Part shown: in pieces, positions 1-64,000 of the stretch | How the letters are laid out: each line of letters starts with the position of its first letter | How positions within the stretch are numbered: the first letter of the stretch is position 1 | Assembly (NCBI GenBank): GCA_965224025.1 | Contig: OZ245033.1 | Span: forward strand, 2,432,001 to 2,496,000 | Direction: 5' to 3' | Length of the DNA: 64,000 nucleotides | Source of the DNA: Candidatus Multivorans sp. | GTDB lineage: Bacteria; Acidobacteriota; Thermoanaerobaculia; Multivoradales; Multivoraceae | Notes under the pieces: generated by a model | Databases searched by the model: none | Told to the model about the DNA's origin: nothing | The model's input: the letters and a program-made list of their open reading frames with translations, nothing else | Made by a program: the position numbers and the translations under genes

Positions 1-771
1 CAGGAGGGACTGCGCCATGTTGTCGGCCAGCTTGAACAGGATGACGAAGGCCAGGATCTCGACCGCTCGGTCCCGGGAGAGGAAGCCGAGGAAGGGCAGC
101 CAGACCGCTTGGCGAAGCGTTCTCGGCTGGGGTGGCTGGTTGCGGGGATTGGGCGCCAGAATCGTGACCGCAAGCATCGGCAGGTAGAGCGTCGCCAGCC
201 CGGCGCAGATGACCGGCCAGGAGAGCGGTTTCGCCAGGGTGATGGCGGCGGCGCCGGCGATGTACATGCCGGCACGGTAGAGCGCGATGCGGGCGCCCAC
301 GGCGGCGCCCTGTTCTTCCTTCCTGAGCACGTCCACGGCGTAGGCGTCGATCACGATGTCCTGGGAAGCCGCCGCCATTGCGATGGCGAACGTGAAGGCC
401 AGCGCGATCCATGGCGCGTCCGGATGGTCGCCGACGCCGGCCAGGGCGAACGTGCCGAGCAGCAGGCCGATCTGGGCGATCGCCATCCAACTCCGGCGTC
501 GGCCGAGGAAGGGAGGCGAGAACCGGTCCATGAGTGGTGCCCAGACCACGTTGAAGGTCCAGGGGATCTGGGCGAGCGTGAACAGGCCGACGATGCGGAT
601 GTCGACGCCGGCATCGCGCATCCAGTCCGGAATGGCAATCCAGACCAGCCCCAGCGGCATGCCGGAAGAGAAGGAGAGCAGGACGACGGAGGCCGTTCGC
701 CATGAGGAGAAGGCGCGGGCCAGGCTCTTGAACGTGCCTGGGCGCTCCTGCTCTTGAGGCTCTTCGCTCAT
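1..771 (-). CDS. ampG: AmpG-like muropeptide MFS permease (3' end outside window)
   Basis: Manual translation from ATG at 771 gives ...SFSSGMPLGLVWIAIPDWMRDAGVDIRIVGLFTLAQIPWTFNVVWAPLMDR...GRRRSW...ASQDIVIDAYAVD..., all typical AmpG motifs. Absent from the ORF track because it runs off the window edge. Confidence 0.88.
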   Translation of the reverse strand, partial: MSEEPQEQERPGTFKSLARAFSSWRTASVVLLSFSSGMPLGLVWIAIPDWMRDAGVDIRIVGLFTLAQIPWTFNVVWAPLMDRFSPPFLGRRRSWMAIAQIGLLLGTFALAGVGDHPDAPWIALAFTFAIAMAAASQDIVIDAYAVDVLRKEEQGAAVGARIALYRAGMYIAGAAAITLAKPLSWPVICAGLATLYLPMLAVTILAPNPRNQPPQPRTLRQAVWLPFLGFLSRDRAVEILAFVILFKLADNMAQSLL

Positions 772-934
772 CGAAGATCATCCTATGCGGACTCGGCTAT
801 ATGCCCTGCCTCCGCTGGGAAACGCCGGCCATTCAACCGCACCCGACGACGGCAGGAAGCGGTACCTGGAACCCGAAGCCCCAAAATCCGTAGTTGAAGC
901 CAGACACCAGGCTTCTCCAGGGAGGAAACCGATC

Positions 935-1144
935 GTGACCACAGCCGCCGCCAAGTCCCGCCCCCTGCATCGCTCCGCGTCCAACCGCCTCATCGGCGGC
1001 GTCTGCGGCGGTCTCGCGGCCTGGCTGGGCTGGAACCCCACCGTGGTGCGCCTGCTCTACGTCCTGATCTCCATCCTCTCGGTCGCGTTCCCCGGGATCA
1101 TCGTCTACATCCTGCTGTGGATCGTCATGCCGCTCGGCGACTAG
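935..1144 (+). CDS. pspC: PspC-domain membrane protein
   Basis: LHRSASNRLIGGVCGGLAAWLGWNPTVVRLLYV...YILLWIVMP is the PspC signature; GGAGG at 921-925 precedes GTG at 935. Confidence 0.88.
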   Translation: MTTAAAKSRPLHRSASNRLIGGVCGGLAAWLGWNPTVVRLLYVLISILSVAFPGIIVYILLWIVMPLGD

Positions 1145-1238
1145 CCCGCATGTTTCACCGAGGTCCGTAGCGAGGGCGTCGAGGCGCTACAGCGAGCGGA
1201 TCCGCGGCCGGAGTAGGACACCGGTGAAGTGTGCGGGC
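1144..1238. repeat. Intergenic inverted-repeat-bounded structured element
   Basis: GCCCGCATGTTTCACCG pairs with CGGTGAAGTGTGCGGGC (with G-U pairs); internal GTAGCG...CGCTAC stem. Confidence 0.45.
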
Positions 1239-1347
1239 CAATCGGCCACGGCGATGGCCGTGCCACTCGCGCGCCCGCTGACGGGCGCGCGAGTGGTTCA
1301 CAGGTGGCGCGGAACGCGTCACCTGGGTTGGTAGGCTGAGTCGGTAG

Positions 1348-2805
1348 ATGGCCCCGGTCGACGCAGCAAGCTTCCACGACGCCCTCACCCGGCGCCTGGG
1401 TTCGGAGCGCGTCCTCACCGGTGCGGCACCGATGGCGGCCTACGAGTCGGACGCGTTGACCGCGTTCCGCGCCCGACCGCGGGCGGTCGTTCTGGTCGAG
1501 TCGGCGGAAGAGGTTGTCGACGTCGTCCGGCTGTGCGCCGCGGCGGAGGTGCCCTTCCTGGCCCGCGGCAGCGGCACCAGCCTCTCGGGCGGCTCGCTGC
1601 CCGTCGCCGACGGCGTGGTCATCGCGATGAACCGGCTCAACCGCATCCTCGAAGTGGATCCGGTGCGGCGGGTCGCGGTGGTGGAGCCGGGAGTCGTGAA
1701 CCTCTCCGTGTCGAACGCGGCGGCGCCCTACGGCCTCTACTACTCGCCCGACCCGTCGAGCCAGTCCGTGTGCACGATCGGCGGCAACCTGGCCTTCAAC
1801 TCGGGCGGCGCGCACTGCCTGAAGTACGGCATGACGAGCAACCACGTGCTCGGTCTCGAGGTCGTGCTGCCGGACGGCGAGGTGGTCGAACTCGGCGGCG
1901 ACAGCCTGGAGGGCGTCGGCCCTGACCTCGTCGGCTTGTTCGTGGGCTCGGAGGGCCTGTTCGGCATCGCGACGAAGATCACCCTGCGCCTGCTGCCCAA
2001 ACCGGAGACCTTCTTTACCCTGCTGGCCGCCTACGACTCGCTGGCGGCCGCCGGAGAGGCAGTTGCCGCCGTCGTGGCTTCGGGCCTGTTGCCCGGGGCG
2101 ATGGAGATCATGGACAACTTGGTCATCGAGGCGGCCGAAGCGGCGGTCGGCGCCGGATACCCGCTCGACGCCGAGGGGCTCCTGATCGTCGAGCTCGAAG
2201 GCGAGAAGCAGCAGGTGGCGGCCGAGAGCGAACTGCTGCTCGAAGTCGTCAGGCGGTCGAAGCCGTACCTCGAACACGTCGCCAGCGACCCGGACGACCG
2301 GATGCGGATCTGGAAGGGCCGCAAGAGCGCCTTCTCGGCGGTGGGGCGGCTGAGCCCGGACTACATCGTCCAGGACGGGGTCGTGCCGCGCTCCCGCCTG
2401 GGCGAGGCCCTGACGAAGATCCAGCACTTGGGCGAGGAGCACGGCATCCGCGTGGCGAACGTGTTCCATGCCGGCGACGGCAACCTGCACCCGCTCATCC
2501 TCTTCGACGGCCGCGTCGAGGGCGAGTTGGAGCGCGCCGAGGAGTTCGCGGGCGAGATCCTCCGCCTGTGCATCGACCTCGGGGGCTCGATCACCGGCGA
2601 ACACGGCGTCGGGATGGAGAAGCGCCAGTACCTGGGCGAGATGTTCGACGACGCCGACCTCGATGCGATGCGCCGCATCCGCACCGCCATCGACCCGGAC
2701 GAACTGGCGAACCGCGGCAAGATGTTCCCGGACGCGGAGGCGCCGGTGCTGCTCAGCCACGGCCCGCACCCGCTCGAAGTGGCCGGGGTCATCTCGCGCG
2801 AATGA
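1348..2805 (+). CDS. glcD: Glycolate oxidase FAD-linked subunit GlcD
   Basis: [43 protein letters not shown] and GEHGVG motifs. Confidence 0.9.
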
Positions 2806-3920
2806 CGGGCGCTCCCAGTCGACCAGGTTCGGCGGCCGAGGTTGCAGCGGAGGTACGCGGCGCGAAACGGATCGTTCCGCGCGGCGGCGGCACGAAGCCG
2901 GCGCTGTGGGCGGCGGAAGGCGCCCACATGCTCGACGTGTCCGCCCTCAGCGGCATCACCGAGTACTTGCCCAGCGAGTACACGGTGACCGCCCTGGCCG
3001 GGACGCCGCTTGCCGACGTCGAGGCGCGACTCGCGGCGGAAGGCCAGTACCCTCCCTTCGACCCGTTGCTCGTCGACGCCGGCAGCACCGTCGGCGGCGC
3101 CGTGGCCGCGGGGGCCAACGGCCCCGGCCGTCTGCGCTACGGCGGCCTGCGCGACTTCCTGCTCGCTGTGACCTTTGTCGACGGCCGCGGCGAGATCGTC
3201 CGCGGCGGCGCCAAGGTGGTCAAGAATGCCGCCGGATTCGATCTGCCGAAGCTCATGGTCGGCAGCCTGGGCCGTTTGGGCGTTCTCACCGAGTGCACCT
3301 TCAAGGTCTTTCCCCATCCCGAGAGCTGCGCCACCCTGCGCGTCGCCGGCCTGGCCTTCGACGAGGCGCTAGCCGCCGCCGGCCGCATCAGCGGCGGCGC
3401 GGTCGAACTCGAATGCCTCGACCTGGTGCACGGCCTGGCCGGCTGGGACCTGGAGATCCGCATTGGCGGCCGCAGCTACGCGCTCGATGCGCGCCTGAAA
3501 CGCGCCGCGGACCTGCTCGACAGCGACGTCTCAACCCTCGCGGGCGACGCCGACACGCAACACTGGAGAGCCCGGCGGGAACTCGAGTGGGCTCCGCCAG
3601 ACGCCTCCGTGCTCAAGCTCCCCCTGACTCCGGCCACGGCGGGCGTCCTGGAACAGGTCCTCACGGACTTGAACGCCACCCACGCGGCCAGGATCTTCAG
3701 CGCCGGCATCCAGCAGGCCTTCCTCGCCTGGCCCGCCGAACGGGGCGCCGATCTGCCCGCCCTCGACCGGGCCCTCACCGAAGCGAGACTGACCGCCCTC
3801 GCCCTGCGCGCCCCAGCCGAAGCAGCCGCGAAACCGATCCTGGGCTACCGCTCCGGCGGCGAGCTGCTACGCCGCGTCGAGCAGGCCCTCGACCCGGCCG
3901 GCCGGTTCGGCCGCCTGTGA
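2802..3920 (+). CDS. glcE: Glycolate oxidase FAD-binding subunit GlcE
   Basis: ATGA overlap with the glcD stop; [41 protein letters not shown] and C-terminal LDPAGRF. Confidence 0.85.
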
Positions 3921-3936
3921 CGCTACGGGAAGCCAG

Positions 3937-4114
3937 AGCGTCGGCGAGCCGGCCTTGCGGCTGGGGTGGAAATCAAGGTTCCACCACGGTCAGACCGTCT
4001 GACTTCCGGGTCTTCGGAAGCTGGCCGCGGCCATCGGCGACCGCTTCGCCGGCGGAGTGGCCCCGGGCACGCACATGGCATGGGCTGTAACGCCTTGACG
4101 CGGTCGCCGACGCT
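3937..4114 (+). other. Candidate structured RNA or palindromic element (multi-hairpin)
   Basis: An 11-bp closing stem AGCGTCGGCGA (3937-3947)/TCGCCGACGCT (4104-4114) encloses five adjacent short inverted repeats at 3965-4051. Confidence 0.4.
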
Positions 4115-4270
4115 GACGTACGGTCGCAAGCTGCCCCGCTTGCTGAATGGAGAAACGAGCGTTTGATCGTCCAACAGTCTGACACCTCGGCCGCCGTCCG
4201 GGAACAGCACCGGCTGCTGTTCTGACCTGGCAGCCGGAACGGACAACGGCGGTGGAAAGCGGAACGGAAG

Positions 4271-5263
4271 ATGGACGTCAAGGAAGCAGTGCAAACCGTC
4301 AGGCCACACCTGGACGCGCTCGACGTGGAGGACTTTCCGGGTTGTGTAGCGGTGCCGATGACCGAGGCCGAGCTTGAGGAGTACGAAGGGCGCCTCGAGT
4401 ACTGGGCCGCGGACACCCAGACGGCGATGATCGTCGCGGAACCGACGACGACGTATCACGAGATTCCCTCTCACCGGGTGACGGGACTCGTTCGCGAGAT
4501 CGGCCTGGCTCGCGGATCGGAGATTCTCGCGCTCGGCTCGGTCGACCTCGCGCAGTTCACGGACGAGGGCGGGCGCAACGTCCTGCTGCAGGCGGATGCG
4601 GTCTTCTTCCTGAGTCGACCGTGGCCGAAGGAGAAGGCGGTTGACGTCGACGCCGGTCCGGCGCCGGACGTGTTGCTGGAAGTGGACCACACGACGGACG
4701 TGCGTCGGGGGAAGCTCTCGGTGTACGCGTCGTTGGGGCTGCCCGAGGTATGGGTGGAGGTGCCGCAGCCGGAGTGGCTGGCGCCGCGCGAGTCAGGCTG
4801 GCCGCGGCTGACGATCTACCTCCTCGAAGGTGGCCGGTACGTCGAGTCGGCGCGCAGCCGGGCGTTCGCGGGCTGGACGGCTGCGGAGATTCACCGGGCC
4901 CTCAACGAGGAGGTGCGTTCGCCGGAGACGGTAGCAGCCCTGCGTCGCGTCGGCCGCCCGTTGGGCCGGGCGATGGGAACGGGCCCGGACGACGATCTCT
5001 TCCTCGCGGCGGAGCGGGAGGAGAGCCGGGAACAGGGTCGTCGGGAAGGCCGCGAGGAGGGGCGGCAACTCGGACGCCTCGACGCGACACGGCTCATGGT
5101 CCGCCAGACTCTCGCAGCGCGCGCCATTCCGGCGTCTGAGGAGATCGATGCCTGGCTTGCCGGACTCTCGGCCGATACGGACACGGCGTCCCTCGTGGAG
5201 GCCGCCGTCGAGTGCCGGGACGCGGAGGACTTCCTGTGCCGCGTTCAGAAGTCTGGACACTGA
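4271..5263 (+). CDS. Uma2 (DUF820)-family PD-(D/E)XK putative nuclease with a charged EG-repeat C-terminal tail
   Basis: QADAVFF, PAPDVLLEVDHTT, KLSVYASLGLPEVW, IYLLEGGRYVESARSRAF; tail REQGRREGREEGRQLGR. Confidence 0.8.
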   Translation: MDVKEAVQTVRPHLDALDVEDFPGCVAVPMTEAELEEYEGRLEYWAADTQTAMIVAEPTTTYHEIPSHRVTGLVREIGLARGSEILALGSVDLAQFTDEGGRNVLLQADAVFFLSRPWPKEKAVDVDAGPAPDVLLEVDHTTDVRRGKLSVYASLGLPEVWVEVPQPEWLAPRESGWPRLTIYLLEGGRYVESARSRAFAGWTAAEIHRALNEEVRSPETVAALRRVGRPLGRAMGTGPDDDLFLAAEREESREQGRREGREEGRQLGRLDATRLMVRQTLAARAIPASEEIDAWLAGLSADTDTASLVEAAVECRDAEDFLCRVQKSGH

Positions 5264-5940
5264 GTCGAGTCACCAGAGCTCCCGCAAGACTGCGGCTCCT
5301 TGGAGTCTCGGATCAGGTTGCCAAGTGCACACCTACGTTGCCGGCCCAGTCCGCTGTTCCTTCGAACGAGCCAGGTTCTCACTTCCCGCCAGCAGGTCCT
5401 CCCAGCCCCGGTGATCCCAACCGCGGCGATGTCCCACCGGTCCCACGGCGTCGGACCGTAGTCCCGGTCGAAGCGGCGGAAGATCGCAGCGGCCCGGTCG
5501 GCGGACAGGAGCTGGACGAGCGGATCGGTGTCGACATCGATTCCGTGTTCTTCGGTGTACTTCTCGACCTCGCGCGAGTAGCTCTTCCAGTCGCCGCTGG
5601 CATCGGGGATGCCCACGCCCACGGAGAGGTCAGGCCACCGCCGAACGACGGCCGAATCCAGTTCGGCTTCGGTGGGCTCGATCCGTTGCCGGAAGTCCTG
5701 CTTGGTCTGCTCGTCCTCGTACGTCCGGTGTTGCCACTTGGGCTCCATGCCGGTCAACTGGCGGCGGAGTTCGCTCGTCCCGGCCTGGATGTCGTCGAGG
5801 GTGGCAGCGTGCTCTTCGTTCTTCTCCGTCAAGGCGTCGACGCGCCCGTCGACGCGGTCCAAGGCTCGCTGCACTTGGCCTAGTTGGTGGCGCTGGGCAA
5901 GCGCGGCCGACTCAGCTTCCCGTTGCGCCCGTTTCTTCAT
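5245..5940 (-). CDS. Hypothetical coiled-coil protein, possibly 3'-truncated
   Basis: 231-aa ORF overlapping the end of the upstream gene. N-terminal coiled coil; becomes non-protein-like after WDRWDIAAVGITG and overlaps the convergent Uma2 stop. Confidence 0.5.
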   Translation of the reverse strand: MKKRAQREAESAALAQRHQLGQVQRALDRVDGRVDALTEKNEEHAATLDDIQAGTSELRRQLTGMEPKWQHRTYEDEQTKQDFRQRIEPTEAELDSAVVRRWPDLSVGVGIPDASGDWKSYSREVEKYTEEHGIDVDTDPLVQLLSADRAAAIFRRFDRDYGPTPWDRWDIAAVGITGAGRTCWREVRTWLVRRNSGLGRQRRCALGNLIRDSKEPQSCGSSGDSTQCPDF

Positions 5941-7153
5941 TGCCGTCTGGTTGCTCTTTGTCGATCTCCTCCCGCAGGTCCTCCTCGAAAGCGTGCTCTC
6001 TCTGGCGGAGCTGTGCCAGCGCCCTGCCTAGCAGGGCCAGTTCGCTTGAGAGCCTCTCGATCAGGAGCTGGTTCCTCTCGACATCTCTCGTCAAACCGGC
6101 CAGCCGGTCGGCGAAGTACGCGATGTCTTCGGCGAGGTTGGCTATCGCCTTCCGGTGGATGCGGAGGACCTCCTGGAGCATGAGCTCCCGGCGCGCGGAC
6201 CTGGCGCGACTGCTGCGGCCCATGAACCAGCGCGTGCCGCGGTAGATGACCGCGCCGCCAATGACGGCGATTCCGAGGCCCGAGATCATGGCGGACAGAC
6301 CCAGAACTCCTCCGAGGCCGAGCGCCGCGAGGCCCGAAGTGATGCCGGCGGCGCTCAGTCCGGTGACGCTGCCGCTCAGGTAGACGGCGGTGATGGGCAC
6401 TCCGACTGCGGCTGACTTCGCGGCCAAGTCCTTGGCGATCTCCTCGAGACGCCGATCCGAGATCCGGCCGTCCAGGATCTTCCGATCCTGAACGCAGGCG
6501 TCCTCGATGAAGTCGAGCTGTTTGTCGTTGATGCCAAGCAGGTCGGCCAGTCGACGAATGCCACCTGCCAGCGCTGGCGAACCATCGCGGGATGTGGCGA
6601 GGTCCAGCCGGAGGGCATCCTTGAGCAGCGAGAAGCCCAGAGCGTCTTGCGTTTCTTCCGGCGTCCGTTCCCTCATCCCGGGAATGAGACTCTCGGGGTC
6701 GAGACTGCTGGGATCAGTGATTGCGTCACGGAGTGCCCGGCGGGTCTCGACATGGCACTTCAACTGCGTCAGCAGCACTTGCAGTTCGCAGACCTCGCGC
6801 TCGTCGATCACACGGTCGTCCTGGTAGGTGAGCCAGACGAGCGTCTCCAAGTAACAGCGCTTCACTCCTTCAGGCAACTCCGAAACGGCGACCTCCGGTG
6901 TGACTTCGGTGTCCTTCGCCGCTACGCGATCCTTGACGGCCCTCGCGCCTCGTTGGGCCGCGTCTGCAACGGTACGTGCTGCCTTGCCGCCGACTTCTCC
7001 CGCCCGCATGGCGGTCTCGACGAGTTGTTTGCTGGCCTTCTTCGCATCCGAGACTTTCCGTTTCGCGCGGTTCACCGGTCCGGCTGCCTTGTCTCGGGAA
7101 GCCCGCGCCTTGTCCGTTGAAGGGGCGTCGGACTGTGAGGGTTCGGTGCTCAT
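5912..7153 (-). CDS. Hypothetical protein: TerB-like helical domain, Gly-rich hydrophobic hairpin and coiled coil
   Basis: YLETLVWLTYQDDRVIDERE (TerB-like); GSVTGLSAAGITSGLAALGLGGVLGLSAMISGLGIAVIGG; C-terminal heptad repeats. Confidence 0.65.
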   Translation of the reverse strand: MSTEPSQSDAPSTDKARASRDKAAGPVNRAKRKVSDAKKASKQLVETAMRAGEVGGKAARTVADAAQRGARAVKDRVAAKDTEVTPEVAVSELPEGVKRCYLETLVWLTYQDDRVIDEREVCELQVLLTQLKCHVETRRALRDAITDPSSLDPESLIPGMRERTPEETQDALGFSLLKDALRLDLATSRDGSPALAGGIRRLADLLGINDKQLDFIEDACVQDRKILDGRISDRRLEEIAKDLAAKSAAVGVPITAVYLSGSVTGLSAAGITSGLAALGLGGVLGLSAMISGLGIAVIGGAVIYRGTRWFMGRSSRARSARRELMLQEVLRIHRKAIANLAEDIAYFADRLAGLTRDVERNQLLIERLSSELALLGRALAQLRQREHAFEEDLREEIDKEQPDGNEETGATGS

Positions 7154-7244
7154 GTCTTGCTGGAGCTTGGCCGATGCACGACGCCGTCCAGCCCGCCCAG
7201 GGTCCGGTTCCGGCAGCGCAGCGCCGGGTCGCCGACTCAGCGTC

Positions 7245-8681
7245 TCAGCTCGCCTTCGGCAATGCTCCCATCACCGCCTTGACCTCGAGGAACTCCTCAA
7301 AGCCGAAGTCTCCCCACTCGCGGCCGTTGCCGGACTGCTTGTAGCCGCCGAAGGGGGCGCCGAAGTCGGCGGGGGCGCCGTTAATGTGGACGTTGCCGGC
7401 GCGGATGCGCGAGGCGACGCTGCGGGCGTGATCGAGGTCGCCGGACTGGACGTAGCTCGAGAGGCCGTAGGGCGTGTCGTTGGCGATCCGGATCGCCTCC
7501 TCCTCGGTTTCGTAGGGGAGGATGGAGAGCACCGGGCCGAAGATCTCTTCCTGGGCGATCGTCATGTCGTTGTTCACGCCGGCGAAGACGGTGGGGCGGA
7601 CGTAGTAGCCTCTGTCCATGCCCTCGGGGCGGTCGGTGCCGCCGGTTACGAGCTCGGCGCCCTCTTCGATCCCCTTGGCGATCAGACCCTGGATCTTGTC
7701 GTACTGGACCTTGCTGACGACGGGGCCGATGGCGACGCCTTCCTGTCCCGGCGGGCCGACGACGGTCGCCTCCGCGGCGGCCTTGGCGACTTCCAACGCG
7801 CGGGCGTGCGATGCGGCGGGGACCAGCATGCGCGTCGGCGCGTTGCAGGACTGGCCGCTGTTCAGGAAGCACTGCCGCGTGCCGGCCTTGACCGCCCTGT
7901 CGAGGTTGGCGTCCTCGAGCACGACATTCGGCGACTTGCCGCCGAGTTCCTGGGCGACGCGCTTGATCGAGTCGGCGGCGGCCTTGGCGACCGCGCGGCC
8001 GGCGCGGGTCGAGCCGGTGAACGACATCATGTCGATCCCGGGGTGGGCGGACAGCGCGGCGCCGACCTCGGGACCTTCGCCGTTGATCAGGTTGAAGACG
8101 CCTGGCGGCACGCCGGCGTCGTGAAGGATCTCGGCGAGCAGGATCGCGTTGAGCGGCGCCACCTCGCTCGGCTTGAGAACCATCGTGCAGCCCGCGGCGA
8201 GCGCCGGGGCGACCTTGCAGGCGATCTGGTTGATCGGCCAGTTCCAGGGCGTGATCAGGCCGCAGACGCCGACGGCTTCCTTGACGATGTTGGTCGTGCC
8301 GCGCGTCTCGACGAATTCGTAGTTCTTGAGCACGCCGAGCGCGCCCGCGAAGTGGCCGAGGCCGGACGGGGCCTGGGCGGCCTTGGCGAGCCAGGCCGGC
8401 GCGCCCATCTCGGAGGAGATCGTCTCGGCCATCTCGCCGATGCGCGCCTTGTAGCCGGCGACGATCCGGCCCAGAAGTTCGACCCGCTCCTCGCGGCTGG
8501 TCCGGGAGAAGGACTCGAAGGCCGCCTGCGCCGCGGCCACGGCGCGGTCGACGTCGGCCGCGCTGCCGAGGCTGATCCGGCCGGTCGGCTCTTCTGTCGA
8601 CGGATCGATGACGTCCATCGTCTTCGGCGTGACCGGGTCGACCCATTCACCGTTGATGTAGAACTGCAGCGCTTCCTTCAT
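7245..8681 (-). CDS. NAD(P)-dependent aldehyde dehydrogenase
   Basis: ITPWNWP, LKPSE, SFTGST, QELGGKSP, catalytic NSGQSC, EEIFGPV and PFGGYKQSGNGRE. Confidence 0.95.
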   Translation of the reverse strand: MKEALQFYINGEWVDPVTPKTMDVIDPSTEEPTGRISLGSAADVDRAVAAAQAAFESFSRTSREERVELLGRIVAGYKARIGEMAETISSEMGAPAWLAKAAQAPSGLGHFAGALGVLKNYEFVETRGTTNIVKEAVGVCGLITPWNWPINQIACKVAPALAAGCTMVLKPSEVAPLNAILLAEILHDAGVPPGVFNLINGEGPEVGAALSAHPGIDMMSFTGSTRAGRAVAKAAADSIKRVAQELGGKSPNVVLEDANLDRAVKAGTRQCFLNSGQSCNAPTRMLVPAASHARALEVAKAAAEATVVGPPGQEGVAIGPVVSKVQYDKIQGLIAKGIEEGAELVTGGTDRPEGMDRGYYVRPTVFAGVNNDMTIAQEEIFGPVLSILPYETEEEAIRIANDTPYGLSSYVQSGDLDHARSVASRIRAGNVHINGAPADFGAPFGGYKQSGNGREWGDFGFEEFLEVKAVMGALPKAS

Positions 8682-8729
8682 CGGGGCGTCTCCTGGATGG
8701 TTCTGGTTGGCGGAACCCGCCGGGGCCGA

Positions 8730-8951
8730 CTAACGGTCCGGTCCATCGGCGCTGGCATGTCGTGGGGCGAGTTTCGCCCACGTGCGGAGCGCGGAGTTTA
8801 CTGCGGCAGAGTCCTTGAACACGGCTGCCACGTCTGGATCCAGCAGGACCACGTTCGTTCCCTGCCGATAGGCTCGATGGTGCTTTCCTCGAACCCCTCC
8901 TGAGAAGTCGTACTCGGGGCGCATCGCTCCCGGTTCACCTGTCTGACTCAT
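8730..8951 (-). CDS. BrnA-like antitoxin
   Basis: MRPEYDFSGGVRGKH...VLLDPDVAAVFKDSAAVNSALR, directly downstream of a BrnT-like remnant. Confidence 0.75.
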   Translation of the reverse strand: MSQTGEPGAMRPEYDFSGGVRGKHHRAYRQGTNVVLLDPDVAAVFKDSAAVNSALRTWAKLAPRHASADGPDR

Positions 8952-9252
8952 ACTGCTTTCGTTCGCCTGGTGTCGCTGTGCGGGCAGATTCGAATGCGTC
9001 GGCCACGCTCCACGTACGCTACCACCAGCAACCGGTTCTGCCGTGAAATGCCCATGCTCAGGAATCGATGCTCACCCTCGGAGTTGATTCGAACACCTTG
9101 GGCTGAAGCTGCCGGGGCTGTCGGGCCACCTCCGGGTCAGGGACAGTGCTCTCCATGGGATCCCCGAACACGGTTGAAGCCTCGGTGAAGTCCACGCCGT
9201 GCCTCTCCACGTTCGACCGCTCCTTGCGTGCGTCCCACTCCAAGTACAACAT
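8945..9252 (-). pseudogene. BrnT-family toxin, disrupted
   Basis: N-terminus LEWDARKERSNVERHGVDFTEASTVFGDP; after a ~45-nt insertion another frame gives SEGEHRFLSMGISRQNRLLVVAYVERGRRIRI; a second shift precedes ARTATPGERKQYE. Confidence 0.8.
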
Positions 9253-9254
9253 CG

Positions 9255-10661
9255 CTACATGCCACGGTTCCTGGATCGCTCGATGGCTCCCAGCGACCAT
9301 TTGGCCGCCTGCTCACCACATCCGGCGCCGACGGCGATCGCTCGGCTCAGGCCGATGCCGTAGAGCGCGTTGCCGGCAAGGTGGAAGCCGTCGATTTCGG
9401 CGAGGGCGGCCTCGATTCTGGCCACCCGTTGCGGATGGCCGGGGGCGTACTGCGGGATCGCGTGCGGCCAGCGGGCGACGTGGGTGGAAACCGGCGATGG
9501 CTCGATGCCGACGATGCGGCGCAATTCGCGGCGGGTCAGGGCCACTAGTTCGTCGTCATCCAGGTTGGCGGCCTCGGGGTCCACGCCGCCGCCGAACATG
9601 GAGCGGGCGAGGAACTGGCCTTCCGGGCTGCGACCGCGGAAAGTCGCGGTTTCGTACTGGCAGCCGAGCATGCGGATGCTCTCGCCGCGGGCGACGAGGA
9701 AGCCGTAGGCCGGCTCCAGGTGGGCCGTGGCTTGAGCGTCAAAGGCCGTGTGGACCACAGCCATCGGAGGCGAGTCGATCTGCCGAAGTTCGTCGGCGGC
9801 CGCTGCCGACACGCCGGCGATGAGATCGGCGGCCGCGGGCAGATCGGCGGCGACGACGACGGCATCGGCAGCGTGCTCGCCGCCGGATGAAGTGACGGTG
9901 AAGCCGCCGCCGGTGCTGCGCCCTATCGAGGTCACGGGCCGGTTGCAGCGAACGTCGATTCCCGGCATCGCGGCGACCGCGCGCGGCAGGGCCTGAATGC
10001 CATCGAGGAAGGTCTTGTGTCCGGGCGGCGGCACGCCGCGCCTACGGCCGGCGCGCATGGCCTTGAACAGGGAGCCGTGGGCCTTTTCCATCGCCACCAA
10101 CCGCGGAAAGGCTGCGACCGCCGAGAGCTTTCGGGCGTCGCCGGCGAAGATGCCGAGGACGACGGGTGAGATCAGGCGTCTGGCGGCTTGTCGGCCCATG
10201 CGCCGGGCGGCGAAGTCGAACAGCGATTCGTCGACGCCGCCTCGCCGGCCCGGTACCAGCGGTTCAAGCGCCAGTCGGGCCAGACCGAGCGGCCCCAGCA
10301 GGCCGCTCCGGGCGAACGGCAGCGGGCTGCGCGACAGTTCGCGCAGCTTGCCGCCCCGGTAGATGGACCGGCGGTTCGCGGCCGGTTCAGGCGCGAGCAC
10401 CTCCTCGCCGAGACCGCACGCGTCGATCATCTCCCGCAGTACCGGCTGATCGTCGAGGAAACCTTGGGGGCCGGTCTCGATCAGGAAACCATCTGCCTGC
10501 TCCGTCCGCGCCTTGCCGCCGACCTCGTCGTCCGCCTCGAGCACGACGACCTTGAGCGCGGCGCCGGCGCGCCCGGCTTCGGCGGCCGCCTTCCAGGCGG
10601 CGGCCAGCCCCGAAGGTCCGCCGCCGACGATCACCAGGCGGCGCGCCCGTGCGTCGCTCAA
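9255..10661 (-). CDS. hemY: Protoporphyrinogen oxidase (HemY-type flavoprotein)
   Basis: VIVGGGPSGLAAAW, EVGGKART, ETGPQGF, GIFAGDARKLS and WPHAIPQY; TTG start overlaps the hemE stop. Confidence 0.88.
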   Translation of the reverse strand: MSDARARRLVIVGGGPSGLAAAWKAAAEAGRAGAALKVVVLEADDEVGGKARTEQADGFLIETGPQGFLDDQPVLREMIDACGLGEEVLAPEPAANRRSIYRGGKLRELSRSPLPFARSGLLGPLGLARLALEPLVPGRRGGVDESLFDFAARRMGRQAARRLISPVVLGIFAGDARKLSAVAAFPRLVAMEKAHGSLFKAMRAGRRRGVPPPGHKTFLDGIQALPRAVAAMPGIDVRCNRPVTSIGRSTGGGFTVTSSGGEHAADAVVVAADLPAAADLIAGVSAAAADELRQIDSPPMAVVHTAFDAQATAHLEPAYGFLVARGESIRMLGCQYETATFRGRSPEGQFLARSMFGGGVDPEAANLDDDELVALTRRELRRIVGIEPSPVSTHVARWPHAIPQYAPGHPQRVARIEAALAEIDGFHLAGNALYGIGLSRAIAVGAGCGEQAAKWSLGAIERSRNRGM

Positions 10662-11749
10662 ACGTCCCGCTCCGCCTCGGCGTGGACGGCTTCGACCAGG
10701 GTTTGCACCGCCTCCAGCGGGGTCTCGGGCAGCACGCCGTGCCCCAGGTTCACGATGTGGCCGCGGCCGGGCAGGCTGGACAGCAGGCGCCGCGTCTCGC
10801 GCCGGATCGCCTCGGCGCCGGCGAGCAGCACGGCCGGGTCCAGGTTGCCCTGCAGGCACAACCCCGGCCGTCGCCCTCGGAGCGCTCCCAGGTCGGTGCG
10901 CCAGTCGACGCCGAGCGCCTCGCAGGGCAGTTCGGCGTAGTCATGGGCGAGCTGGGGCGCGGCGTGGAGGAAGAGGATGCGCGGCACGCCGGCGTCGCCG
11001 ACGCGCCGGAGCAGGCGTTCCAGGTGCGGCCGCACCCGGCGGCGCCACCCGGCGCGGGAGAACAGGCCCGCCCAGGAATCGAAGACCTGGACGGCGTCCG
11101 CTCCGGCCCGGTGCTGGGCAATCAGGTAGCGGGCGCAGAGGCGTCCGAGCCGGTCGAGCAGGGCTTCGAAAGCCGCGGGCTCTTCGTGGGCGAACGCCCG
11201 CAACCGCGGGAAGTCGGGCACGCCGCGGCCTTCGACCAGGTAGGCGGCGAGGGTCAGCGGCGCGCCGGCGAAGCCGAGCAGTGCCTTGCCCCGGTCGAGA
11301 TCCCGGCGGACGATCCGTTGGGCCGCCGTGACCTCGGGTGCTATCTCCGCTTCGTCGAGGCCGTCCGGGTTGGGCAGGGCGGCTACCGACGCGGCGTCGC
11401 GGATCGGTCGGGCGATCACGGGGCCGGGGGCGAAGCGGAAGTCGATGCCCAGGGCGGGCAGCGGCGACATGATGTCGGCGAAAGTGATCGCGGCATCGAA
11501 CGGGAAGCGGCGGAGCGGCATCAGCGTGACCTGGGCCGCCAGTTCGGGGTCGCGGGAGAGACCGGCGAAGCCGTGGCGCTCCTTGAGAGCCCGGTACTCG
11601 GGCAGGATGCGCCCGGCCTGCCGCATGATCCAAAGCGGCCGCCGCGGCGTATCCTCGAAGCGCAGCGTCCGCAGGAGCAGGTCGGTGTCCGGCTGGGCAG
11701 AGGTGTTCGGCGAAGCGGCCTCGAGACGGGCCGCCGAGTCAGTGTTCAT
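10658..11749 (-). CDS. hemE: Uroporphyrinogen decarboxylase
   Basis: PLWIMRQAGRILPEY, GFAGAPLTLAAYLVEG, QVFDSWAG, QGNLDP and NLGHGV; ATGA overlap with hemA. Confidence 0.93.
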   Translation of the reverse strand: MNTDSAARLEAASPNTSAQPDTDLLLRTLRFEDTPRRPLWIMRQAGRILPEYRALKERHGFAGLSRDPELAAQVTLMPLRRFPFDAAITFADIMSPLPALGIDFRFAPGPVIARPIRDAASVAALPNPDGLDEAEIAPEVTAAQRIVRRDLDRGKALLGFAGAPLTLAAYLVEGRGVPDFPRLRAFAHEEPAAFEALLDRLGRLCARYLIAQHRAGADAVQVFDSWAGLFSRAGWRRRVRPHLERLLRRVGDAGVPRILFLHAAPQLAHDYAELPCEALGVDWRTDLGALRGRRPGLCLQGNLDPAVLLAGAEAIRRETRRLLSSLPGRGHIVNLGHGVLPETPLEAVQTLVEAVHAEAERDV

Positions 11750-13152
11750 TCGGCGAGGTCCGTCGCGCTCTGCTTCTGCCGGCGCTCGCCGCCGAGCTGC
11801 GTGGACGGCCAGGTGTCGCCGTCGCCGGACCGCGAGGAAACGCGCCGCCGCTCCAGCAGTTCCGGCGCCGCGGCGGCGAGAAATGCGTCGACGCCCTCCT
11901 GGCCGATTTCGGTCGCGACTGCCCGCAGCCCGAGGACGGGCAAGTGGCTCAGACGCTTCGCCATGACCGAGGTCCACTGCTTGAGCGCCGCCCGCTCGGT
12001 GTCGGAGAGCCCCTTCAGCTCGCCCTGCAGCAGACGGTCGAGGTTGGCGCCCAGGGAATCCTGGTACTTCGCGCCGATTGCCCGGATGGCCCCGGCGACC
12101 GACCGGGTCGCCATCGCCTCGCGGTAGGCGTCGAGCTCCTCGTCGATCAGGACGCGGGCCTCGGCGGTGCGCTCGCGCCGGTCGCGCAGGGTCTGCTGGG
12201 CCCGCTCGTTGATGCCATCCATGCCGATCCGCTCCAGGCCGGCCGCGTCGGTGTCGCAGGGCGCGGCGTCGGCCGGGATGGCCATGTCGACCACCAGCGG
12301 CGCCGCTCCGAGCTGCGACCGGCCGGCGCGGGCGAGCGCGAAGAGGCAGCGGCGATCGACCACGGGTTCCGGCGCGCCGGTCGAGAACAGTACCCCGGTG
12401 ACCGCTGGCGGTCTGGCGCGGAAGGTCTCGAGACTCATCGTCTCGATGGCCGGGGCAGCACAACGGAATGAGACCGCTGCGGCCGTTCGCTCGGCGAGTT
12501 CCTCGGCCTTCCCGTGCGTGCGGTTGACGAGAACCAGGGGGATGCCCCGGCCGTGCAGGCGCTCGGTACAGGTTTCCGTCATCGCCGCCACGCCGACCAG
12601 GGCGACCGATCCCGCGACCTCGGCCGCTCGCTCGCTCAGCAGGTCGGCCGCGATCTCGGAGAGAGAGGTGCGCCCGGCGCCGACCCCGGTTTCGCGATGG
12701 ACCCGCTTGCCGGCCCGAAGCGCCGATTCGACCACCCGCCGCAGCTCGGAGTCGACGGCGCCGCAGGCGGTCGCCTCCTCCAACGCGTCGCGAAGCTGTC
12801 CGCGGATCTCCCGTTCGCCGGGCTGAGCCGAGTCGAGGCCTGCCGCCACCAGGTACAGGTGTTCGACCGCGCCCTCGCCCACCCAGCTCCGAAACACACG
12901 CCGCGCCGCCCCCTCGCCGGCGACCAGCCGCAACAGTTCGCGGCGGCACGACGCAAGCGTGGCGCCCGGTTCAGCCGAGAAGATGAACGCGACACGGTTG
13001 CACGTCGCGAGGTAGATGAACCCCTGAGCGCCGATCCTCTGCTTCAGCCGCCGCAGCTCGGCGGCCCGGCGCGTGTCCGGAACCGTGTACCGCGCGATCT
13101 CTTCCGCGCTCGCATAGCGCCAGGTCGCGGCCACGACGCAACAGTTGTCCAT
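11746..13152 (-). CDS. hemA: Glutamyl-tRNA reductase (divergent)
   Basis: LATCNRV (catalytic Cys), HLYLVAAGLDSAQPGEREIRGQ, VLVNRT and VVDMAIPAD. Confidence 0.85.
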   Translation of the reverse strand: MDNCCVVAATWRYASAEEIARYTVPDTRRAAELRRLKQRIGAQGFIYLATCNRVAFIFSAEPGATLASCRRELLRLVAGEGAARRVFRSWVGEGAVEHLYLVAAGLDSAQPGEREIRGQLRDALEEATACGAVDSELRRVVESALRAGKRVHRETGVGAGRTSLSEIAADLLSERAAEVAGSVALVGVAAMTETCTERLHGRGIPLVLVNRTHGKAEELAERTAAAVSFRCAAPAIETMSLETFRARPPAVTGVLFSTGAPEPVVDRRCLFALARAGRSQLGAAPLVVDMAIPADAAPCDTDAAGLERIGMDGINERAQQTLRDRRERTAEARVLIDEELDAYREAMATRSVAGAIRAIGAKYQDSLGANLDRLLQGELKGLSDTERAALKQWTSVMAKRLSHLPVLGLRAVATEIGQEGVDAFLAAAAPELLERRRVSSRSGDGDTWPSTQLGGERRQKQSATDLAE

Positions 13153-13185
13153 TCGCGCGATTCTGACTCAGTTCGGCGCGCGGAT

Positions 13186-13203
13186 TGTCATGGGTGTGTC
13201 ATG
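13186..13203. promoter_or_regulatory. Direct repeat TGTCATG-N4-TGTCATG upstream of hemA
   Basis: Two identical heptamers at an 11-bp period (13186, 13197), 34-51 bp before the hemA start. The geometry matches OmpR/PhoB-family boxes. Confidence 0.35.
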
Positions 13204-13273
13204 TTCGCATTGCCGCCCGTTGCCGGGCGTTGCGGTGCGCTGAATGCTCGCAGCGCCAAGGGTTCGGCTCGGC

Positions 13274-13924
13274 CTACAGACTGATGCCGATTCCGCTCCG
13301 CCGGCCAGCCAGCCTCACGTCCTCGATGAACGATCCGTCCGTCCCCTCGCGGACACCGACAACCTGGATGTCCTGCACAGCTACGCGATCGCCGAACAGC
13401 AGCATCGCGGCGTCTGGGTCGTATTGGCGCGAGGTCCAGATCAGGCCATCCATGTCGTACTGGTCGTGGATCGCCTTCGCCCAAAGCGCTGTGTACTTGT
13501 AGTGGCTTGGCGGGCTGGCAATCAGACTATCTCGGCGGATCTGCCACTTCCTGAGATCGGGCGCGCGCAGGCTCGCAAGGCGTAGGGGACGGCGCGGCTG
13601 CAGGGTGCTGTGCTTCCGACTCTCGACAGCGCCGCGTGGAACGGTCTTCCTGTCGCTCGATGTCACTGGAATGTCGTGGAACACCGTCTCGTAGATTGCC
13701 GCCTCCACGGTTCCGCCCGCGTAGAGCGAAGGAACGCAGCGTCCCTCCTCGTCTTGGATCGGCGCGAACCGCGTGTCAGGGCCACGGCACGGATTGAAGT
13801 CGTTTCCGGCGAACCGCCGGGGGTGGACACGATGCAGAAGCTCGTGCGGCGCCCTTACGACGACGTTGGGTTCGGCGAATACTTCGGACGGCCGCGGAAG
13901 GGCTGCTCCGAAACTCTCATCCAT
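13274..13924 (-). CDS. RES-domain toxin (NAD+ phosphorylase/ADP-ribosyltransferase-like)
   Basis: LHRVH, FNP, RFAP, LYAGGTVEAAIYETVFHD and DGLIWTSRQ supply the R-E-S residues; overlaps the upstream antitoxin. Confidence 0.85.
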   Translation of the reverse strand: MDESFGAALPRPSEVFAEPNVVVRAPHELLHRVHPRRFAGNDFNPCRGPDTRFAPIQDEEGRCVPSLYAGGTVEAAIYETVFHDIPVTSSDRKTVPRGAVESRKHSTLQPRRPLRLASLRAPDLRKWQIRRDSLIASPPSHYKYTALWAKAIHDQYDMDGLIWTSRQYDPDAAMLLFGDRVAVQDIQVVGVREGTDGSFIEDVRLAGRRSGIGISL

Positions 13925-14570
13925 ACGCCGGTTCCGCGAGCCGGCGGGCTGCCTGGGCGACCAGAGCGTCGTCCAGCCGGTCCTGGGGTCGGTCGCCGTC
14001 GAGCCACCCGTTCGCGGAGGCGAACCACAGCGCCGTCTGCCACGGCGTTATCGTTGCCGGGAGTTCGGCGAGGACAGCCCCCACCGCGGGCCGTGGCGAC
14101 CCGTCCTCGAACTGAAACGCGGGGTAGTAGTTGCGGCCTTCCATCCGAAGGGCGAACGTCTTGCCTTCCGCCTTCCAGCGCGACGCCGGCTCGCTCGTAT
14201 TCCTGGAACGCAGCCCCGACGCCAAGTGGATTTCCGCCGCGGTCAGCATCGGCGTTTCGGCCACGTACGCTCGGCGCAGCTCCAGGTTGTCGACCGCCAA
14301 CTCCCCTTCCACCCCGTAAGCATGCGCCCAGAGCCGCAGTAGAACGGTGTCCAGCAAGCGGTCCCCGGCTTCGCGCTCGGGCGCGGGCGAGAACTCTTCC
14401 CACAGCCGGTTCAAGCGATCGGCCATGCCGGCCGCCTCCCCAGACGCGTGGATCAGGACCCAATCGTCTCCGGCGTCGATCGATCCCATCCGGTCCTTCA
14501 CTCGCTGAGGCAGTCTCTCGACCTCTTCGGCCTGAAGCGGCTCCCATTCGATCGATTGTGGTCTCGGCAT
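13917..14570 (-). CDS. Xre/MbcA/ParS-type antitoxin
   Basis: YPAFQFEDGSPRP...WQTALWFASANGWLDGDRPQDRL; coupled to the RES gene. Confidence 0.8.
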   Translation of the reverse strand: MPRPQSIEWEPLQAEEVERLPQRVKDRMGSIDAGDDWVLIHASGEAAGMADRLNRLWEEFSPAPEREAGDRLLDTVLLRLWAHAYGVEGELAVDNLELRRAYVAETPMLTAAEIHLASGLRSRNTSEPASRWKAEGKTFALRMEGRNYYPAFQFEDGSPRPAVGAVLAELPATITPWQTALWFASANGWLDGDRPQDRLDDALVAQAARRLAEPAYG

Positions 14571-14578
14571 GGTTGTCG

Positions 14579-14607
14579 CTCACTCGTTCATCAAAGCCAT
14601 GAGTGAG
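14579..14607. promoter_or_regulatory. Inverted repeat upstream of the antitoxin gene (putative autorepression operator)
   Basis: CTCACTCGT-N11-ATGAGTGAG (8/9 palindromic), 9 bp upstream of the start codon. Confidence 0.4.
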
Positions 14608-14628
14608 ATTCGTGATCGGATATGTAGT

Positions 14629-15720
14629 CTATCGATTCTCACCCTTACCGGCAACGTGCTGCGGACAGCTACTGGCTCGGCGCCACTCGCGGGTGTTGCG
14701 GAGGATCAGCCCGGTCAGGGCGTCGAGGTGGTCGGGCCGATCGTTGAGGCAGGGGATGTAGCGGAGTCTCTCGCCGCCGGATTCTTCGAAGTAGCCGCGG
14801 TTCTCGACTTCGATTTCCTCGAGGGTCTCGATGCAGTCGGCGGAGAAGCCGGGGCAGGCGACGTCGACGTTCTTGAGCCCGGCTTGGGGTAGCTCTCGCA
14901 TGGCAACGTCGGTCTTGGGCCGGATCCACAGTTCGCGGCCGAACTGGGACTGGAAGGTGCTGAGAACGCGCTCCTCGCCGATGCCGAGTTCCTCCACCAG
15001 GAGCCGGGTCGTATCCAGGCACTGGCACTGGTAGGGATCGCCGTTGTCGACGTAGCGTTGGGGGACGCCGTGGTAGGAGAGCACGAGCCGTTCCGGTTCG
15101 CCGTCCGCCCAGGTCTCGCGGATGCTCGCGGCGAGAGCCCGCACAAAACCCGGGTCGTCGTAGTAGCTGTTGATCGTCCGCAGTTCAGGCACCCGGCGCC
15201 AGCGGCGAAGTTGCCTCGCCAGCATGTCGATCGTGGAGGCGGTGGTGGCCGCCGAATACTGCGGGAACAGCGGGAAGAACAGCAGGCGTGTGCACCCCTT
15301 GCGGCGCAGTTCGGCCAGTGCGCTCTTGATCGACGGCTCGCCGTAGCGCATGCCGAGTACTGCGTGGCAGGGCGGTTCCCCGTCGCGCTGGCGCTGTTGC
15401 AGCCTGGCTGCTATGCCCTCGACCTGGCGGTTTCCAATGGCGAGCAGGGGAGACCCTTCGTGGGTCCAGATCTTCTCGTACAGCCTGGCGACTCGCTGCG
15501 GGCGCGTGGTCAGCACGAAGAGATGGAGGATGGGCAGCCACTTCCAGCGCGGCGCTTCGGCGATGCGGATGTCGCTCAGGAACTGCCGGAGGTAGCGGCG
15601 CAGTGCCGCCGGGGTCGGCGCCGCGGGCGTGCCGACGTTGGCCAGCAGGACGCCGATCGCGCGGCGGTCGGCGTCCGCCGCCACGCGGGGTTCCGGTTCG
15701 TAGAGGGATGTGCCGGTCAT
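14629..15720 (-). CDS. hemH: Ferrochelatase
   Basis: GVLLANVGTP, YLRQFLSD, GSPLL, LGMRYGEPSI, PLFPQYS, SYHGVP, FQSQFG and GFSADCIETLEEI. Confidence 0.93.
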   Translation of the reverse strand: MTGTSLYEPEPRVAADADRRAIGVLLANVGTPAAPTPAALRRYLRQFLSDIRIAEAPRWKWLPILHLFVLTTRPQRVARLYEKIWTHEGSPLLAIGNRQVEGIAARLQQRQRDGEPPCHAVLGMRYGEPSIKSALAELRRKGCTRLLFFPLFPQYSAATTASTIDMLARQLRRWRRVPELRTINSYYDDPGFVRALAASIRETWADGEPERLVLSYHGVPQRYVDNGDPYQCQCLDTTRLLVEELGIGEERVLSTFQSQFGRELWIRPKTDVAMRELPQAGLKNVDVACPGFSADCIETLEEIEVENRGYFEESGGERLRYIPCLNDRPDHLDALTGLILRNTREWRRASSCPQHVAGKGENR

Positions 15721-15734
15721 CTTCGAGATGCGGT

Positions 15735-16742
15735 TCAGATCCAGTCGCGGCGGACCAGGAAGTCCGCGGTCAGGCGGGCCTCGGGGGAGCCGGGATCGGG
15801 CTCGTAGTCGTAGCGCCAGGCGGCCAGCGGCGGCAGCGACGCGAGGATGGACTCGGTGCGCGCCCGCGCCTGCAGTCCGTAGCGGGTGCCGCGGTCGTAC
15901 ACCAGGTTGAACTCCACGTAGCGGCCTCGCCGGTAGAGCTGAAAACAGCGCTCGCGCTCGCCGTACTGCCGGTCCTTGCGGCGTTCGAGGATGGGCAGGT
16001 AGGCGCGCAGGAAGTGGTCGCCAACGCTTCGCGCGAAGGCGAAGCAGCGCTCGAAGGGGTCGAGTTCCCGCGGTCGCTCGAGGCGGTTCAGATCGTCGAA
16101 GAAGAGGCCGCCGACGCCGCGCATCTCCTGCCGGTGGGGCAGGTAGAAGTAGTCGTCGCAGGCGGCCTTGTAGCGGTCGTAGAGGTCGTCGCCGAACGGC
16201 GCGCAGGCTTCGGCGGCGGTGCGGTGCCAGTGGACGGCGTCCTCTTCGAAGCCGTAGTACGGGGTCAGATCGAAACCGCCGCCGAACCACCAGCCCTCCT
16301 CGTTCGCGTCTTCGGCGCCGGCCGTCGGGTGGGCGATGAAGAAGCGGATGTTGGCGTGGCTGGTCGGCGCGTAGGGGTTGCGCGGGTGGACGATCAGGGA
16401 CACTGACGTGGCCTCGAAACTGCGTCCCGCGAGCTCCGGGCGGCGCTCGGTCGCGGCGAGAGGCAGGGAGTCGCCTCGCGAATGGCTGAAGTTGACGGCC
16501 GCCTTCTCGATCACGGGGCCGTCGGTGAGCACCCTCGGCCGGGCGCAGCCGCCGCGTTCGTTGGTCAACTCGCGGGCGTCGAACGCGGTGCCGTCGATCT
16601 CGACCAGGGCGTCGCAGATGCGGTCCTGGAGTTCCCTGAAGTAGGTGGCGACGGTCTCGGCGTCGGCCCGGCTTCCTCCCGCTTCCCCGGGCGTCTGGCC
16701 GAGTCCGCGGGCTTCGGTGTCCGTTTCGGCCCTGAAGGTCAC
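15735..16742 (-). CDS. hemF: Oxygen-dependent coproporphyrinogen III oxidase
   Basis: [46 protein letters not shown] and [16 protein letters not shown]; GTG overlaps the hemL stop. Confidence 0.95.
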
Positions 16743-18037
16743 GGAGTGGGGATGTCCGCCAGCGCCTCGCCGACGGCGCTGGCGAAACCGGACAGCGTTT
16801 CCTCGTCGTGGGCGAGGGACAGGAAGCCGACCTCGTAGGCCGAGGGGGCGAGCATGTAGCCGCGGTCGAGCAGCCCGCCGTGCAGCAGGCCGAAGATCTC
16901 GGCGGTGTTCGGGTGGAAGCGGTCGACCCGGCGGGGCAGTTCGCCGCCGCCGTAGGCGAGCCAGAAGATGGAACCGCAACGGACCAGCCGGTACGGGTGG
17001 CCGCTCGATGAGAGGACGGGGCCGAGTTCGCGGTCGAGCAACGACCCCAGCGCGTCCATGCGGTCCCAGCCGTCGTTGGCCTCCAGCTCGCGCAGGGTGG
17101 CAAGCCCCGCGGCGACCGCGAGCGGGTTCCCGGACAGGGTGCCGGCCTGGTAGACCGGGCCAAGGGGCGAGAGCCGGTCCATCAACCTCGCCGGCCCGCC
17201 GTAGGCGCCGACCGGCAGCCCGCCGCCGATCACCTTGCCCAGGGTGTAGAGATCGGGTTCGATGCCGACCTGGGCGCCGACGGTGACGCCGGGTACCCGG
17301 AAGCCGCTCAGCACCTCGTCGAGAATCAGCAGCGCGCCGTGTTCGGTGCAACGGCGGCGCAGTCGCTCGAGGTACTCGGGACGTTGCACCAGCAGGCCGT
17401 TGTTCGCGGGCAGTGGCTCGATGATGGCGGCCGCCAGGTTGCTTCCGTGGCGGCGGAACGCCTCGTCCAGTGCGCCGTCGTCGTCGAGCGGCAGGACGAT
17501 CGTGTCGCGGGCGGTGGCCGCGGGAATGCCGGCGCTCGAGGCGATCCCGAAGGTGGCGAGACCGCTTCCCGCCTCGACCAGGAGCGCGTCGACATGGCCG
17601 TGGTAGCAGCCCTTGAACTTGAGCATCAGGTCGCGGCCGGTGCAGCCGCGGGCGAGCCGGACCGCGGATTGGGTCGCCTCGGTGCCGGAGTTCACGAAGC
17701 GAATCTTCTCGATGCCGGGGACGAGTTCCTTGACCGTCCGCGCGAGTTCGACCTCGCCTTCGTGCGGCGCGGCGAAGGAGGTGCCGCGCGCGGCGGCTTC
17801 GCGCACCGCTTCGACCACCGCCGGATGACTGTGGCCCAGCACCAAGGGGCCGAACGAGCCGATGAAGTCCACGTAGCTGCGGCCGTCGACGGAGCGCATC
17901 ACCGAGCCCTCGGCGTCGGCGATGAAGGGCGGCGTGCCGCCGACCGCGCGGTAGGCGCGCACCGGGCTGTTCACGCCGCCGACGAGGTGCTTCTGCGCTT
18001 CGGCCCAGAGTTCCTCGCTGGTTCTTCCGGCGCTCAT
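16739..18037 (-). CDS. hemL: Glutamate-1-semialdehyde 2,1-aminomutase
   Basis: [38 protein letters not shown] and [10 protein letters not shown]. Confidence 0.95.
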
Positions 18038-19914
18038 CCGGATGCTCCCGCGAGCGGATCGCCGCTCACTTCTTCATGCCACAGGCGTTCGATGCCGGCG
18101 GCGGTCGGTTCGTGTGCGCACTTCACGTTGCCGGCGCCCGCGTCCCGGAGCGCCGCGGCCGTGGTCGCCCCGATCGCCCAGCAGCTTCCCGGCCAGTCCA
18201 GACCCGAGGCCACGAAGGCGGCGACGGCCGATGGCGCCGTGAAGAGTACGCGCGCCCGCTCCGCTTGCCAACCCTTGGGCCAGCCGAGGTCCGGCGCCGG
18301 GTTGACGGTGTACGCCTGCCAGGCGACGACTTCGCGGCCGCCGGCTTCGAGCGCTTCGACCAGGGTGCGGCCGCCCCGGGCCGAGTGCGGCACGAACAGC
18401 GGGCATCTCGGGTCGAGTACGCGCGCGGCGTAGTCGGCCAGACCGTTGCCGTCCGGGGCCCGTGCCGCCAGGTTCGGCGGCACGCCGGCCGCAAGCAGGG
18501 CGCGGGCCGTGCCCTCGCCGAGAGCGCACCAGGGCAGGCGTCCCCAGGTCGGGTCGTGCCCGGCGCGCTCGACGACCACGCGCGCGGCCGTGGGCGAGGA
18601 AATGAGCAGCCAGGGCCACTGCCGGCGTGGACGGTCCAGGTCGATGCGGTCGGCGGGCCAGGCCGCCTCGAAGACCTCGACCCGGGTCGCGGGCAGCGCG
18701 GCGGCGTGGACGTGTGGCTGTAGCCGGTGGGTGAGCCGGCGGACGGCGGGCGCGGCGGTGGTCACGATCAGGTCGGGTGTGGCGGCCGCCGGATGCGGGC
18801 TGGAAGCCCGTGTTGCCAGGGGCGTCTGCGGGCTGGAAGTCCGCGTCACCGGGGGAGGAGACGGCGTCGTCGCCGCGTCCGCCAGTCTTCGTTCGATCCG
18901 CTCGGCCAGGGAGATGAGGTCGACGCCGGTACCGGAAGAGTCGGCTGAGGCTCCGACGTGGACGTTCCGGGGCGGATCGCCGGCTCCGGCCGCCTCACGC
19001 CAGTCGTCCGGCGCGATCGCGGCATGGACCGCGTCGATCGGGGAGTGCTGGGACGTGTCGCTGCGGGCGTCCGCCCAGGCGCCGAACGGGCGCAGGCAGC
19101 CGCCGCCGAGCCGGCCCAGCAGGGAGCGCTCGGCGGTGACCGCGGCGCGGGTCGGGGGATGGTCGAGACGGGCCATGGCCGGGTGGCCGTCGAGGCGGCC
19201 GCCGCTCAGGATCTGCACCGCCAGGGCGCCCTGACCGGGAGCGCAGGGCCAGGATCGCAGGTCGAGGCGGAAGCCGCGCATCGTCGCCGCCCGTGACTCA
19301 AGTTCGCCGCTTCGCGCCAGCCGCACGATTCCGGCCTCGGCGGCGAGCAGGGCGTCGATCGCGCCGCTCTGGAGCCATTCGAGGCGGCGGCCAACGGAAC
19401 CGCGAACGGCGCAGCAGACGAGATCCGGCCGCAGAGCCAGTGCTCCGGCCTGGCGCCGCGGAGACGACGTGCCGAGCCGCGCCCCGGCCGGGAGGATGCC
19501 GAACGCCTCGTCCGCGGGCGCCGCGCGGCGGGCGGCGCCTTCGCCGTGGTGATCGAGCAGTTCATTTAGCGCCGTGGTTCCGGCGGCGTCCAGGCCGGGC
19601 GCGAGCAGCAGCAGATCGAACGGCCGCTCCCGCTCCGGCACGGCGGCGATCGTCAGCCCCGGCTCGTCATCGACCGGCAGGTCCTTCAGCGAGTGGACGA
19701 CCAGATCGACCGTGCCGCCGCGAAGGGCCGCGCTCAACTCGCCGGTGAACACGCCCTTGGCCTGCGCGAAGCTGCCGCCGAGGCTGCGGTCGCCCTGCGA
19801 CGACATGGCCTTGATGACCGCCTGGACGCCGAACTGCCGCAACTGTTCCGCAACCAGGCTCGCCTGGATCCGCGCGAGCGGCGTCGCCCGGGCGCCGATG
19901 ACGATCGGGGCCAT
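18034..19914 (-). CDS. hemC: Fused hydroxymethylbilane synthase / uroporphyrinogen-III synthase (HemC-HemD)
   Basis: [29 protein letters not shown] and LGGGC; Pro/Thr linker; C-terminal HemD-like [23 protein letters not shown] and [10 protein letters not shown]. Confidence 0.85.
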
Positions 19915-20075
19915 GAGCAGAGGATACGCCCCTTCGTCAGTCCGTCGCGCCCCTACCGGATGCGCCGGCCTTCTGGCCGCCATCCGCCCGTCCGGGAAGG
20001 GAGGGCTTGCCGTTGCACTAGAGTTGCCGGCGTCGGTTAGCCGCTCGTCGCGCCGAATCCGTGGAGGTCCAAGCC

Positions 20076-21905
20076 ATGCTGTTGTCCTTGCTCCGTTTCC
20101 GTACCTCGCATCTCCCGTTGCCGGCCGCCGCCGCTTCGGCCTTCCTTCTTCTGGCTGGCTGCGCCGGCGAGCCCCGCCCCTCGGCGGCCGAGTTCACCGA
20201 CGCCGCCGACGAAGCCGTCCTCGGCAACAGCTACAACCTGAGCCGGGCCCAGTGGGTGCAGGCGACTTACATCAACGACGACACGAACGCGTTGGCGGCC
20301 CGCGCCAGCGCCGCCTTCCTGGGCCGGATGGTCGAGTTGGCGAAGGAGGCGGCGACCTACGATGCCGAGGGCGAAGCCGAGGACACAGCACGCAAGCTGG
20401 GGCTGCTGCGGAGCGGCCTGACCCTGGCGGCGCCGGCCGACGAGGCGAAGCTGACCGAGCTGACCGAGATCACGACCCGGATGGAAGCAACCTACGGCTC
20501 GAGCAAGCACTGCCCGGACGGTCCGAACACGGACACCTGCCGTTCCCTGGGCGACCTGGAGGACGTGATCGACAACAGTCGTGACGCCGGCGCGCTGCTC
20601 GACGCCTGGGAGGGTTGGCGCACGATCTCACCGCCGATGCGCGCCGACTACCAGCGCTTCGTCGAGCTCTCGAACGAGGGTGCGCAGAGCCTCGGGTTCG
20701 CCGACAGCGGCGCCATGTGGCGGTCGAAGTACGACCTGCCGCCGGAGGACTTCGCCGCCGAGGTCGACCGCCTCTGGAGCCAGGTCAAGCCGCTCTACGA
20801 CGACCTGCAGTGCCACGTCCGGGCGGAGCTTTCGGATCACTACGGAGCGGACGTCGTGGACCCGGCCGGCCCGATCCCGGCGCACGTCCTGGGCAACATG
20901 TGGGCGCAGACGTGGTCGAACGTCTACGACCTGGTGGCGCCGCCGGCGGCGGACCCCGGCTACGACCTGACCGAGATCCTCAAGAGCCGGGGCGCCTCCG
21001 AGATCGAGATGGTCGAGATGGCCGAGGGCTTCTTCACCTCGCTGGGGATGGAGTCGCTGCCGGACACGTTCTGGGAGCGCTCGCAGTTCGTCAAGCCGCG
21101 GGACCGCGAGGTCGTCTGTCACGCCAGCGCCTGGCAGCTCGACCTTGACGAGGACGTCCGGATCAAGATGTGCATCGACATCAACGCCGAGGACTTCTCG
21201 ACCATCCACCACGAACTGGGCCACAACTACTACCAGCTCGGCTACCGCGACCAGGCGCCGCTGTTCCGGGACAGCGCCAACGACGGCTTTCACGAGGCGC
21301 TCGGAGACACGATCGCCCTCTCGGTGACGCCGGGTTACCTGGTCGACATCGGACTGCTGGACGAAGCGCCGTCGGCGGACGCGGACCTGGGGCTGCTGAT
21401 GCAGATGGCGCTCGACAAGGTGGCCTTCCTCCCCTTCGGCCTGCTGATCGATCGCTGGCGCTGGGCCGTCTTCTCGGGCGCGACGCCGCCGGAGGAGTAC
21501 AACGCAGCCTGGTGGCGTCTTCGGGAGCAGTACCAGGGCGTCGCGGCGCCGAGCGAACGGACCGAGGAGCACTTCGATCCGGGGGCCAAGTACCACGTTC
21601 CGGGCAACACCCCTTACACCCGCTACTTCCTGGCGCACATCCTCCAGTTCCAGTTGCACCGCGACCTGTGCGCGGCGATCGGCTACGAGGGGCCGCTGCA
21701 TCGCTGCTCGATATACGGCAACGAGGAGGCCGGAAGGCGTCTGAGTGAGATGATGGCGATGGGCCTGAGCCGCCCGTGGCCGGATGCGCTGGAGGCGGCC
21801 ACCGGCAGCCGCGAGATGGACGCGATGGCGATCCTCGACTACTTCGCCCCGCTCGCCGGGTGGCTGAAGGAGCAGAACGAGGGCCGGACCTGCGGCTGGA
21901 GTTGA
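20076..21905 (+). CDS. M2-family peptidyl-dipeptidase (ACE-like) lipoprotein
   Basis: Lipobox LAGC; GPIPAHVLGNMWAQTW, VVCHASAW, HHELGH, ANDGFHEALGD and FDPGAKYHV. Confidence 0.93.
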   Translation: MLLSLLRFRTSHLPLPAAAASAFLLLAGCAGEPRPSAAEFTDAADEAVLGNSYNLSRAQWVQATYINDDTNALAARASAAFLGRMVELAKEAATYDAEGEAEDTARKLGLLRSGLTLAAPADEAKLTELTEITTRMEATYGSSKHCPDGPNTDTCRSLGDLEDVIDNSRDAGALLDAWEGWRTISPPMRADYQRFVELSNEGAQSLGFADSGAMWRSKYDLPPEDFAAEVDRLWSQVKPLYDDLQCHVRAELSDHYGADVVDPAGPIPAHVLGNMWAQTWSNVYDLVAPPAADPGYDLTEILKSRGASEIEMVEMAEGFFTSLGMESLPDTFWERSQFVKPRDREVVCHASAWQLDLDEDVRIKMCIDINAEDFSTIHHELGHNYYQLGYRDQAPLFRDSANDGFHEALGDTIALSVTPGYLVDIGLLDEAPSADADLGLLMQMALDKVAFLPFGLLIDRWRWAVFSGATPPEEYNAAWWRLREQYQGVAAPSERTEEHFDPGAKYHVPGNTPYTRYFLAHILQFQLHRDLCAAIGYEGPLHRCSIYGNEEAGRRLSEMMAMGLSRPWPDALEAATGSREMDAMAILDYFAPLAGWLKEQNEGRTCGWS

Positions 21906-21920
21906 CAGTCCGTGGATTCC

Positions 21921-21944
21921 TGGGAACGCGGGCATCCTGCCCGC
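21921..21944. repeat. REP-like palindrome
   Basis: TGGGAAC-GCGGGCA-TCC-TGCCCGC; same architecture as 46646-46670. Confidence 0.45.
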
Positions 21945-21970
21945 ATCCGGGTTCACCGTATGAGGCCCCC

Positions 21971-22771
21971 ATGCTGATTGCCACCTGGAACATCAACGGC
22001 CTGGGCGCGCGCTTCGACTTCCTCGTCCACTGGCTCAAGGCGCGGCGGCCGGACGTCGTCGGCCTCCAGGAACTGAAGGCGACGGCGGATCGCTTCCCCC
22101 GGCAAGCGCTCGAGGAACTCGGCTATCGGTCTGCGGTGTGCGGTCAGAAGGCGTGGAACGGCGTCGCCGTGCTCTCGCGCCATCCGATCGAAGAGGTGCA
22201 AGCGGGCCTGCCGGGCGAGGAGGGGGCGGGCGCCCGCCTGACGCGGGTGCGGACCGCGGGGCTCGATTTCACGACCGTCTACTGCCCGAACGGCAAGGAC
22301 ATAGATCACCTGGACTATCCCCGCAAGCTGGCGTGGTTCGAGTCGCTTCGCGACTACCTCGACGGTTCGCTCGGCGCCGATGAGCCGGCGGTTCTCTGCG
22401 GCGACTTCAACATCGCACCGACCCGCCTCGACACCCACGACGAGGACCGTCTGGCCGGCGGCATCCACCACACAGAGGCGGAGCGGGCGCGGTACCGGGC
22501 GCTGCTGGACCTTGGGTTCGTCGACCTGTTTCGGGAACTCCATCCGGACACGGTCAAGTTCTCGTGGTGGGACTACCGCTTCGGCGCCTTCCACCGCAAC
22601 CTCGGCCTGCGGATCGACTTCCTGCTGGCGACGGAAGCGGTCCGGGCCCGGGTGGAACACGTCGAGACCGACCGCGACTACCGCAAGAAGAAGGAAGGCC
22701 TGATCGCCTCGGACCACGCACCGGTGATGGCCAGACTGACTTCGTCGCCCGGTTGCGACACCCCGGGGTGA
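21971..22771 (+). CDS. xth: Exodeoxyribonuclease III
   Basis: IATWNING, GLQELK, NGVAVLS, CGDFNIAP, FSWWDYR, GLRIDFLL and SDHAPV. Confidence 0.95.
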   Translation: MLIATWNINGLGARFDFLVHWLKARRPDVVGLQELKATADRFPRQALEELGYRSAVCGQKAWNGVAVLSRHPIEEVQAGLPGEEGAGARLTRVRTAGLDFTTVYCPNGKDIDHLDYPRKLAWFESLRDYLDGSLGADEPAVLCGDFNIAPTRLDTHDEDRLAGGIHHTEAERARYRALLDLGFVDLFRELHPDTVKFSWWDYRFGAFHRNLGLRIDFLLATEAVRARVEHVETDRDYRKKKEGLIASDHAPVMARLTSSPGCDTPG

Positions 22772-22831
22772 CCGGAACAGGCCTCCCCTTGTCCGGAAGG
22801 GGATCGGGTCGTAGTCGCTAGAATGGTCGAT

Positions 22832-23479
22832 ATGAAACACGCGATTGATCTCATGACGGCGCAGAGTCGCTTCACCCGACGTGCGGCGGTGCCGCTGGGT
22901 GTCGTGCTGGCCTTGACTTTCGCTGCCCTTCTTCAGCCAGGGTCGCAGGCGGTTGCGCAGGCCGTCGAAGTCGAGGACCAGAAAGAAGAAGGCCCCAGGA
23001 AGAGGACCGGCACCAGCCGGCCCACGCCGCCTGAAGGTCAGGTGTACATGTGGAAGGACGGCGATCGCAGTTTGAGAGCCTTCCTTCAGGCGGACCTGAT
23101 TGTGTCGAAGGAGGGCGCCGTCTCACCCGTGGGGATCCCGGTCGCGAGAACGCCAGAGGGGAGGATCGTCCGGGTATCCAGCGCGAGCCAGGTCGAAGGG
23201 CAGCCGGTGTTCAGGTCGTCCTCCGGCGCCCTGATGACGCTGCCTGGGGGCGTCCTGCTGGTCTTCGATTCGGATTGGGGCGAAGCTGAAGCGGACTCCT
23301 TCTTCGCGGCCAATGGCATCGGGACAGACCGACTCTCGGCGCTCGGCGCCATCCCGAACGGCTTCGTCGTGGCGACCGAACCCGGTTTCGCTTCCATGGA
23401 GCTTGCGAACGCTCTTGCGGGACAGGACGGCGTCAGGCTGTCCAGCCCCAACTGGTGGAGAGAGCGCACGCCGCGGTAA
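22832..23479 (+). CDS. Secreted hypothetical protein with a C-terminal subtilase-propeptide-like domain
   Basis: Signal peptide; C-terminal GGVLLVF...SMELANALAGQDGVRLSSPNW resembles ferredoxin-fold S8 prodomains. Start uncertain (22823, 22832 or 22853). Confidence 0.6.
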   Translation: MKHAIDLMTAQSRFTRRAAVPLGVVLALTFAALLQPGSQAVAQAVEVEDQKEEGPRKRTGTSRPTPPEGQVYMWKDGDRSLRAFLQADLIVSKEGAVSPVGIPVARTPEGRIVRVSSASQVEGQPVFRSSSGALMTLPGGVLLVFDSDWGEAEADSFFAANGIGTDRLSALGAIPNGFVVATEPGFASMELANALAGQDGVRLSSPNWWRERTPR

Positions 23480-23499
23480 CGCCGCTTGCTGAGGGTCAG

Positions 23500-26400
23500 A
23501 TGTTCCAATCCGCGTCCGTGAGGCGGCTACGGCAGGCGCTGTTGCTTGCCGCTGTTGCCGCCGGTTTGCTTCTGCCCGATCCGGCAAGGGCCCAGGACAC
23601 GTCACTGACCCCCTCTCCGGACGATCCGGATGTGGCTGTCCGTTCCGAAGCCCTCTACGACATCACGTTCACCGGCGCGTGGACGACCACCGTGACGCCG
23701 GGCGGACTTCCCGGAGGCGCGCACTTCTCGCGCCTGATCGGCGGTGTTCATAACGACGAGGTGACTTTCCTCAAGGGCGGCGAAGAGGCGTCCGCCGGAG
23801 TGGAGTCGATGGCCGAGCTAGGCGGCTACTCGACTCTGAGGAACGAAATCAACGCGGCCGGCGCCGACCGGCTGAGCACTATCCAAGGCACGAGCGACTT
23901 CATCAGCCCAACGGCGACGGTAACCTTCGACGAGGTCACGTTGACCACCGATCACCCCCGCGTCACGCTGGTGACGATGATCGCCCCCAGCCCGGATTGG
24001 TTCGTGGGCGTTTCCAGTCTGACGCTGCTCGGCAGCTCCGGCGACTGGAAGGACTCGGTGTCGGTAGACCTCTATCCCTGGGACGCCGGAACCGAGGACG
24101 GCACGGAGTTCTCGTTGAGCAACGACGCGACGGATCCGCAAGGCGTCATCACGAGCCTTCAGGGTATCGGAAAGTTCAACAGCAACAAGATTGCAACGCT
24201 GGAGATCACACTGAAGTCGACTGTGACCGCGGCGCCGACGATCAGCGCCGTTCACCCGGGCGACGAAGCCCTGACTGTCCTCTGGACTGCGCCCTCGGGC
24301 GTCACGGACATCACCGCCTACGACCTGCGGTACATCCTGACCAGCGCCGACGAGACCGTCGACTCGAACTGGACGGTGGTGGAGGACATCTGGACCGAGG
24401 GGTTGCTGCGGCACGTGCTCACCGGGTTGACCGACGGCTCCGGTTACGACGTTCAGGTGCGCGCGGTGACCAACACCGACGGCATGTGGTCAGCGACCGT
24501 CACGGGGACGCCGACCGAGCCGGGCAACACGTTCGGCACGGCCCTCACGCTCCCTCTTGACCTTCCGCTTGGTGGTGACATCGACGTGCCGAACGACCTG
24601 GACATCTTCGAGTTCACGTTGACGGGAGAAACCGGAGTGATCCTTTTGGCTCTCGGTGACATCGACACCGTGGCCGTGCTGTACGACGAGGATGGCAATT
24701 TCCTTGACGCGAATGATGACGGTGGCCGAGTGGGCGAGCCGCTGAACTTCCTGATCTGGGAGACCCTTGGGGCCGGGACCTACTACCTTGAGGTCTCGAC
24801 ACGTCTCTTCTCGTTCGACACCGGGCCCTACCAGGTCCGCGTCAATACGATCGTGGACACCACCGGCCTCAGCGACGCGAAAGAAGTCGAAGTCGGCAGC
24901 TTCGAGAACGGTCTGATCGACCCGGAGGAAGACGAGGACTACTTCCGGTTCACTCTCACCGAGGAGACCGACGTCATCCTCCGTTCGGGCCCGCCGGTCG
25001 CCGACACCGTCGGTGAACTCCTCAACAACAGTGGAACGTCGATCACGGAGAACGACGACGGATTCGTGCTTGGCCGCCCCGCTCAGTTTCTGATTCGCAG
25101 GAAGCTGGCGGCGGGCACCTACTACGTCAAGGTCAAGGCGTTCTCGGAAAAAGTGACGGGGCTGTACTCCTTCCACGTCGAGACGGTGACCGAGCCGGGA
25201 AGCACGATCGCAGACGCCGCTTCGCTGGAATTCCGTGAAATCGGGGCGGGGAGAATCGACCCGTCGACCGACGCCGACTACTTCAAGATCGTGCTATCCG
25301 AGGCGACCCATGTGTTTGGCCGGGCCGTGAGCAATACGGTGGACATCGACGGGGCGCTGCTCGACGGCAACGGTGACGCCGTCACGGCGAACGTCTTCGA
25401 GCAGGACTTCCGGTCCGACGGTCCCATGGGCTTCACGTTGGCCGATCGGCTGGACGCGGGAATCCACTACATCAAGGTGACTCGGTCCGGCGGCGACAAC
25501 ACCGGCGGCTACTCGATTCGGATGACCGAAGACGAGGACATGAATCAGTTCGTCGCCGATTGCTCCGCCCTGCCCGCTCCGTTCAGCGATCCCCTGTCCG
25601 GGTGTCAGTGGAACCTGAAGAACACCGGGCAGCTCGGCGGCACGTCGGGGCAGGACATCCGGGTGGAGGACGTCTGGACGGACGGCAACATGGGCGCCGG
25701 CATAGGTGTAGCGGTGGTCGACGTCGGACTGCACGAAGCTCACCCCGACCTGATCGACAACGTGGATACGGCCCGCGGCCACGACTACACTAACAATGGG
25801 GACGGCCTGCTCTACCCGTTCAACTCCCACGGTACGTCGGTGGCCGGCGTCATCGCGGCGCGGGACAACGACCTCGGGGGCCGGGGCGTCGCGCCGCGCG
25901 CGAGGGTCTACGGATACAACCTTCTGCGGTCCGGGAGCTACGAGAAGGAGGTTGACGCGATGACCCGCAACATGGCGACGACGGGGGCGTCGAGCAACAG
26001 TTGGGGGGCCTTGGAGGGACCGGGCCTGGACCCGGCCGCGGAAACCTGGGAGATGGCCATCGACACCGGAGTCGAAACCGGATACGGCGGCAAGGGTGTC
26101 GTCTACGTCTGGTCCGCGGGAAACGGTGCACCCGACGACAACGCGAACTTCGACGGGTACGTGAACTACTACGGCGTCACCGCGGTCTGCGCCGTGAACG
26201 ACCGGGGCCAGAGGTCGGCGTACTCGGAGTTGGGAGCCACTCTATGGATCTGCGCTCCGTCGAATGGGGGGAGCGCCGGCATCTTGGCCACCTACAACTA
26301 CGGTCGTTACGGTGACAGCTTCGGAGGCACTTCCGCCGCGGCGCCGACCGTCTCCGGCGTCGTTGCTCTGGTGCGCGCCGCCAACACGGCGCTGACTTGG

Positions 26401-29400
26401 CGGGACGTGAAGCTGATCCTGGCGGCTTCGGCCCGAAAGAACGACACCTCCAATAGCGGTTGGCGCACCGGGGCCTCGAAGTACGGCGCCACGGGAAGGT
26501 ACAACTTCAACCACGAGTACGGCTTCGGGGTCGTGGACGCGAAGGCCGCGGTGGCCCTCGCTTCCGGCTGGAAGATCCTCTCACCCTTCATCGAGACCGA
26601 TCCGGTGGAGGCGACGCCGGACCTGGGCATCCCGGACGCGACGACCTCCGACCCCGGCGCGACGGTCATGAGCACCGTCACTATAGGCACGGAGGTCGAG
26701 TTCATCGAGTTCGTCGAAATCGTGGCCGATTTCGAGGCGCCGGCGTTCAGGGACCTGCGGGTGGAACTCGTCTCGCCGTCCAACACGGTGTCGACGCTGG
26801 CTGTTCCATCCGGTGCCTTGGATGAGGACGGGAACACCTTCGGGATCGACCCCGACTTCCGATTCGGGTCGGCAAGGCATCTGGGCGAGGACCCCGCCGG
26901 AACCTGGACGCTGCGCGTCACCGACCACGCGACGGAAGACACCGCGACGCTCAAGTCGTGGAGCCTCAAGATCTTCGGCCACCGATCGACGCCCGGCGCC
27001 CCGGCCGTTCCCATCGCGACACCGGGTCAGCGGGCTCTGACCGTCTTCTGGTCGGCGCCCTCGACCATCGGCGCGTCCGAGGTCACCACCTACGACGTGC
27101 GCTACATCCTGAGCGACGCCGCGGACAAGGCGGACAACCGCTGGACGGAGGAGACGGGCGTTTGGACGTCGGGTTCGCTGAGTCACACGGTGACTGGTCT
27201 GCTGGACGATACGAAGTACGACCTTCAGCTCCGCGGAGTGAATGCCAAGGGCGGGGGAGCCTGGTCGGAATCGGTTTCCGTTGAGACCCTGCCTAACCGG
27301 CCGCCGGTAGCCGTCGGTTCGCTGGTGGGGCCGGACCTGCAGGTTGGCGACGGCAGCGAGGACTTGGACGTGTCCGGGGCTTTCGAGGATCCCGACGACG
27401 ACACGTTGACGTACGACGCGTCTTCGTCGGCGCCGGCGGTGGCGGAGGCCGGGATATCGGGGGACCGGGTCACCCTGACCCCTGTGGCGCGGGGGACTGC
27501 GACGATCATGGTGACGGCGACCGATGTGACCGGCTCGAACATGGCGGCGACGCAGCGTTTCGATGTGAGGGTGAAGGGAAGGCGCGGCGTGACGATCTCG
27601 GAGGACGCGTTGATGGTCGACGAGGGGTCGTCAGAGACCTACACCGTGGTGCTGGACTCTGAGCCGACGGGCCCCGTCACCGTGACGCCGTCTGTCCCAG
27701 CCAACCGCGATCTGTCGGTGGATCCGACGGAACTCGAGTTCACGACGGGGAACTGGCAGATCGAGAGGTTCGTGACCGTGGAAGCGGCGACGGACGCCAA
27801 TACGAACTCCGAGCCGCCAGTCGCGATCAGCCACCGGGTGAGCGGCGCCGACTACGGCTCGGTCACGGCGCCATCCGTGCGGGTGACGATCGTGGAGACG
27901 GACACGTCGACGCTGTCGGTCGAGGGGGCGGAGGCGTCCGAGAGCGGGGGCACAGTAACGTTCGAGGTGACGCTGAGCAAGGCGGGCACCTCGGAGATCA
28001 CGGTGGACTACAGGACCTCCGACGGTTCAGCGCGGGCGGGTACGGACTACACGGCGGCGAACGGCACGCTGACTTTTCCGGTGAGTTCGATGGCGTCGCA
28101 GCAGATCGTCGTGGACATCACGAACGACACGGAGGACGAGGCAGAGGAGGAGTCCTTCCGGCTAACGCTCCGCAATGCGCAGCACGCGTCGCTCGCCGGC
28201 GGCGGTTCGACGCTGCAGGTGACGGGAACGATTCGTGACGACGACGATCCGGAAGTCGAGGTGTCGTTCGGTTCGGCAAGTTACGGCGTGACGGAAGGCC
28301 GGGCGGTGACGGTGGTCGTGCGTCTGAACCGCGATCCGGAGCGGGATCTGGATATCGACCTCGACCGCACGCACCACGGCGACGCCACGGATGCGGACTA
28401 CTCGGGTGTGCCATCGAGCGTGGCCTTCGGGCCGGACGTGAGGACCCAGGAGTTCCTTTTTATGGCGACGGACGACACCGTGGACGACGACGGCGAGGCG
28501 GTGGTGCTGAGCTTCGGCTCACTGCCGTCTCGTGTGACCGCGGGCGGCAGCGGCGAGACGACGGTGGCGATCCAGGACAACGACGGCGGCCTGCCGGTGC
28601 CTCCTCCGCCCCCACCACCACCACCACCACCACCACCGCCACCACCGCCACCACCGCCACCACCGCCACCGCCGCCACCACCGCCACCACCGCCACCACC
28701 ACCACCGCCCCCGCCACCGCCACCGCCACCTCCGCCACCGCCACCGCCCCCGCCACCGCCCCCGCCACCGCCGCCAGAGGTGTCGGTCACGGCGGCGTCG
28801 GCCTCGGAGAGTGCCGGCGCGATGGTCTTCGATGTCCGTTTGAGTGCGTCCAGCAGTTCCGCGGTGACGGTGGACTACGCCACTGGGGACGGCCCTGGCG
28901 CCGCGGGAGCGAAAGCAGGTTCGGACTACACGGAGACGCAGGGCAGCCTGAGATTCCCCGCCGGTTCTTCAGCGCGGCAGATTCGTGTCCCGGTCACGGC
29001 CGACGGAGAGGATGAGGAGGAAGTGGAGACCTTCACGTTGACGCTTCGCAATCCGGTCAACGCGACCCTGGCCGGCGGTGGATCGGCGCTGCAGGTTGTG
29101 GGGGCGATCCTCGATGACGACGACCCGGAGGTCGTGGTGTCGTTCGGTTCGTCGAGCTACGCGGCGCCGGAGGGCGGGACGGTTGAGGTGACGGTCGTTC
29201 TGAGCGGTGATCCGGAGCGGGAAGTGTCGATTCCTTTGGTTCGGACCCACGGTGGCGGCGCGTCGGAGTCGGACTATTCGGGCGTGCCTGAGCGGGTGAC
29301 GTTCAGCAGCGGCGTGACGACGCAGACCTTCGAGTTCACGGCCGCGGACGACAGCGAGGCGGACTTCGGCGAATCGGTGGTTCTTGGTTTTGGCGTTTTG

Positions 29401-30093
29401 CCTGCGGGAGTGGGAGGCGGCGGCGCGGCGACGGTGTCGATCGACGACGACGACACGCCTCCGATGGCGGTGATTGAAGTGAGCGGCTCGGCGTGCGACC
29501 CTGAGCTTTGCCGGGCCCTGACCGGCGAGCCGGTGCAGTTCGCGGACATGAGCACCGGTCCCGCGGCGTCGCGTCGCTGGGAGTTCGGCGAGGGTACGGA
29601 GTCGAGTCTGCGCAGGTTGGCGCACATTTGGTCGGCGCCGGGTTTCTATGAGGTGACGCTGTGGGTGAGCGACGGCGGGCGTGAATCGATGTCATCGCGT
29701 GTGTTCCTGGTCGAGTCGAGTTCTCCTGCGGGGACGTGCGTGGCGGACGCGGAGACGCTGTGTCTGCAGGACTCGCGCTACGCGGTGGCCGTACAGTGGC
29801 GGAAGCCGGACGGCGAGAGCGGCGCGGGGAGCGTGGTTCACGCGGGAACGAACGACTCGGGTCTGTTCACGTTCTTCAACCGTGAGAACTGGGAGATTCT
29901 GATCAAGGTGCTGGACGGCTGCGCGGTGAACGGTCACGTGTGGGTGTACGGCGCGTCGACGACGGACCTCGGCTACTCGATCCGGGTGACGGACACGGCG
30001 ACGGGCGTGGAGAAGGAGTACTGGAACGAGCCAGGGCAGCCGGCGCCCGCGATCACCGACGCGATGGCGGTTCCGGAGGGCTGCGAGCCGTAG
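23500..30093 (+). CDS. Giant secreted multidomain S8 (kexin-like) protease/adhesin: Spondin_N, FN3, PPC x3, S8, P-domain, FN3, Ig-like, Calx-beta repeats, poly-Pro, PKD, Cys-containing C-terminal domain
   Basis: Spondin_N (HFSRLIGGVH, MIAPSPDWFVG, LYPWDAGTEDG); catalytic VAVVDVG, HGTSVAG, WSAGNG and GTSAAAP; LTWRDV, YGFGVVDA; P-domain GTWTLRV; ARAGTDY Calx-beta motifs. Confidence 0.9.
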   Translation: MFQSASVRRLRQALLLAAVAAGLLLPDPARAQDTSLTPSPDDPDVAVRSEALYDITFTGAWTTTVTPGGLPGGAHFSRLIGGVHNDEVTFLKGGEEASAGVESMAELGGYSTLRNEINAAGADRLSTIQGTSDFISPTATVTFDEVTLTTDHPRVTLVTMIAPSPDWFVGVSSLTLLGSSGDWKDSVSVDLYPWDAGTEDGTEFSLSNDATDPQGVITSLQGIGKFNSNKIATLEITLKSTVTAAPTISAVHPGDEALTVLWTAPSGVTDITAYDLRYILTSADETVDSNWTVVEDIWTEGLLRHVLTGLTDGSGYDVQVRAVTNTDGMWSATVTGTPTEPGNTFGTALTLPLDLPLGGDIDVPNDLDIFEFTLTGETGVILLALGDIDTVAVLYDEDGNFLDANDDGGRVGEPLNFLIWETLGAGTYYLEVSTRLFSFDTGPYQVRVNTIVDTTGLSDAKEVEVGSFENGLIDPEEDEDYFRFTLTEETDVILRSGPPVADTVGELLNNSGTSITENDDGFVLGRPAQFLIRRKLAAGTYYVKVKAFSEKVTGLYSFHVETVTEPGSTIADAASLEFREIGAGRIDPSTDADYFKIVLSEATHVFGRAVSNTVDIDGALLDGNGDAVTANVFEQDFRSDGPMGFTLADRLDAGIHYIKVTRSGGDNTGGYSIRMTEDEDMNQFVADCSALPAPFSDPLSGCQWNLKNTGQLGGTSGQDIRVEDVWTDGNMGAGIGVAVVDVGLHEAHPDLIDNVDTARGHDYTNNGDGLLYPFNSHGTSVAGVIAARDNDLGGRGVAPRARVYGYNLLRSGSYEKEVDAMTRNMATTGASSNSWGALEGPGLDPAAETWEMAIDTGVETGYGGKGVVYVWSAGNGAPDDNANFDGYVNYYGVTAVCAVNDRGQRSAYSELGATLWICAPSNGGSAGILATYNYGRYGDSFGGTSAAAPTVSGVVALVRAANTALTWRDVKLILAASARKNDTSNSGWRTGASKYGATGRYNFNHEYGFGVVDAKAAVALASGWKILSPFIETDPVEATPDLGIPDATTSDPGATVMSTVTIGTEVEFIEFVEIVADFEAPAFRDLRVELVSPSNTVSTLAVPSGALDEDGNTFGIDPDFRFGSARHLGEDPAGTWTLRVTDHATEDTATLKSWSLKIFGHRSTPGAPAVPIATPGQRALTVFWSAPSTIGASEVTTYDVRYILSDAADKADNRWTEETGVWTSGSLSHTVTGLLDDTKYDLQLRGVNAKGGGAWSESVSVETLPNRPPVAVGSLVGPDLQVGDGSEDLDVSGAFEDPDDDTLTYDASSSAPAVAEAGISGDRVTLTPVARGTATIMVTATDVTGSNMAATQRFDVRVKGRRGVTISEDALMVDEGSSETYTVVLDSEPTGPVTVTPSVPANRDLSVDPTELEFTTGNWQIERFVTVEAATDANTNSEPPVAISHRVSGADYGSVTAPSVRVTIVETDTSTLSVEGAEASESGGTVTFEVTLSKAGTSEITVDYRTSDGSARAGTDYTAANGTLTFPVSSMASQQIVVDITNDTEDEAEEESFRLTLRNAQHASLAGGGSTLQVTGTIRDDDDPEVEVSFGSASYGVTEGRAVTVVVRLNRDPERDLDIDLDRTHHGDATDADYSGVPSSVAFGPDVRTQEFLFMATDDTVDDDGEAVVLSFGSLPSRVTAGGSGETTVAIQDNDGGLPVPPPPPPPPPPPPPPPPPPPPPPPPPPPPPPPPPPPPPPPPPPPPPPPPPPPPPPPPPPPEVSVTAASASESAGAMVFDVRLSASSSSAVTVDYATGDGPGAAGAKAGSDYTETQGSLRFPAGSSARQIRVPVTADGEDEEEVETFTLTLRNPVNATLAGGGSALQVVGAILDDDDPEVVVSFGSSSYAAPEGGTVEVTVVLSGDPEREVSIPLVRTHGGGASESDYSGVPERVTFSSGVTTQTFEFTAADDSEADFGESVVLGFGVLPAGVGGGGAATVSIDDDDTPPMAVIEVSGSACDPELCRALTGEPVQFADMSTGPAASRRWEFGEGTESSLRRLAHIWSAPGFYEVTLWVSDGGRESMSSRVFLVESSSPAGTCVADAETLCLQDSRYAVAVQWRKPDGESGAGSVVHAGTNDSGLFTFFNRENWEILIKVLDGCAVNGHVWVYGASTTDLGYSIRVTDTATGVEKEYWNEPGQPAPAITDAMAVPEGCEP
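28600..28776 (+). repeat. (CCN)n tract encoding about 59 consecutive prolines
   Basis: 177 bp of CCA/CCG/CCT/CCC codons, in frame with the protease. Confidence 0.95.
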
Positions 30094-30111
30094 GCGACCA
30101 AGACGATCGTC

Positions 30112-30606
30112 CTATCCGGCTGCCCGCTTCGGCGTCTCGAACCACGCCAGCCTGCCGCCGTAGGGCTCGGTCTCGCTCCACGAGTCGATGTCGAGATGGA
30201 CGCAGGCCAAGGCCGCGGTGACGAACCGGGGCGGATCGTCGCCGGTCAGTCGGCGGACGAGCTCGGCGCAGGTGGGTTGGTGGCTGACGAGCAGTATGGA
30301 GTTCGCATCGTCGGCCTGCTCGCGCAGAAGATCGATCGCCGATCCCGGCGACGCCAAGTACAGCGCGGGCTTCAGGATCGTGGCGCGGTTCCAGTTGCCG
30401 GCCGCCACGGCCAGCTCGATCGTCTGCCGGGTACGCAAGGCGGACGAACAGAGGATCCGGTCGGGCAGCTCCCGTCGTTCGGCGACAAGGCGGCCCATCG
30501 TCTTGGCGGCCGCGACGCCACGGGGGTTCAGGGGCCGATCGTGGTCCGCGCCGTAGGTTGCGCTCCAGTCCGATTTGGCGTGACGAAGAACGTACAGAAT
30601 TCGCAC
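30112..30606 (-). CDS. sixA: Phosphohistidine phosphatase SixA
   Basis: LRHAKSDW, DHDRPLNPRG, CSSALRTRQT and LLVSHQP. Start uncertain. Confidence 0.85.
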   Translation of the reverse strand: MRILYVLRHAKSDWSATYGADHDRPLNPRGVAAAKTMGRLVAERRELPDRILCSSALRTRQTIELAVAAGNWNRATILKPALYLASPGSAIDLLREQADDANSILLVSHQPTCAELVRRLTGDDPPRFVTAALACVHLDIDSWSETEPYGGRLAWFETPKRAAG

Positions 30607-30723
30607 GGTTGGGCGTGACGGTAGCAGGGTCGTGAGGTGCCGCCGCGGCTGTGTCATGGACACACGGTCCGGGACCGGCGCGCTGTCTCGTGACCCGTCG
30701 TGCGCGTGTGTCATTCTCGGAGC

Positions 30724-32199
30724 ATGAAGAGCGCGGATTCAGTGCGGCGGACGGTGGCAGTCGCGGTTTGCGGACTGGTTCTCGCGGCTACGGCCGGGGC
30801 TCAAGGCGCTCCGCCGGCTTCGGAGAGGGCCGCCCTGAACCTGGAAAGCTTCGACTTCGCTTGGAGGCGGATCGCCGACACCTTCTGGGACGAGGAGATG
30901 GGCGGTGTCGACTGGCAGGCCGTGGGCGACGAGCTGAGGCCGCGAGCCCGGGATGCGGCGGACGCACGGGAGCTGCGGGAGGTGGTCCAGGAGATGCTCG
31001 CGCGGCTGGGGCAGTCTCACTTCGGCGTCCTGCCGGGCGCCCGGTCGGCGGGCGGCGGCAGAGAGCCGGCGGCGAGCGACAACGGGGACGGCGCCGCCTG
31101 CACCCCGGCGCTGATGCAGACCGTCACCGGCGAGGGCGCTTCGTCCGCATCGGACGCGGGGCCGGGGTTAGAGATCCGTTTCCTGGACCGGCTACCGGTG
31201 GTCAGCCGGGTCGTGGCGGGTTCGGCGGCTGACCGTGGCGGTTTGACGACCGGCGCCGAGGTCGTGCGGATCGGTGACCAGGGTCTCGGAGCTCTTTCCC
31301 GCTGCTTCGAGTTGGAGTCCCTCGATCCGCGGGTTGCCGACCTGGTGCGTGCGCGCGCCGTCGAGGGCCTGCTCTTCGGAGCACCGGGCGATTCCGTGGA
31401 GGTGGAGTTCGGCGACGGGTCCGGCGAGCGGTTCGTGCTCGAGTTGGAGCGCGCCCACCACCCGGACGCAGTCGCAATCGGCTTCGGCAACCTGCCGCCG
31501 ATGCAGTACGTGTTCGAGACCGAGGAGGTGGAGACGCCGACCGGGGGACGGGTGCTTGCGGTGCGCTTCAGCGTCTGGATGGTGCCCGTGGTCGAAGCGT
31601 TCGAAACCGCGGTCTACGGATACCCCGCGGCCGGCTCGTCGGCGTTCGATGGCCTGCTGATCGATCTGCGCGGCAATCCCGGCGGCGTGGCCGGCACCGC
31701 CGTCGGGATTGCGGGCTATCTGATGGATGAGCGGGTCTCACTGGGCAGCATGTTGCACCGCGGCTCGGACCTGCGGTTGCCGGTGTACCCACGCCGGGTA
31801 TCGCGTGGCAGCGAGAAACTCGAAGTGTTCGGTGGACCGGTCGCCGTACTCACTGACGGCGGCAGCGCCAGCACCAGCGAGATCTTCGCCGCCGGACTCC
31901 AGGACCACGGTCGCATCAGGGTGTTCGGCGAGCCGACTGCGGCGGCGGCGCTGCCGGCGGTGGTCGAGAGGATGCCGAACGGCGACCTGCTGATGCACGC
32001 GATCGCCGACTTCGTTCGCCCGAACGGCGAACGGGTCGAAGGCCGGGCGGTCGTCCCCGAGTCGCTGGTTCCTCTCACGCGGGAGGGGTTGCTCTCCGGC
32101 AGGGACGAACCCCGGGAGGCGGCTCTGGCCTGGATCGCTTCAGAGCTGGACCGGGAGAGTCGCGGTACCGTTGACGGCGGCGGCGCGGCGGAGAGGTGA
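30724..32199 (+). CDS. S41-family (C-terminal processing) peptidase with PDZ-like region, secreted
   Basis: GVDW, LIDLRGNPGG, VLTDGGSASTSEIFA and EGRAVVP; signal peptide. Confidence 0.85.
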   Translation: MKSADSVRRTVAVAVCGLVLAATAGAQGAPPASERAALNLESFDFAWRRIADTFWDEEMGGVDWQAVGDELRPRARDAADARELREVVQEMLARLGQSHFGVLPGARSAGGGREPAASDNGDGAACTPALMQTVTGEGASSASDAGPGLEIRFLDRLPVVSRVVAGSAADRGGLTTGAEVVRIGDQGLGALSRCFELESLDPRVADLVRARAVEGLLFGAPGDSVEVEFGDGSGERFVLELERAHHPDAVAIGFGNLPPMQYVFETEEVETPTGGRVLAVRFSVWMVPVVEAFETAVYGYPAAGSSAFDGLLIDLRGNPGGVAGTAVGIAGYLMDERVSLGSMLHRGSDLRLPVYPRRVSRGSEKLEVFGGPVAVLTDGGSASTSEIFAAGLQDHGRIRVFGEPTAAAALPAVVERMPNGDLLMHAIADFVRPNGERVEGRAVVPESLVPLTREGLLSGRDEPREAALAWIASELDRESRGTVDGGGAAER

Positions 32200-32251
32200 C
32201 GAAACGCGCGAAGGATGCCGCGGTCGCCTGCTCTCCGAGGAGTGAGCTTGG

Positions 32252-32845
32252 ATGAACGTCGGCCTTTGGAGTGAAGGAGTCGGGCTTGGCCGGTTCGGCG
32301 CCGAGGGCGCCCTCGGACCGCCCTGGCTGTGGGTTGTGGCGGGACTGCTGCTGTTGCTGCTGGGTCGACAGCTCTACACCGCGTTGCTGGGGCTACTCGG
32401 CTTCTTCGTCAGCTACGGCCTGCTTTCCGATGTGGTGACCCTGCCCAGCGACATGCGGCTGGTGGTGGCGGTGGGCATCGGAGTCGTCAGTGCCTTGCTC
32501 GCGTTCATCGTGCGCAAGGTCGCTGTGGCCATGGCGGGCGCGATGCTGGGCGCCGGCGCCGCGCTGTGGGCGGCGGGCTTCTACGGCCTGCAATCGGAAG
32601 TCCTGTGGTGGGTGGTGACCGCTGCCGCGGCATTGCTGGGAGCGTGGTTGCTGCGCCAAGTCTTCGAAACGGCGCTGATCGTGGTTTCGTCGTTCATCGG
32701 CGCGCTGCTCATCATGGCGGCCGTGGGCCTGGACGGGCTGCCGGCCCACGCGGGCGTCGCCGTGCTGATCGTGGTCGGGGTTGCGTTTCAGATGCGGCGT
32801 CGTCGCGGGCAGGAACGCGACGCGAAGAAGGCCTCGGCAAGCTGA
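32252..32845 (+). CDS. Multi-pass membrane protein (DUF4203/TMEM198-like)
   Basis: About six hydrophobic segments; LLLGRQLY...LGFFVSY and IVVSSFIGA. Confidence 0.7.
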   Translation: MNVGLWSEGVGLGRFGAEGALGPPWLWVVAGLLLLLLGRQLYTALLGLLGFFVSYGLLSDVVTLPSDMRLVVAVGIGVVSALLAFIVRKVAVAMAGAMLGAGAALWAAGFYGLQSEVLWWVVTAAAALLGAWLLRQVFETALIVVSSFIGALLIMAAVGLDGLPAHAGVAVLIVVGVAFQMRRRRGQERDAKKASAS

Positions 32846-32855
32846 GGAGTCGGCG

Positions 32856-33332
32856 ATGAAGGATCGGCCGGGTCGGCGCCGGAGTTGGAATGGCGCCGCG
32901 ACGCGCGCGCTGCTGGTGTGCGCCTGCCTGGCCGCGCTGCCGGAAGCCGCGACCGCCGTACAGGCTGAATCGGCCGCGCAGGCCTGCGTGGCCGATGCCA
33001 CCTCCCTGTGCCTGAACGGTGACCGATTCCGCGTCGCCGTCCGCTGGGAGACCGAGAACCGGTCCGGCGACGGCAAGGCGGTGGAACTCACCGGCGACAC
33101 CGGCTACTTCTGGTTCTTCAGCGAGAACAACGTCGAAGCCGTGATCAAGGTGCTGAACGGCTGCGCGATCGGCGACGGCGCCTACTGGGTCTTCATCGGC
33201 GGCCTGACCGACGTCCGCGTCGAACTCGACATCGAGGACGTCGAGTCCGGCGAGTCCAAGACGTACCTCAACGAAGCCGGGAACCTGTTCGTGCCGGTGA
33301 CCGACACGAAGGCGTTCTCGACCTGCGACTGA
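32856..33332 (+). CDS. Secreted stand-alone copy of the giant protease's C-terminal domain
   Basis: CVADATSLCLNGDRFRVAVRW...GYFWFFSENNVEAVIKVLNGC...WVFIGGLTDV...YLNEAG aligns with CVADAETLCLQDSRYAVAVQW...SGLFTFFNRENWEILIKVLDGC...WVYGASTTDL...YWNEPG. Confidence 0.85.
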   Translation: MKDRPGRRRSWNGAATRALLVCACLAALPEAATAVQAESAAQACVADATSLCLNGDRFRVAVRWETENRSGDGKAVELTGDTGYFWFFSENNVEAVIKVLNGCAIGDGAYWVFIGGLTDVRVELDIEDVESGESKTYLNEAGNLFVPVTDTKAFSTCD

Positions 33333-33396
33333 AGGTGGGGGGCGGCGCGTCCGAGGAGAAGGTGCGAGGCTTGCGCCTCGCGCGTGTCTTCCGGTA

Positions 33397-33430
33397 CGCC
33401 GGCCTGTAACCGCGGGTCTTCTGACCCGCG
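33397..33430. repeat. GTAG-type REP-like palindrome, copy 1
   Basis: CGCCGGCCTGTAACCGCGGGTCTTCTGACCCGCG, 33/34 identical to 46664-46697; hairpin CGCGGGTC-TTCT-GACCCGCG. Confidence 0.75.
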
Positions 33431-33472
33431 CAGAGAAATGGGCGATGCCGCGAAGCGGCGAGCCCGTGAGGC

Positions 33473-34702
33473 CTACCTACCTTCAGAGTGCTCTGCCGCC
33501 ACGGCGAGAACCCCCTTGCCCGTCGCCCTGGTGCTCCCCGCGATGGCGGGGAGAAGGACGGCCTGACCGGGCCGCAGCAACTCCGAACCCGAGGCGTTGC
33601 GTACCTCGATCTCTCCCTTGAGAGCGAGGACCATGCGGGCACGACCATCAGGGTTGAGCGGTGCCTCGCCGTCGTTGCCGACCTGCAGGACATCCAATCG
33701 AAAGTCGTCGACCGGCGGCCTAAAGCGGGATCGTGTGCCCCAGGGCTGTTCGTCGACTCGGGGCGCCACCAGGGCGCCGCCGGCGGCTTCGTAGACGAGG
33801 ATGTCGAGCAGCTCTGCGACGTCGATGCGCTTGGAGGTCAGACCGAGGCGGAGCACGTTGTCGGAGTTCGCCATCACCTCGACCGCGGAGCCCGCCAGGT
33901 AGCTGTGTGGCACGCAGGGTCCGGTGAAGAGAGCTTCGCCGGGATCGAGGCGAATCAGGCGCAGGAAGAGCGGTGCGACGACCAGAGGGTCGTCCGGGTA
34001 GTGCCCGGCGATGCGGACGACCCACTGCATCGCCTCCCGGCAGTCTGCGTTGCTCCCGGTCGAGGCGCGGCGGGCCGCGTCGACGGCGGCGGAGGCGAAC
34101 TCGGTCCCGGTGTGCCGGTAGAGCGCTTCGAGCAGCGGTCGATAGGCGGCGGCGCCCGCGGATTCGAGCCAGTGGACGTGCGGCTGGAGTCGTTCGAGGC
34201 CGAGGTCGGCCAGGAGCCGGGCCGCCTCGGCGGCGGGCCGGAAGCCGGACAAGGCGGAGAACGGCGTCAGTGCGTAGAGCAGCTCCGGCTTGTGGTTCCG
34301 GTCGCGGTAGTTGCGGTTCGCTTCGGCGCCGGGTTCGGCGCCGCTGGTTTCGGCGGCGAAGCCGAGGGCGGCCTGCTCGCGATTGGGGTGGGCCTGGATC
34401 GACAGTGGCCGGGCGGCGGAGAGGACCTTGGTCAGGAACGGCAGGGCGGCGCCGGGCTTGCCGGGGCCGAGAACCTCGTCCTGGCGGTCGGCGATCAGCC
34501 GGTCGAGGGGAACTGCGGCCGGAGGCGGACAGGCGAGAGCGACGCCGGCCGGCGCCTCGGGATGGGCGCCGAACCACAGTTCGGCTTCCGGCCGGCCGGT
34601 GGGTTCGCGGCCGCAGAGGCGCGGGATGAAGTCGCGGGTGCCCCAGTCGTAGTGACGCACCTGGGGGATGAGCCGCAGGGGGCGGTCGAGCGGCGCGTTC
34701 AC
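33473..34702 (-). CDS. manA: Mannose-6-phosphate isomerase, class I
   Basis: YDWG, AELWFGAHP, LPFLTKVLSAARPLSIQAHP, YRDRNHKPE and EVMANSDNVLRLGLT. Confidence 0.93.
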   Translation of the reverse strand: MNAPLDRPLRLIPQVRHYDWGTRDFIPRLCGREPTGRPEAELWFGAHPEAPAGVALACPPPAAVPLDRLIADRQDEVLGPGKPGAALPFLTKVLSAARPLSIQAHPNREQAALGFAAETSGAEPGAEANRNYRDRNHKPELLYALTPFSALSGFRPAAEAARLLADLGLERLQPHVHWLESAGAAAYRPLLEALYRHTGTEFASAAVDAARRASTGSNADCREAMQWVVRIAGHYPDDPLVVAPLFLRLIRLDPGEALFTGPCVPHSYLAGSAVEVMANSDNVLRLGLTSKRIDVAELLDILVYEAAGGALVAPRVDEQPWGTRSRFRPPVDDFRLDVLQVGNDGEAPLNPDGRARMVLALKGEIEVRNASGSELLRPGQAVLLPAIAGSTRATGKGVLAVAAEHSEGR

Positions 34703-35316
34703 CGGCGCGCCGCCTCATGGGTCCACGAACGGGCGTCGGCTTCGGTATCGACATCCTCGAGCGGCGCCGGCGAATCGAGTTCCACCTCCCGGATGTGCTC
34801 GGCCAGGGAGTCGAGGAGCGGGCGCGCCCCTTGGTCGCCGCGCAGACGCTCCAGATGCCCGAACCACCGCCGGCCGAAGGTGACGGGCGCGCCGCGGCGG
34901 CCGCGGAAGGTCGGCACGACGATCGAGGAGGGGTCGCGGAACGCGCCGAGCAGGCGGTCGATGACGGCGGCGTCGAGCCCCGGTTGGTCCACGGCGAGGA
35001 ACATCGCGCCATCGGCATCCGCCGGGACCGCGGCCAGACCGCGGCGCACGGACCCGCTCTGGCCGCGCTGGTAGTCCGGGTTGTGGACCGCGCGCAGGTC
35101 GAGGTCGGCCACTTCCGCGCCTATCCGCCGCTCCGCGCGGCCGGTGACCAGGACGACCTTCACCAGGTTCGAGGCGAGTGCTTCGCGGCAGACGCGCCGC
35201 ACCAGAGTCTCGCCGTCGATGCGGTAGAGCTGCTTCGGCTCCGTCGCGCCAGTGGCCGTCTCGAACCGGGTCGAGAGCCCGGCGGCGAGCACGATGCCGG
35301 AGACCGGGCTGGTCAT
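34699..35316 (-). CDS. mocA: Molybdenum cofactor cytidylyltransferase-like nucleotidyltransferase
   Basis: GIVLAAGLSTRF, NPDYQRGQSGS, LAVDQP, RGAPVTF, GDQGAR and EDVDT; downstream of xdhC. Confidence 0.8.
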   Translation of the reverse strand: MTSPVSGIVLAAGLSTRFETATGATEPKQLYRIDGETLVRRVCREALASNLVKVVLVTGRAERRIGAEVADLDLRAVHNPDYQRGQSGSVRRGLAAVPADADGAMFLAVDQPGLDAAVIDRLLGAFRDPSSIVVPTFRGRRGAPVTFGRRWFGHLERLRGDQGARPLLDSLAEHIREVELDSPAPLEDVDTEADARSWTHEAARR

Positions 35317-36041
35317 CGGTCCGTCGCCGGCCGGCCGTTCCTCACCGCGACGAGCTCGGCGGCGATGGCGAGAGCGATCTCCTCGGGCTTGCGACCTCCG
35401 AGGTCGAGGCCGATCGGCGCATGGATGCGATCGATCAGCTCGGACGACAGGCCGGCCTCGGTGAGCGCTTTGACCCGCTTGCCGTGGGTTCGCCTGGAAC
35501 CCAGGGCGCCGACGTAGCGGACACGGGCTTCGAGCGCCACCTGGAGCGCCGGGTTGTCGAGCTTCTCGTCGTGGGTGAGGAAGACGCAGAACGTGTTGGC
35601 GTGCAGCGGCATCCGCGCTAGGTAGTCGGCCGGCCACTCGACAACGAGATCGTCGGCGTGGGGAAAACGCTCGGCGGTGGCGAAGGCGGAGCGGGCGTCG
35701 ACGACAACGGTGCGGAACCCGAGTTGGCGCGCGAAGTGGACCAGGTGGATCGCGACATGGACCGCGCCGAGGATGAACAACTGGGGCAACGGCTCGAAGG
35801 TCTCGACGAAGATCTCTGCGCCTTCGATCTCGCGCAGACCCGTGGGCGGAAGGGCTTCGCCGTTCGCCAGCGCCGTGGCCGCCCGGTCGAGGCCGGGGTC
35901 GCCCAGCGTTCCCTGGGACCGTCCGTCGTCGGGCCACGCCAGCAGGCGGGCGCCCAGCCCGGCGCCGTCGGCCCCCGTGAAGGACACCACCCGTTCGGCG
36001 GCCAGCAGCGACTGGCGCAGGGACTCGAACCGGGAACTCAT
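35313..36041 (-). CDS. xdhC: XdhC/CoxI family protein, C-terminal (Rossmann) part
   Basis: LFILGAVHVA, VVDARSAFA, LTHDEKLD, YVGALGSRRT and APIGLDLGGRKPEEIALAIAAE. Confidence 0.85.
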   Translation of the reverse strand: MSSRFESLRQSLLAAERVVSFTGADGAGLGARLLAWPDDGRSQGTLGDPGLDRAATALANGEALPPTGLREIEGAEIFVETFEPLPQLFILGAVHVAIHLVHFARQLGFRTVVVDARSAFATAERFPHADDLVVEWPADYLARMPLHANTFCVFLTHDEKLDNPALQVALEARVRYVGALGSRRTHGKRVKALTEAGLSSELIDRIHAPIGLDLGGRKPEEIALAIAAELVAVRNGRPATDR

Positions 36042-36067
36042 CGGTGGGTGCTCTTGGCCGGTTGGCC

Positions 36068-36382
36068 TCAGCCGTCGATGCGTTCGACCAGCACCTCGAC
36101 CTCACCGCCGCAGGTGAGGCCCACGGACCACGCCTGCTCGTCCGAGATGCCGTAGCTGAGCCGCTTCGGCCGGCCGTCGTGGAGAACCGACTGCGCCTCT
36201 TGGAACACGGCGCCTTCGATGCAGCCGCCGCTGACCGAGCCGCTGATTCCGCCCGCGTCCGAGACCGCCATCTTCGAACCCAGCGGCCGGGGCGAGGAGC
36301 CGACGGTGCGAATCACGGTGGCGACGGCCACTTTCTGGCCGGCAGTGCGCCAGCGGTCGATGTCGGGAAGGATGTCCAGCAC
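36068..36382 (-). CDS. xdhC: XdhC/CoxI family protein, N-terminal part
   Basis: ATVIRTVGSSPRPLG, GSVSGGCIEG and VGLTCGGEVEV. Confidence 0.85.
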   Translation of the reverse strand: MLDILPDIDRWRTAGQKVAVATVIRTVGSSPRPLGSKMAVSDAGGISGSVSGGCIEGAVFQEAQSVLHDGRPKRLSYGISDEQAWSVGLTCGGEVEVLVERIDG

Positions 36383-36447
36383 AGGCGGATTCTACCGGCG
36401 TTCGGTCGTCCGGGCAGCGCTATAGTGCCTGTGGGAGGTAGTTGACG

Positions 36448-37212
36448 ATGACGATGCGGCGACTTTGGACGTTCGCAGTTGGAGCGGCCGCGGGGCTGCT
36501 GGTGGTGTTCTTGGTCGGCTGCGCGACGCCCGAGGCGGACCCGGTTGGGGCCGACGCGGACCCGGTTACCGCGCGGAGTCAGCCCGGTACCGGGATGGGG
36601 CTCTACGAGCCGGAGCAGCACGAGCTGTACGACGGCTGGTTCGTGATCACGGGCGGCAGCGTCCACCAGGTCGGCAGCCTGGACGACGAATCGCCCTGGG
36701 ACCATATGGGCGACGACGCCAGCAACGTGGCCCCGGTGGGCGGTGAGATCACGATCGATGTCGACGAGATCGCGAACACCGGCACCTTCCGCGCCGAGTT
36801 GCAGCTTCCCGAGGGGGACTACGTGGTGGAACTCGACCGGTTCCACGAGTTCTCGGAGTGCCAGGACGGGGGCATCGCGGCCTACCTGTTCGAGCACGGC
36901 GATGCCGGCTGCGGCGATTCGAACTGGCCCAAGAGCCTGCTATATGTCGCCGGCTGGGGTTATGGCCGCGCAACGCTGAACGGCGAGGAGCTGTACAGCG
37001 ACTACCAGATCCACTTCATGGTCACCCAGGGCATGCGCGACCGCGAGACGCTGCAGGTGCAGCTCGAGCCCGCCGAGGGTTCTGCCGGTGCCGTGAACCC
37101 GGCGGCCCAGCAGTTGGACTTCTACATCCGCAGCCCCGAGAACAACGACGCGAACCACCCCAACCGCGAGGTCTTCGACCACTTCTTCGCGATGGCGGTG
37201 ACCTGGCAGTAG
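36448..37212 (+). CDS. Hypothetical lipoprotein
   Basis: Signal peptide with LVGC lipobox; acidic, His-containing mature part; host-like codon usage. Confidence 0.7.
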   Translation: MTMRRLWTFAVGAAAGLLVVFLVGCATPEADPVGADADPVTARSQPGTGMGLYEPEQHELYDGWFVITGGSVHQVGSLDDESPWDHMGDDASNVAPVGGEITIDVDEIANTGTFRAELQLPEGDYVVELDRFHEFSECQDGGIAAYLFEHGDAGCGDSNWPKSLLYVAGWGYGRATLNGEELYSDYQIHFMVTQGMRDRETLQVQLEPAEGSAGAVNPAAQQLDFYIRSPENNDANHPNREVFDHFFAMAVTWQ

Positions 37213-37280
37213 GGGCCGAGAGCGGCTGGGGGTCGGTCGCGGTTGCAACCGGCCGGTCGGGGAGCGTCGTTGGTCGGGTG

Positions 37281-37407
37281 GCGACGGCACTCCTGGCGGC
37301 GGAACCGCGCTGACGATCGCCGCAGCGCGATTCCACGGCATACCGAGATCAACCGGATACTGGCGCGGAAGATCTGCGCGGATCTCGGGGTCGAGCGGAT
37401 CCCCTGA
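37281..37407 (+). pseudogene. 3' fragment of hicA
   Basis: About 127 bp nearly identical to 45119-45245 (RHS(W/R)RNRADDRRSAIPRHTEINRILARKICADLGV); no 5' end and no hicB. Confidence 0.85.
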
Positions 37408-37419
37408 GCCGTTGCGCTA

Positions 37420-38307
37420 TCAGTCGCCGCCGCCGCCGCCGGTGCTCCCGGCTTCTGCGGCCAGCACGTCGGACTCGAGCATCCGCGCGCCGCGCAGCGT
37501 GTTGCCCATCGCGTAGTTGCCCTCGTGGCAGGCGTACTCGTAGACGAGTTCCGGGCGGTTCCTCCAGATGTACTCGCCGGACCAGGCCGTCTGCCAGGTG
37601 GCCGGATCGTCCATCGTGAACCGGTAGAGGATGTCGCCGTTCGGCTGCAGGGTCAGGCGCTCCGTGGCGTGCAGCTCCTGGGTCGATCCGCGCAGGAACG
37701 TCCTGGGGTGGAAGTTCACGGAGTCGATGACCAGGGTGTCGCCCTCCCACCAGCCGATGGAGTCGCCGAGCCACTTCCGCTCTTCGGGACTCGGATGCTC
37801 GGAGTTCAGGCGCACGATGCGGGCGTCGTGGACCATTTCGATCAGGATCATGATGTGGTCTTCGGTCTGCACCGCCCGCTTGTAGTTGTTGTAGCCGCTC
37901 GGAAGCGTCGGCGTGGCGCCGGTGAAACCGACGATGCAGCGCTCGGTGACCGGCAGCGACTCGGGGCCGTCGTAGGGACCGGGGCCCTCGATGTCGAGCC
38001 ACCACGCGGAGCCGTCGTTCGGTCGGCGCAGTTGGTCGCGCGCCGCCCTTTTCGCCTTTGCGGCATCGGTCCTTTCCGGCATGCGGCCGTTCGGCGGGTC
38101 GACGATGATCGACGTCCGGAACTTGCCGTCCACCGAGAAGGCCTCGGTGCCGAAATCGAGCCAGAAGAAGTTGTAGCCGCCCACGTTGCCGGCCAGATCG
38201 GGCCGACCACCGGGAGTGCGCTTGATCTCGTCGTCGGCCGCCAGGGCAGGCGTCGTGATCAGGAGCAGGACTATGGCGATCAGGGCCGCCGGGGCTCCGG
38301 CTTTCAT
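37420..38307 (-). CDS. Secreted conserved hypothetical protein, paralog 2 (64-aa internal deletion)
   Basis: Signal peptide; PDL, ERCIVG, EMVHDARIV, GDSIGWWEGDTLVIDS and YEYACHEGNY; highly similar to 38330-39409. Confidence 0.8.
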   Translation of the reverse strand: MKAGAPAALIAIVLLLITTPALAADDEIKRTPGGRPDLAGNVGGYNFFWLDFGTEAFSVDGKFRTSIIVDPPNGRMPERTDAAKAKRAARDQLRRPNDGSAWWLDIEGPGPYDGPESLPVTERCIVGFTGATPTLPSGYNNYKRAVQTEDHIMILIEMVHDARIVRLNSEHPSPEERKWLGDSIGWWEGDTLVIDSVNFHPRTFLRGSTQELHATERLTLQPNGDILYRFTMDDPATWQTAWSGEYIWRNRPELVYEYACHEGNYAMGNTLRGARMLESDVLAAEAGSTGGGGGD

Positions 38308-38329
38308 TCTGTGTCCACCAGGTTTTCGA

Positions 38330-39409
38330 TCAGTCGCCGCTGCCGGCCCCGGTGCTGGCGGCCTTCGCGGCCAGTGCGTCGGCCTCGAGCACCCGCGCGC
38401 CGCGCAGCGTCCCGCCCATCGAGTAGTTGCCTTCGTGGCAGGCGTACTCGTAGACATTCGCCGGGCTGCGCATCCAGATGTACTCGCCGGACCAGGGGAC
38501 GTCCCAGGTGGCCGGATCCTCGATCGTGAACTGGTAGAGGATGTCGCCGTTCGGCTGCAGCGTGAGGCGCTCCGTGACGTGGGATTCCTGGGTGGCGCCG
38601 CGCAGGACGGCCTTCGGGTGGAAGTTGCGCGAGTCGATGACCAGGGTGTCGCCTTCCCACCAGCCGACCGAGTGGCCGAGCCACTTCCGCTCTTCGGGGC
38701 TCGGGTGCTCGGCGTTCAGGCGCACGATCCGGGCGTCGTGGACCATCTCGATCAGGATCATGATGTGGTCCTCGGTCTGAACCACGCGCTTGAAGTTGTT
38801 GTAGAGGCTCGGGAAGGTCGGCGTGGCGCCGGTGAAGCCGACGATGCAGCGCTCGGTCACCGGAAGCGTCTCCGGGCCGTCGTACGGGCCGTGGCCCTCG
38901 ATGTCGAGCCACCAGGCGGAGCCGTCGTTGGGCCGGCGTAGCCGGCGGCGCTCGGCGGCCCTCGCCTTGCCGGCCTCGGTCATCTCCGGCATGCGGCCGT
39001 TCGGAGGATCGAAGATGATCGAGGTCCGGAACTTGCCGTCGACCGCGAATGCCTCGGTCCCGGCCTCGACCCAGAATCGGTTGTAGCCGCCCACGTTGCC
39101 GGCGCCGCCCGTGGTCCCGTCGCCGCCGACCGGCGGGGGCTTGCGGTTCGGATCGGAGATCTGGTGCCGATCCTGGCGGTACTGGGCCGCATCGGCCTCG
39201 ATCTTCTCGGCGTCTTCCGTAGAGAGGAAGAGGTTCTCGCCGTACTTTTCGGGCCGCTGGAGCGGCGTCAGGGTGCCGGCGTCGAAGGTGCCGGTCAGGT
39301 CGGGCTTGCCGTTGGCGGCGCGTTTGATCTCGCCTTCGGCGGCCAGGGCAGGGGCCGCGAACAGCAGCACGACGAGGGCGGTCAGAGCTGCGGGGACTCG
39401 GACTCTCAC
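38330..39409 (-). CDS. Secreted conserved hypothetical protein, paralog 1 (integration target)
   Basis: GGAGG-N7-GTG start; signal peptide; GKPDLTG, TPLQRP, GWWEGDTLVIDS and YEYACHEGNY. Confidence 0.82.
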   Translation of the reverse strand: MRVRVPAALTALVVLLFAAPALAAEGEIKRAANGKPDLTGTFDAGTLTPLQRPEKYGENLFLSTEDAEKIEADAAQYRQDRHQISDPNRKPPPVGGDGTTGGAGNVGGYNRFWVEAGTEAFAVDGKFRTSIIFDPPNGRMPEMTEAGKARAAERRRLRRPNDGSAWWLDIEGHGPYDGPETLPVTERCIVGFTGATPTFPSLYNNFKRVVQTEDHIMILIEMVHDARIVRLNAEHPSPEERKWLGHSVGWWEGDTLVIDSRNFHPKAVLRGATQESHVTERLTLQPNGDILYQFTIEDPATWDVPWSGEYIWMRSPANVYEYACHEGNYSMGGTLRGARVLEADALAAKAASTGAGSGD

Positions 39410-39543
39410 TCTGTTTCCTCCAGGGTTTTCAGGGGCTGTCGGGAAGTCTCGGAAACTCTCGAAAAATCTATGTGGATCAAGGGTTTGCGACGTTAACCGG
39501 CCTTCACGTGATACTGTGCGGTTTCGCAGGCTCCCAGCGACAA

Positions 39544-39598
39544 TGTGGGACCCGGTGAGGGACTGGCTGAGGGTCACGGACAAAAAGGAGTATGGGAC
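39544..39598 (+). repeat. Putative integrase arm-binding sites
   Basis: TGTGGGAC (39544), TGAGGGAC (39556) and TGAGGGTC (39568) at a 12-bp period, plus TATGGGAC (39591). A matching pair GTTGGGTC/TGCGGGAC lies at 45414/45426. Confidence 0.55.
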
Positions 39599-39618
39599 AC
39601 GGAGGGAGATTCCGTCAG

Positions 39619-40811
39619 ATGCCAAGGAGGAAGCTGACCGCCGCGTTCGTGCGGTCCGTCGACCGGGCTGGAAAGTACGGTGACCAGCACGGGCTCATTC
39701 TACGCGTCCGCCCGACCGGCTCCAAACAGTGGATCTGGCGTGGCACCGTTGCGGGCCGCCGGGTCGATCTCGGGCTGGGTGGCTATCCCTACACGACCCT
39801 GCGCGAGGCCCGCGACCGGGCGTTCGAGTACCGGAGGGCCGCCAGGTCCGGCCGCCACCCGAAGGCGCTCAGCAAGCGCGTCCCGACCTTCTCGGAGGCG
39901 GCCGAGCGCGTGATCGAGATGCACCGCTCTTCCTGGCGGGCCTGCAGCGCCAGCGACGAGGACTGGCGCCGCACGCTACGCCTCTACGCCATGCCCCGTT
40001 TGGGGCGATGCGAGTGAGCGAGATCAGCACGGCGGACATCATGGCGGTGCTGCAGCCGATATGGGGCGCGAAGGCCGTGACGGCAAGGCGCGTCCGACAG
40101 CGGATCGGAGCGGTCATGAGGTGGGCGATCGCGCGGGGCTACCGGGCCGACAATCCCGCAGGCGACGCGGTTACCGCGGCGTTGCCGCGAAACGCAGCGC
40201 AGCCGGAGCACTTCCGTGCGCTGCCACATAACGAGGTGGCGGCGGTGCTGGCGAAGGTGCGGCAGTCGGAGGCCGGTCCCTGTGCGCGGCTCTCCCTGGA
40301 GTTTCTGATCCTGACTGCGGCGAGAGCAGGCGAAGTCCGGCACGCGCGCTGGGTCGAGGTTGACCGAGCCGGCAGGGTCTGGGCGATTCCGGCCTCACGG
40401 ATGAAGGCCAGCCGGGAACATCGCGTTCCGCTAGCGCGACGGGCGCTTGAAGTGCTCGACGAGGTCAGGAACCTCGGGGACGGCTCGCCACTAATCTTCC
40501 CCTCGTCGCATACAGGCAGAACCCTGAGCTCCGGCGTGTGGTGGAAGCTCCTGCGCCGCCTTGACCTCGACTGCACGGTTCACGGATTCCGCAGTTCGTT
40601 TCGCGACTGGTGCGGGGAGAACGGGGTGCCGCGCGAACTCGCCGAGGCTTGCCTCGCCCACGCGATCGGCAACCAGGCCGAAGCCGCGTACGCGCGTTCC
40701 GACTTGTTGGAGCGGCGGCGTCGCGTGATGGAGGACTGGGGTCAGTACGCGAACGACGACCATCTCGATCCTGCTAGCGCTGGAACTACCTCTGCTGTCG
40801 GATTGGACTGA
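39619..40811 (+). pseudogene. P4-like tyrosine integrase with arm-DNA-binding domain; one frameshift near 40005
   Basis: MPRRKLTAAFV...GLILRV...LGLGGYPYTTLREAR; after the shift: LTAARAGEVR, RMKASREHRVPL, VHGFRSSFRDW, LAHAIG and AYARSDLLERRR. The shift lies in TTGGGGCG. Confidence 0.88.
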
Positions 40812-41203
40812 GACTATCTGGTACTTAAGTTCAAGAACCAGCCGCTCGGCCGCTTGACCGACGGGGCGGTGGCACGCGATCTTAGTAGCTACCACAAGAC
40901 TAGCCGGCGCTGATCACCCGGCCGTGAGCGGTGCGGGGCGGCCAACTACTGCGTTGGTCTAAGACTGGAGCAGAACCGGCGCCGTGGGGCGCGAAGTGTG
41001 TGTGGGAGCCGAACGGGTCTGTTTCGGCACACTGAGTGGCCGTCGGATAATCGCTGCCGAGAAGAGAGGGCGCGGTTGACCAGTCAAGCGTCTTGCTCGG
41101 CGCTCAGATCCTTCTGGTCAAGGAGGTCAAGAAGATACAGGGCGGAAACGAACTGATCGCCGGCATTGACTCTCATTCCGTGCTGACGAGCATTTACACC
41201 GAT

Positions 41204-41740
41204 GGCTCTTCAGGGTTTCGAGTGGAACGTGAGTGAATCGGGGTAGAGTTCGAGTCCACCGAGATGGAAGTAGATGGCGTTGCGGAAGCGGTTGCGATTT
41301 CGATAGCCGCGGGCGGTTTTCTTGAGGGACTGTATGACCGAGTTGATGCCTTCCAGGCGGGCGTTGGTCACTCCTTGCTCGATGGCGTTGAGCATGCCGT
41401 CGAGATGAGCTTTGATCATCCTTGCGACCTTCTTCATGGGCTCCAGGCGGCAGCGGATCGCCCACGAGTACCAGCCCTCGTAGGTGGCCCGGGCCTCGTC
41501 GCGGTCCGAGGTCTCCCACATCAGCATCGCCAACTCCTTTAGATGCCAGCAGCGGGCGGTCTTCGACGTGCCGTCGATCAAGTCCTTGAAGCGGACCCAG
41601 GAGCGCACCGGCACATGGTCAGGGTGATACAGCCACAGGTAGCGCGTCTTGGCCAGACTGTCGTCGCCACGGCTCCGCAGAAGCCGGTGCTCCTCGCGGC
41701 GCACCTTGTCCACGGCCTCGCCGAGGCGGTTCCTGGCCCG
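41204..41740 (-). pseudogene. ISL3-family transposase 3' remnant with terminal IR
   Basis: AVDKVRREE, KTRYLWL and TNARLEGINSVIQSLKKTARGYRN; GGCTCTTC terminus at 41204; N-terminal part missing. Confidence 0.85.
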
Positions 41741-41945
41741 GTACCGACGCCGCGCCACGGTAGCTAGGCGGCTGCGGCCTGCGCGAGTTGTGAGGAGGCC
41801 ACCAGACGGATGATGCGAACGAATGGATAGCCGCCCTGGTCACGGGGTTTCTCCTGGACAGCTTGGGAGTGTGGCAGGGCGATGCGACTCGGAGCACCAG
41901 GATTGGAAGGAGTGGCGGAGTTCGTGCGGGTGGTGGAGGTCCACG

Positions 41946-41997
41946 TGTTGGGGGCAACTGTAAAGGTCCCGTTCGTGGCAACCGAAAACGGCACACT
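41946..41997 (+). mobile_element. Orphan end of a second IS21-like element
   Basis: TGTTGGGGGCAACTGTAAAGGTCCC...GGCAACCGAAAACGGCACACT: a TG terminus with reiterated internal sites, different from the ends of the adjacent IS21. Confidence 0.5.
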
Positions 41998-42174
41998 CCG
42001 CGGTTTGTCGGAGGTCGTTCGTCGTTCGATACTGCTGGTTTCGCCAACAGCCATGGAGTGTTGGCAACGTTCGGAAAGTGAGCCACCCAACGTTTGGAAA
42101 GTGAGCCACCTCGGCCGTGTTGAGTGTACGCGAGTCTTCTCTCGTCGGTCCCCCTTGAGTCAGTAGCAGTAGTG

Positions 42175-42267
42175 GCCGCGGTAGCTGTGGGAAACCGGTC
42201 TGCCGGTTTTCCAAGGCGGTGCGGGAAACGGTCCGCCGTTTTCCGCGGCGCCGGCAGCTTCCGCAGC
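42175..42267 (-). other. Multi-stem structured element in the IS21 3' region
   Basis: Minus strand: GCTGCGGAAGCTG...CAGCTACCGCGGC encloses GCGGAAAACGG-CGGA-CCGTTTCCCGC and TGGAAAACCGG-CAGA-CCGGTTTCCCA. Confidence 0.55.
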
Positions 42268-42335
42268 TGGCCGCCGGTGCGGTGCTCTCGGCGGCGGCGC
42301 CGCGGCGGTCCGGTTGCGCGTCGTGGGGTCCGGAT

Positions 42336-43086
42336 TCACGAGGGGCTTCTCCGCGGCCGTGTCCGATAGGAGGAGCCCTTTGTGGCAAGGATGTGGGCGT
42401 GGTGGGAGAGGCGGTCGAGCAGGGCCGTGGTGAGCTTCTCGTCGCCGAATACGCGGACCCATTCGGAGAAGGCGAGGTTGGAGGTGACGATGGTCGAGCG
42501 GCGCTCGTAGCGGTCGGCGAAGACGTTGAAGAGCAGCTCGCCGCCGGCGCGGTCGAGGGCACGAAGCCGAGCTCGTCGCAGATCAGGAGGTCGATCCGCT
42601 GAAGCCGCTGCTGGAGGCGGCCCAGCTCCCGCTGGTCGCGGGCTTCGATCAGGTCGCGGACGAGGTCGGAGGCCTTGCGGAACCAGACCCGGCGGCGGCG
42701 CTTCGCGGCCTCGATGCCCAGCGCGATCGCGAGATGCGTCTTGCCGGTGCCGATGGGTCCGACCAGGACGACATCGTCGCCGCGGTCGATGTAGTCGCAG
42801 GCCGCCAGCTCTCGCAGTTCGGCTTGGACACTCCTTGCAGCGCCTCGAAGTCGATCTGCTCGAGCGTCTTGCGGTCGGGGAAGCGGGCCGCCCGCGGCCG
42901 GCGCTCGACGGCGCGGGCCTCCCGATCCCGGATCTCGGCCTCGAGCAGTTGCCAGAGGTAGTCCTCGTAGTCCCACTGCGCGTCCTGGGCCTGACGCGCC
43001 CGCTGCTCGTAGTCGCGCAGCACGGAAGGCATCTTGAGCGTCTTGAGGCCCTCGGCGATGACGGCTCTGCGCGCGGCCCGGCTCAC
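42336..43086 (-). pseudogene. istB: IstB helper ATPase with two frameshifts
   Basis: ARFPDRKTLE, GPIGTGKTHLA, LLICDELGFVP and RYERRSTIVTSNLAFSEW...ALLDRL are spread over three frames (shifts near 42825 and 42560). Confidence 0.88.
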
Positions 43087-44594
43087 GATGCCGCCTCCTG
43101 AAGCAGCACGTCGAAGTCGGCGGTGCGAGCGCTCTCGACCTCGTGGCCCCGGAGCGGCTCGGGCACCTCCATCCGGGGCGCGGAGCTTCGCTCGACAAGT
43201 CCCAGCAGGTCGAAGCGGCCGGCGGCCAGGGCTTCCTCGAGAGCGGAGGCGACCTCTTCGCTGCCGTGGTCCACAACCACGCTCAGCAGCTTGGCGAAGA
43301 GCCGCGCCGTCTCCAGGGCGCCGTGCCGCAACTCCAGCATTCTCCATAGCTTGCGGTACGCCGGACCGAGCTCTGCGAGCAGCTCCGGAGCGACTTGGCG
43401 CACCGCTTGAGGTTTCCGAGACAGCTCCTCGAAGTAGTGCGCGTAGCGCACCAGGCGCTGTCCCGGCCGCACAAGGTCGCAGCGGTACTCCGCGTCGCGA
43501 CAGGAGAAGACGATGTCGCTGACGCCGACGAGGGCGTGGATCTCGAGGCTCTTCCAGCGCGAGGGAACCGAGTAGGTGGCGCCGCCCAACTGCACCGTCG
43601 CCCGCCGCGAAGCCCGCACGATCTTGAGCTTCCTTGGCTCAAAGCCGGCCGCCGGCAACTCTCGCAGCGCCTCCTGCTCCTCCTCCCACCGGGCGCGCTC
43701 ACTGTGTGCCGCGTCGACCGAAGCCAGCACCTCGCCTGCGATCTGCTCCAGAGTGCGCCCTTGGGGTACCGGACTCATGTGAGCCAGACGGATTCCCTTG
43801 CCGCGAGACTCCACGCTCCCCTTGTCGTGCCCCTCGCCGGGGCGGGCGAAGCACGGCTCGAACAGGTAATGGCTCACCAGCGCCTGGAATCGATCCGTCA
43901 ACTGACGCTCGGTGCCGACCCGGCGACGCACAGCCGCACTCAGATTGTCGTAGACCAGACGCAGCGGCACGCCGCCGAAGTGAGCGAACGCCCGCACATG
44001 GCCGTCGAGGAACGCCACCTGGTCGCAGCGGTCGTAAAGCCACGCGAACGAACGGCCCGAGTACGGCAGGTGCAGCAGGAACTTCCACACCCGGTGAGCC
44101 ACGCCGTCCTCCTCCACCGTCACCTCGAAGAACCCGGGTGGCGCGCTCCGCGCCACACGCGAACCTCTCCGGGTGCGAGTCATCGAGCACACGGAAGGCA
44201 GTCCACCTGGCCGCACTCGCCGGCACGGTGCACCAGCGGAATAAACGTCTCCCGCCGCTGACGCTTCCACTCCCGCACGTAGCTGCGCACCGTCGTGATC
44301 CCCGACCTCGTAGCCATCCTCCAGCAACTGGCGATGAAGACGCACAGCCGTCAGACGCTGCTTCGCCGTTGTCCGGCGAGACCATGTCGTCAACAACTCC
44401 TCCAGACGAGGCGCCACACCCTCCGTCACCAACCGGCGCCGGGGCTTGCTCTCCACCCGCACCGGCTCGCTCTGATCCAGGTACTTGCGCACCGTGTTGC
44501 GGCTCACACCGTGCTCGCGGGCCACCGAGCGCTGGCTCCGACCCTCCCTCAGCACCTGGTGCCGAATAACATGAACCTGATCCATCCTCAGCAA
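43083..44594 (-). pseudogene. istA: IstA transposase, internally disrupted
   Basis: HTH VSRNTVRKYL, LVYDN and GHDKGSVE. An extra G near 44300 plus a 68-bp insertion (44133-44200) keep the ORF open but put the PLVHRAGECGQVDF catalytic segment out of frame. Confidence 0.85.
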
Positions 44595-44844
44595 ATCCTT
44601 CCTCCGATCGCGTTGGTCTCATGTACAAGACCAAGCTACCGGCAAAGGGCCGAGGGTGGATCACTTTCTGCCCGTTGGGTGGCTCAGTTTCCGAGCGATG
44701 CCTCCAGAAGCGGTGAGGGCGTGCTTTGGAAGGCAGTAGGCGACGAGCGGCCGGGAACTGCTGCGGGGGTAGAGTCTGCTTTGCGGGCTGCCTAACTGGC
44801 CGGGCACCAACCACAGCTGTCTTCGAGAGAGGAGCCGGAGGAAG

Positions 44845-45060
44845 ATGCAGGAGTACACCGCGATCGTCAAACGGGCCGGCGACTGGTGGATCGGCTGGAT
44901 TGAAGAGGTGCCGGGCGTCAACTGCCAGGAGCGGAACCGCGAGGAGTTGCTGGAGACACTGGCCATCACCCTGGCCGAGGCGCTGGAGTTCAATCGGCAG
45001 GCAGCGCTGGCTGCGGCGGGCGAGGGCTACACCTTGGAGAAGGTCGTCGTCGCTACATGA
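44845..45060 (+). CDS. hicB: HicB-family antitoxin (short, partial RNase H fold)
   Basis: YTAIVKRAGDWWIGWIEEVPGVNCQERNREELLETL; RBS GGAGG. Confidence 0.85.
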   Translation: MQEYTAIVKRAGDWWIGWIEEVPGVNCQERNREELLETLAITLAEALEFNRQAALAAAGEGYTLEKVVVAT

Positions 45061-45245
45061 AGCGCAGAGCCCTTCTGCGGCATCTTCGAAGACAGGGCTG
45101 CGAGTTGGTGCGCGAGGGGCGACGGCATTCCTGGTGGCGGAACCGCGCCGACGATCGCCGCAGCGCGATTCCTCGGCATACCGAGATCAACCGGATACTG
45201 GCGCGGAAGATCTGCGCGGATCTCGGGGTCGAGCTGGTCCCCTGA
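45057..45245 (+). CDS. hicA: HicA-family toxin
   Basis: MKRRALLRHLRRQGCELVREGRRHSWW...IPRHTEI...ICADL; ATGA overlap with hicB. Confidence 0.88.
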   Translation: MKRRALLRHLRRQGCELVREGRRHSWWRNRADDRRSAIPRHTEINRILARKICADLGVELVP

Positions 45246-45535
45246 GCCCTTGAGCCCGGTGGCTTCCCGACGGGGTGCGCGGGATCGGGAGCTTGTTCCA
45301 GCCGTCTCACGCGTGCGGCCGGCGCGGCCGCAAGTAGGGCTGGGCGCCACTGAACCCTCCCGCTCGAGCCGCCGCCATCCTCTTGTGGTCTGGCTTGAGC
45401 ATGGCGCCCGCCGGTTGGGTCAGAGTGCGGGACTCTGGGGTACAGCAGTTCCCTAAACCATTGCAGAATAAGGACTTACGCCGCCTAGAGTCCCAACTCT
45501 CATTCTGTTTCCTCCAGTTTCGATTGGGTTCGGGG

Positions 45536-45541
45536 ATTGTA
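45536..45541 (-). promoter_or_regulatory. Putative -10 element (TACAAT) of the displaced native promoter
   Basis: Minus-strand TACAAT about 20 bp upstream of GGAGG-N7-ATG in attR. Confidence 0.4.
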
Positions 45542-45568
45542 CCGGAAGGCAAAGCGCACCTTCGGCCG

Positions 45569-46618
45569 TCAGGGTGTCGGCTTGGAGCCCTCGATCCGTC
45601 GCCTCGGCAGCGGACGCTCAGGGACATCCTCAAGCAGTCCGCCGTGGCCGAGCGAGGTGATGTCGCGGCGGGTCAACCGATCGCCGGCGAGCAGGCGGGG
45701 CAACACGAGGTCGACGATGTTCCGCTTCGGGCTGCGGGCGCAACCGGGGGCGCCGAGAACGGGCGTACCGCCGAGTTCGGCGAGCAGCAACAGGTTGCCG
45801 GGGTCGACCGGCGCGCCATAGCAGATGACCGACCCGCCGGCTGCCTCGATCGCGCTGGGAGCGAGATCGTGGCGGTCCTGGATCGCCGTTTCACCGGCGA
45901 GGATCAGGAGATCGACTAGCGGTGCGAGTTCGGCCACCGCAGCGGTCAGACCGGGGGCGCCCCGCTCGCCGTCGAGGGGCGCGAAACGAACTGTCGCGAG
46001 GTCGGTTCCGAGATCGTCCAGCCGCTGGCGGAACGCCTTCTCGAAGCCAGCGACGAGCCGCTCGCGTCCAACTGATTGGCTTGCTGCCACGGTGCCTGAG
46101 ACGATCAAGCCGGCATTCCGGCGTGGAAGTGCGTCAAGCCGGACAAGGGGGCTGGAGGCGAGGCTCTCCGCCGCGGCGACCGTCTCTTCGGGCAGAGCGT
46201 AGGGGAGGATCTTGGTCGTCGCGACCATCTTGCCGACGCGTGCGACGCTGTGGTCGGGGAGGGTGGCCAGGGTCACGCCGTCGCACTCATTGATGCGGTT
46301 CAGGGCTTCCGCGTCGACGCGCAGCAGGCCGAGCGTCTCCGCGTGCAGGTTGACTCGGCCCGTGGTCGGACCGCGAAGGACGAGCCCCGGGCCCGCGACC
46401 GCCTCGCTGATCCTTCGGGCGGCTTCGTTCTCGTCGACATCGCCGGGTTCCAGCCGGGCGGCGTAGACCTCTGAACGGCCCAGCGCGGTCAGGAGAGCCA
46501 CTTCCTCCCGGCCGAGCGCCCGACCCTTGCGCAGCACGCGGCGGCCATCGCCGTCGTACGCGTTGTGGCCGAGCACTGCCCCCAGGGCCTCGGTGAGCGG
46601 TGTGGACTCGAACTTCAT
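45569..46618 (-). CDS. Molybdopterin-binding protein (MoeA-like/MoCF biosynthesis domain)
   Basis: ALGAVLGHN, LRKG, GDVDENEAA, TTGRVNL, GAPVDPGNLLLL, LGAPGCARSPK and LGHGGLL. Confidence 0.85.
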   Translation of the reverse strand: MKFESTPLTEALGAVLGHNAYDGDGRRVLRKGRALGREEVALLTALGRSEVYAARLEPGDVDENEAARRISEAVAGPGLVLRGPTTGRVNLHAETLGLLRVDAEALNRINECDGVTLATLPDHSVARVGKMVATTKILPYALPEETVAAAESLASSPLVRLDALPRRNAGLIVSGTVAASQSVGRERLVAGFEKAFRQRLDDLGTDLATVRFAPLDGERGAPGLTAAVAELAPLVDLLILAGETAIQDRHDLAPSAIEAAGGSVICYGAPVDPGNLLLLAELGGTPVLGAPGCARSPKRNIVDLVLPRLLAGDRLTRRDITSLGHGGLLEDVPERPLPRRRIEGSKPTP

Positions 46619-46645
46619 CTGCCGCCGAAACTACACCGCAAACAC

Positions 46646-46697
46646 TGGGCGCGCCGGCGTCCTCGCCGGCCTGTAGCCGCGGGTCTTCTGACCCGCG
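46646..46697. repeat. Compound REP-like palindromes, copy 2
   Basis: TGGGCGC-GCCGGCG-TCCT-CGCCGGC fused to CTGTAGCCGCGGGTCTTCTGACCCGCG. Confidence 0.75.
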
Positions 46698-46753
46698 GAC
46701 AACAACGCGCCTCGAAGCGGCGACCGTACTCCAACGATAAACTCCCATCCCCT

Positions 46754-47908
46754 ATGGCTTCCGACAACTACGGCCGGATCGACGGCTGGCGCGACGAGCT
46801 CACCGAGTGGCGCCGTGACTTCCACCGCCACCCTGAGCTCGCGTTCGAAGAGGAGCGAACGGCGGGCATCGTCGCCGAGCGCCTGCGCTCCTTCGGCATC
46901 GATGTCCATGAGGGGATCGCCAGGACGGGCGTGATCGGGACGATAAGCGCCGGCAACTCGGATCGGGCGGTGGCGTTGCGGGCCGACATGGACGCGCTGC
47001 CGATCGACGAGAAGAACCAGTTCGGGCACTGCTCGACGGCGCCCGGGAAGATGCACGCCTGCGGGCATGACGGCCACACCGCGATGCTGCTCGGGGCGGC
47101 CCGCTACCTGGCGGGAACCCGGAATTTCGACGGCACGGTACAGCTCATCTTCCAGCCTGCCGAGGAGAAGGACGGCGGCGCCGGAGTCATGGTGCGCGAG
47201 GGCCTGTTCGAGCGCTTTCCGGCCGACAAGGTCTTCGGGCTGCACAACTTCCCGGGGGTGCCGACCGGCGCTTTCGCGACCAACAGTGGGCCCTTCATGG
47301 CCGCGATCGACCAGTTCGAGATCGAGATCCGCGGCCGGGGCACCCACGGCGCCTGGCCCCACAGCGGCATCGATCCGATCGTCGCCGCGTCCCAGGTCGT
47401 GCTCGGCTTGCAGACCCTGGTGTCGCGCAACGTCGACCCCCGGCGCCGGGCAGTCGTCTCGGTGACGATGAGCCACGCCGGCGACGCCTTCAACGTGATC
47501 CCGGAGACCGCCTACCTGGCCGGCGGCGTCCGCTCCTTCCTGCGCGAGGTCCAGGAGACGCTCGAGCTCGGGCTGGAGCGGGTCGTCCACGGTATCTGCG
47601 CGGCCCATGGCGCATCGGCCAAGGTCGACTACCAGCGCTACTACCCGGCGACCGTCAACGCGCTCCGCGAGACGGAGGAGATGACCGCCGCGGCGCGCAG
47701 CATGGGCTGGGAGGTCGATGCCGACATGGAGCCGCTGATGGGTTCCGACGACTTCGCGTTTCTGGCCGAAGAGCGGCCGGGATCGTTCATGATGATCGGC
47801 AACGGCGACAGCGAGATGCTGCACACGCCGAGGTACGACTTCAACGACGAGTTGCTGACCATCGGCGCCAAGTACTGGGCGCGCCTGGCCGAGAGCCAGC
47901 TTTCTTAG
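46754..47908 (+). CDS. M20 amidohydrolase (hippuricase-like)
   Basis: RRDFHRHPELAFEE, LRADMDALP, MHACGHDGH, FQPAEE, GLHN, GSDDFA and LHTPRYDFND. Confidence 0.93.
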   Translation: MASDNYGRIDGWRDELTEWRRDFHRHPELAFEEERTAGIVAERLRSFGIDVHEGIARTGVIGTISAGNSDRAVALRADMDALPIDEKNQFGHCSTAPGKMHACGHDGHTAMLLGAARYLAGTRNFDGTVQLIFQPAEEKDGGAGVMVREGLFERFPADKVFGLHNFPGVPTGAFATNSGPFMAAIDQFEIEIRGRGTHGAWPHSGIDPIVAASQVVLGLQTLVSRNVDPRRRAVVSVTMSHAGDAFNVIPETAYLAGGVRSFLREVQETLELGLERVVHGICAAHGASAKVDYQRYYPATVNALRETEEMTAAARSMGWEVDADMEPLMGSDDFAFLAEERPGSFMMIGNGDSEMLHTPRYDFNDELLTIGAKYWARLAESQLS

Positions 47909-48067
47909 GGAACCGTCGAAACAAAGCCGGCGGCTGCGGCGTATTCCTTGGTGACGCGGGCAGTTTCCGGGCCCCTTCAGCCGGACACCGAAGATGCGGC
48001 GATGGCCCCCGCGCTCCGTCCACCCATAGCTTCGAAGATCACGCTTCCAAACAGACGAGCAACCTTG

Positions 48068-49243
48068 ATGCCGTATACGAACCAGCCCACGGCGGCCACG
48101 TCCCGAGCGAGCTGGACGCCGCTTGTTCTCACTCTTCTCTTCATTCTTCCCTTCGCGGCCGGTTGCGCCTTCGATAGCGGTGTGGCCGGTGAGCCGCCGG
48201 CAGCCGACACCGCCAGCCCGGCCGACGACGACGCGATTCCCGTCGCGGCGCTGCCGATGTTCCGCGGCCGGATCGAGTCCGTGCTCCGCTTCTCGACCAA
48301 TCTCGAGGCCGAAAACCGGGTCGATGTGCTCTCCGAAACCGAGCGGCACGTGACCGACCTCCTGGTCGAGGAGGGCGACACGGTGCGCATCGGCCAGACC
48401 CTGTTGCTGCTCGAGGACGAGGCCCAGCGCACCGCCCTCAAGAGGGTCCAGAGCCAACTGGCCCGCTCGCGCCTGGAGTACGACCGCCAGGAGCGCCTCT
48501 TCGAGCAGGACTTGATCAGCGAACAGGCCTACAACAAGGCGCGCTACGACATGGAGCAGCTCGAGCTGGCGTTGGAAGACTCCGAGCGCGAACTGAGCTA
48601 CGCGACCGTCATGGCGCCGATTGCAGGCGTCGTCACCGAGCGCCTCGTGAACATCGGCGGCCACGTCGAGACCCACGCCAAGCTGTTCGAGATCGTCGAC
48701 TTCGACTCCATCGTGGCGCGCGTGTTCGTGCCGGAGCGCCAGTTGACGGGGCTGTTCGTGGGGCAGCCGGCGCGAGTGCTGGCGCAGTCTCTCGACGGCT
48801 CGCATCAGGCCCGCGTCGAACGCATTTCGCCGGTGGTGGACCCGCGGAGCGGCACGGTCAAAGTGACCCTCGACATTCCCGGCAACCAGGGTCTGCTGCC
48901 CGGCATGTACGTCGAGGTCGACCTGGTGGCCGCGGTCGAGGAGGACGCCCTGCTGGCGCCGAAGCGGGCGTTGGTCTACGACCAGGAGCAGGTCTTCGTG
49001 TTCCGGGTTACCGAGGGCGCCGAGGGCCCGCGCGCCGAACGCCTGCTGGTGAGCATCCGGATCGAGAGCGAGGACGTGGTTCAGTTGGCCGGCGATCTGA
49101 CCGAGGGCCAGCGCCTGATCGTGGCCGGTCAGGCCGGACTCAAGGACGGCGCCCGCATCCGCCTGCTCGACCCGGCCGAGGCGCTGGGCGCCGCGGCGGA
49201 GCTGGGCGCCGCGTCGACGCCGACCTACCAGCCCGCGAGCTGA
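48068..49243 (+). CDS. RND efflux periplasmic adaptor (lipoprotein)
   Basis: AAGC lipobox; VEEGDTV, APIAGVV, ISPVVDPRSGTVKV and LLPGMY. Confidence 0.9.
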   Translation: MPYTNQPTAATSRASWTPLVLTLLFILPFAAGCAFDSGVAGEPPAADTASPADDDAIPVAALPMFRGRIESVLRFSTNLEAENRVDVLSETERHVTDLLVEEGDTVRIGQTLLLLEDEAQRTALKRVQSQLARSRLEYDRQERLFEQDLISEQAYNKARYDMEQLELALEDSERELSYATVMAPIAGVVTERLVNIGGHVETHAKLFEIVDFDSIVARVFVPERQLTGLFVGQPARVLAQSLDGSHQARVERISPVVDPRSGTVKVTLDIPGNQGLLPGMYVEVDLVAAVEEDALLAPKRALVYDQEQVFVFRVTEGAEGPRAERLLVSIRIESEDVVQLAGDLTEGQRLIVAGQAGLKDGARIRLLDPAEALGAAAELGAASTPTYQPAS

Positions 49244-49277
49244 CTCCTGCCACCGCGATAGCGAGAGGAGCGGCGTT

Positions 49278-52838
<3,561 letters not shown>

Positions 52839-52840
52839 GA

Positions 52841-55800
52841 GTGAGCGATTCGCGGCGCACGGGCAACGGAGATCAGCCGGACAACCGGCGCCTCGCTTCC
52901 CTGGGCGTCTCGCTGCCCCGGCTGTCCCTGGAGCGGCGGATCGGTGTGGTCGTCGTGGTCGGCGCGGTCCTGGTCATGGGACTGGTTGCCGCCCTGTCGC
53001 TGCCGATCGAGCTCATTCCGTCCGGCTACAGCTCGCCGTTCCTGCGCGTAACGGTGCCGTGGCGGGACGCGCCGCCCCAGGAGCTGCTGGACAAGATCAC
53101 GATTCCGCTCGAGGAGGAGCTGGCAACGGTTCGCGGGCTGGAAAACCAGTTCTCGTTCTGCGCCGTGGGCTTCACCCAGGTTTTCCTGAGTTTCGCGCAC
53201 GGCACGGACATGGACGTCGCTTACCGCGAGGTCCGCGACCGGATCGAACGCGCCCGGGCCCGGATGCCCGACGACGTCGAGCAGGTCCTCATCCGCAAGG
53301 ACGACGACGCGATGATGCCGGTGGCCATGGTCGGCCTGATGGTCGAGGAGGGGACGGCCGACACCTACAACCTGATCCAGAACGAGGTCATCCTGAAGCT
53401 GGAGCGGGTCCCGGGCGTGGCCTCGGTCGACGCCCAGGGCCTGCTGGAGCGGGAGGTGCTGATCGAGCTCGACCGGCAGCGGGTCGAGGCGGCCGGGCTC
53501 AACATCTTCGAGATCGCGCAGGACCTGGCGAGCGACTACTTCACCCTGGCTTCGGGCAACGTGCGCGCCGGCGACCGCAAGCTGCTGCTTCGGTCGGTGG
53601 CGAGGTATCCGGCGCCGCAGAACGTCCGCGACATGTGGATCACCGACACGGTGCGGCTGGGAGACATCGCCTCGGTGCGCTACGACGTGCCCGACGACGA
53701 ATTCCGGGTGCGCGTGAACGGCAGCCCTGCCTACGCGATCCGGGTCCAGAAGGAGGGCGAGGCGAACGCGCTCGAGGTTGCGAGCGAGGTCGAACGCCTG
53801 GTCCGGGAGATGGCCAGGAACCCGCGTCTGGCGGCGCTGGATATCGCGGTGATCATGAGTTCGGGCGAGATCATCCGCGACTCGATGGGCGTGCTGCTCT
53901 CCAGCGGCCGCATCGGCGCCCTGTTCGCGATGATCGTCCTCTTCTTTTTCCTCCGCCGGCTGCGGATGTCTCTCATCATCGCCTTCTCGATCCCGCTCTC
54001 GATGGTCGCCGCGGTGGTCGCGATGTACTTCTTCGGCGAGACCTTCAACGTGATCTCGCTGCTGGGCCTGATGATCTCGGTCGGGTTGCTGGTCGACAAC
54101 TCGGTGGTCGTGGCCGAGAACATCCACCGGCTCCACCAGAGCGGCGTCGGCCGGCGGCAGGCGGCGCTCCAGGGGGCGGGGGAGATCGCGCTCGCGATCA
54201 CCACCGCCACGCTGACCACGGTGATCGTCTTCCTGCCGGTTTCCCTGGTTGACGGTCAGGGCCAGTTCATGCTGCTGCGCTTGGTGATCCCGATCACGGT
54301 CTCCCTGCTTGCCTCGCTGGTTGTGGCCCTGGTGGTCGTGCCGCTGATGGTCTACGTAACCCTGCCCTCGCGGCGGGCGGCGGAGAAGGGCGCCCTGCGC
54401 CAGGTTCGCGATGCCTCGAACGTGGTCCTGCGCCGGGCCTACGAGGCGACGTTCGGCCTGCTCAACCGTGCCTACCGCGGCATGCTCGCCTATGGCCTGC
54501 GGCGTCGGCTCGACGTGGTTCTGGGGCTGGTGGCGGCGCTGGCGCTGACCCAGTTCGCTGCCAGCGGCCGCCTGGAAGTGGTGCCCATGTCGGAGGACGA
54601 CCAGGCGTTCTTCAACATCGAGGTCCGGTTGCCGCGCGACTTGTCGTTCGACGAGACGATCGAGTACTTCGCGCGCGCCGAGGAGAAGATCGACGGCCTG
54701 CGCGACGAACTCGGCCTCGAGTACCTCGTGTTCTTCCACGAACGCACCTGGGGCCAGATCCAGGGGATCATGGCCACCGACACCGACATCGGCCTGAAGC
54801 CGCGCGAGGTCACGCAGCGGGTGCTCGATCTGATGCCCGAGATGCCCGGGATTCGTTTCCACACGGGCTTCGCCTCGGAACAGGAAACGACGGACAAGGC
54901 GTTCGAGACGCTGACCCTGTTCGGTGAGGACGCCGACGTGTTGGAGGCGGTGGCGAGCGGGATCGAGGACCGCCTGGTCCGGGTGCCGGGCGTTCTGGCG
55001 GTCAAGAAGGCGGCCGAGGAAGCGCCGAACGAACTCGCCCTGGTCCTCGACCGGGACCGCGCCATGCGCCAGCAGGTGAACCCGCGCACGCTGGCGGTGA
55101 TGGTCGGCTATGCCCTGCGCGGCCAGGCGCTGCCGCGGATCTACTACGGCGGCCAGGACATCCCGGTGCGCATCCGCTTCGAGGAGCAGGACCGCCAGAG
55201 TCTCGCCGAACTGCGCAACTTCTCGGTACCCGCCGAGACCGGCGAGACGCTTGCCATCGGCGCCCTGGTCGATGTCCGCCAGCAGCCGGCGGCGACCCGT
55301 ATCTCGCGCCGCGACAAGCAGACCGCGCGCCGGATCACGCTGGAGCTCGAAGAGGGCAGGGAGAGCGAGGCGCGCCGGGCGGTGCGGGAGGTCGCGGCAC
55401 AGACGGAACTGCCTGAGGGCGTGGCCTGGGCGCGGCTTGTGCGCAATGTCGCCGCGGAGGAGACCCGGAACCTGATGATCGCGGCGCTGATGTCGATCGC
55501 CTTCGTCTACCTGCTGATGGGTTTCCTGTTCGAGAGTTTCCTGCTGCCGTTGGCGATCCTGGTCACGATCCCGCTCGCCAGCATGGGGGTGACCTGGATC
55601 CACCTGCTCGCCGGGCGCGACCTGGACTTCCTGGGCCTGGTCGGGCTGATCATCCTGATCGGAGTGGTCGTGAACAACGGCATCGTGCTGCTCGACTCGG
55701 TGAACCGCCTGCGCGCGGCGGGCACGGAGCGAGGTCAGGCCCTGCTCGAAGCCGCCGACCGGCGCTTCCGTCCGATCATGATGACCGCGCTGACCACGAT

Positions 55801-56038
55801 CTGCGGCATGGTGCCGTTACTCTTCGGTCAGCCGACGCAGATGGGGCTGAGCTACAAGAGCTTCGGCTTGACGTTGATCGGCGGCATGGCGGCGGCGACG
55901 CTGCTCACCCTGCTCGCGGTGCCGGTGTTCTACACCCTGATCGAGGACGGCCGCTCTTGGGTCGGCCGCACGATCGCCGGCGCCCTGGCGCGGCGGCCTT
56001 CTAGCCGGCTTCCGGTGTCTGCAATCGGATCCGAGTGA
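52841..56038 (+). CDS. RND efflux permease subunit 2
   Basis: NVISLLGLMISVGLLVDNSVVVAENI, GVVVNNGIVLLD and RFRPIMMTALTT. Confidence 0.93.
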   Translation: MSDSRRTGNGDQPDNRRLASLGVSLPRLSLERRIGVVVVVGAVLVMGLVAALSLPIELIPSGYSSPFLRVTVPWRDAPPQELLDKITIPLEEELATVRGLENQFSFCAVGFTQVFLSFAHGTDMDVAYREVRDRIERARARMPDDVEQVLIRKDDDAMMPVAMVGLMVEEGTADTYNLIQNEVILKLERVPGVASVDAQGLLEREVLIELDRQRVEAAGLNIFEIAQDLASDYFTLASGNVRAGDRKLLLRSVARYPAPQNVRDMWITDTVRLGDIASVRYDVPDDEFRVRVNGSPAYAIRVQKEGEANALEVASEVERLVREMARNPRLAALDIAVIMSSGEIIRDSMGVLLSSGRIGALFAMIVLFFFLRRLRMSLIIAFSIPLSMVAAVVAMYFFGETFNVISLLGLMISVGLLVDNSVVVAENIHRLHQSGVGRRQAALQGAGEIALAITTATLTTVIVFLPVSLVDGQGQFMLLRLVIPITVSLLASLVVALVVVPLMVYVTLPSRRAAEKGALRQVRDASNVVLRRAYEATFGLLNRAYRGMLAYGLRRRLDVVLGLVAALALTQFAASGRLEVVPMSEDDQAFFNIEVRLPRDLSFDETIEYFARAEEKIDGLRDELGLEYLVFFHERTWGQIQGIMATDTDIGLKPREVTQRVLDLMPEMPGIRFHTGFASEQETTDKAFETLTLFGEDADVLEAVASGIEDRLVRVPGVLAVKKAAEEAPNELALVLDRDRAMRQQVNPRTLAVMVGYALRGQALPRIYYGGQDIPVRIRFEEQDRQSLAELRNFSVPAETGETLAIGALVDVRQQPAATRISRRDKQTARRITLELEEGRESEARRAVREVAAQTELPEGVAWARLVRNVAAEETRNLMIAALMSIAFVYLLMGFLFESFLLPLAILVTIPLASMGVTWIHLLAGRDLDFLGLVGLIILIGVVVNNGIVLLDSVNRLRAAGTERGQALLEAADRRFRPIMMTALTTICGMVPLLFGQPTQMGLSYKSFGLTLIGGMAAATLLTLLAVPVFYTLIEDGRSWVGRTIAGALARRPSSRLPVSAIGSE

Positions 56039-56120
56039 TTGGATCCTCGGCCGATTTGAGCCGATTCCGGCCTACCGTTGCTATAGTCGAGCGTTTCAGC
56101 AACCACGGAGGGATCGGCTC

Positions 56121-59100
56121 ATGCGACGCACCCTGGCCTTGCTCGGAACGCTCTCGCTCCTCGTCCTCGCCGCGCCGGTCGCGGCGGACAGCCCCGAAAC
56201 CGGGGTTGTCGTCGGACGGGCGGTCGACTCGAATGGAGACCCAATGCCCGGGGTCACGGTGACCCTCGCCGGCGAGCGGGGCGAGAAAGTTGCGATCACC
56301 GACGCTCAGGGTGCCTACCGGTTCGCCCTGGTGACGCCTGGACCGTACACGGTAAGGGGCGCTCTCGACAGCTACGGGACGGCGGAGAGCGCGGTGCAGG
56401 TGACCCCCGGCACCCGCTCGGAAGTGGGTCTGACCATGGTGCTCGAAGCGGCGGGAGAGATCACCGTCGTCGCCGAAGCGCCGGTGATCAACCGCTTCGA
56501 GTCGACCTCGGCCGGCACGATCACGTCCGACGTCGCGGAGAATGTGACTTCGATCAACTCGAATTACTACAGCGCCCTGGCGCTGCTGCCGGGCGTCACC
56601 TCGGACGGCGACCTGGCTGACGAGTACCCCGGCTCCAACGGTTCGCGGTGGATGGAGGCCGCGGTCTTCGTCGACGGCGTGGACACGACGTACACGCGGC
56701 GGGGCGGCTCGCGGCTGTATCTTCCCCAGATCGCCGTGTCCTCAACCTCCCTGCAGTCCACTTCCGGCAGCGCCGAGTACGGGCGCGCCACTGGCGGCGT
56801 CACCAACGTCACCACCAAGTCGGGCACGAACCGGTTCCACGGCGACTACAAGGCCCACCGGCAGCAGGGCGACTGGGTGTCGGAGTTCAAGAGCCATCCG
56901 GAGCTCGCGGAGCGAGTCACCTGCAAGTACAGAGCGGTCGTGAATCCGCACCTCCTGGCCCGCAGCCCATACTGCAACCCGGATTTCTTCTTCCGCACCG
57001 AGGAGCAGAAGGACTACTCGGACCTCGAACTGCAGGGTTCGCTCGGCGGCCCGCTGGCGCGGAACAGGGCCTGGTTCTTTGCCGCGGTCGCGGACACGAA
57101 CACGTTCAGCAGCCAGGAGACATATGGCGGCGACATCGTGGACAACAGCGCCTACGTCGGCAGCCGGATCGCCAAGCTGAACTTCCAGCCCAGCCCGGCC
57201 CACGCGCTCTCCGCCTACTACACCACCTCGCCGCTCGACGTCACGTTCATTCTTGGTGATTTGCCGGCTGACAAGTACACGGCCACGCCGCATGTCTTCG
57301 GCGGCGAGCTGCTGACCGCCAACTGGAACTGGAGCGCCAGCCAGGACGTGTTCATGGAGTTCAAGCTGGCGTTCCACGATTCCAGCGAGCACAAGCCACT
57401 GAACGCCGGCGACGGATACGACCTGGAATCCGCTCTGCTCGAGAAGCAGCAGGATCCGCGGTATCCTGCGAACGATCAGGGACCCCACAGCCCCGGCAAC
57501 AACTTCCACGGCTATATCGGTTTCGACGGGCAGGATCATTGGTGGAACGGCTGGATACTGGACAACGGTTTCGGTCGCAACGACTACCCGCGGGACCAGG
57601 CGAACGCGCGCATGACCTGGTTCGCCAGCGAGAGCCACGAGGCGCTGTTCGGCGCGGACTGGCAGAGCGTCGGCTGGGTGCAGAACCTGCAGCGGAACAA
57701 CACCTACAGCGGAAACCAGTTCAACGTCTCGAGCCCGTCCGGCTTCGACATCTGCAGCATCATCGCGTTGGGGTACCGTCTCTGTGTCTTGCAGGACTAC
57801 GCGCCCGCGGATCTGGTGGGCGACCCGGTTCTCGACGGCACTAGGTCATCGAACGTGGCGTTCTTTGCACGCGACAGGTTCTCGGCGGGAGATCACTGGA
57901 CTTTCAACCTTGGGCTGCGCTACGAAGACCAGGTGCACAAGAACGATGTCCGCCGCACGGTGATCGATTCAACCGATGTCTCACCCCGCATCTTCACAGC
58001 CTACGATTTTCGAGGCGACGGAAAGATGCTGCTCAGTCTGAGTCTCGGCCGTTCCTACCAACATATGCCGCAGGACCTCGTCAACAACCACCTGCTTGAA
58101 GGGTGGAACGGCACGAATGCGTTCGACCGGTTCATCTACTGTGATCAGTTGGCAGCGTTGTTGCTCGCGCATGTATGTCGGGGGGTGGGATATACGGGAC
58201 TGGTCGGCAGGCAGCGTCCCGGCGTCATGTGGCAGCAGATCGATGCCGGTGTGCTCCCCGATGTCGACATCGAGCCTTACTTCAAGGACGAAGTCGACCT
58301 GAGCCTGCGTTGGGCCCTGAACCCGAGTTGGTACTTCCAGGCGAGCGCCATCTACTGGACGTTCCAGAACTCCATCGGCACCACGCAGCAGCGACTGCCC
58401 AACGGGGACTTCTTCACACTGACCGAGAACTACAAGGACTACGAAGAGGTCCTGGGTGCGCTCGGCGTGGTGGATCCGGACGTGCTGGCTAACTTCGAAG
58501 AGGGCAGGCGCACATACAGGTCCCTGCAGTTGCAGCTCAACCGGAGCTTCCGCAACGACTGGGCGCTCTACAACAATCTGACTTTGGCCGATGCCAGGGG
58601 CCACTTCTGGGGCGGGTTGTTCAACAACGTGAACGCGGACTACGGGCGAAACCTGGATGTCGGACTGACCCAGGGGCACATCGATTCGTGCGCGGGGGGG
58701 CAACTTGTGACCTCTGGTGGACAGCCGGTGATCGGCGTCGACGGCAGTCCCATCGTGAGGCCGTACCCGGTCGATTGCGAGGCGGCGCTGTCGGGGTTCC
58801 TCGGCGTACCGGTATCGACGATCAATCGCTACGGAACGGTCGGCGAGAACAACAAGGTCACATGGAACAGCTACGGCTTCAAAGCCTTTGATCTGGGCAA
58901 CAGCGGTCAGAGGCTCACGTTGGGCGGCTCGTTCTCATGGCGCTCCGGCAAGCCGTGGCAGCGGCAGGCGGGTGCGGGACTCGGGAGCTGCGGCAGCACC
59001 TTCGACGGCTGCGATCCTGTGCAGGCCGCCATCAGTTCAAGCACTTCCCTGTATCTGGAGCCGCGGGGCACGCGCGATCCGCTGAACTCGAACTGGACGT

Positions 59101-59291
59101 CAAACCTGTACTTGAACTGGGAATTCCCCATACGGGGGGATCTGAGGGGTAGCTTGCGCCTTGAGGGCTCGAACGTGACGAACAATCAGAAGCTTCAGCG
59201 AGTGACAAGCCAGGGCGAAGTGGACACCTCGCGGTACATCGGCTGGCAGGACCCACGGAGGTTCGCCCTGTCGACGACGTTCAGCTTCTAG
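56121..59291 (+). CDS. Oar-like TonB-dependent receptor with N-terminal carboxypeptidase-regulatory-like domain
   Basis: Signal peptide; GDPMPGVTV, SAEYGRATGGVTNVTTKSGTNRFHG, LGGPL, WFF, NLGLRYE and SPR; C-terminal ...TFSF. Confidence 0.9.
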   Translation: MRRTLALLGTLSLLVLAAPVAADSPETGVVVGRAVDSNGDPMPGVTVTLAGERGEKVAITDAQGAYRFALVTPGPYTVRGALDSYGTAESAVQVTPGTRSEVGLTMVLEAAGEITVVAEAPVINRFESTSAGTITSDVAENVTSINSNYYSALALLPGVTSDGDLADEYPGSNGSRWMEAAVFVDGVDTTYTRRGGSRLYLPQIAVSSTSLQSTSGSAEYGRATGGVTNVTTKSGTNRFHGDYKAHRQQGDWVSEFKSHPELAERVTCKYRAVVNPHLLARSPYCNPDFFFRTEEQKDYSDLELQGSLGGPLARNRAWFFAAVADTNTFSSQETYGGDIVDNSAYVGSRIAKLNFQPSPAHALSAYYTTSPLDVTFILGDLPADKYTATPHVFGGELLTANWNWSASQDVFMEFKLAFHDSSEHKPLNAGDGYDLESALLEKQQDPRYPANDQGPHSPGNNFHGYIGFDGQDHWWNGWILDNGFGRNDYPRDQANARMTWFASESHEALFGADWQSVGWVQNLQRNNTYSGNQFNVSSPSGFDICSIIALGYRLCVLQDYAPADLVGDPVLDGTRSSNVAFFARDRFSAGDHWTFNLGLRYEDQVHKNDVRRTVIDSTDVSPRIFTAYDFRGDGKMLLSLSLGRSYQHMPQDLVNNHLLEGWNGTNAFDRFIYCDQLAALLLAHVCRGVGYTGLVGRQRPGVMWQQIDAGVLPDVDIEPYFKDEVDLSLRWALNPSWYFQASAIYWTFQNSIGTTQQRLPNGDFFTLTENYKDYEEVLGALGVVDPDVLANFEEGRRTYRSLQLQLNRSFRNDWALYNNLTLADARGHFWGGLFNNVNADYGRNLDVGLTQGHIDSCAGGQLVTSGGQPVIGVDGSPIVRPYPVDCEAALSGFLGVPVSTINRYGTVGENNKVTWNSYGFKAFDLGNSGQRLTLGGSFSWRSGKPWQRQAGAGLGSCGSTFDGCDPVQAAISSSTSLYLEPRGTRDPLNSNWTSNLYLNWEFPIRGDLRGSLRLEGSNVTNNQKLQRVTSQGEVDTSRYIGWQDPRRFALSTTFSF

Positions 59292-59347
59292 ACGGCCTGT
59301 CGGTGGGCCGCCGCGGGTACGCGCAGTGGCCGATTGGGTATCGCGCG

Positions 59348-59380
59348 GAGCCCGGCTTCGGCCGGGCTCTTCGTCTTTCT
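59348..59380 (+). terminator. Rho-independent terminator
   Basis: GAGCCCGGC-TTCG-GCCGGGCTC followed by a T-rich tail, between convergent genes. Confidence 0.75.
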
Positions 59381-59387
59381 ACCTAGC

Positions 59388-61009
59388 CTAGGGTCCGACA
59401 GTTCCATTGGCTGACCGGATTGCGCCGGTCAGTGGGTCGTATACGGCGGCCACGAAGCGGTGCTCGCGGCGGCGGAGCAGCAGGTTCGTCTCGTAGTAGA
59501 AGACATCTCCAGGTTCCGGCTTGCTCGTGCCCGAGATGAGAATCTTCTCGACCGGCGTTTCGGAGCGGTCGCCGTCCTCGTCGATGACTGTGACGCGGAA
59601 CTCCAGTTCGTTCGTCCACCGGCCGGCGATGGGCAGCAACTGCACGTGGTCGAGCGGGATGGTTATCTCCATCGGGACCAGACTTTTCTGGATCGGGCGC
59701 GCTCCGGGCTGCCCAGGCGCACGCCGAGAAGTTCGGCGCCGGGCGAACCGCCGAAGAGCAGAGCGCCCTCGACGAGCATCGTGACTTCGGTGCTCCTCGA
59801 CATGTCGAGGTAGCTTCGGCGCGACCGGACGCGCAGCTCGGGGCGCCCGTCGCCCCGGACCTCGACCTTGTGGCCTTCGTCGTCTTCGTTGCGCGGCGGC
59901 TCGAACCCGAGCCAGTAGTAGGCGCGCGTGTCCGCCGCGGCCCGTGCCAACGCTGTCTTTCTCTGCGCGTTGATCATGGCCAACCCGCCGGTCTCGTCCG
60001 CCAGGTAGCGGAGACTGTCGTGGTCCAGCCACTCCTTCCCCGGGCCTAGCCCTACCGGGGTACCGGGGTCAGCATCGCTCTCATCGGAGTACCCCACGGA
60101 GGCGTCGTTGGACGACGTGGCTCGGAAGCCTGGAACATCCACCGGATAAAGCGTGTAGCCCACGAGGTTCGCGGCATCCACGAGAGGCCCCAGGACGTTG
60201 TCCACGTTGATGTCAAGCATGGTCGGCAGACCGTCCTCGAAAGTTGGCTGGGGAAAACCCCAGCCGCCGGCTAGAACCAGCATCACCTTGCGGCCCTCTC
60301 GACCGGCGAAACTCCCTAATGTGGCCACCGCGGCCAATGCGGAGCGCTTGACCTGTTCCGCCAGATATCGCTTGGCCTGTTGGACCTCCTGCTTCTTCGA
60401 GGACTGGGGGATCGCCCGCTGATCGACCCTCCGCATCAGACCGAGCGCCGGGCGCTCCCGTGCCTGGCGTAGCGCTTCCCGGATCTCATCGGCGGAGTTC
60501 GTCCAGCCCGTCAGCAGCGCCACGTTGGCGCCGTCCGAGGCGACTGCCGCCACGCGGTCGGCGGGGCCCAACTGCGCCAAATCCCCTTCCAGCCGTCGGA
60601 GCACGTCATCGCGGTGTTGCCGGATGGAGAAGAAATCGTCGATGAACACCAGGAAGTTCGTGCCGACTTCTTCGCCGGCGTGCAGCGCAGGCATGGCCTC
60701 CGCGACTTCCACGCCCCTCGCGGGCGCCGCCCGGTCGATGCCCTCGTCGATCTCCGTGAAGTAGGCGATTGGCGCCGGCTCGCCGTCCACCAGGAGCACG
60801 AAGTCGTTCGCAGTCAGACCTCGGACCCGGTTCCCCTTCCTGTCGGTGACGACGGCTTCGACGTTCACGACCCGGACGTCGATCACGTCGGAAAAGATGT
60901 CCGGCAGGGGGCTCTCCTGGGCGACGGCGGGGAGGGCGGCCAGGAGCCACGGGGCCGCGGAAGCCGGTCGGAATCGATGAAAAGGCCGTCTTCTCATCAT
61001 GTCGTGCAC
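59388..61009 (-). pseudogene. Acidobacterial VWFA-related secreted protein, paralog 3 (frameshift near 59681)
   Basis: FSDVIDVRVVNVE...GLTANDF, GRKVMLVL, LADETGG and YYWLGF; the C-terminal domain LVPMEITIPLD... is in another frame. Confidence 0.8.
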
Positions 61010-61015
61010 CTCTGT

Positions 61016-62563
61016 CTACCTCGGTCCAACGTCGCCTCTCGCCGACAGCAACTCGCCGGTGAGCGGGTCGTAGACGGCCGCGACGTAGCGGTGCTTGCGC
61101 TTGCGGATCCGCAGATCCGTCTCGAAGACGAACAGGTCGCCCGGCATGGGCTCGTCCGGGATGACCACGTGGAGTTTCGCAACCGGCGGCGTAGCCATCT
61201 CCCCGAACCTGTCCATGAGTCTCATCCGGAACTCCAGCTCGTTCCTCCACTGGCCGTTCACTGGCAGCAGCTCCACGTCGTCGAGCGGGACCGTAACCTT
61301 CATCGGGACGAAGAGCTTCCGGAAGCCGGCCTTGCGCGGCGTGCCGAAGCTCACCTCCAGGGAATCGGTCCCGGGTGAGCCGCCGAGCAGGAGGGCGCCC
61401 TCGACCAGCATTGAAACCTCGGTCGCCCTGGACATGTCCAGGTAGTTCTCCCGGGCCCGGACCCGGACGCCCTCATGCCCGGGCAAGCGGACTCTGATGT
61501 CGTGAAGTCTGTCGTCTTCGCTGCGGGGAGGCTCGAAGCCGAGCCAGTAGAAGGAGCGGGTGTCCTTCACGGTCTCCCCGAGCGCCTTGTTGCTGAAGGA
61601 GTTGATCATCGGTAGTCCTCCGGTCTCATCTGCCAGGAACCGGAGGACGTCATGGAATCCGCGCTCGGGTACCTCCCTCCACATTGCGTACGCTCCAATG
61701 GAACCCGCGAAGGGTGGCCCGCCGAAGCCGCTGATCGGAATATCCCGGCCGCGGAGGCCGGGCAGGTCGATCGGGTAGAGGCTGTAGCCGACCAGGTTCG
61801 CGGCGTTGACCAGAGGCCCATAGAGCCGGTCCAGCGTTGCGCCGGCAGAGGCCGCCGCATACGCCGATCCGAAGTTCCAGGAGTCGGACACGGTGGCCCA
61901 CCCTTCGATCAGCAGCAACATGACCTTGCGTCCCGGTGCGTTGGCGAAACTGCGCATGGCGCCGGCGGCAGCCATCACCGATCGCCGGGTCTTGTCGCCC
62001 CGGTCTGCGCCCATGCCGAACCTGTACAGCAGACCGTGCGGCTTGCGCTTCCTTGCCTCCTGTAACGCGGTCTCAATGTCTTCGCGGGCGCCGGTCCAGT
62101 CCGTGATCAAGGTGAGTTCGCGGCCGTCGTTGGCCACAACCGCCACGCGATCGGCCGGCTCGAGCTGGACCAGATCCCGTTCAAGACGCGTCAGCACCCG
62201 GTTTCTGCGCTGCTTGATGGCGAACAGATCGTCGATGAAGATCAGATAATTCGTGCCGACCGGCTCGTCCGGCGCCAGTGCGGGCACGTTGCTGATCTGG
62301 TCGTCGGAGGTGGCCAGCGCCCGGCCGTCATCGATCTCGGTGAAGTAGTCGATTCGTACAGGTCGGCGGTCCACGAGGAGTTCGAAGTCGCTCGCCTGCA
62401 GTCCGCGGATGCGGTTCCCCTTCCTGTCGGTGACGACGACTTCCACGTTGACGACCCGGACGTCGATCACGTCGGAGAACAGGTCCGGCAGGGGGCTGTC
62501 CTGGGCTGCGCCGGGAACGGCGGCGAGGCCTAGAACAGCTATGGCCAGTGTGCAGGATCGCAT
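61016..62563 (-). CDS. Acidobacterial VWFA-related secreted protein, paralog 2
   Basis: Signal peptide; VRVVNVEVVVTDRKGNRIRGL, GRKVMLLL, YPIDLPG, LADETGG and FYWLGF. Confidence 0.88.
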   Translation of the reverse strand: MRSCTLAIAVLGLAAVPGAAQDSPLPDLFSDVIDVRVVNVEVVVTDRKGNRIRGLQASDFELLVDRRPVRIDYFTEIDDGRALATSDDQISNVPALAPDEPVGTNYLIFIDDLFAIKQRRNRVLTRLERDLVQLEPADRVAVVANDGRELTLITDWTGAREDIETALQEARKRKPHGLLYRFGMGADRGDKTRRSVMAAAGAMRSFANAPGRKVMLLLIEGWATVSDSWNFGSAYAAASAGATLDRLYGPLVNAANLVGYSLYPIDLPGLRGRDIPISGFGGPPFAGSIGAYAMWREVPERGFHDVLRFLADETGGLPMINSFSNKALGETVKDTRSFYWLGFEPPRSEDDRLHDIRVRLPGHEGVRVRARENYLDMSRATEVSMLVEGALLLGGSPGTDSLEVSFGTPRKAGFRKLFVPMKVTVPLDDVELLPVNGQWRNELEFRMRLMDRFGEMATPPVAKLHVVIPDEPMPGDLFVFETDLRIRKRKHRYVAAVYDPLTGELLSARGDVGPR

Positions 62564-62590
62564 TGGGATTCCCTCGGTCGTGTGTGGTTT

Positions 62591-64000
62591 CTATTGCTGC
62601 CCCACGGCCCCGCTGGACGAGAGGATCGCGCCGCTCACCGGGTCGTAGACGGCAGCGACGTAGCGATGTTCGCGCTTACGGAGCAGCAGGCTTGTGTCGT
62701 AGACGTAGTGCTGGCCGGGCTGTGGTTCTGCCGGGCCCGCGATGCGGATCGTCTGGACCGGTGTCTCGGAGCGGTCGCCGGACTCGTTGATCACGGTGAC
62801 GCGCAACTCGAGTTCGTTCATCCACAAGTCGCCCATCGGAAGGAGCGTGATGTCGTCGAGGGGGATGACTACATTCATCGGCACCTGGATTTTCCTGAAA
62901 CGGGCCTTCCGCGGCGCGCCCAGGACTATCTCCAGGGATTCCGTCCCCGGGGATCCGCCAAACAGCAGGGCGCTCTCGACCAGCATCGTGACTTCGGCGC
63001 CCTTCGACATGTCCAGATAGTGCTTTCGCGACCGCACGCGCAGGTCGTTTCGTCCCGCCAGCCGCACGTCGATTCTGTGGAGCGCGTCGTCCTCGTCGCG
63101 GGGTGGCGTGAAGCCCAGCCAGTAGAACGACCGCGTGTCGTCAGCCGTCGTGGAGAACGCGACGTCGCGCCGGGAGTTGATCATCGGCAGTCCGCCGGTT
63201 TCGCGGGCAAGAAACTCGAGGACCGAGTGATCCGCCCACTCCGGTGCGTTCGATGAGAACAAGCTTCGTTGCAAACCGCGTGCGGTCATGTACCCGTTGT
63301 AGAGGTCGTAGCTCCCGAAGAAGCCATAGTCGCGGTAGAAGCCGTGACCTCCGAAACCCGCTGCTCCGATCGACGCGTCGCTCTCGGGCCATGGAAACCT
63401 GGGTCGGAAGCCGGGAAGGTCGACGGGATACAAGGTGTAGCCGACCAGGTTGGCGGAGTGGACCAGCGGCCCGTACAGGTCGTCCACCCTGATGTGGGGG
63501 AAGCCGCCGCGGCGGAGCACGTTTTCGGGTAGAGCCGAGGGCGCGCGCCATCCCTCGGCGAGGAGGAGCATCACCTTGCGGCCCGGAACAGCGGCGAAGC
63601 TGCGCACGGCAGCCGTGGCGGCCATGACAGCTCGCTGGATCTGGGCGGAGCGGCTGCCCAGGGCGACTATCTGCCTCAGACCAAGAGCTTCACGGTCTCG
63701 CGCCTGCCTTAGTGCGGCTTCGATCTCGTTGCGGGAATCCGTCCAGTCCGTCAAGCGGGTGACGTTGTAGCCGTCGAACACGACAATGGCCACGCGGTCC
63801 GCCGGCCCGAGCTGGGCGAGGTCGGTAAGCAGCCCGTCCAGTACCCGGTCGCGGTCGCGCCGGATCGCGGACAGTTCGTCGATGAAGATGAGGTAGTTCG
63901 TGCCTACCAACTCGTCCGGCGCCAGCGAGGGCACGTTGCCGACGCCGTCGTCGGACGATGTCTTCGCGAGCCCGTCATCGACCTCCGTGAAGTAGTCGAT
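62591..64000 (-). CDS. Acidobacterial VWFA-related secreted protein, paralog 1 (5' end outside window)
   Basis: The frame continues to the window edge (IDYFTEVDDG...); same motifs as the adjacent paralogs. Confidence 0.88.
   Translation of the reverse strand: MDYFTEVDDGLAKTSSDDGVGNVPSLAPDELVGTNYLIFIDELSAIRRDRDRVLDGLLTDLAQLGPADRVAIVVFDGYNVTRLTDWTDSRNEIEAALRQARDREALGLRQIVALGSRSAQIQRAVMAATAAVRSFAAVPGRKVMLLLAEGWRAPSALPENVLRRGGFPHIRVDDLYGPLVHSANLVGYTLYPVDLPGFRPRFPWPESDASIGAAGFGGHGFYRDYGFFGSYDLYNGYMTARGLQRSLFSSNAPEWADHSVLEFLARETGGLPMINSRRDVAFSTTADDTRSFYWLGFTPPRDEDDALHRIDVRLAGRNDLRVRSRKHYLDMSKGAEVTMLVESALLFGGSPGTESLEIVLGAPRKARFRKIQVPMNVVIPLDDITLLPMGDLWMNELELRVTVINESGDRSETPVQTIRIAGPAEPQPGQHYVYDTSLLLRKREHRYVAAVYDPVSGAILSSSGAVGQQ

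Follow-up and report, generated by a model that had tools for sequence, protein, structure and literature searches.

Integrative islands that enter a protein-coding gene at its 5' end and replace both its promoter and its 5' sequence are already known from the dusA islands and from SXT at prfC (PMC8409611, PMC4482086), the few targets given in these papers. The closest counterparts of the locus presented here are the dusA-specific integrative elements (Farrugia et al. 2015, PMC4482086; IMEVchUSA3, Durand et al. 2021, PMC8409611), which are tyrosine-integrase islands in the 5' end of a protein-coding gene, with an imperfect flanking repeat of ~21 bp and an element-supplied 5' sequence; for IMEVchUSA3, the new promoter and the restored reading frame were demonstrated experimentally (PMC8409611, PMC4482086). 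In the dusA elements the crossover lies inside the coding region, such that the first 35 residues change (61% identity to the native protein over that stretch), whereas at our locus it falls on the start codon and the five following bases; the only changes are to the ribosome-binding site (RBS) and perhaps to the opening base of the start codon, and the protein is left untouched. The target here is a multi-copy family of secreted proteins, at least two paralogues of which are used, and not a single-copy housekeeping gene. A further close system are the SXT/R391 ICEs at prfC, which likewise replace the front of their target, according to the discussion in PMC8409611. SXT/R391 ICEs are large conjugative elements that have a single conserved target and alter its N-terminus, unlike the island described below.

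The island shares with P4/CP4-57-like islands the domain architecture of its integrase (Arm-DNA-bind_3, Phage_int_M, Phage_integrase), the position of that integrase beside one att site, and the carriage of a copy of the displaced part of the target. However, P4/CP4-57-like islands lie at tRNA/tmRNA genes, whereas the target here is not an RNA gene and it is the 5' end, instead of the 3' end, that is replaced. The island works like the dusA and SXT islands, and we do not file it as a member of either group because its target gene family differs and the likeness is one of mode of working.

The locus lies in a window of 64 kb (the whole stretch of Candidatus Multivorans DNA that was analysed) and consists of 6.1 kb held between two 22-bp direct repeats, ACTCTCACTCTGTTTCCTCCAG at 39402-39423 and ACTCTCATTCTGTTTCCTCCAG at 45496-45517, that differ at a single position. 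The first copy, attL, comprises the Shine-Dalgarno sequence (CTGGAGGAAACAGA on the gene strand), GTG and AGAGT at the start of the target gene P1 (38330-39409, minus strand; 359 aa; start codon at 39409-39407), an intact open reading frame with a signal-peptide-like N-terminus. The second, attR, comprises RBS, ATG and AGAGT and is still joined to the native P1 upstream region (45518-45568, minus strand), i.e., the 51 bp from the stop codon of a MoeA-like gene to the RBS, with TACAAT at 45541-45536. The copies thus differ only in the base that opens the start codon, which is GTG at P1 and ATG in the orphan copy. The MoeA-like gene (45569-46618, minus strand), molybdopterin-binding-domain-like and with weak NCBIfam matches only, is the conserved upstream neighbour of P1 and is syntenic in relatives. 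The repeat, its start-codon mismatch, the ATG form at the tandem paralogue P2 (GCTTTCATTCTGTGTCCACCAG at 38300-38321) and the TACAAT beside the orphan copy had all been reported in a first-pass annotation of the window, and each was recovered, the repeat at the positions given there.

A search of the window allowing up to three mismatches returned exactly these two copies of the repeat, and none in any of 100 dinucleotide-preserving shuffles. In the 5.14-Mb genome as a whole, exact matches to the 14-bp RBS part are limited to the two repeats (with one 1-mismatch match elsewhere), and GGAGGA-N6-NTGAGAGT is likewise confined to the two copies. Contigs assembled independently from the organism's runs X1 and X2 span 39290-42029 and 45205-46000 with no differences and no gaps; both junctions, and the integrase frameshift described below, are therefore not errors of this assembly.

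With direct repeats at both ends and an integrase adjoining one of them, the locus has the layout of a tyrosine-integrase genomic island. The integrase, of P4-like architecture (39592-40811, plus strand), starts 183 bp from attL, and its arm-binding N-terminal, core-binding and catalytic tyrosine-recombinase domains (Pfam Arm-DNA-bind_3, PF13356; Phage_int_M, PF22022; Phage_integrase, PF00589) are split over two frames; what we take to be RxxxGE, HxxR and a C-terminal Y-containing motif can be read in its translation. Alignment with the intact 403-aa integrase of the relative G002 (86% nucleotide identity) leaves a single gap column, at 40004, corresponding to a net 1-nt deletion, and contigs from both runs carry the same frameshift. 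The island in this genome is no longer movable by its own integrase. The intact G002 homologue matches NCBIfam model NF007246 (integrase domain) with E 1.3e-39 and 136 bits, against a curated cut-off of 434 for that model.

Relatives provide the uninterrupted form of the site. Among 19 same-genus MoeA-like loci, ten run straight into a P1 orthologue: seven have it 48-75 bp downstream with no integrase there, and three have it 129-235 bp downstream with neither a gene between nor an integrase. The P1 site is likewise uninterrupted in G055 and G054, as it is in all four metagenome loci whose P1 is 92-96% identical; these were the best P1 relatives in the metagenomes, none belongs to the same species, and a same-species empty site was not found there. 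Orthologues directly downstream of the MoeA-like gene share 90-94% amino acid identity with P1. The attR side of the window aligns with relatives up to ATGAGAGT and the attL side aligns from the RBS onward: the left half of the relatives' empty site corresponds to attR and its right half to attL. Beyond its repeat copy, attR runs unbroken into sequence aligning with their MoeA-like/P1 intergenic region, and the native upstream region aligns with the conserved TACACT...CCAATCGAAAC upstream of P1 orthologues. The first-pass annotation, which had read the locus as an integrative island at an RBS and start codon and had asked for an empty-site allele in relatives, is borne out on both counts.

The attachment core was delimited by two sister islands, in G002 and G008, which are identical at 17,081 of 17,086 aligned bases, whereas the P genes that flank them agree at only 818 of 1017 (80.4%); the identity breaks at attL and at attR. 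One near-identical element thus lies at P1 in one assembly and at a P3-like paralogue in the other, although both assemblies are fragmented (about 210 contigs in G002 and 400 in G008), which divides the island among contigs and leaves room for binning errors. In G002, attL reads CTGGAGGAAACGGAATGAGAGT and attR CCGGAGGACCCAACATGAGAGT; in G008, attR reads GAGGAGGACGCAGAATGAGAGT. Contiguous attL/attR identity is limited to ATGAGAGT in G002 and to GAATGAGAGT in G008 (8 and 10 bp, respectively), which places the crossover in the start codon and the five bases after it and shows the RBS before the gene to be element-borne. Positions 39402-39409 of the window are, by this comparison of sequences, the likely crossover core, in agreement with an earlier proposal of a 7-bp crossover (7-8 bp, TGAGAGT/ATGAGAGT). 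That proposal also had the element carry a replacement RBS plus GTG: the RBS stands, its arm being conserved in three elements, but an element-carried GTG is uncertain because both sister attL copies have ATG, and the G may have arisen later by mutation. The attL and attR of this genome agree at 21 of 22 positions, whereas only 8-10 contiguous bases are common to those of the sister elements; the closer match, which is unexplained, requires either a native RBS that happened to equal that of the element or later homogenisation.

The element family therefore uses at least two paralogues as attachment sites, P1 and a P3-like gene, and the prediction that paralogues could be further targets holds in relatives. 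The other paralogues of this genome were considered as such targets and rejected: ATGAGAGT is absent from the 21 other paralogue starts inspected (identity 59% or less), and P2 (37420-38307, minus strand), with CTGGTGGACACAGAATGAAAGC as its start region and ATGAAAGC at its start, lacks the ATGAGAGT core. The alternative targets are thus the local P1/P3 subfamily seen in relatives. The 10 ORFs in the scanned 17 kb of the sister island gave cytochromes, a hybrid kinase, a TonB receptor and unknowns, with no sign of conjugation genes.

A survey of integrases in 42 genus genomes, from which 30 loci were fetched, showed where relatives of the enzyme sit. The four non-self loci of highest identity (89% in G008, G002 and G054, 84-85% in G055) all abut the start codon of a P-family gene; those in G002 and G008 are full-length and those in G054 and G055 are fragments. 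Both full-length genes begin 184 bp from that start codon, compared with 183 bp in the window. The 3' end of a tRNA or tmRNA gene, the usual though not obligatory target of the P4-like type, was not encountered: ARAGORN found no tRNA or tmRNA at any of the 30 integrase loci, Rfam families were absent from all 20 loci searched for them, and the window itself contains no tRNA. The closest homologous integrases hence lie beside start codons of P-family paralogues and not at tRNAs, a point that the first-pass annotation had singled out for checking. Three short 3' fragments with 75-80% identity (G009:C2, G014:C1 and G005:C3) have no P gene within 6 kb. In G055, G054 and G020, the integrase is truncated at its 5' end and borders on what looks like native P3 upstream sequence and not on an element RBS, an arrangement that needs an extra deletion as its explanation.

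Between attL and the integrase start lies the P' arm (39424-39591), which is conserved in sister elements and has GGGAC-type repeats that may be arm-type integrase sites. Three elements, of which two sit at different paralogues, have kept the full 183-bp interval from integrase to attL, including CTGGAGGAAAC(A/G)GA, so the 5' sequence that precedes each P gene (RBS and start codon) is supplied by the element while the P ORFs remain intact. We considered whether the arm upstream of the RBS could be a diverged native promoter and rejected this, as its alignments to five native upstream regions were no better than shuffles: against the window's own native flank the local score was 17 (null 12.9 +/- 2.2; reached by 138 of 2000 shuffles), and against the native flanks of four relatives it was 11-12 (reached by 1492-1730 of 2000). 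P1 is cut off from its native upstream region, as had been claimed. A sigma-70 consensus scan returned no sites in the element arm and none in the native P1 upstream region, and is therefore uninformative.

At the other end, the P arm (45246-45495) adjoins attR, and a homologous arm directly follows ATGAGAGT in G010, G002 and G008. The native RBS and ATG at attR now open a 16-codon ORF (45503-45453, minus strand) into this arm, and in the window, G010, G002 and G008 alike the ORF has kept its length and runs antisense into hicAB.

Taken as a whole, stretch 39424-45495 is very probably the decayed remnant of a P4-like-integrase island that integrated site-specifically at the translation-initiation site of P1. 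The tyrosine integrase would have recombined the island into this site by a crossover inside the start codon and the next five bases, (A)TGAGAGT, with the integrase-proximal arm bringing its own Shine-Dalgarno sequence and start codon. The P1 frame is unchanged but now follows on element sequence, whereas the native TACAAT-bearing upstream region, RBS and ATG have been left 6.1 kb away at attR, opening the 16-codon ORF into the element. The sequence comparisons show the insertion and its exact borders, the core, the RBS carried by the element, the use of alternative targets and the breakage of the integrase. Given its intact ORF, P1 is presumably still transcribed from the element arm, and excision would presumably once have restored the native state.

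Other origins for the arrangement can be weighed against site-specific integration. If the orphan copy at 45496-45517 were the stub of a deleted third paralogue, or if segmental duplication and deletion within the paralogue array had produced the structure, no site-specific integration would be needed, and the array is prone to rearrangement: a second hicA fragment abuts P2, hicBA adjoins the MoeA-like gene in G013, and P3 is missing from this genome. However, past ATGAGAGT the orphan copy leads into the arm that is conserved in G010, G002 and G008 and does not resemble P genes; its other side, from 45518 onward, is the native MoeA-like/P1 intergenic region; and in three elements the spacing between integrase and attL is fixed at 183-184 bp. 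We rejected the stub, which the first-pass annotation had itself proposed as a check, because comparing the adjoining arm (45246-45495) with the P genes revealed no similarity (E 0.21 at best with blastn, E 0.053 with tblastx), and we regard either of these origins as extremely unlikely. Insertion through IS activity or through Campbell-type homologous recombination, in which the integrase would be a mere passenger, is also very unlikely: the 8-10 bp shared by attL and attR in G002 and G008 are too little for homologous recombination, the inverted repeats of the IS21 element lie inside the island and not at its ends, which have no inverted repeats, and elements at two paralogues have their junctions on one and the same core. 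What speaks for such a passenger are the IS21 and ISL3 sequences inside the island and the situation in G009, G023 and G015, where a 2-kb dioxygenase insert occupies the same place with ~95-bp native direct repeats flanking it and no integrase, and looks more like a homology-driven insertion or duplication.

The skin element in sigK and the nifD element of Anabaena restore a functional gene arrangement when they excise; both interrupt a reading frame, and their recombinase is active and regulated. The first-pass annotation had suggested a comparable expression switch at P1, in which the island excises and re-integrates and P1 toggles between its native promoter with ATG and an element-driven GTG. 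The geometry permits this, as an exact excision would bring the native upstream region and RBS back together with P1, and the near-identical elements at two paralogues show that the element family was recently mobile. However, the gene here is intact and the recombinase broken, unlike in the skin and nifD elements, whose way of working the claimed switch would share. Contigs from both runs of the organism carry the integrase frameshift, IS21 and the ISL3 fragment disrupt the island further, and the sole other integrase found in the genome at E <= 1e-20, with 67% identity, occupies another type of site. The ORF list of 40790-42110 contained nothing that stood out as an excisionase. Neither an excised circle nor an empty-site form appeared among the contigs of runs X1 and X2, none of which joins 39401 to 45496, weak evidence given that contigs drop rare variants. 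An active switch at this site is thus not supported, and we consider it very unlikely; the decayed, site-specifically integrated island remains the reading that we adopt.

On this reading, what sets the locus apart is a P4-like integrase clade with the start codon itself as its core, so that the host protein is unchanged while its translation signals and, presumably, its transcription signals are swapped; none of the titles and abstract openings in our literature search described an att core on a start codon. Because more than one paralogue is used, the family offers a natural set of attB variants for asking how much of the initiation region the integrase needs. For annotators, the locus is a warning that an intact gene can stand behind foreign expression signals. 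The target family is large, with 38 matches in the organism's own genome, and wholly uncharacterised: P1 belongs to no Pfam or NCBIfam family, every one of its neighbours in the ESM Atlas is unnamed, and its AlphaFold models are poor (pLDDT 37.3 for the sequence alone, 49.6 when 13 paralogues were added).

More speculatively, a crossover on the start codon may amount to a two-way exchange of expression signals and not to mere gene repair, the element giving the host gene an RBS and start codon while capturing the host promoter, RBS and ATG at the other junction for the expression of whatever lies at its own end. In this element family the captured signals would drive the 16-codon ORF; in three relatives, the ATGAG at this very site continues in frame into a Rieske dioxygenase alpha/beta pair. 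The paralogue array would then offer promoterless cargo a set of landing pads for its expression. We hold this proposal to be unlikely; such an array would bear a loose resemblance to an integron, with a P4-like integrase as its basis.

The remaining contents of the island are largely debris. A C-terminal fragment of an ISL3-family transposase lies at 41210-41758 on the minus strand (Pfam DDE_Tnp_ISL3, profile positions 90-240 of 240), and an IS21-family element at 42063-44702, also on the minus strand, has 48-nt inverted repeats at its bounds and Pfam matches to rve and IstB_IS21; its istA (43083-44594) and istB (about 42400-43091) are both broken, the latter by a stop or frameshift. At the integrase-distal end, a toxin-antitoxin pair occupies 44845-45245 on the plus strand (hicB-like ORF at 44845-45060, hicA at 45057-45245), of which the hicA ORF matches Pfam HicA_toxin and the hicB-like ORF no Pfam family; related elements in G002, G008, G010 and G054 carry this pair at the corresponding end. 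A hicA fragment at 37266-37417 (plus strand), 91% identical to 45104-45255, ends 2 bp from the stop codon of P2 and, judged by this resemblance, is likely what is left of an earlier element of this kind at the neighbouring paralogue. G055 and G054 have an island remnant between the stop codon of a P gene and the P3 upstream region, with hic genes beside that stop (hicB only in G055, hicA and hicB in G054).

Two copies of a 22-bp repeat that differ at one base (39402-39423, here attL, and 45496-45517, attR) are the only matches in the window at up to three mismatches, and 100 shuffled sequences contained none. On the minus strand the repeat reads as a Shine-Dalgarno sequence followed by a start codon (GTG or ATG) and AGAGT, and the left copy is where P1 (38330-39409, minus strand) begins. 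Like its paralogues P2 and P3, P1 belongs to a secreted-protein family: its 359-aa product has a signal-peptide-like N-terminus and matches no family in Pfam or NCBIfam. The repeats enclose a tyrosine integrase (39592-40811; three Pfam domains split over two frames) that is P4-like by domain architecture, an ISL3 transposase fragment (41210-41758), an IS21 element (42063-44702) with broken istA and istB and 48-nt inverted repeats at its bounds, and a hicB-like/hicA pair (44845-45245). To the right of the island lies a MoeA-like gene (45569-46618), the usual upstream neighbour of P1. G+C content drops to 0.58-0.62 in places within the island, against ~0.69 outside, and the window, positions 2432001-2496000 of G000:C1 in a genome of 5.14 Mb, contains no tRNA genes. 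The first-pass observation of a repeat-bounded island at the start of P1 is thus confirmed, and its structural interpretation is supported on more evidence than was then at hand.

Of the 24 same-genus genomes drawn, 22 contain a full or near-full-length match to the MoeA-like gene, and we mapped the window proteins onto each of 19 fetched loci. A P1 orthologue (90-93% amino acid identity) follows the MoeA-like stop by 48-75 bp in seven (G006, G014, G005, G004, G019, G017, G003) and by a gene-free spacer of 129-235 bp in three (G010, G021, G020); a 2-kb insert separates the two genes in three (G009, G015, G023), P1 lies away from the MoeA-like gene in six (G016, G001, G007, G013, G022, G011), and no integrase occurs at the junction in any of the 19. 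The proposed integration into a site that is empty in relatives is thereby borne out: the site is uninterrupted in ten of the 19 loci, as it is in four metagenome loci whose P1 is 92-96% identical, and it reads ...TACACTCCGCCCATCCAATCGAAACCGGAGGACCCAACATGAGAGTCCGAGTCCCC..., which the right junction of the window follows as far as ATGAGAGT before diverging and the left junction follows from the ribosome-binding site (RBS) onward. The P1 start codon is ATG in all relatives.

The crossover position, originally deduced from the single mismatch between the repeats, is supported by sister elements, i.e., related islands in G002 and G008 with full-length integrases. The 183-bp stretch from integrase to attL, including the RBS CTGGAGGAAAC(A/G)GA, is conserved in the window and both sisters, whose attR ends were found on separate contigs (G008:C201 and G002:C107). 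These read GAGGAGGACGCAGA-ATGAGAGT in G008 and CCGGAGGACCCAAC-ATGAGAGT in G002, followed by the element arm, and the sequence ahead of the ATG is a native RBS region, P3-type in G008 and P1-type in G002. Contiguous identity between attL and attR comprises only GAATGAGAGT in G008 and only ATGAGAGT in G002, so short that it places strand exchange within the start codon and the five bases after it, and assigns the RBS at attL to the element. Of the suggested replacement of RBS plus GTG, the RBS is thus element-borne and the GTG is uncertain: because the sister attL copies have ATG, the G in the window could have come with a variant of the element or arisen by mutation afterwards. That the orphan copy is instead the stub of a paralogue, a possibility raised at the outset, is ruled out because the adjoining arm (45246-45495) has no detectable similarity to P genes; this arm is homologous in the G010, G002 and G008 elements. 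Of the 22 positions, attL and attR agree at 21 in the window's genome and at 16-17 in the sister elements. The former value is most simply explained if the element arm was copied from a host with a P1 site like that in the window, the alternative being homogenisation following integration. At attR, the native RBS and ATG open a 16-codon ORF (MRVGTLGGVSPYSAMV; 45453-45503, minus strand), which has the same length and the same stop position in the elements of G010, G002 and G008 (L029, L084, L085).

Integration left the P1 reading frame unaltered and exchanged its RBS for GGAGGA, which is equally strong and identically spaced. The native upstream region, with its TACAAT, now lies 6.1 kb from P1, and the element arm is unrelated to it in sequence, in keeping with the view that P1 is intact but severed from its native promoter region. 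From the intact ORFs of P1 and of the sister elements' target genes, the only support available, we infer that transcription of P1 now starts in the element arm or reaches the gene as read-through from farther within the element; a scan for the sigma-70 consensus returned no sites in the native and element regions alike.

A recombination-based expression switch, as was also proposed, is not supported in this genome. Compared with the intact 403-aa integrase of G002, the window integrase has a net one-base deletion at ~40004, and contigs from two sequencing runs of the organism itself (X1 and X2) cover 39290-42029 and 45205-46000 with no differences, so the sample itself carries the frameshift and both junctions. 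No X1 or X2 contig joins across the island, which is weak evidence since contigs drop rare variants, and no excisionase-like ORF stood out in the ORF list between the integrase and IS21. The island is a remnant. HicAB pairs are a typical addiction module, and that of the island stands at its far end. The IS21 occurs in many variants and joints in the X1 and X2 contigs and hence is multi-copy in that sample; a tandem 23-bp repeat (42065-42110) lies within its terminal inverted repeat.

Searches with the C-terminal 266 residues of the integrase (E <= 1e-20) returned matches in 24 of 42 genomes of the genus, from which 30 loci were fetched. As anticipated, the closest homologues sit beside the 5' ends of genes in that family: the four most similar non-self loci, two full-length (G008:C275 and G002:C80, 89% each) and two fragmentary (G054, 89%; G055, 84-85%), all adjoin a P-family start codon in divergent orientation, with 184 bp between integrase and P starts in both full-length cases and 183 bp in the window. 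A weaker fragment lies beside the P3 start in G020. Three more loci (G009:C2, G014:C1, G005:C3) hold only a short 3' piece of the gene, at 75-80% identity, with no P gene closer than 6 kb; as the att-proximal part of the gene is missing, they say little either way. No integrase of 73% identity or less adjoins a P gene, and three or four of the 45-57% class (L060, L061, L063, L054) lie directly past the 3' ends of protein genes, namely shikimate-dehydrogenase (two loci), PQQ-dehydrogenase and family-2 glycosyltransferase (GT2) genes. ARAGORN found no tRNA or tmRNA at any of the 30 loci, and the 20 loci scanned contained no Rfam families. A second integrase in the same genome (L069, G000:C1:1577952-1578689; 67% identical) shares the motifs TTTCAGGGG.T.TCG and GTGGGAC with the island arm in its upstream arm, and neither a P gene nor a tRNA or Rfam RNA lies near it. 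Contigs from a run labelled sponge metagenome (X3) match the integrase (39806-40723, ~91-96%) and hicBA (44757-45178, ~93%), so relatives of the element occur in that type of sample.

The suggestion that paralogues serve as further targets is supported. Beside attL, 17,081 of 17,086 aligned bases are the same in the islands of G002 and G008, against 818 of 1017 in the P genes past attL, one of these genes being a P1 orthologue (93% amino acid identity to P1 of the window) and the other P3-like (76%). On the attR side, identity is 99.0% over 1671 bp, ending at the core, and the attR of the element at the P3-like gene lies directly past a P2-like stop codon. Near-identical islands beside diverged target genes indicate that the family moved recently and that one element has used two paralogues, as read from fragmented assemblies that split the island over contigs. 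Within the window's genome, the core with RBS occurs only in the two repeat copies and is absent from dispersed paralogues. Ten ORFs scanned in the 17 kb beside the G002 integrase encode six unknowns, a multihaem cytochrome, a cytochrome b, a hybrid histidine kinase and a TonB-dependent receptor, with no phage or conjugation genes seen among them. At the G002 attR, the P1-type upstream region is preceded, at a distance of ~50 bp, by a further integrase fragment (L085 1216-1442, G002:C107; residues 216-293, 66-73% identity), which suggests tandem or successive elements at one site.

An integrase without its 5' part is joined, ~58 nt short of the ATG, to an upstream region of native P3 type in G055 (L077 2545-2720), G054 (L078 17990-18170) and G020 (L034 4619-4807). 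The integrase sequence begins at ~residue 88 in the first two, and the piece in G020 is shorter (residues 94-151). Because the junction is common to G055 and G054, and apparently the same in G020, the truncation was probably one old event; the arrangement would be accounted for by a deletion that took out the 5' part of the integrase together with attL and the paralogue first targeted. In the window, whose genome is missing the P3 present in most relatives, a hicA fragment (37266-37417) that is 91% identical to the island hicA (45104-45255) reaches to within 2 bp of the P2 stop codon and may have been left behind by an older element of this type at the lost P3. The 2-kb insert in G009, G023 and G015 (L032, L038, L036) holds an alpha and a beta gene of a Rieske ring-hydroxylating dioxygenase, the alpha gene, first in the insert, being fused in frame to the native start. 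It is flanked by ~95-bp direct repeats (MoeA-like 3' end, upstream region, RBS and ATGAG) that end at ATGAG. Recombination at the same core could have produced this insert as well, or else an insertion or duplication driven by homology.

Entry at a 5' end with replacement of the gene's front is a principle already known: dusA-associated integrases and the replaced 5' end of dusA are described by Farrugia et al. 2015 (PMC4482086), and SXT at prfC acts like the dusA-specific element according to Durand et al. (PMC8409611), who showed by experiment that IMEVchUSA3 gives its target a new promoter and a restored reading frame. The likeness lies in the way of working. Unlike those islands, the present one has the start codon itself as its core, leaving the target protein unchanged; its target is a multi-copy, uncharacterised secreted-protein family, of which its element family has used at least two paralogues. 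A literature search at the level of titles and abstracts turned up nothing relevant on a start-codon or RBS core. Next to the MoeA-like gene, a ~57-bp repeat with a GC-rich hairpin (46642-46700; REP- or MITE-like) has dozens of 83-100% matches per genome throughout the genus, and similar hairpins are found beside L069, the second integrase, and within the longer spacers between the MoeA-like gene and P1 (G010, G020, G021).
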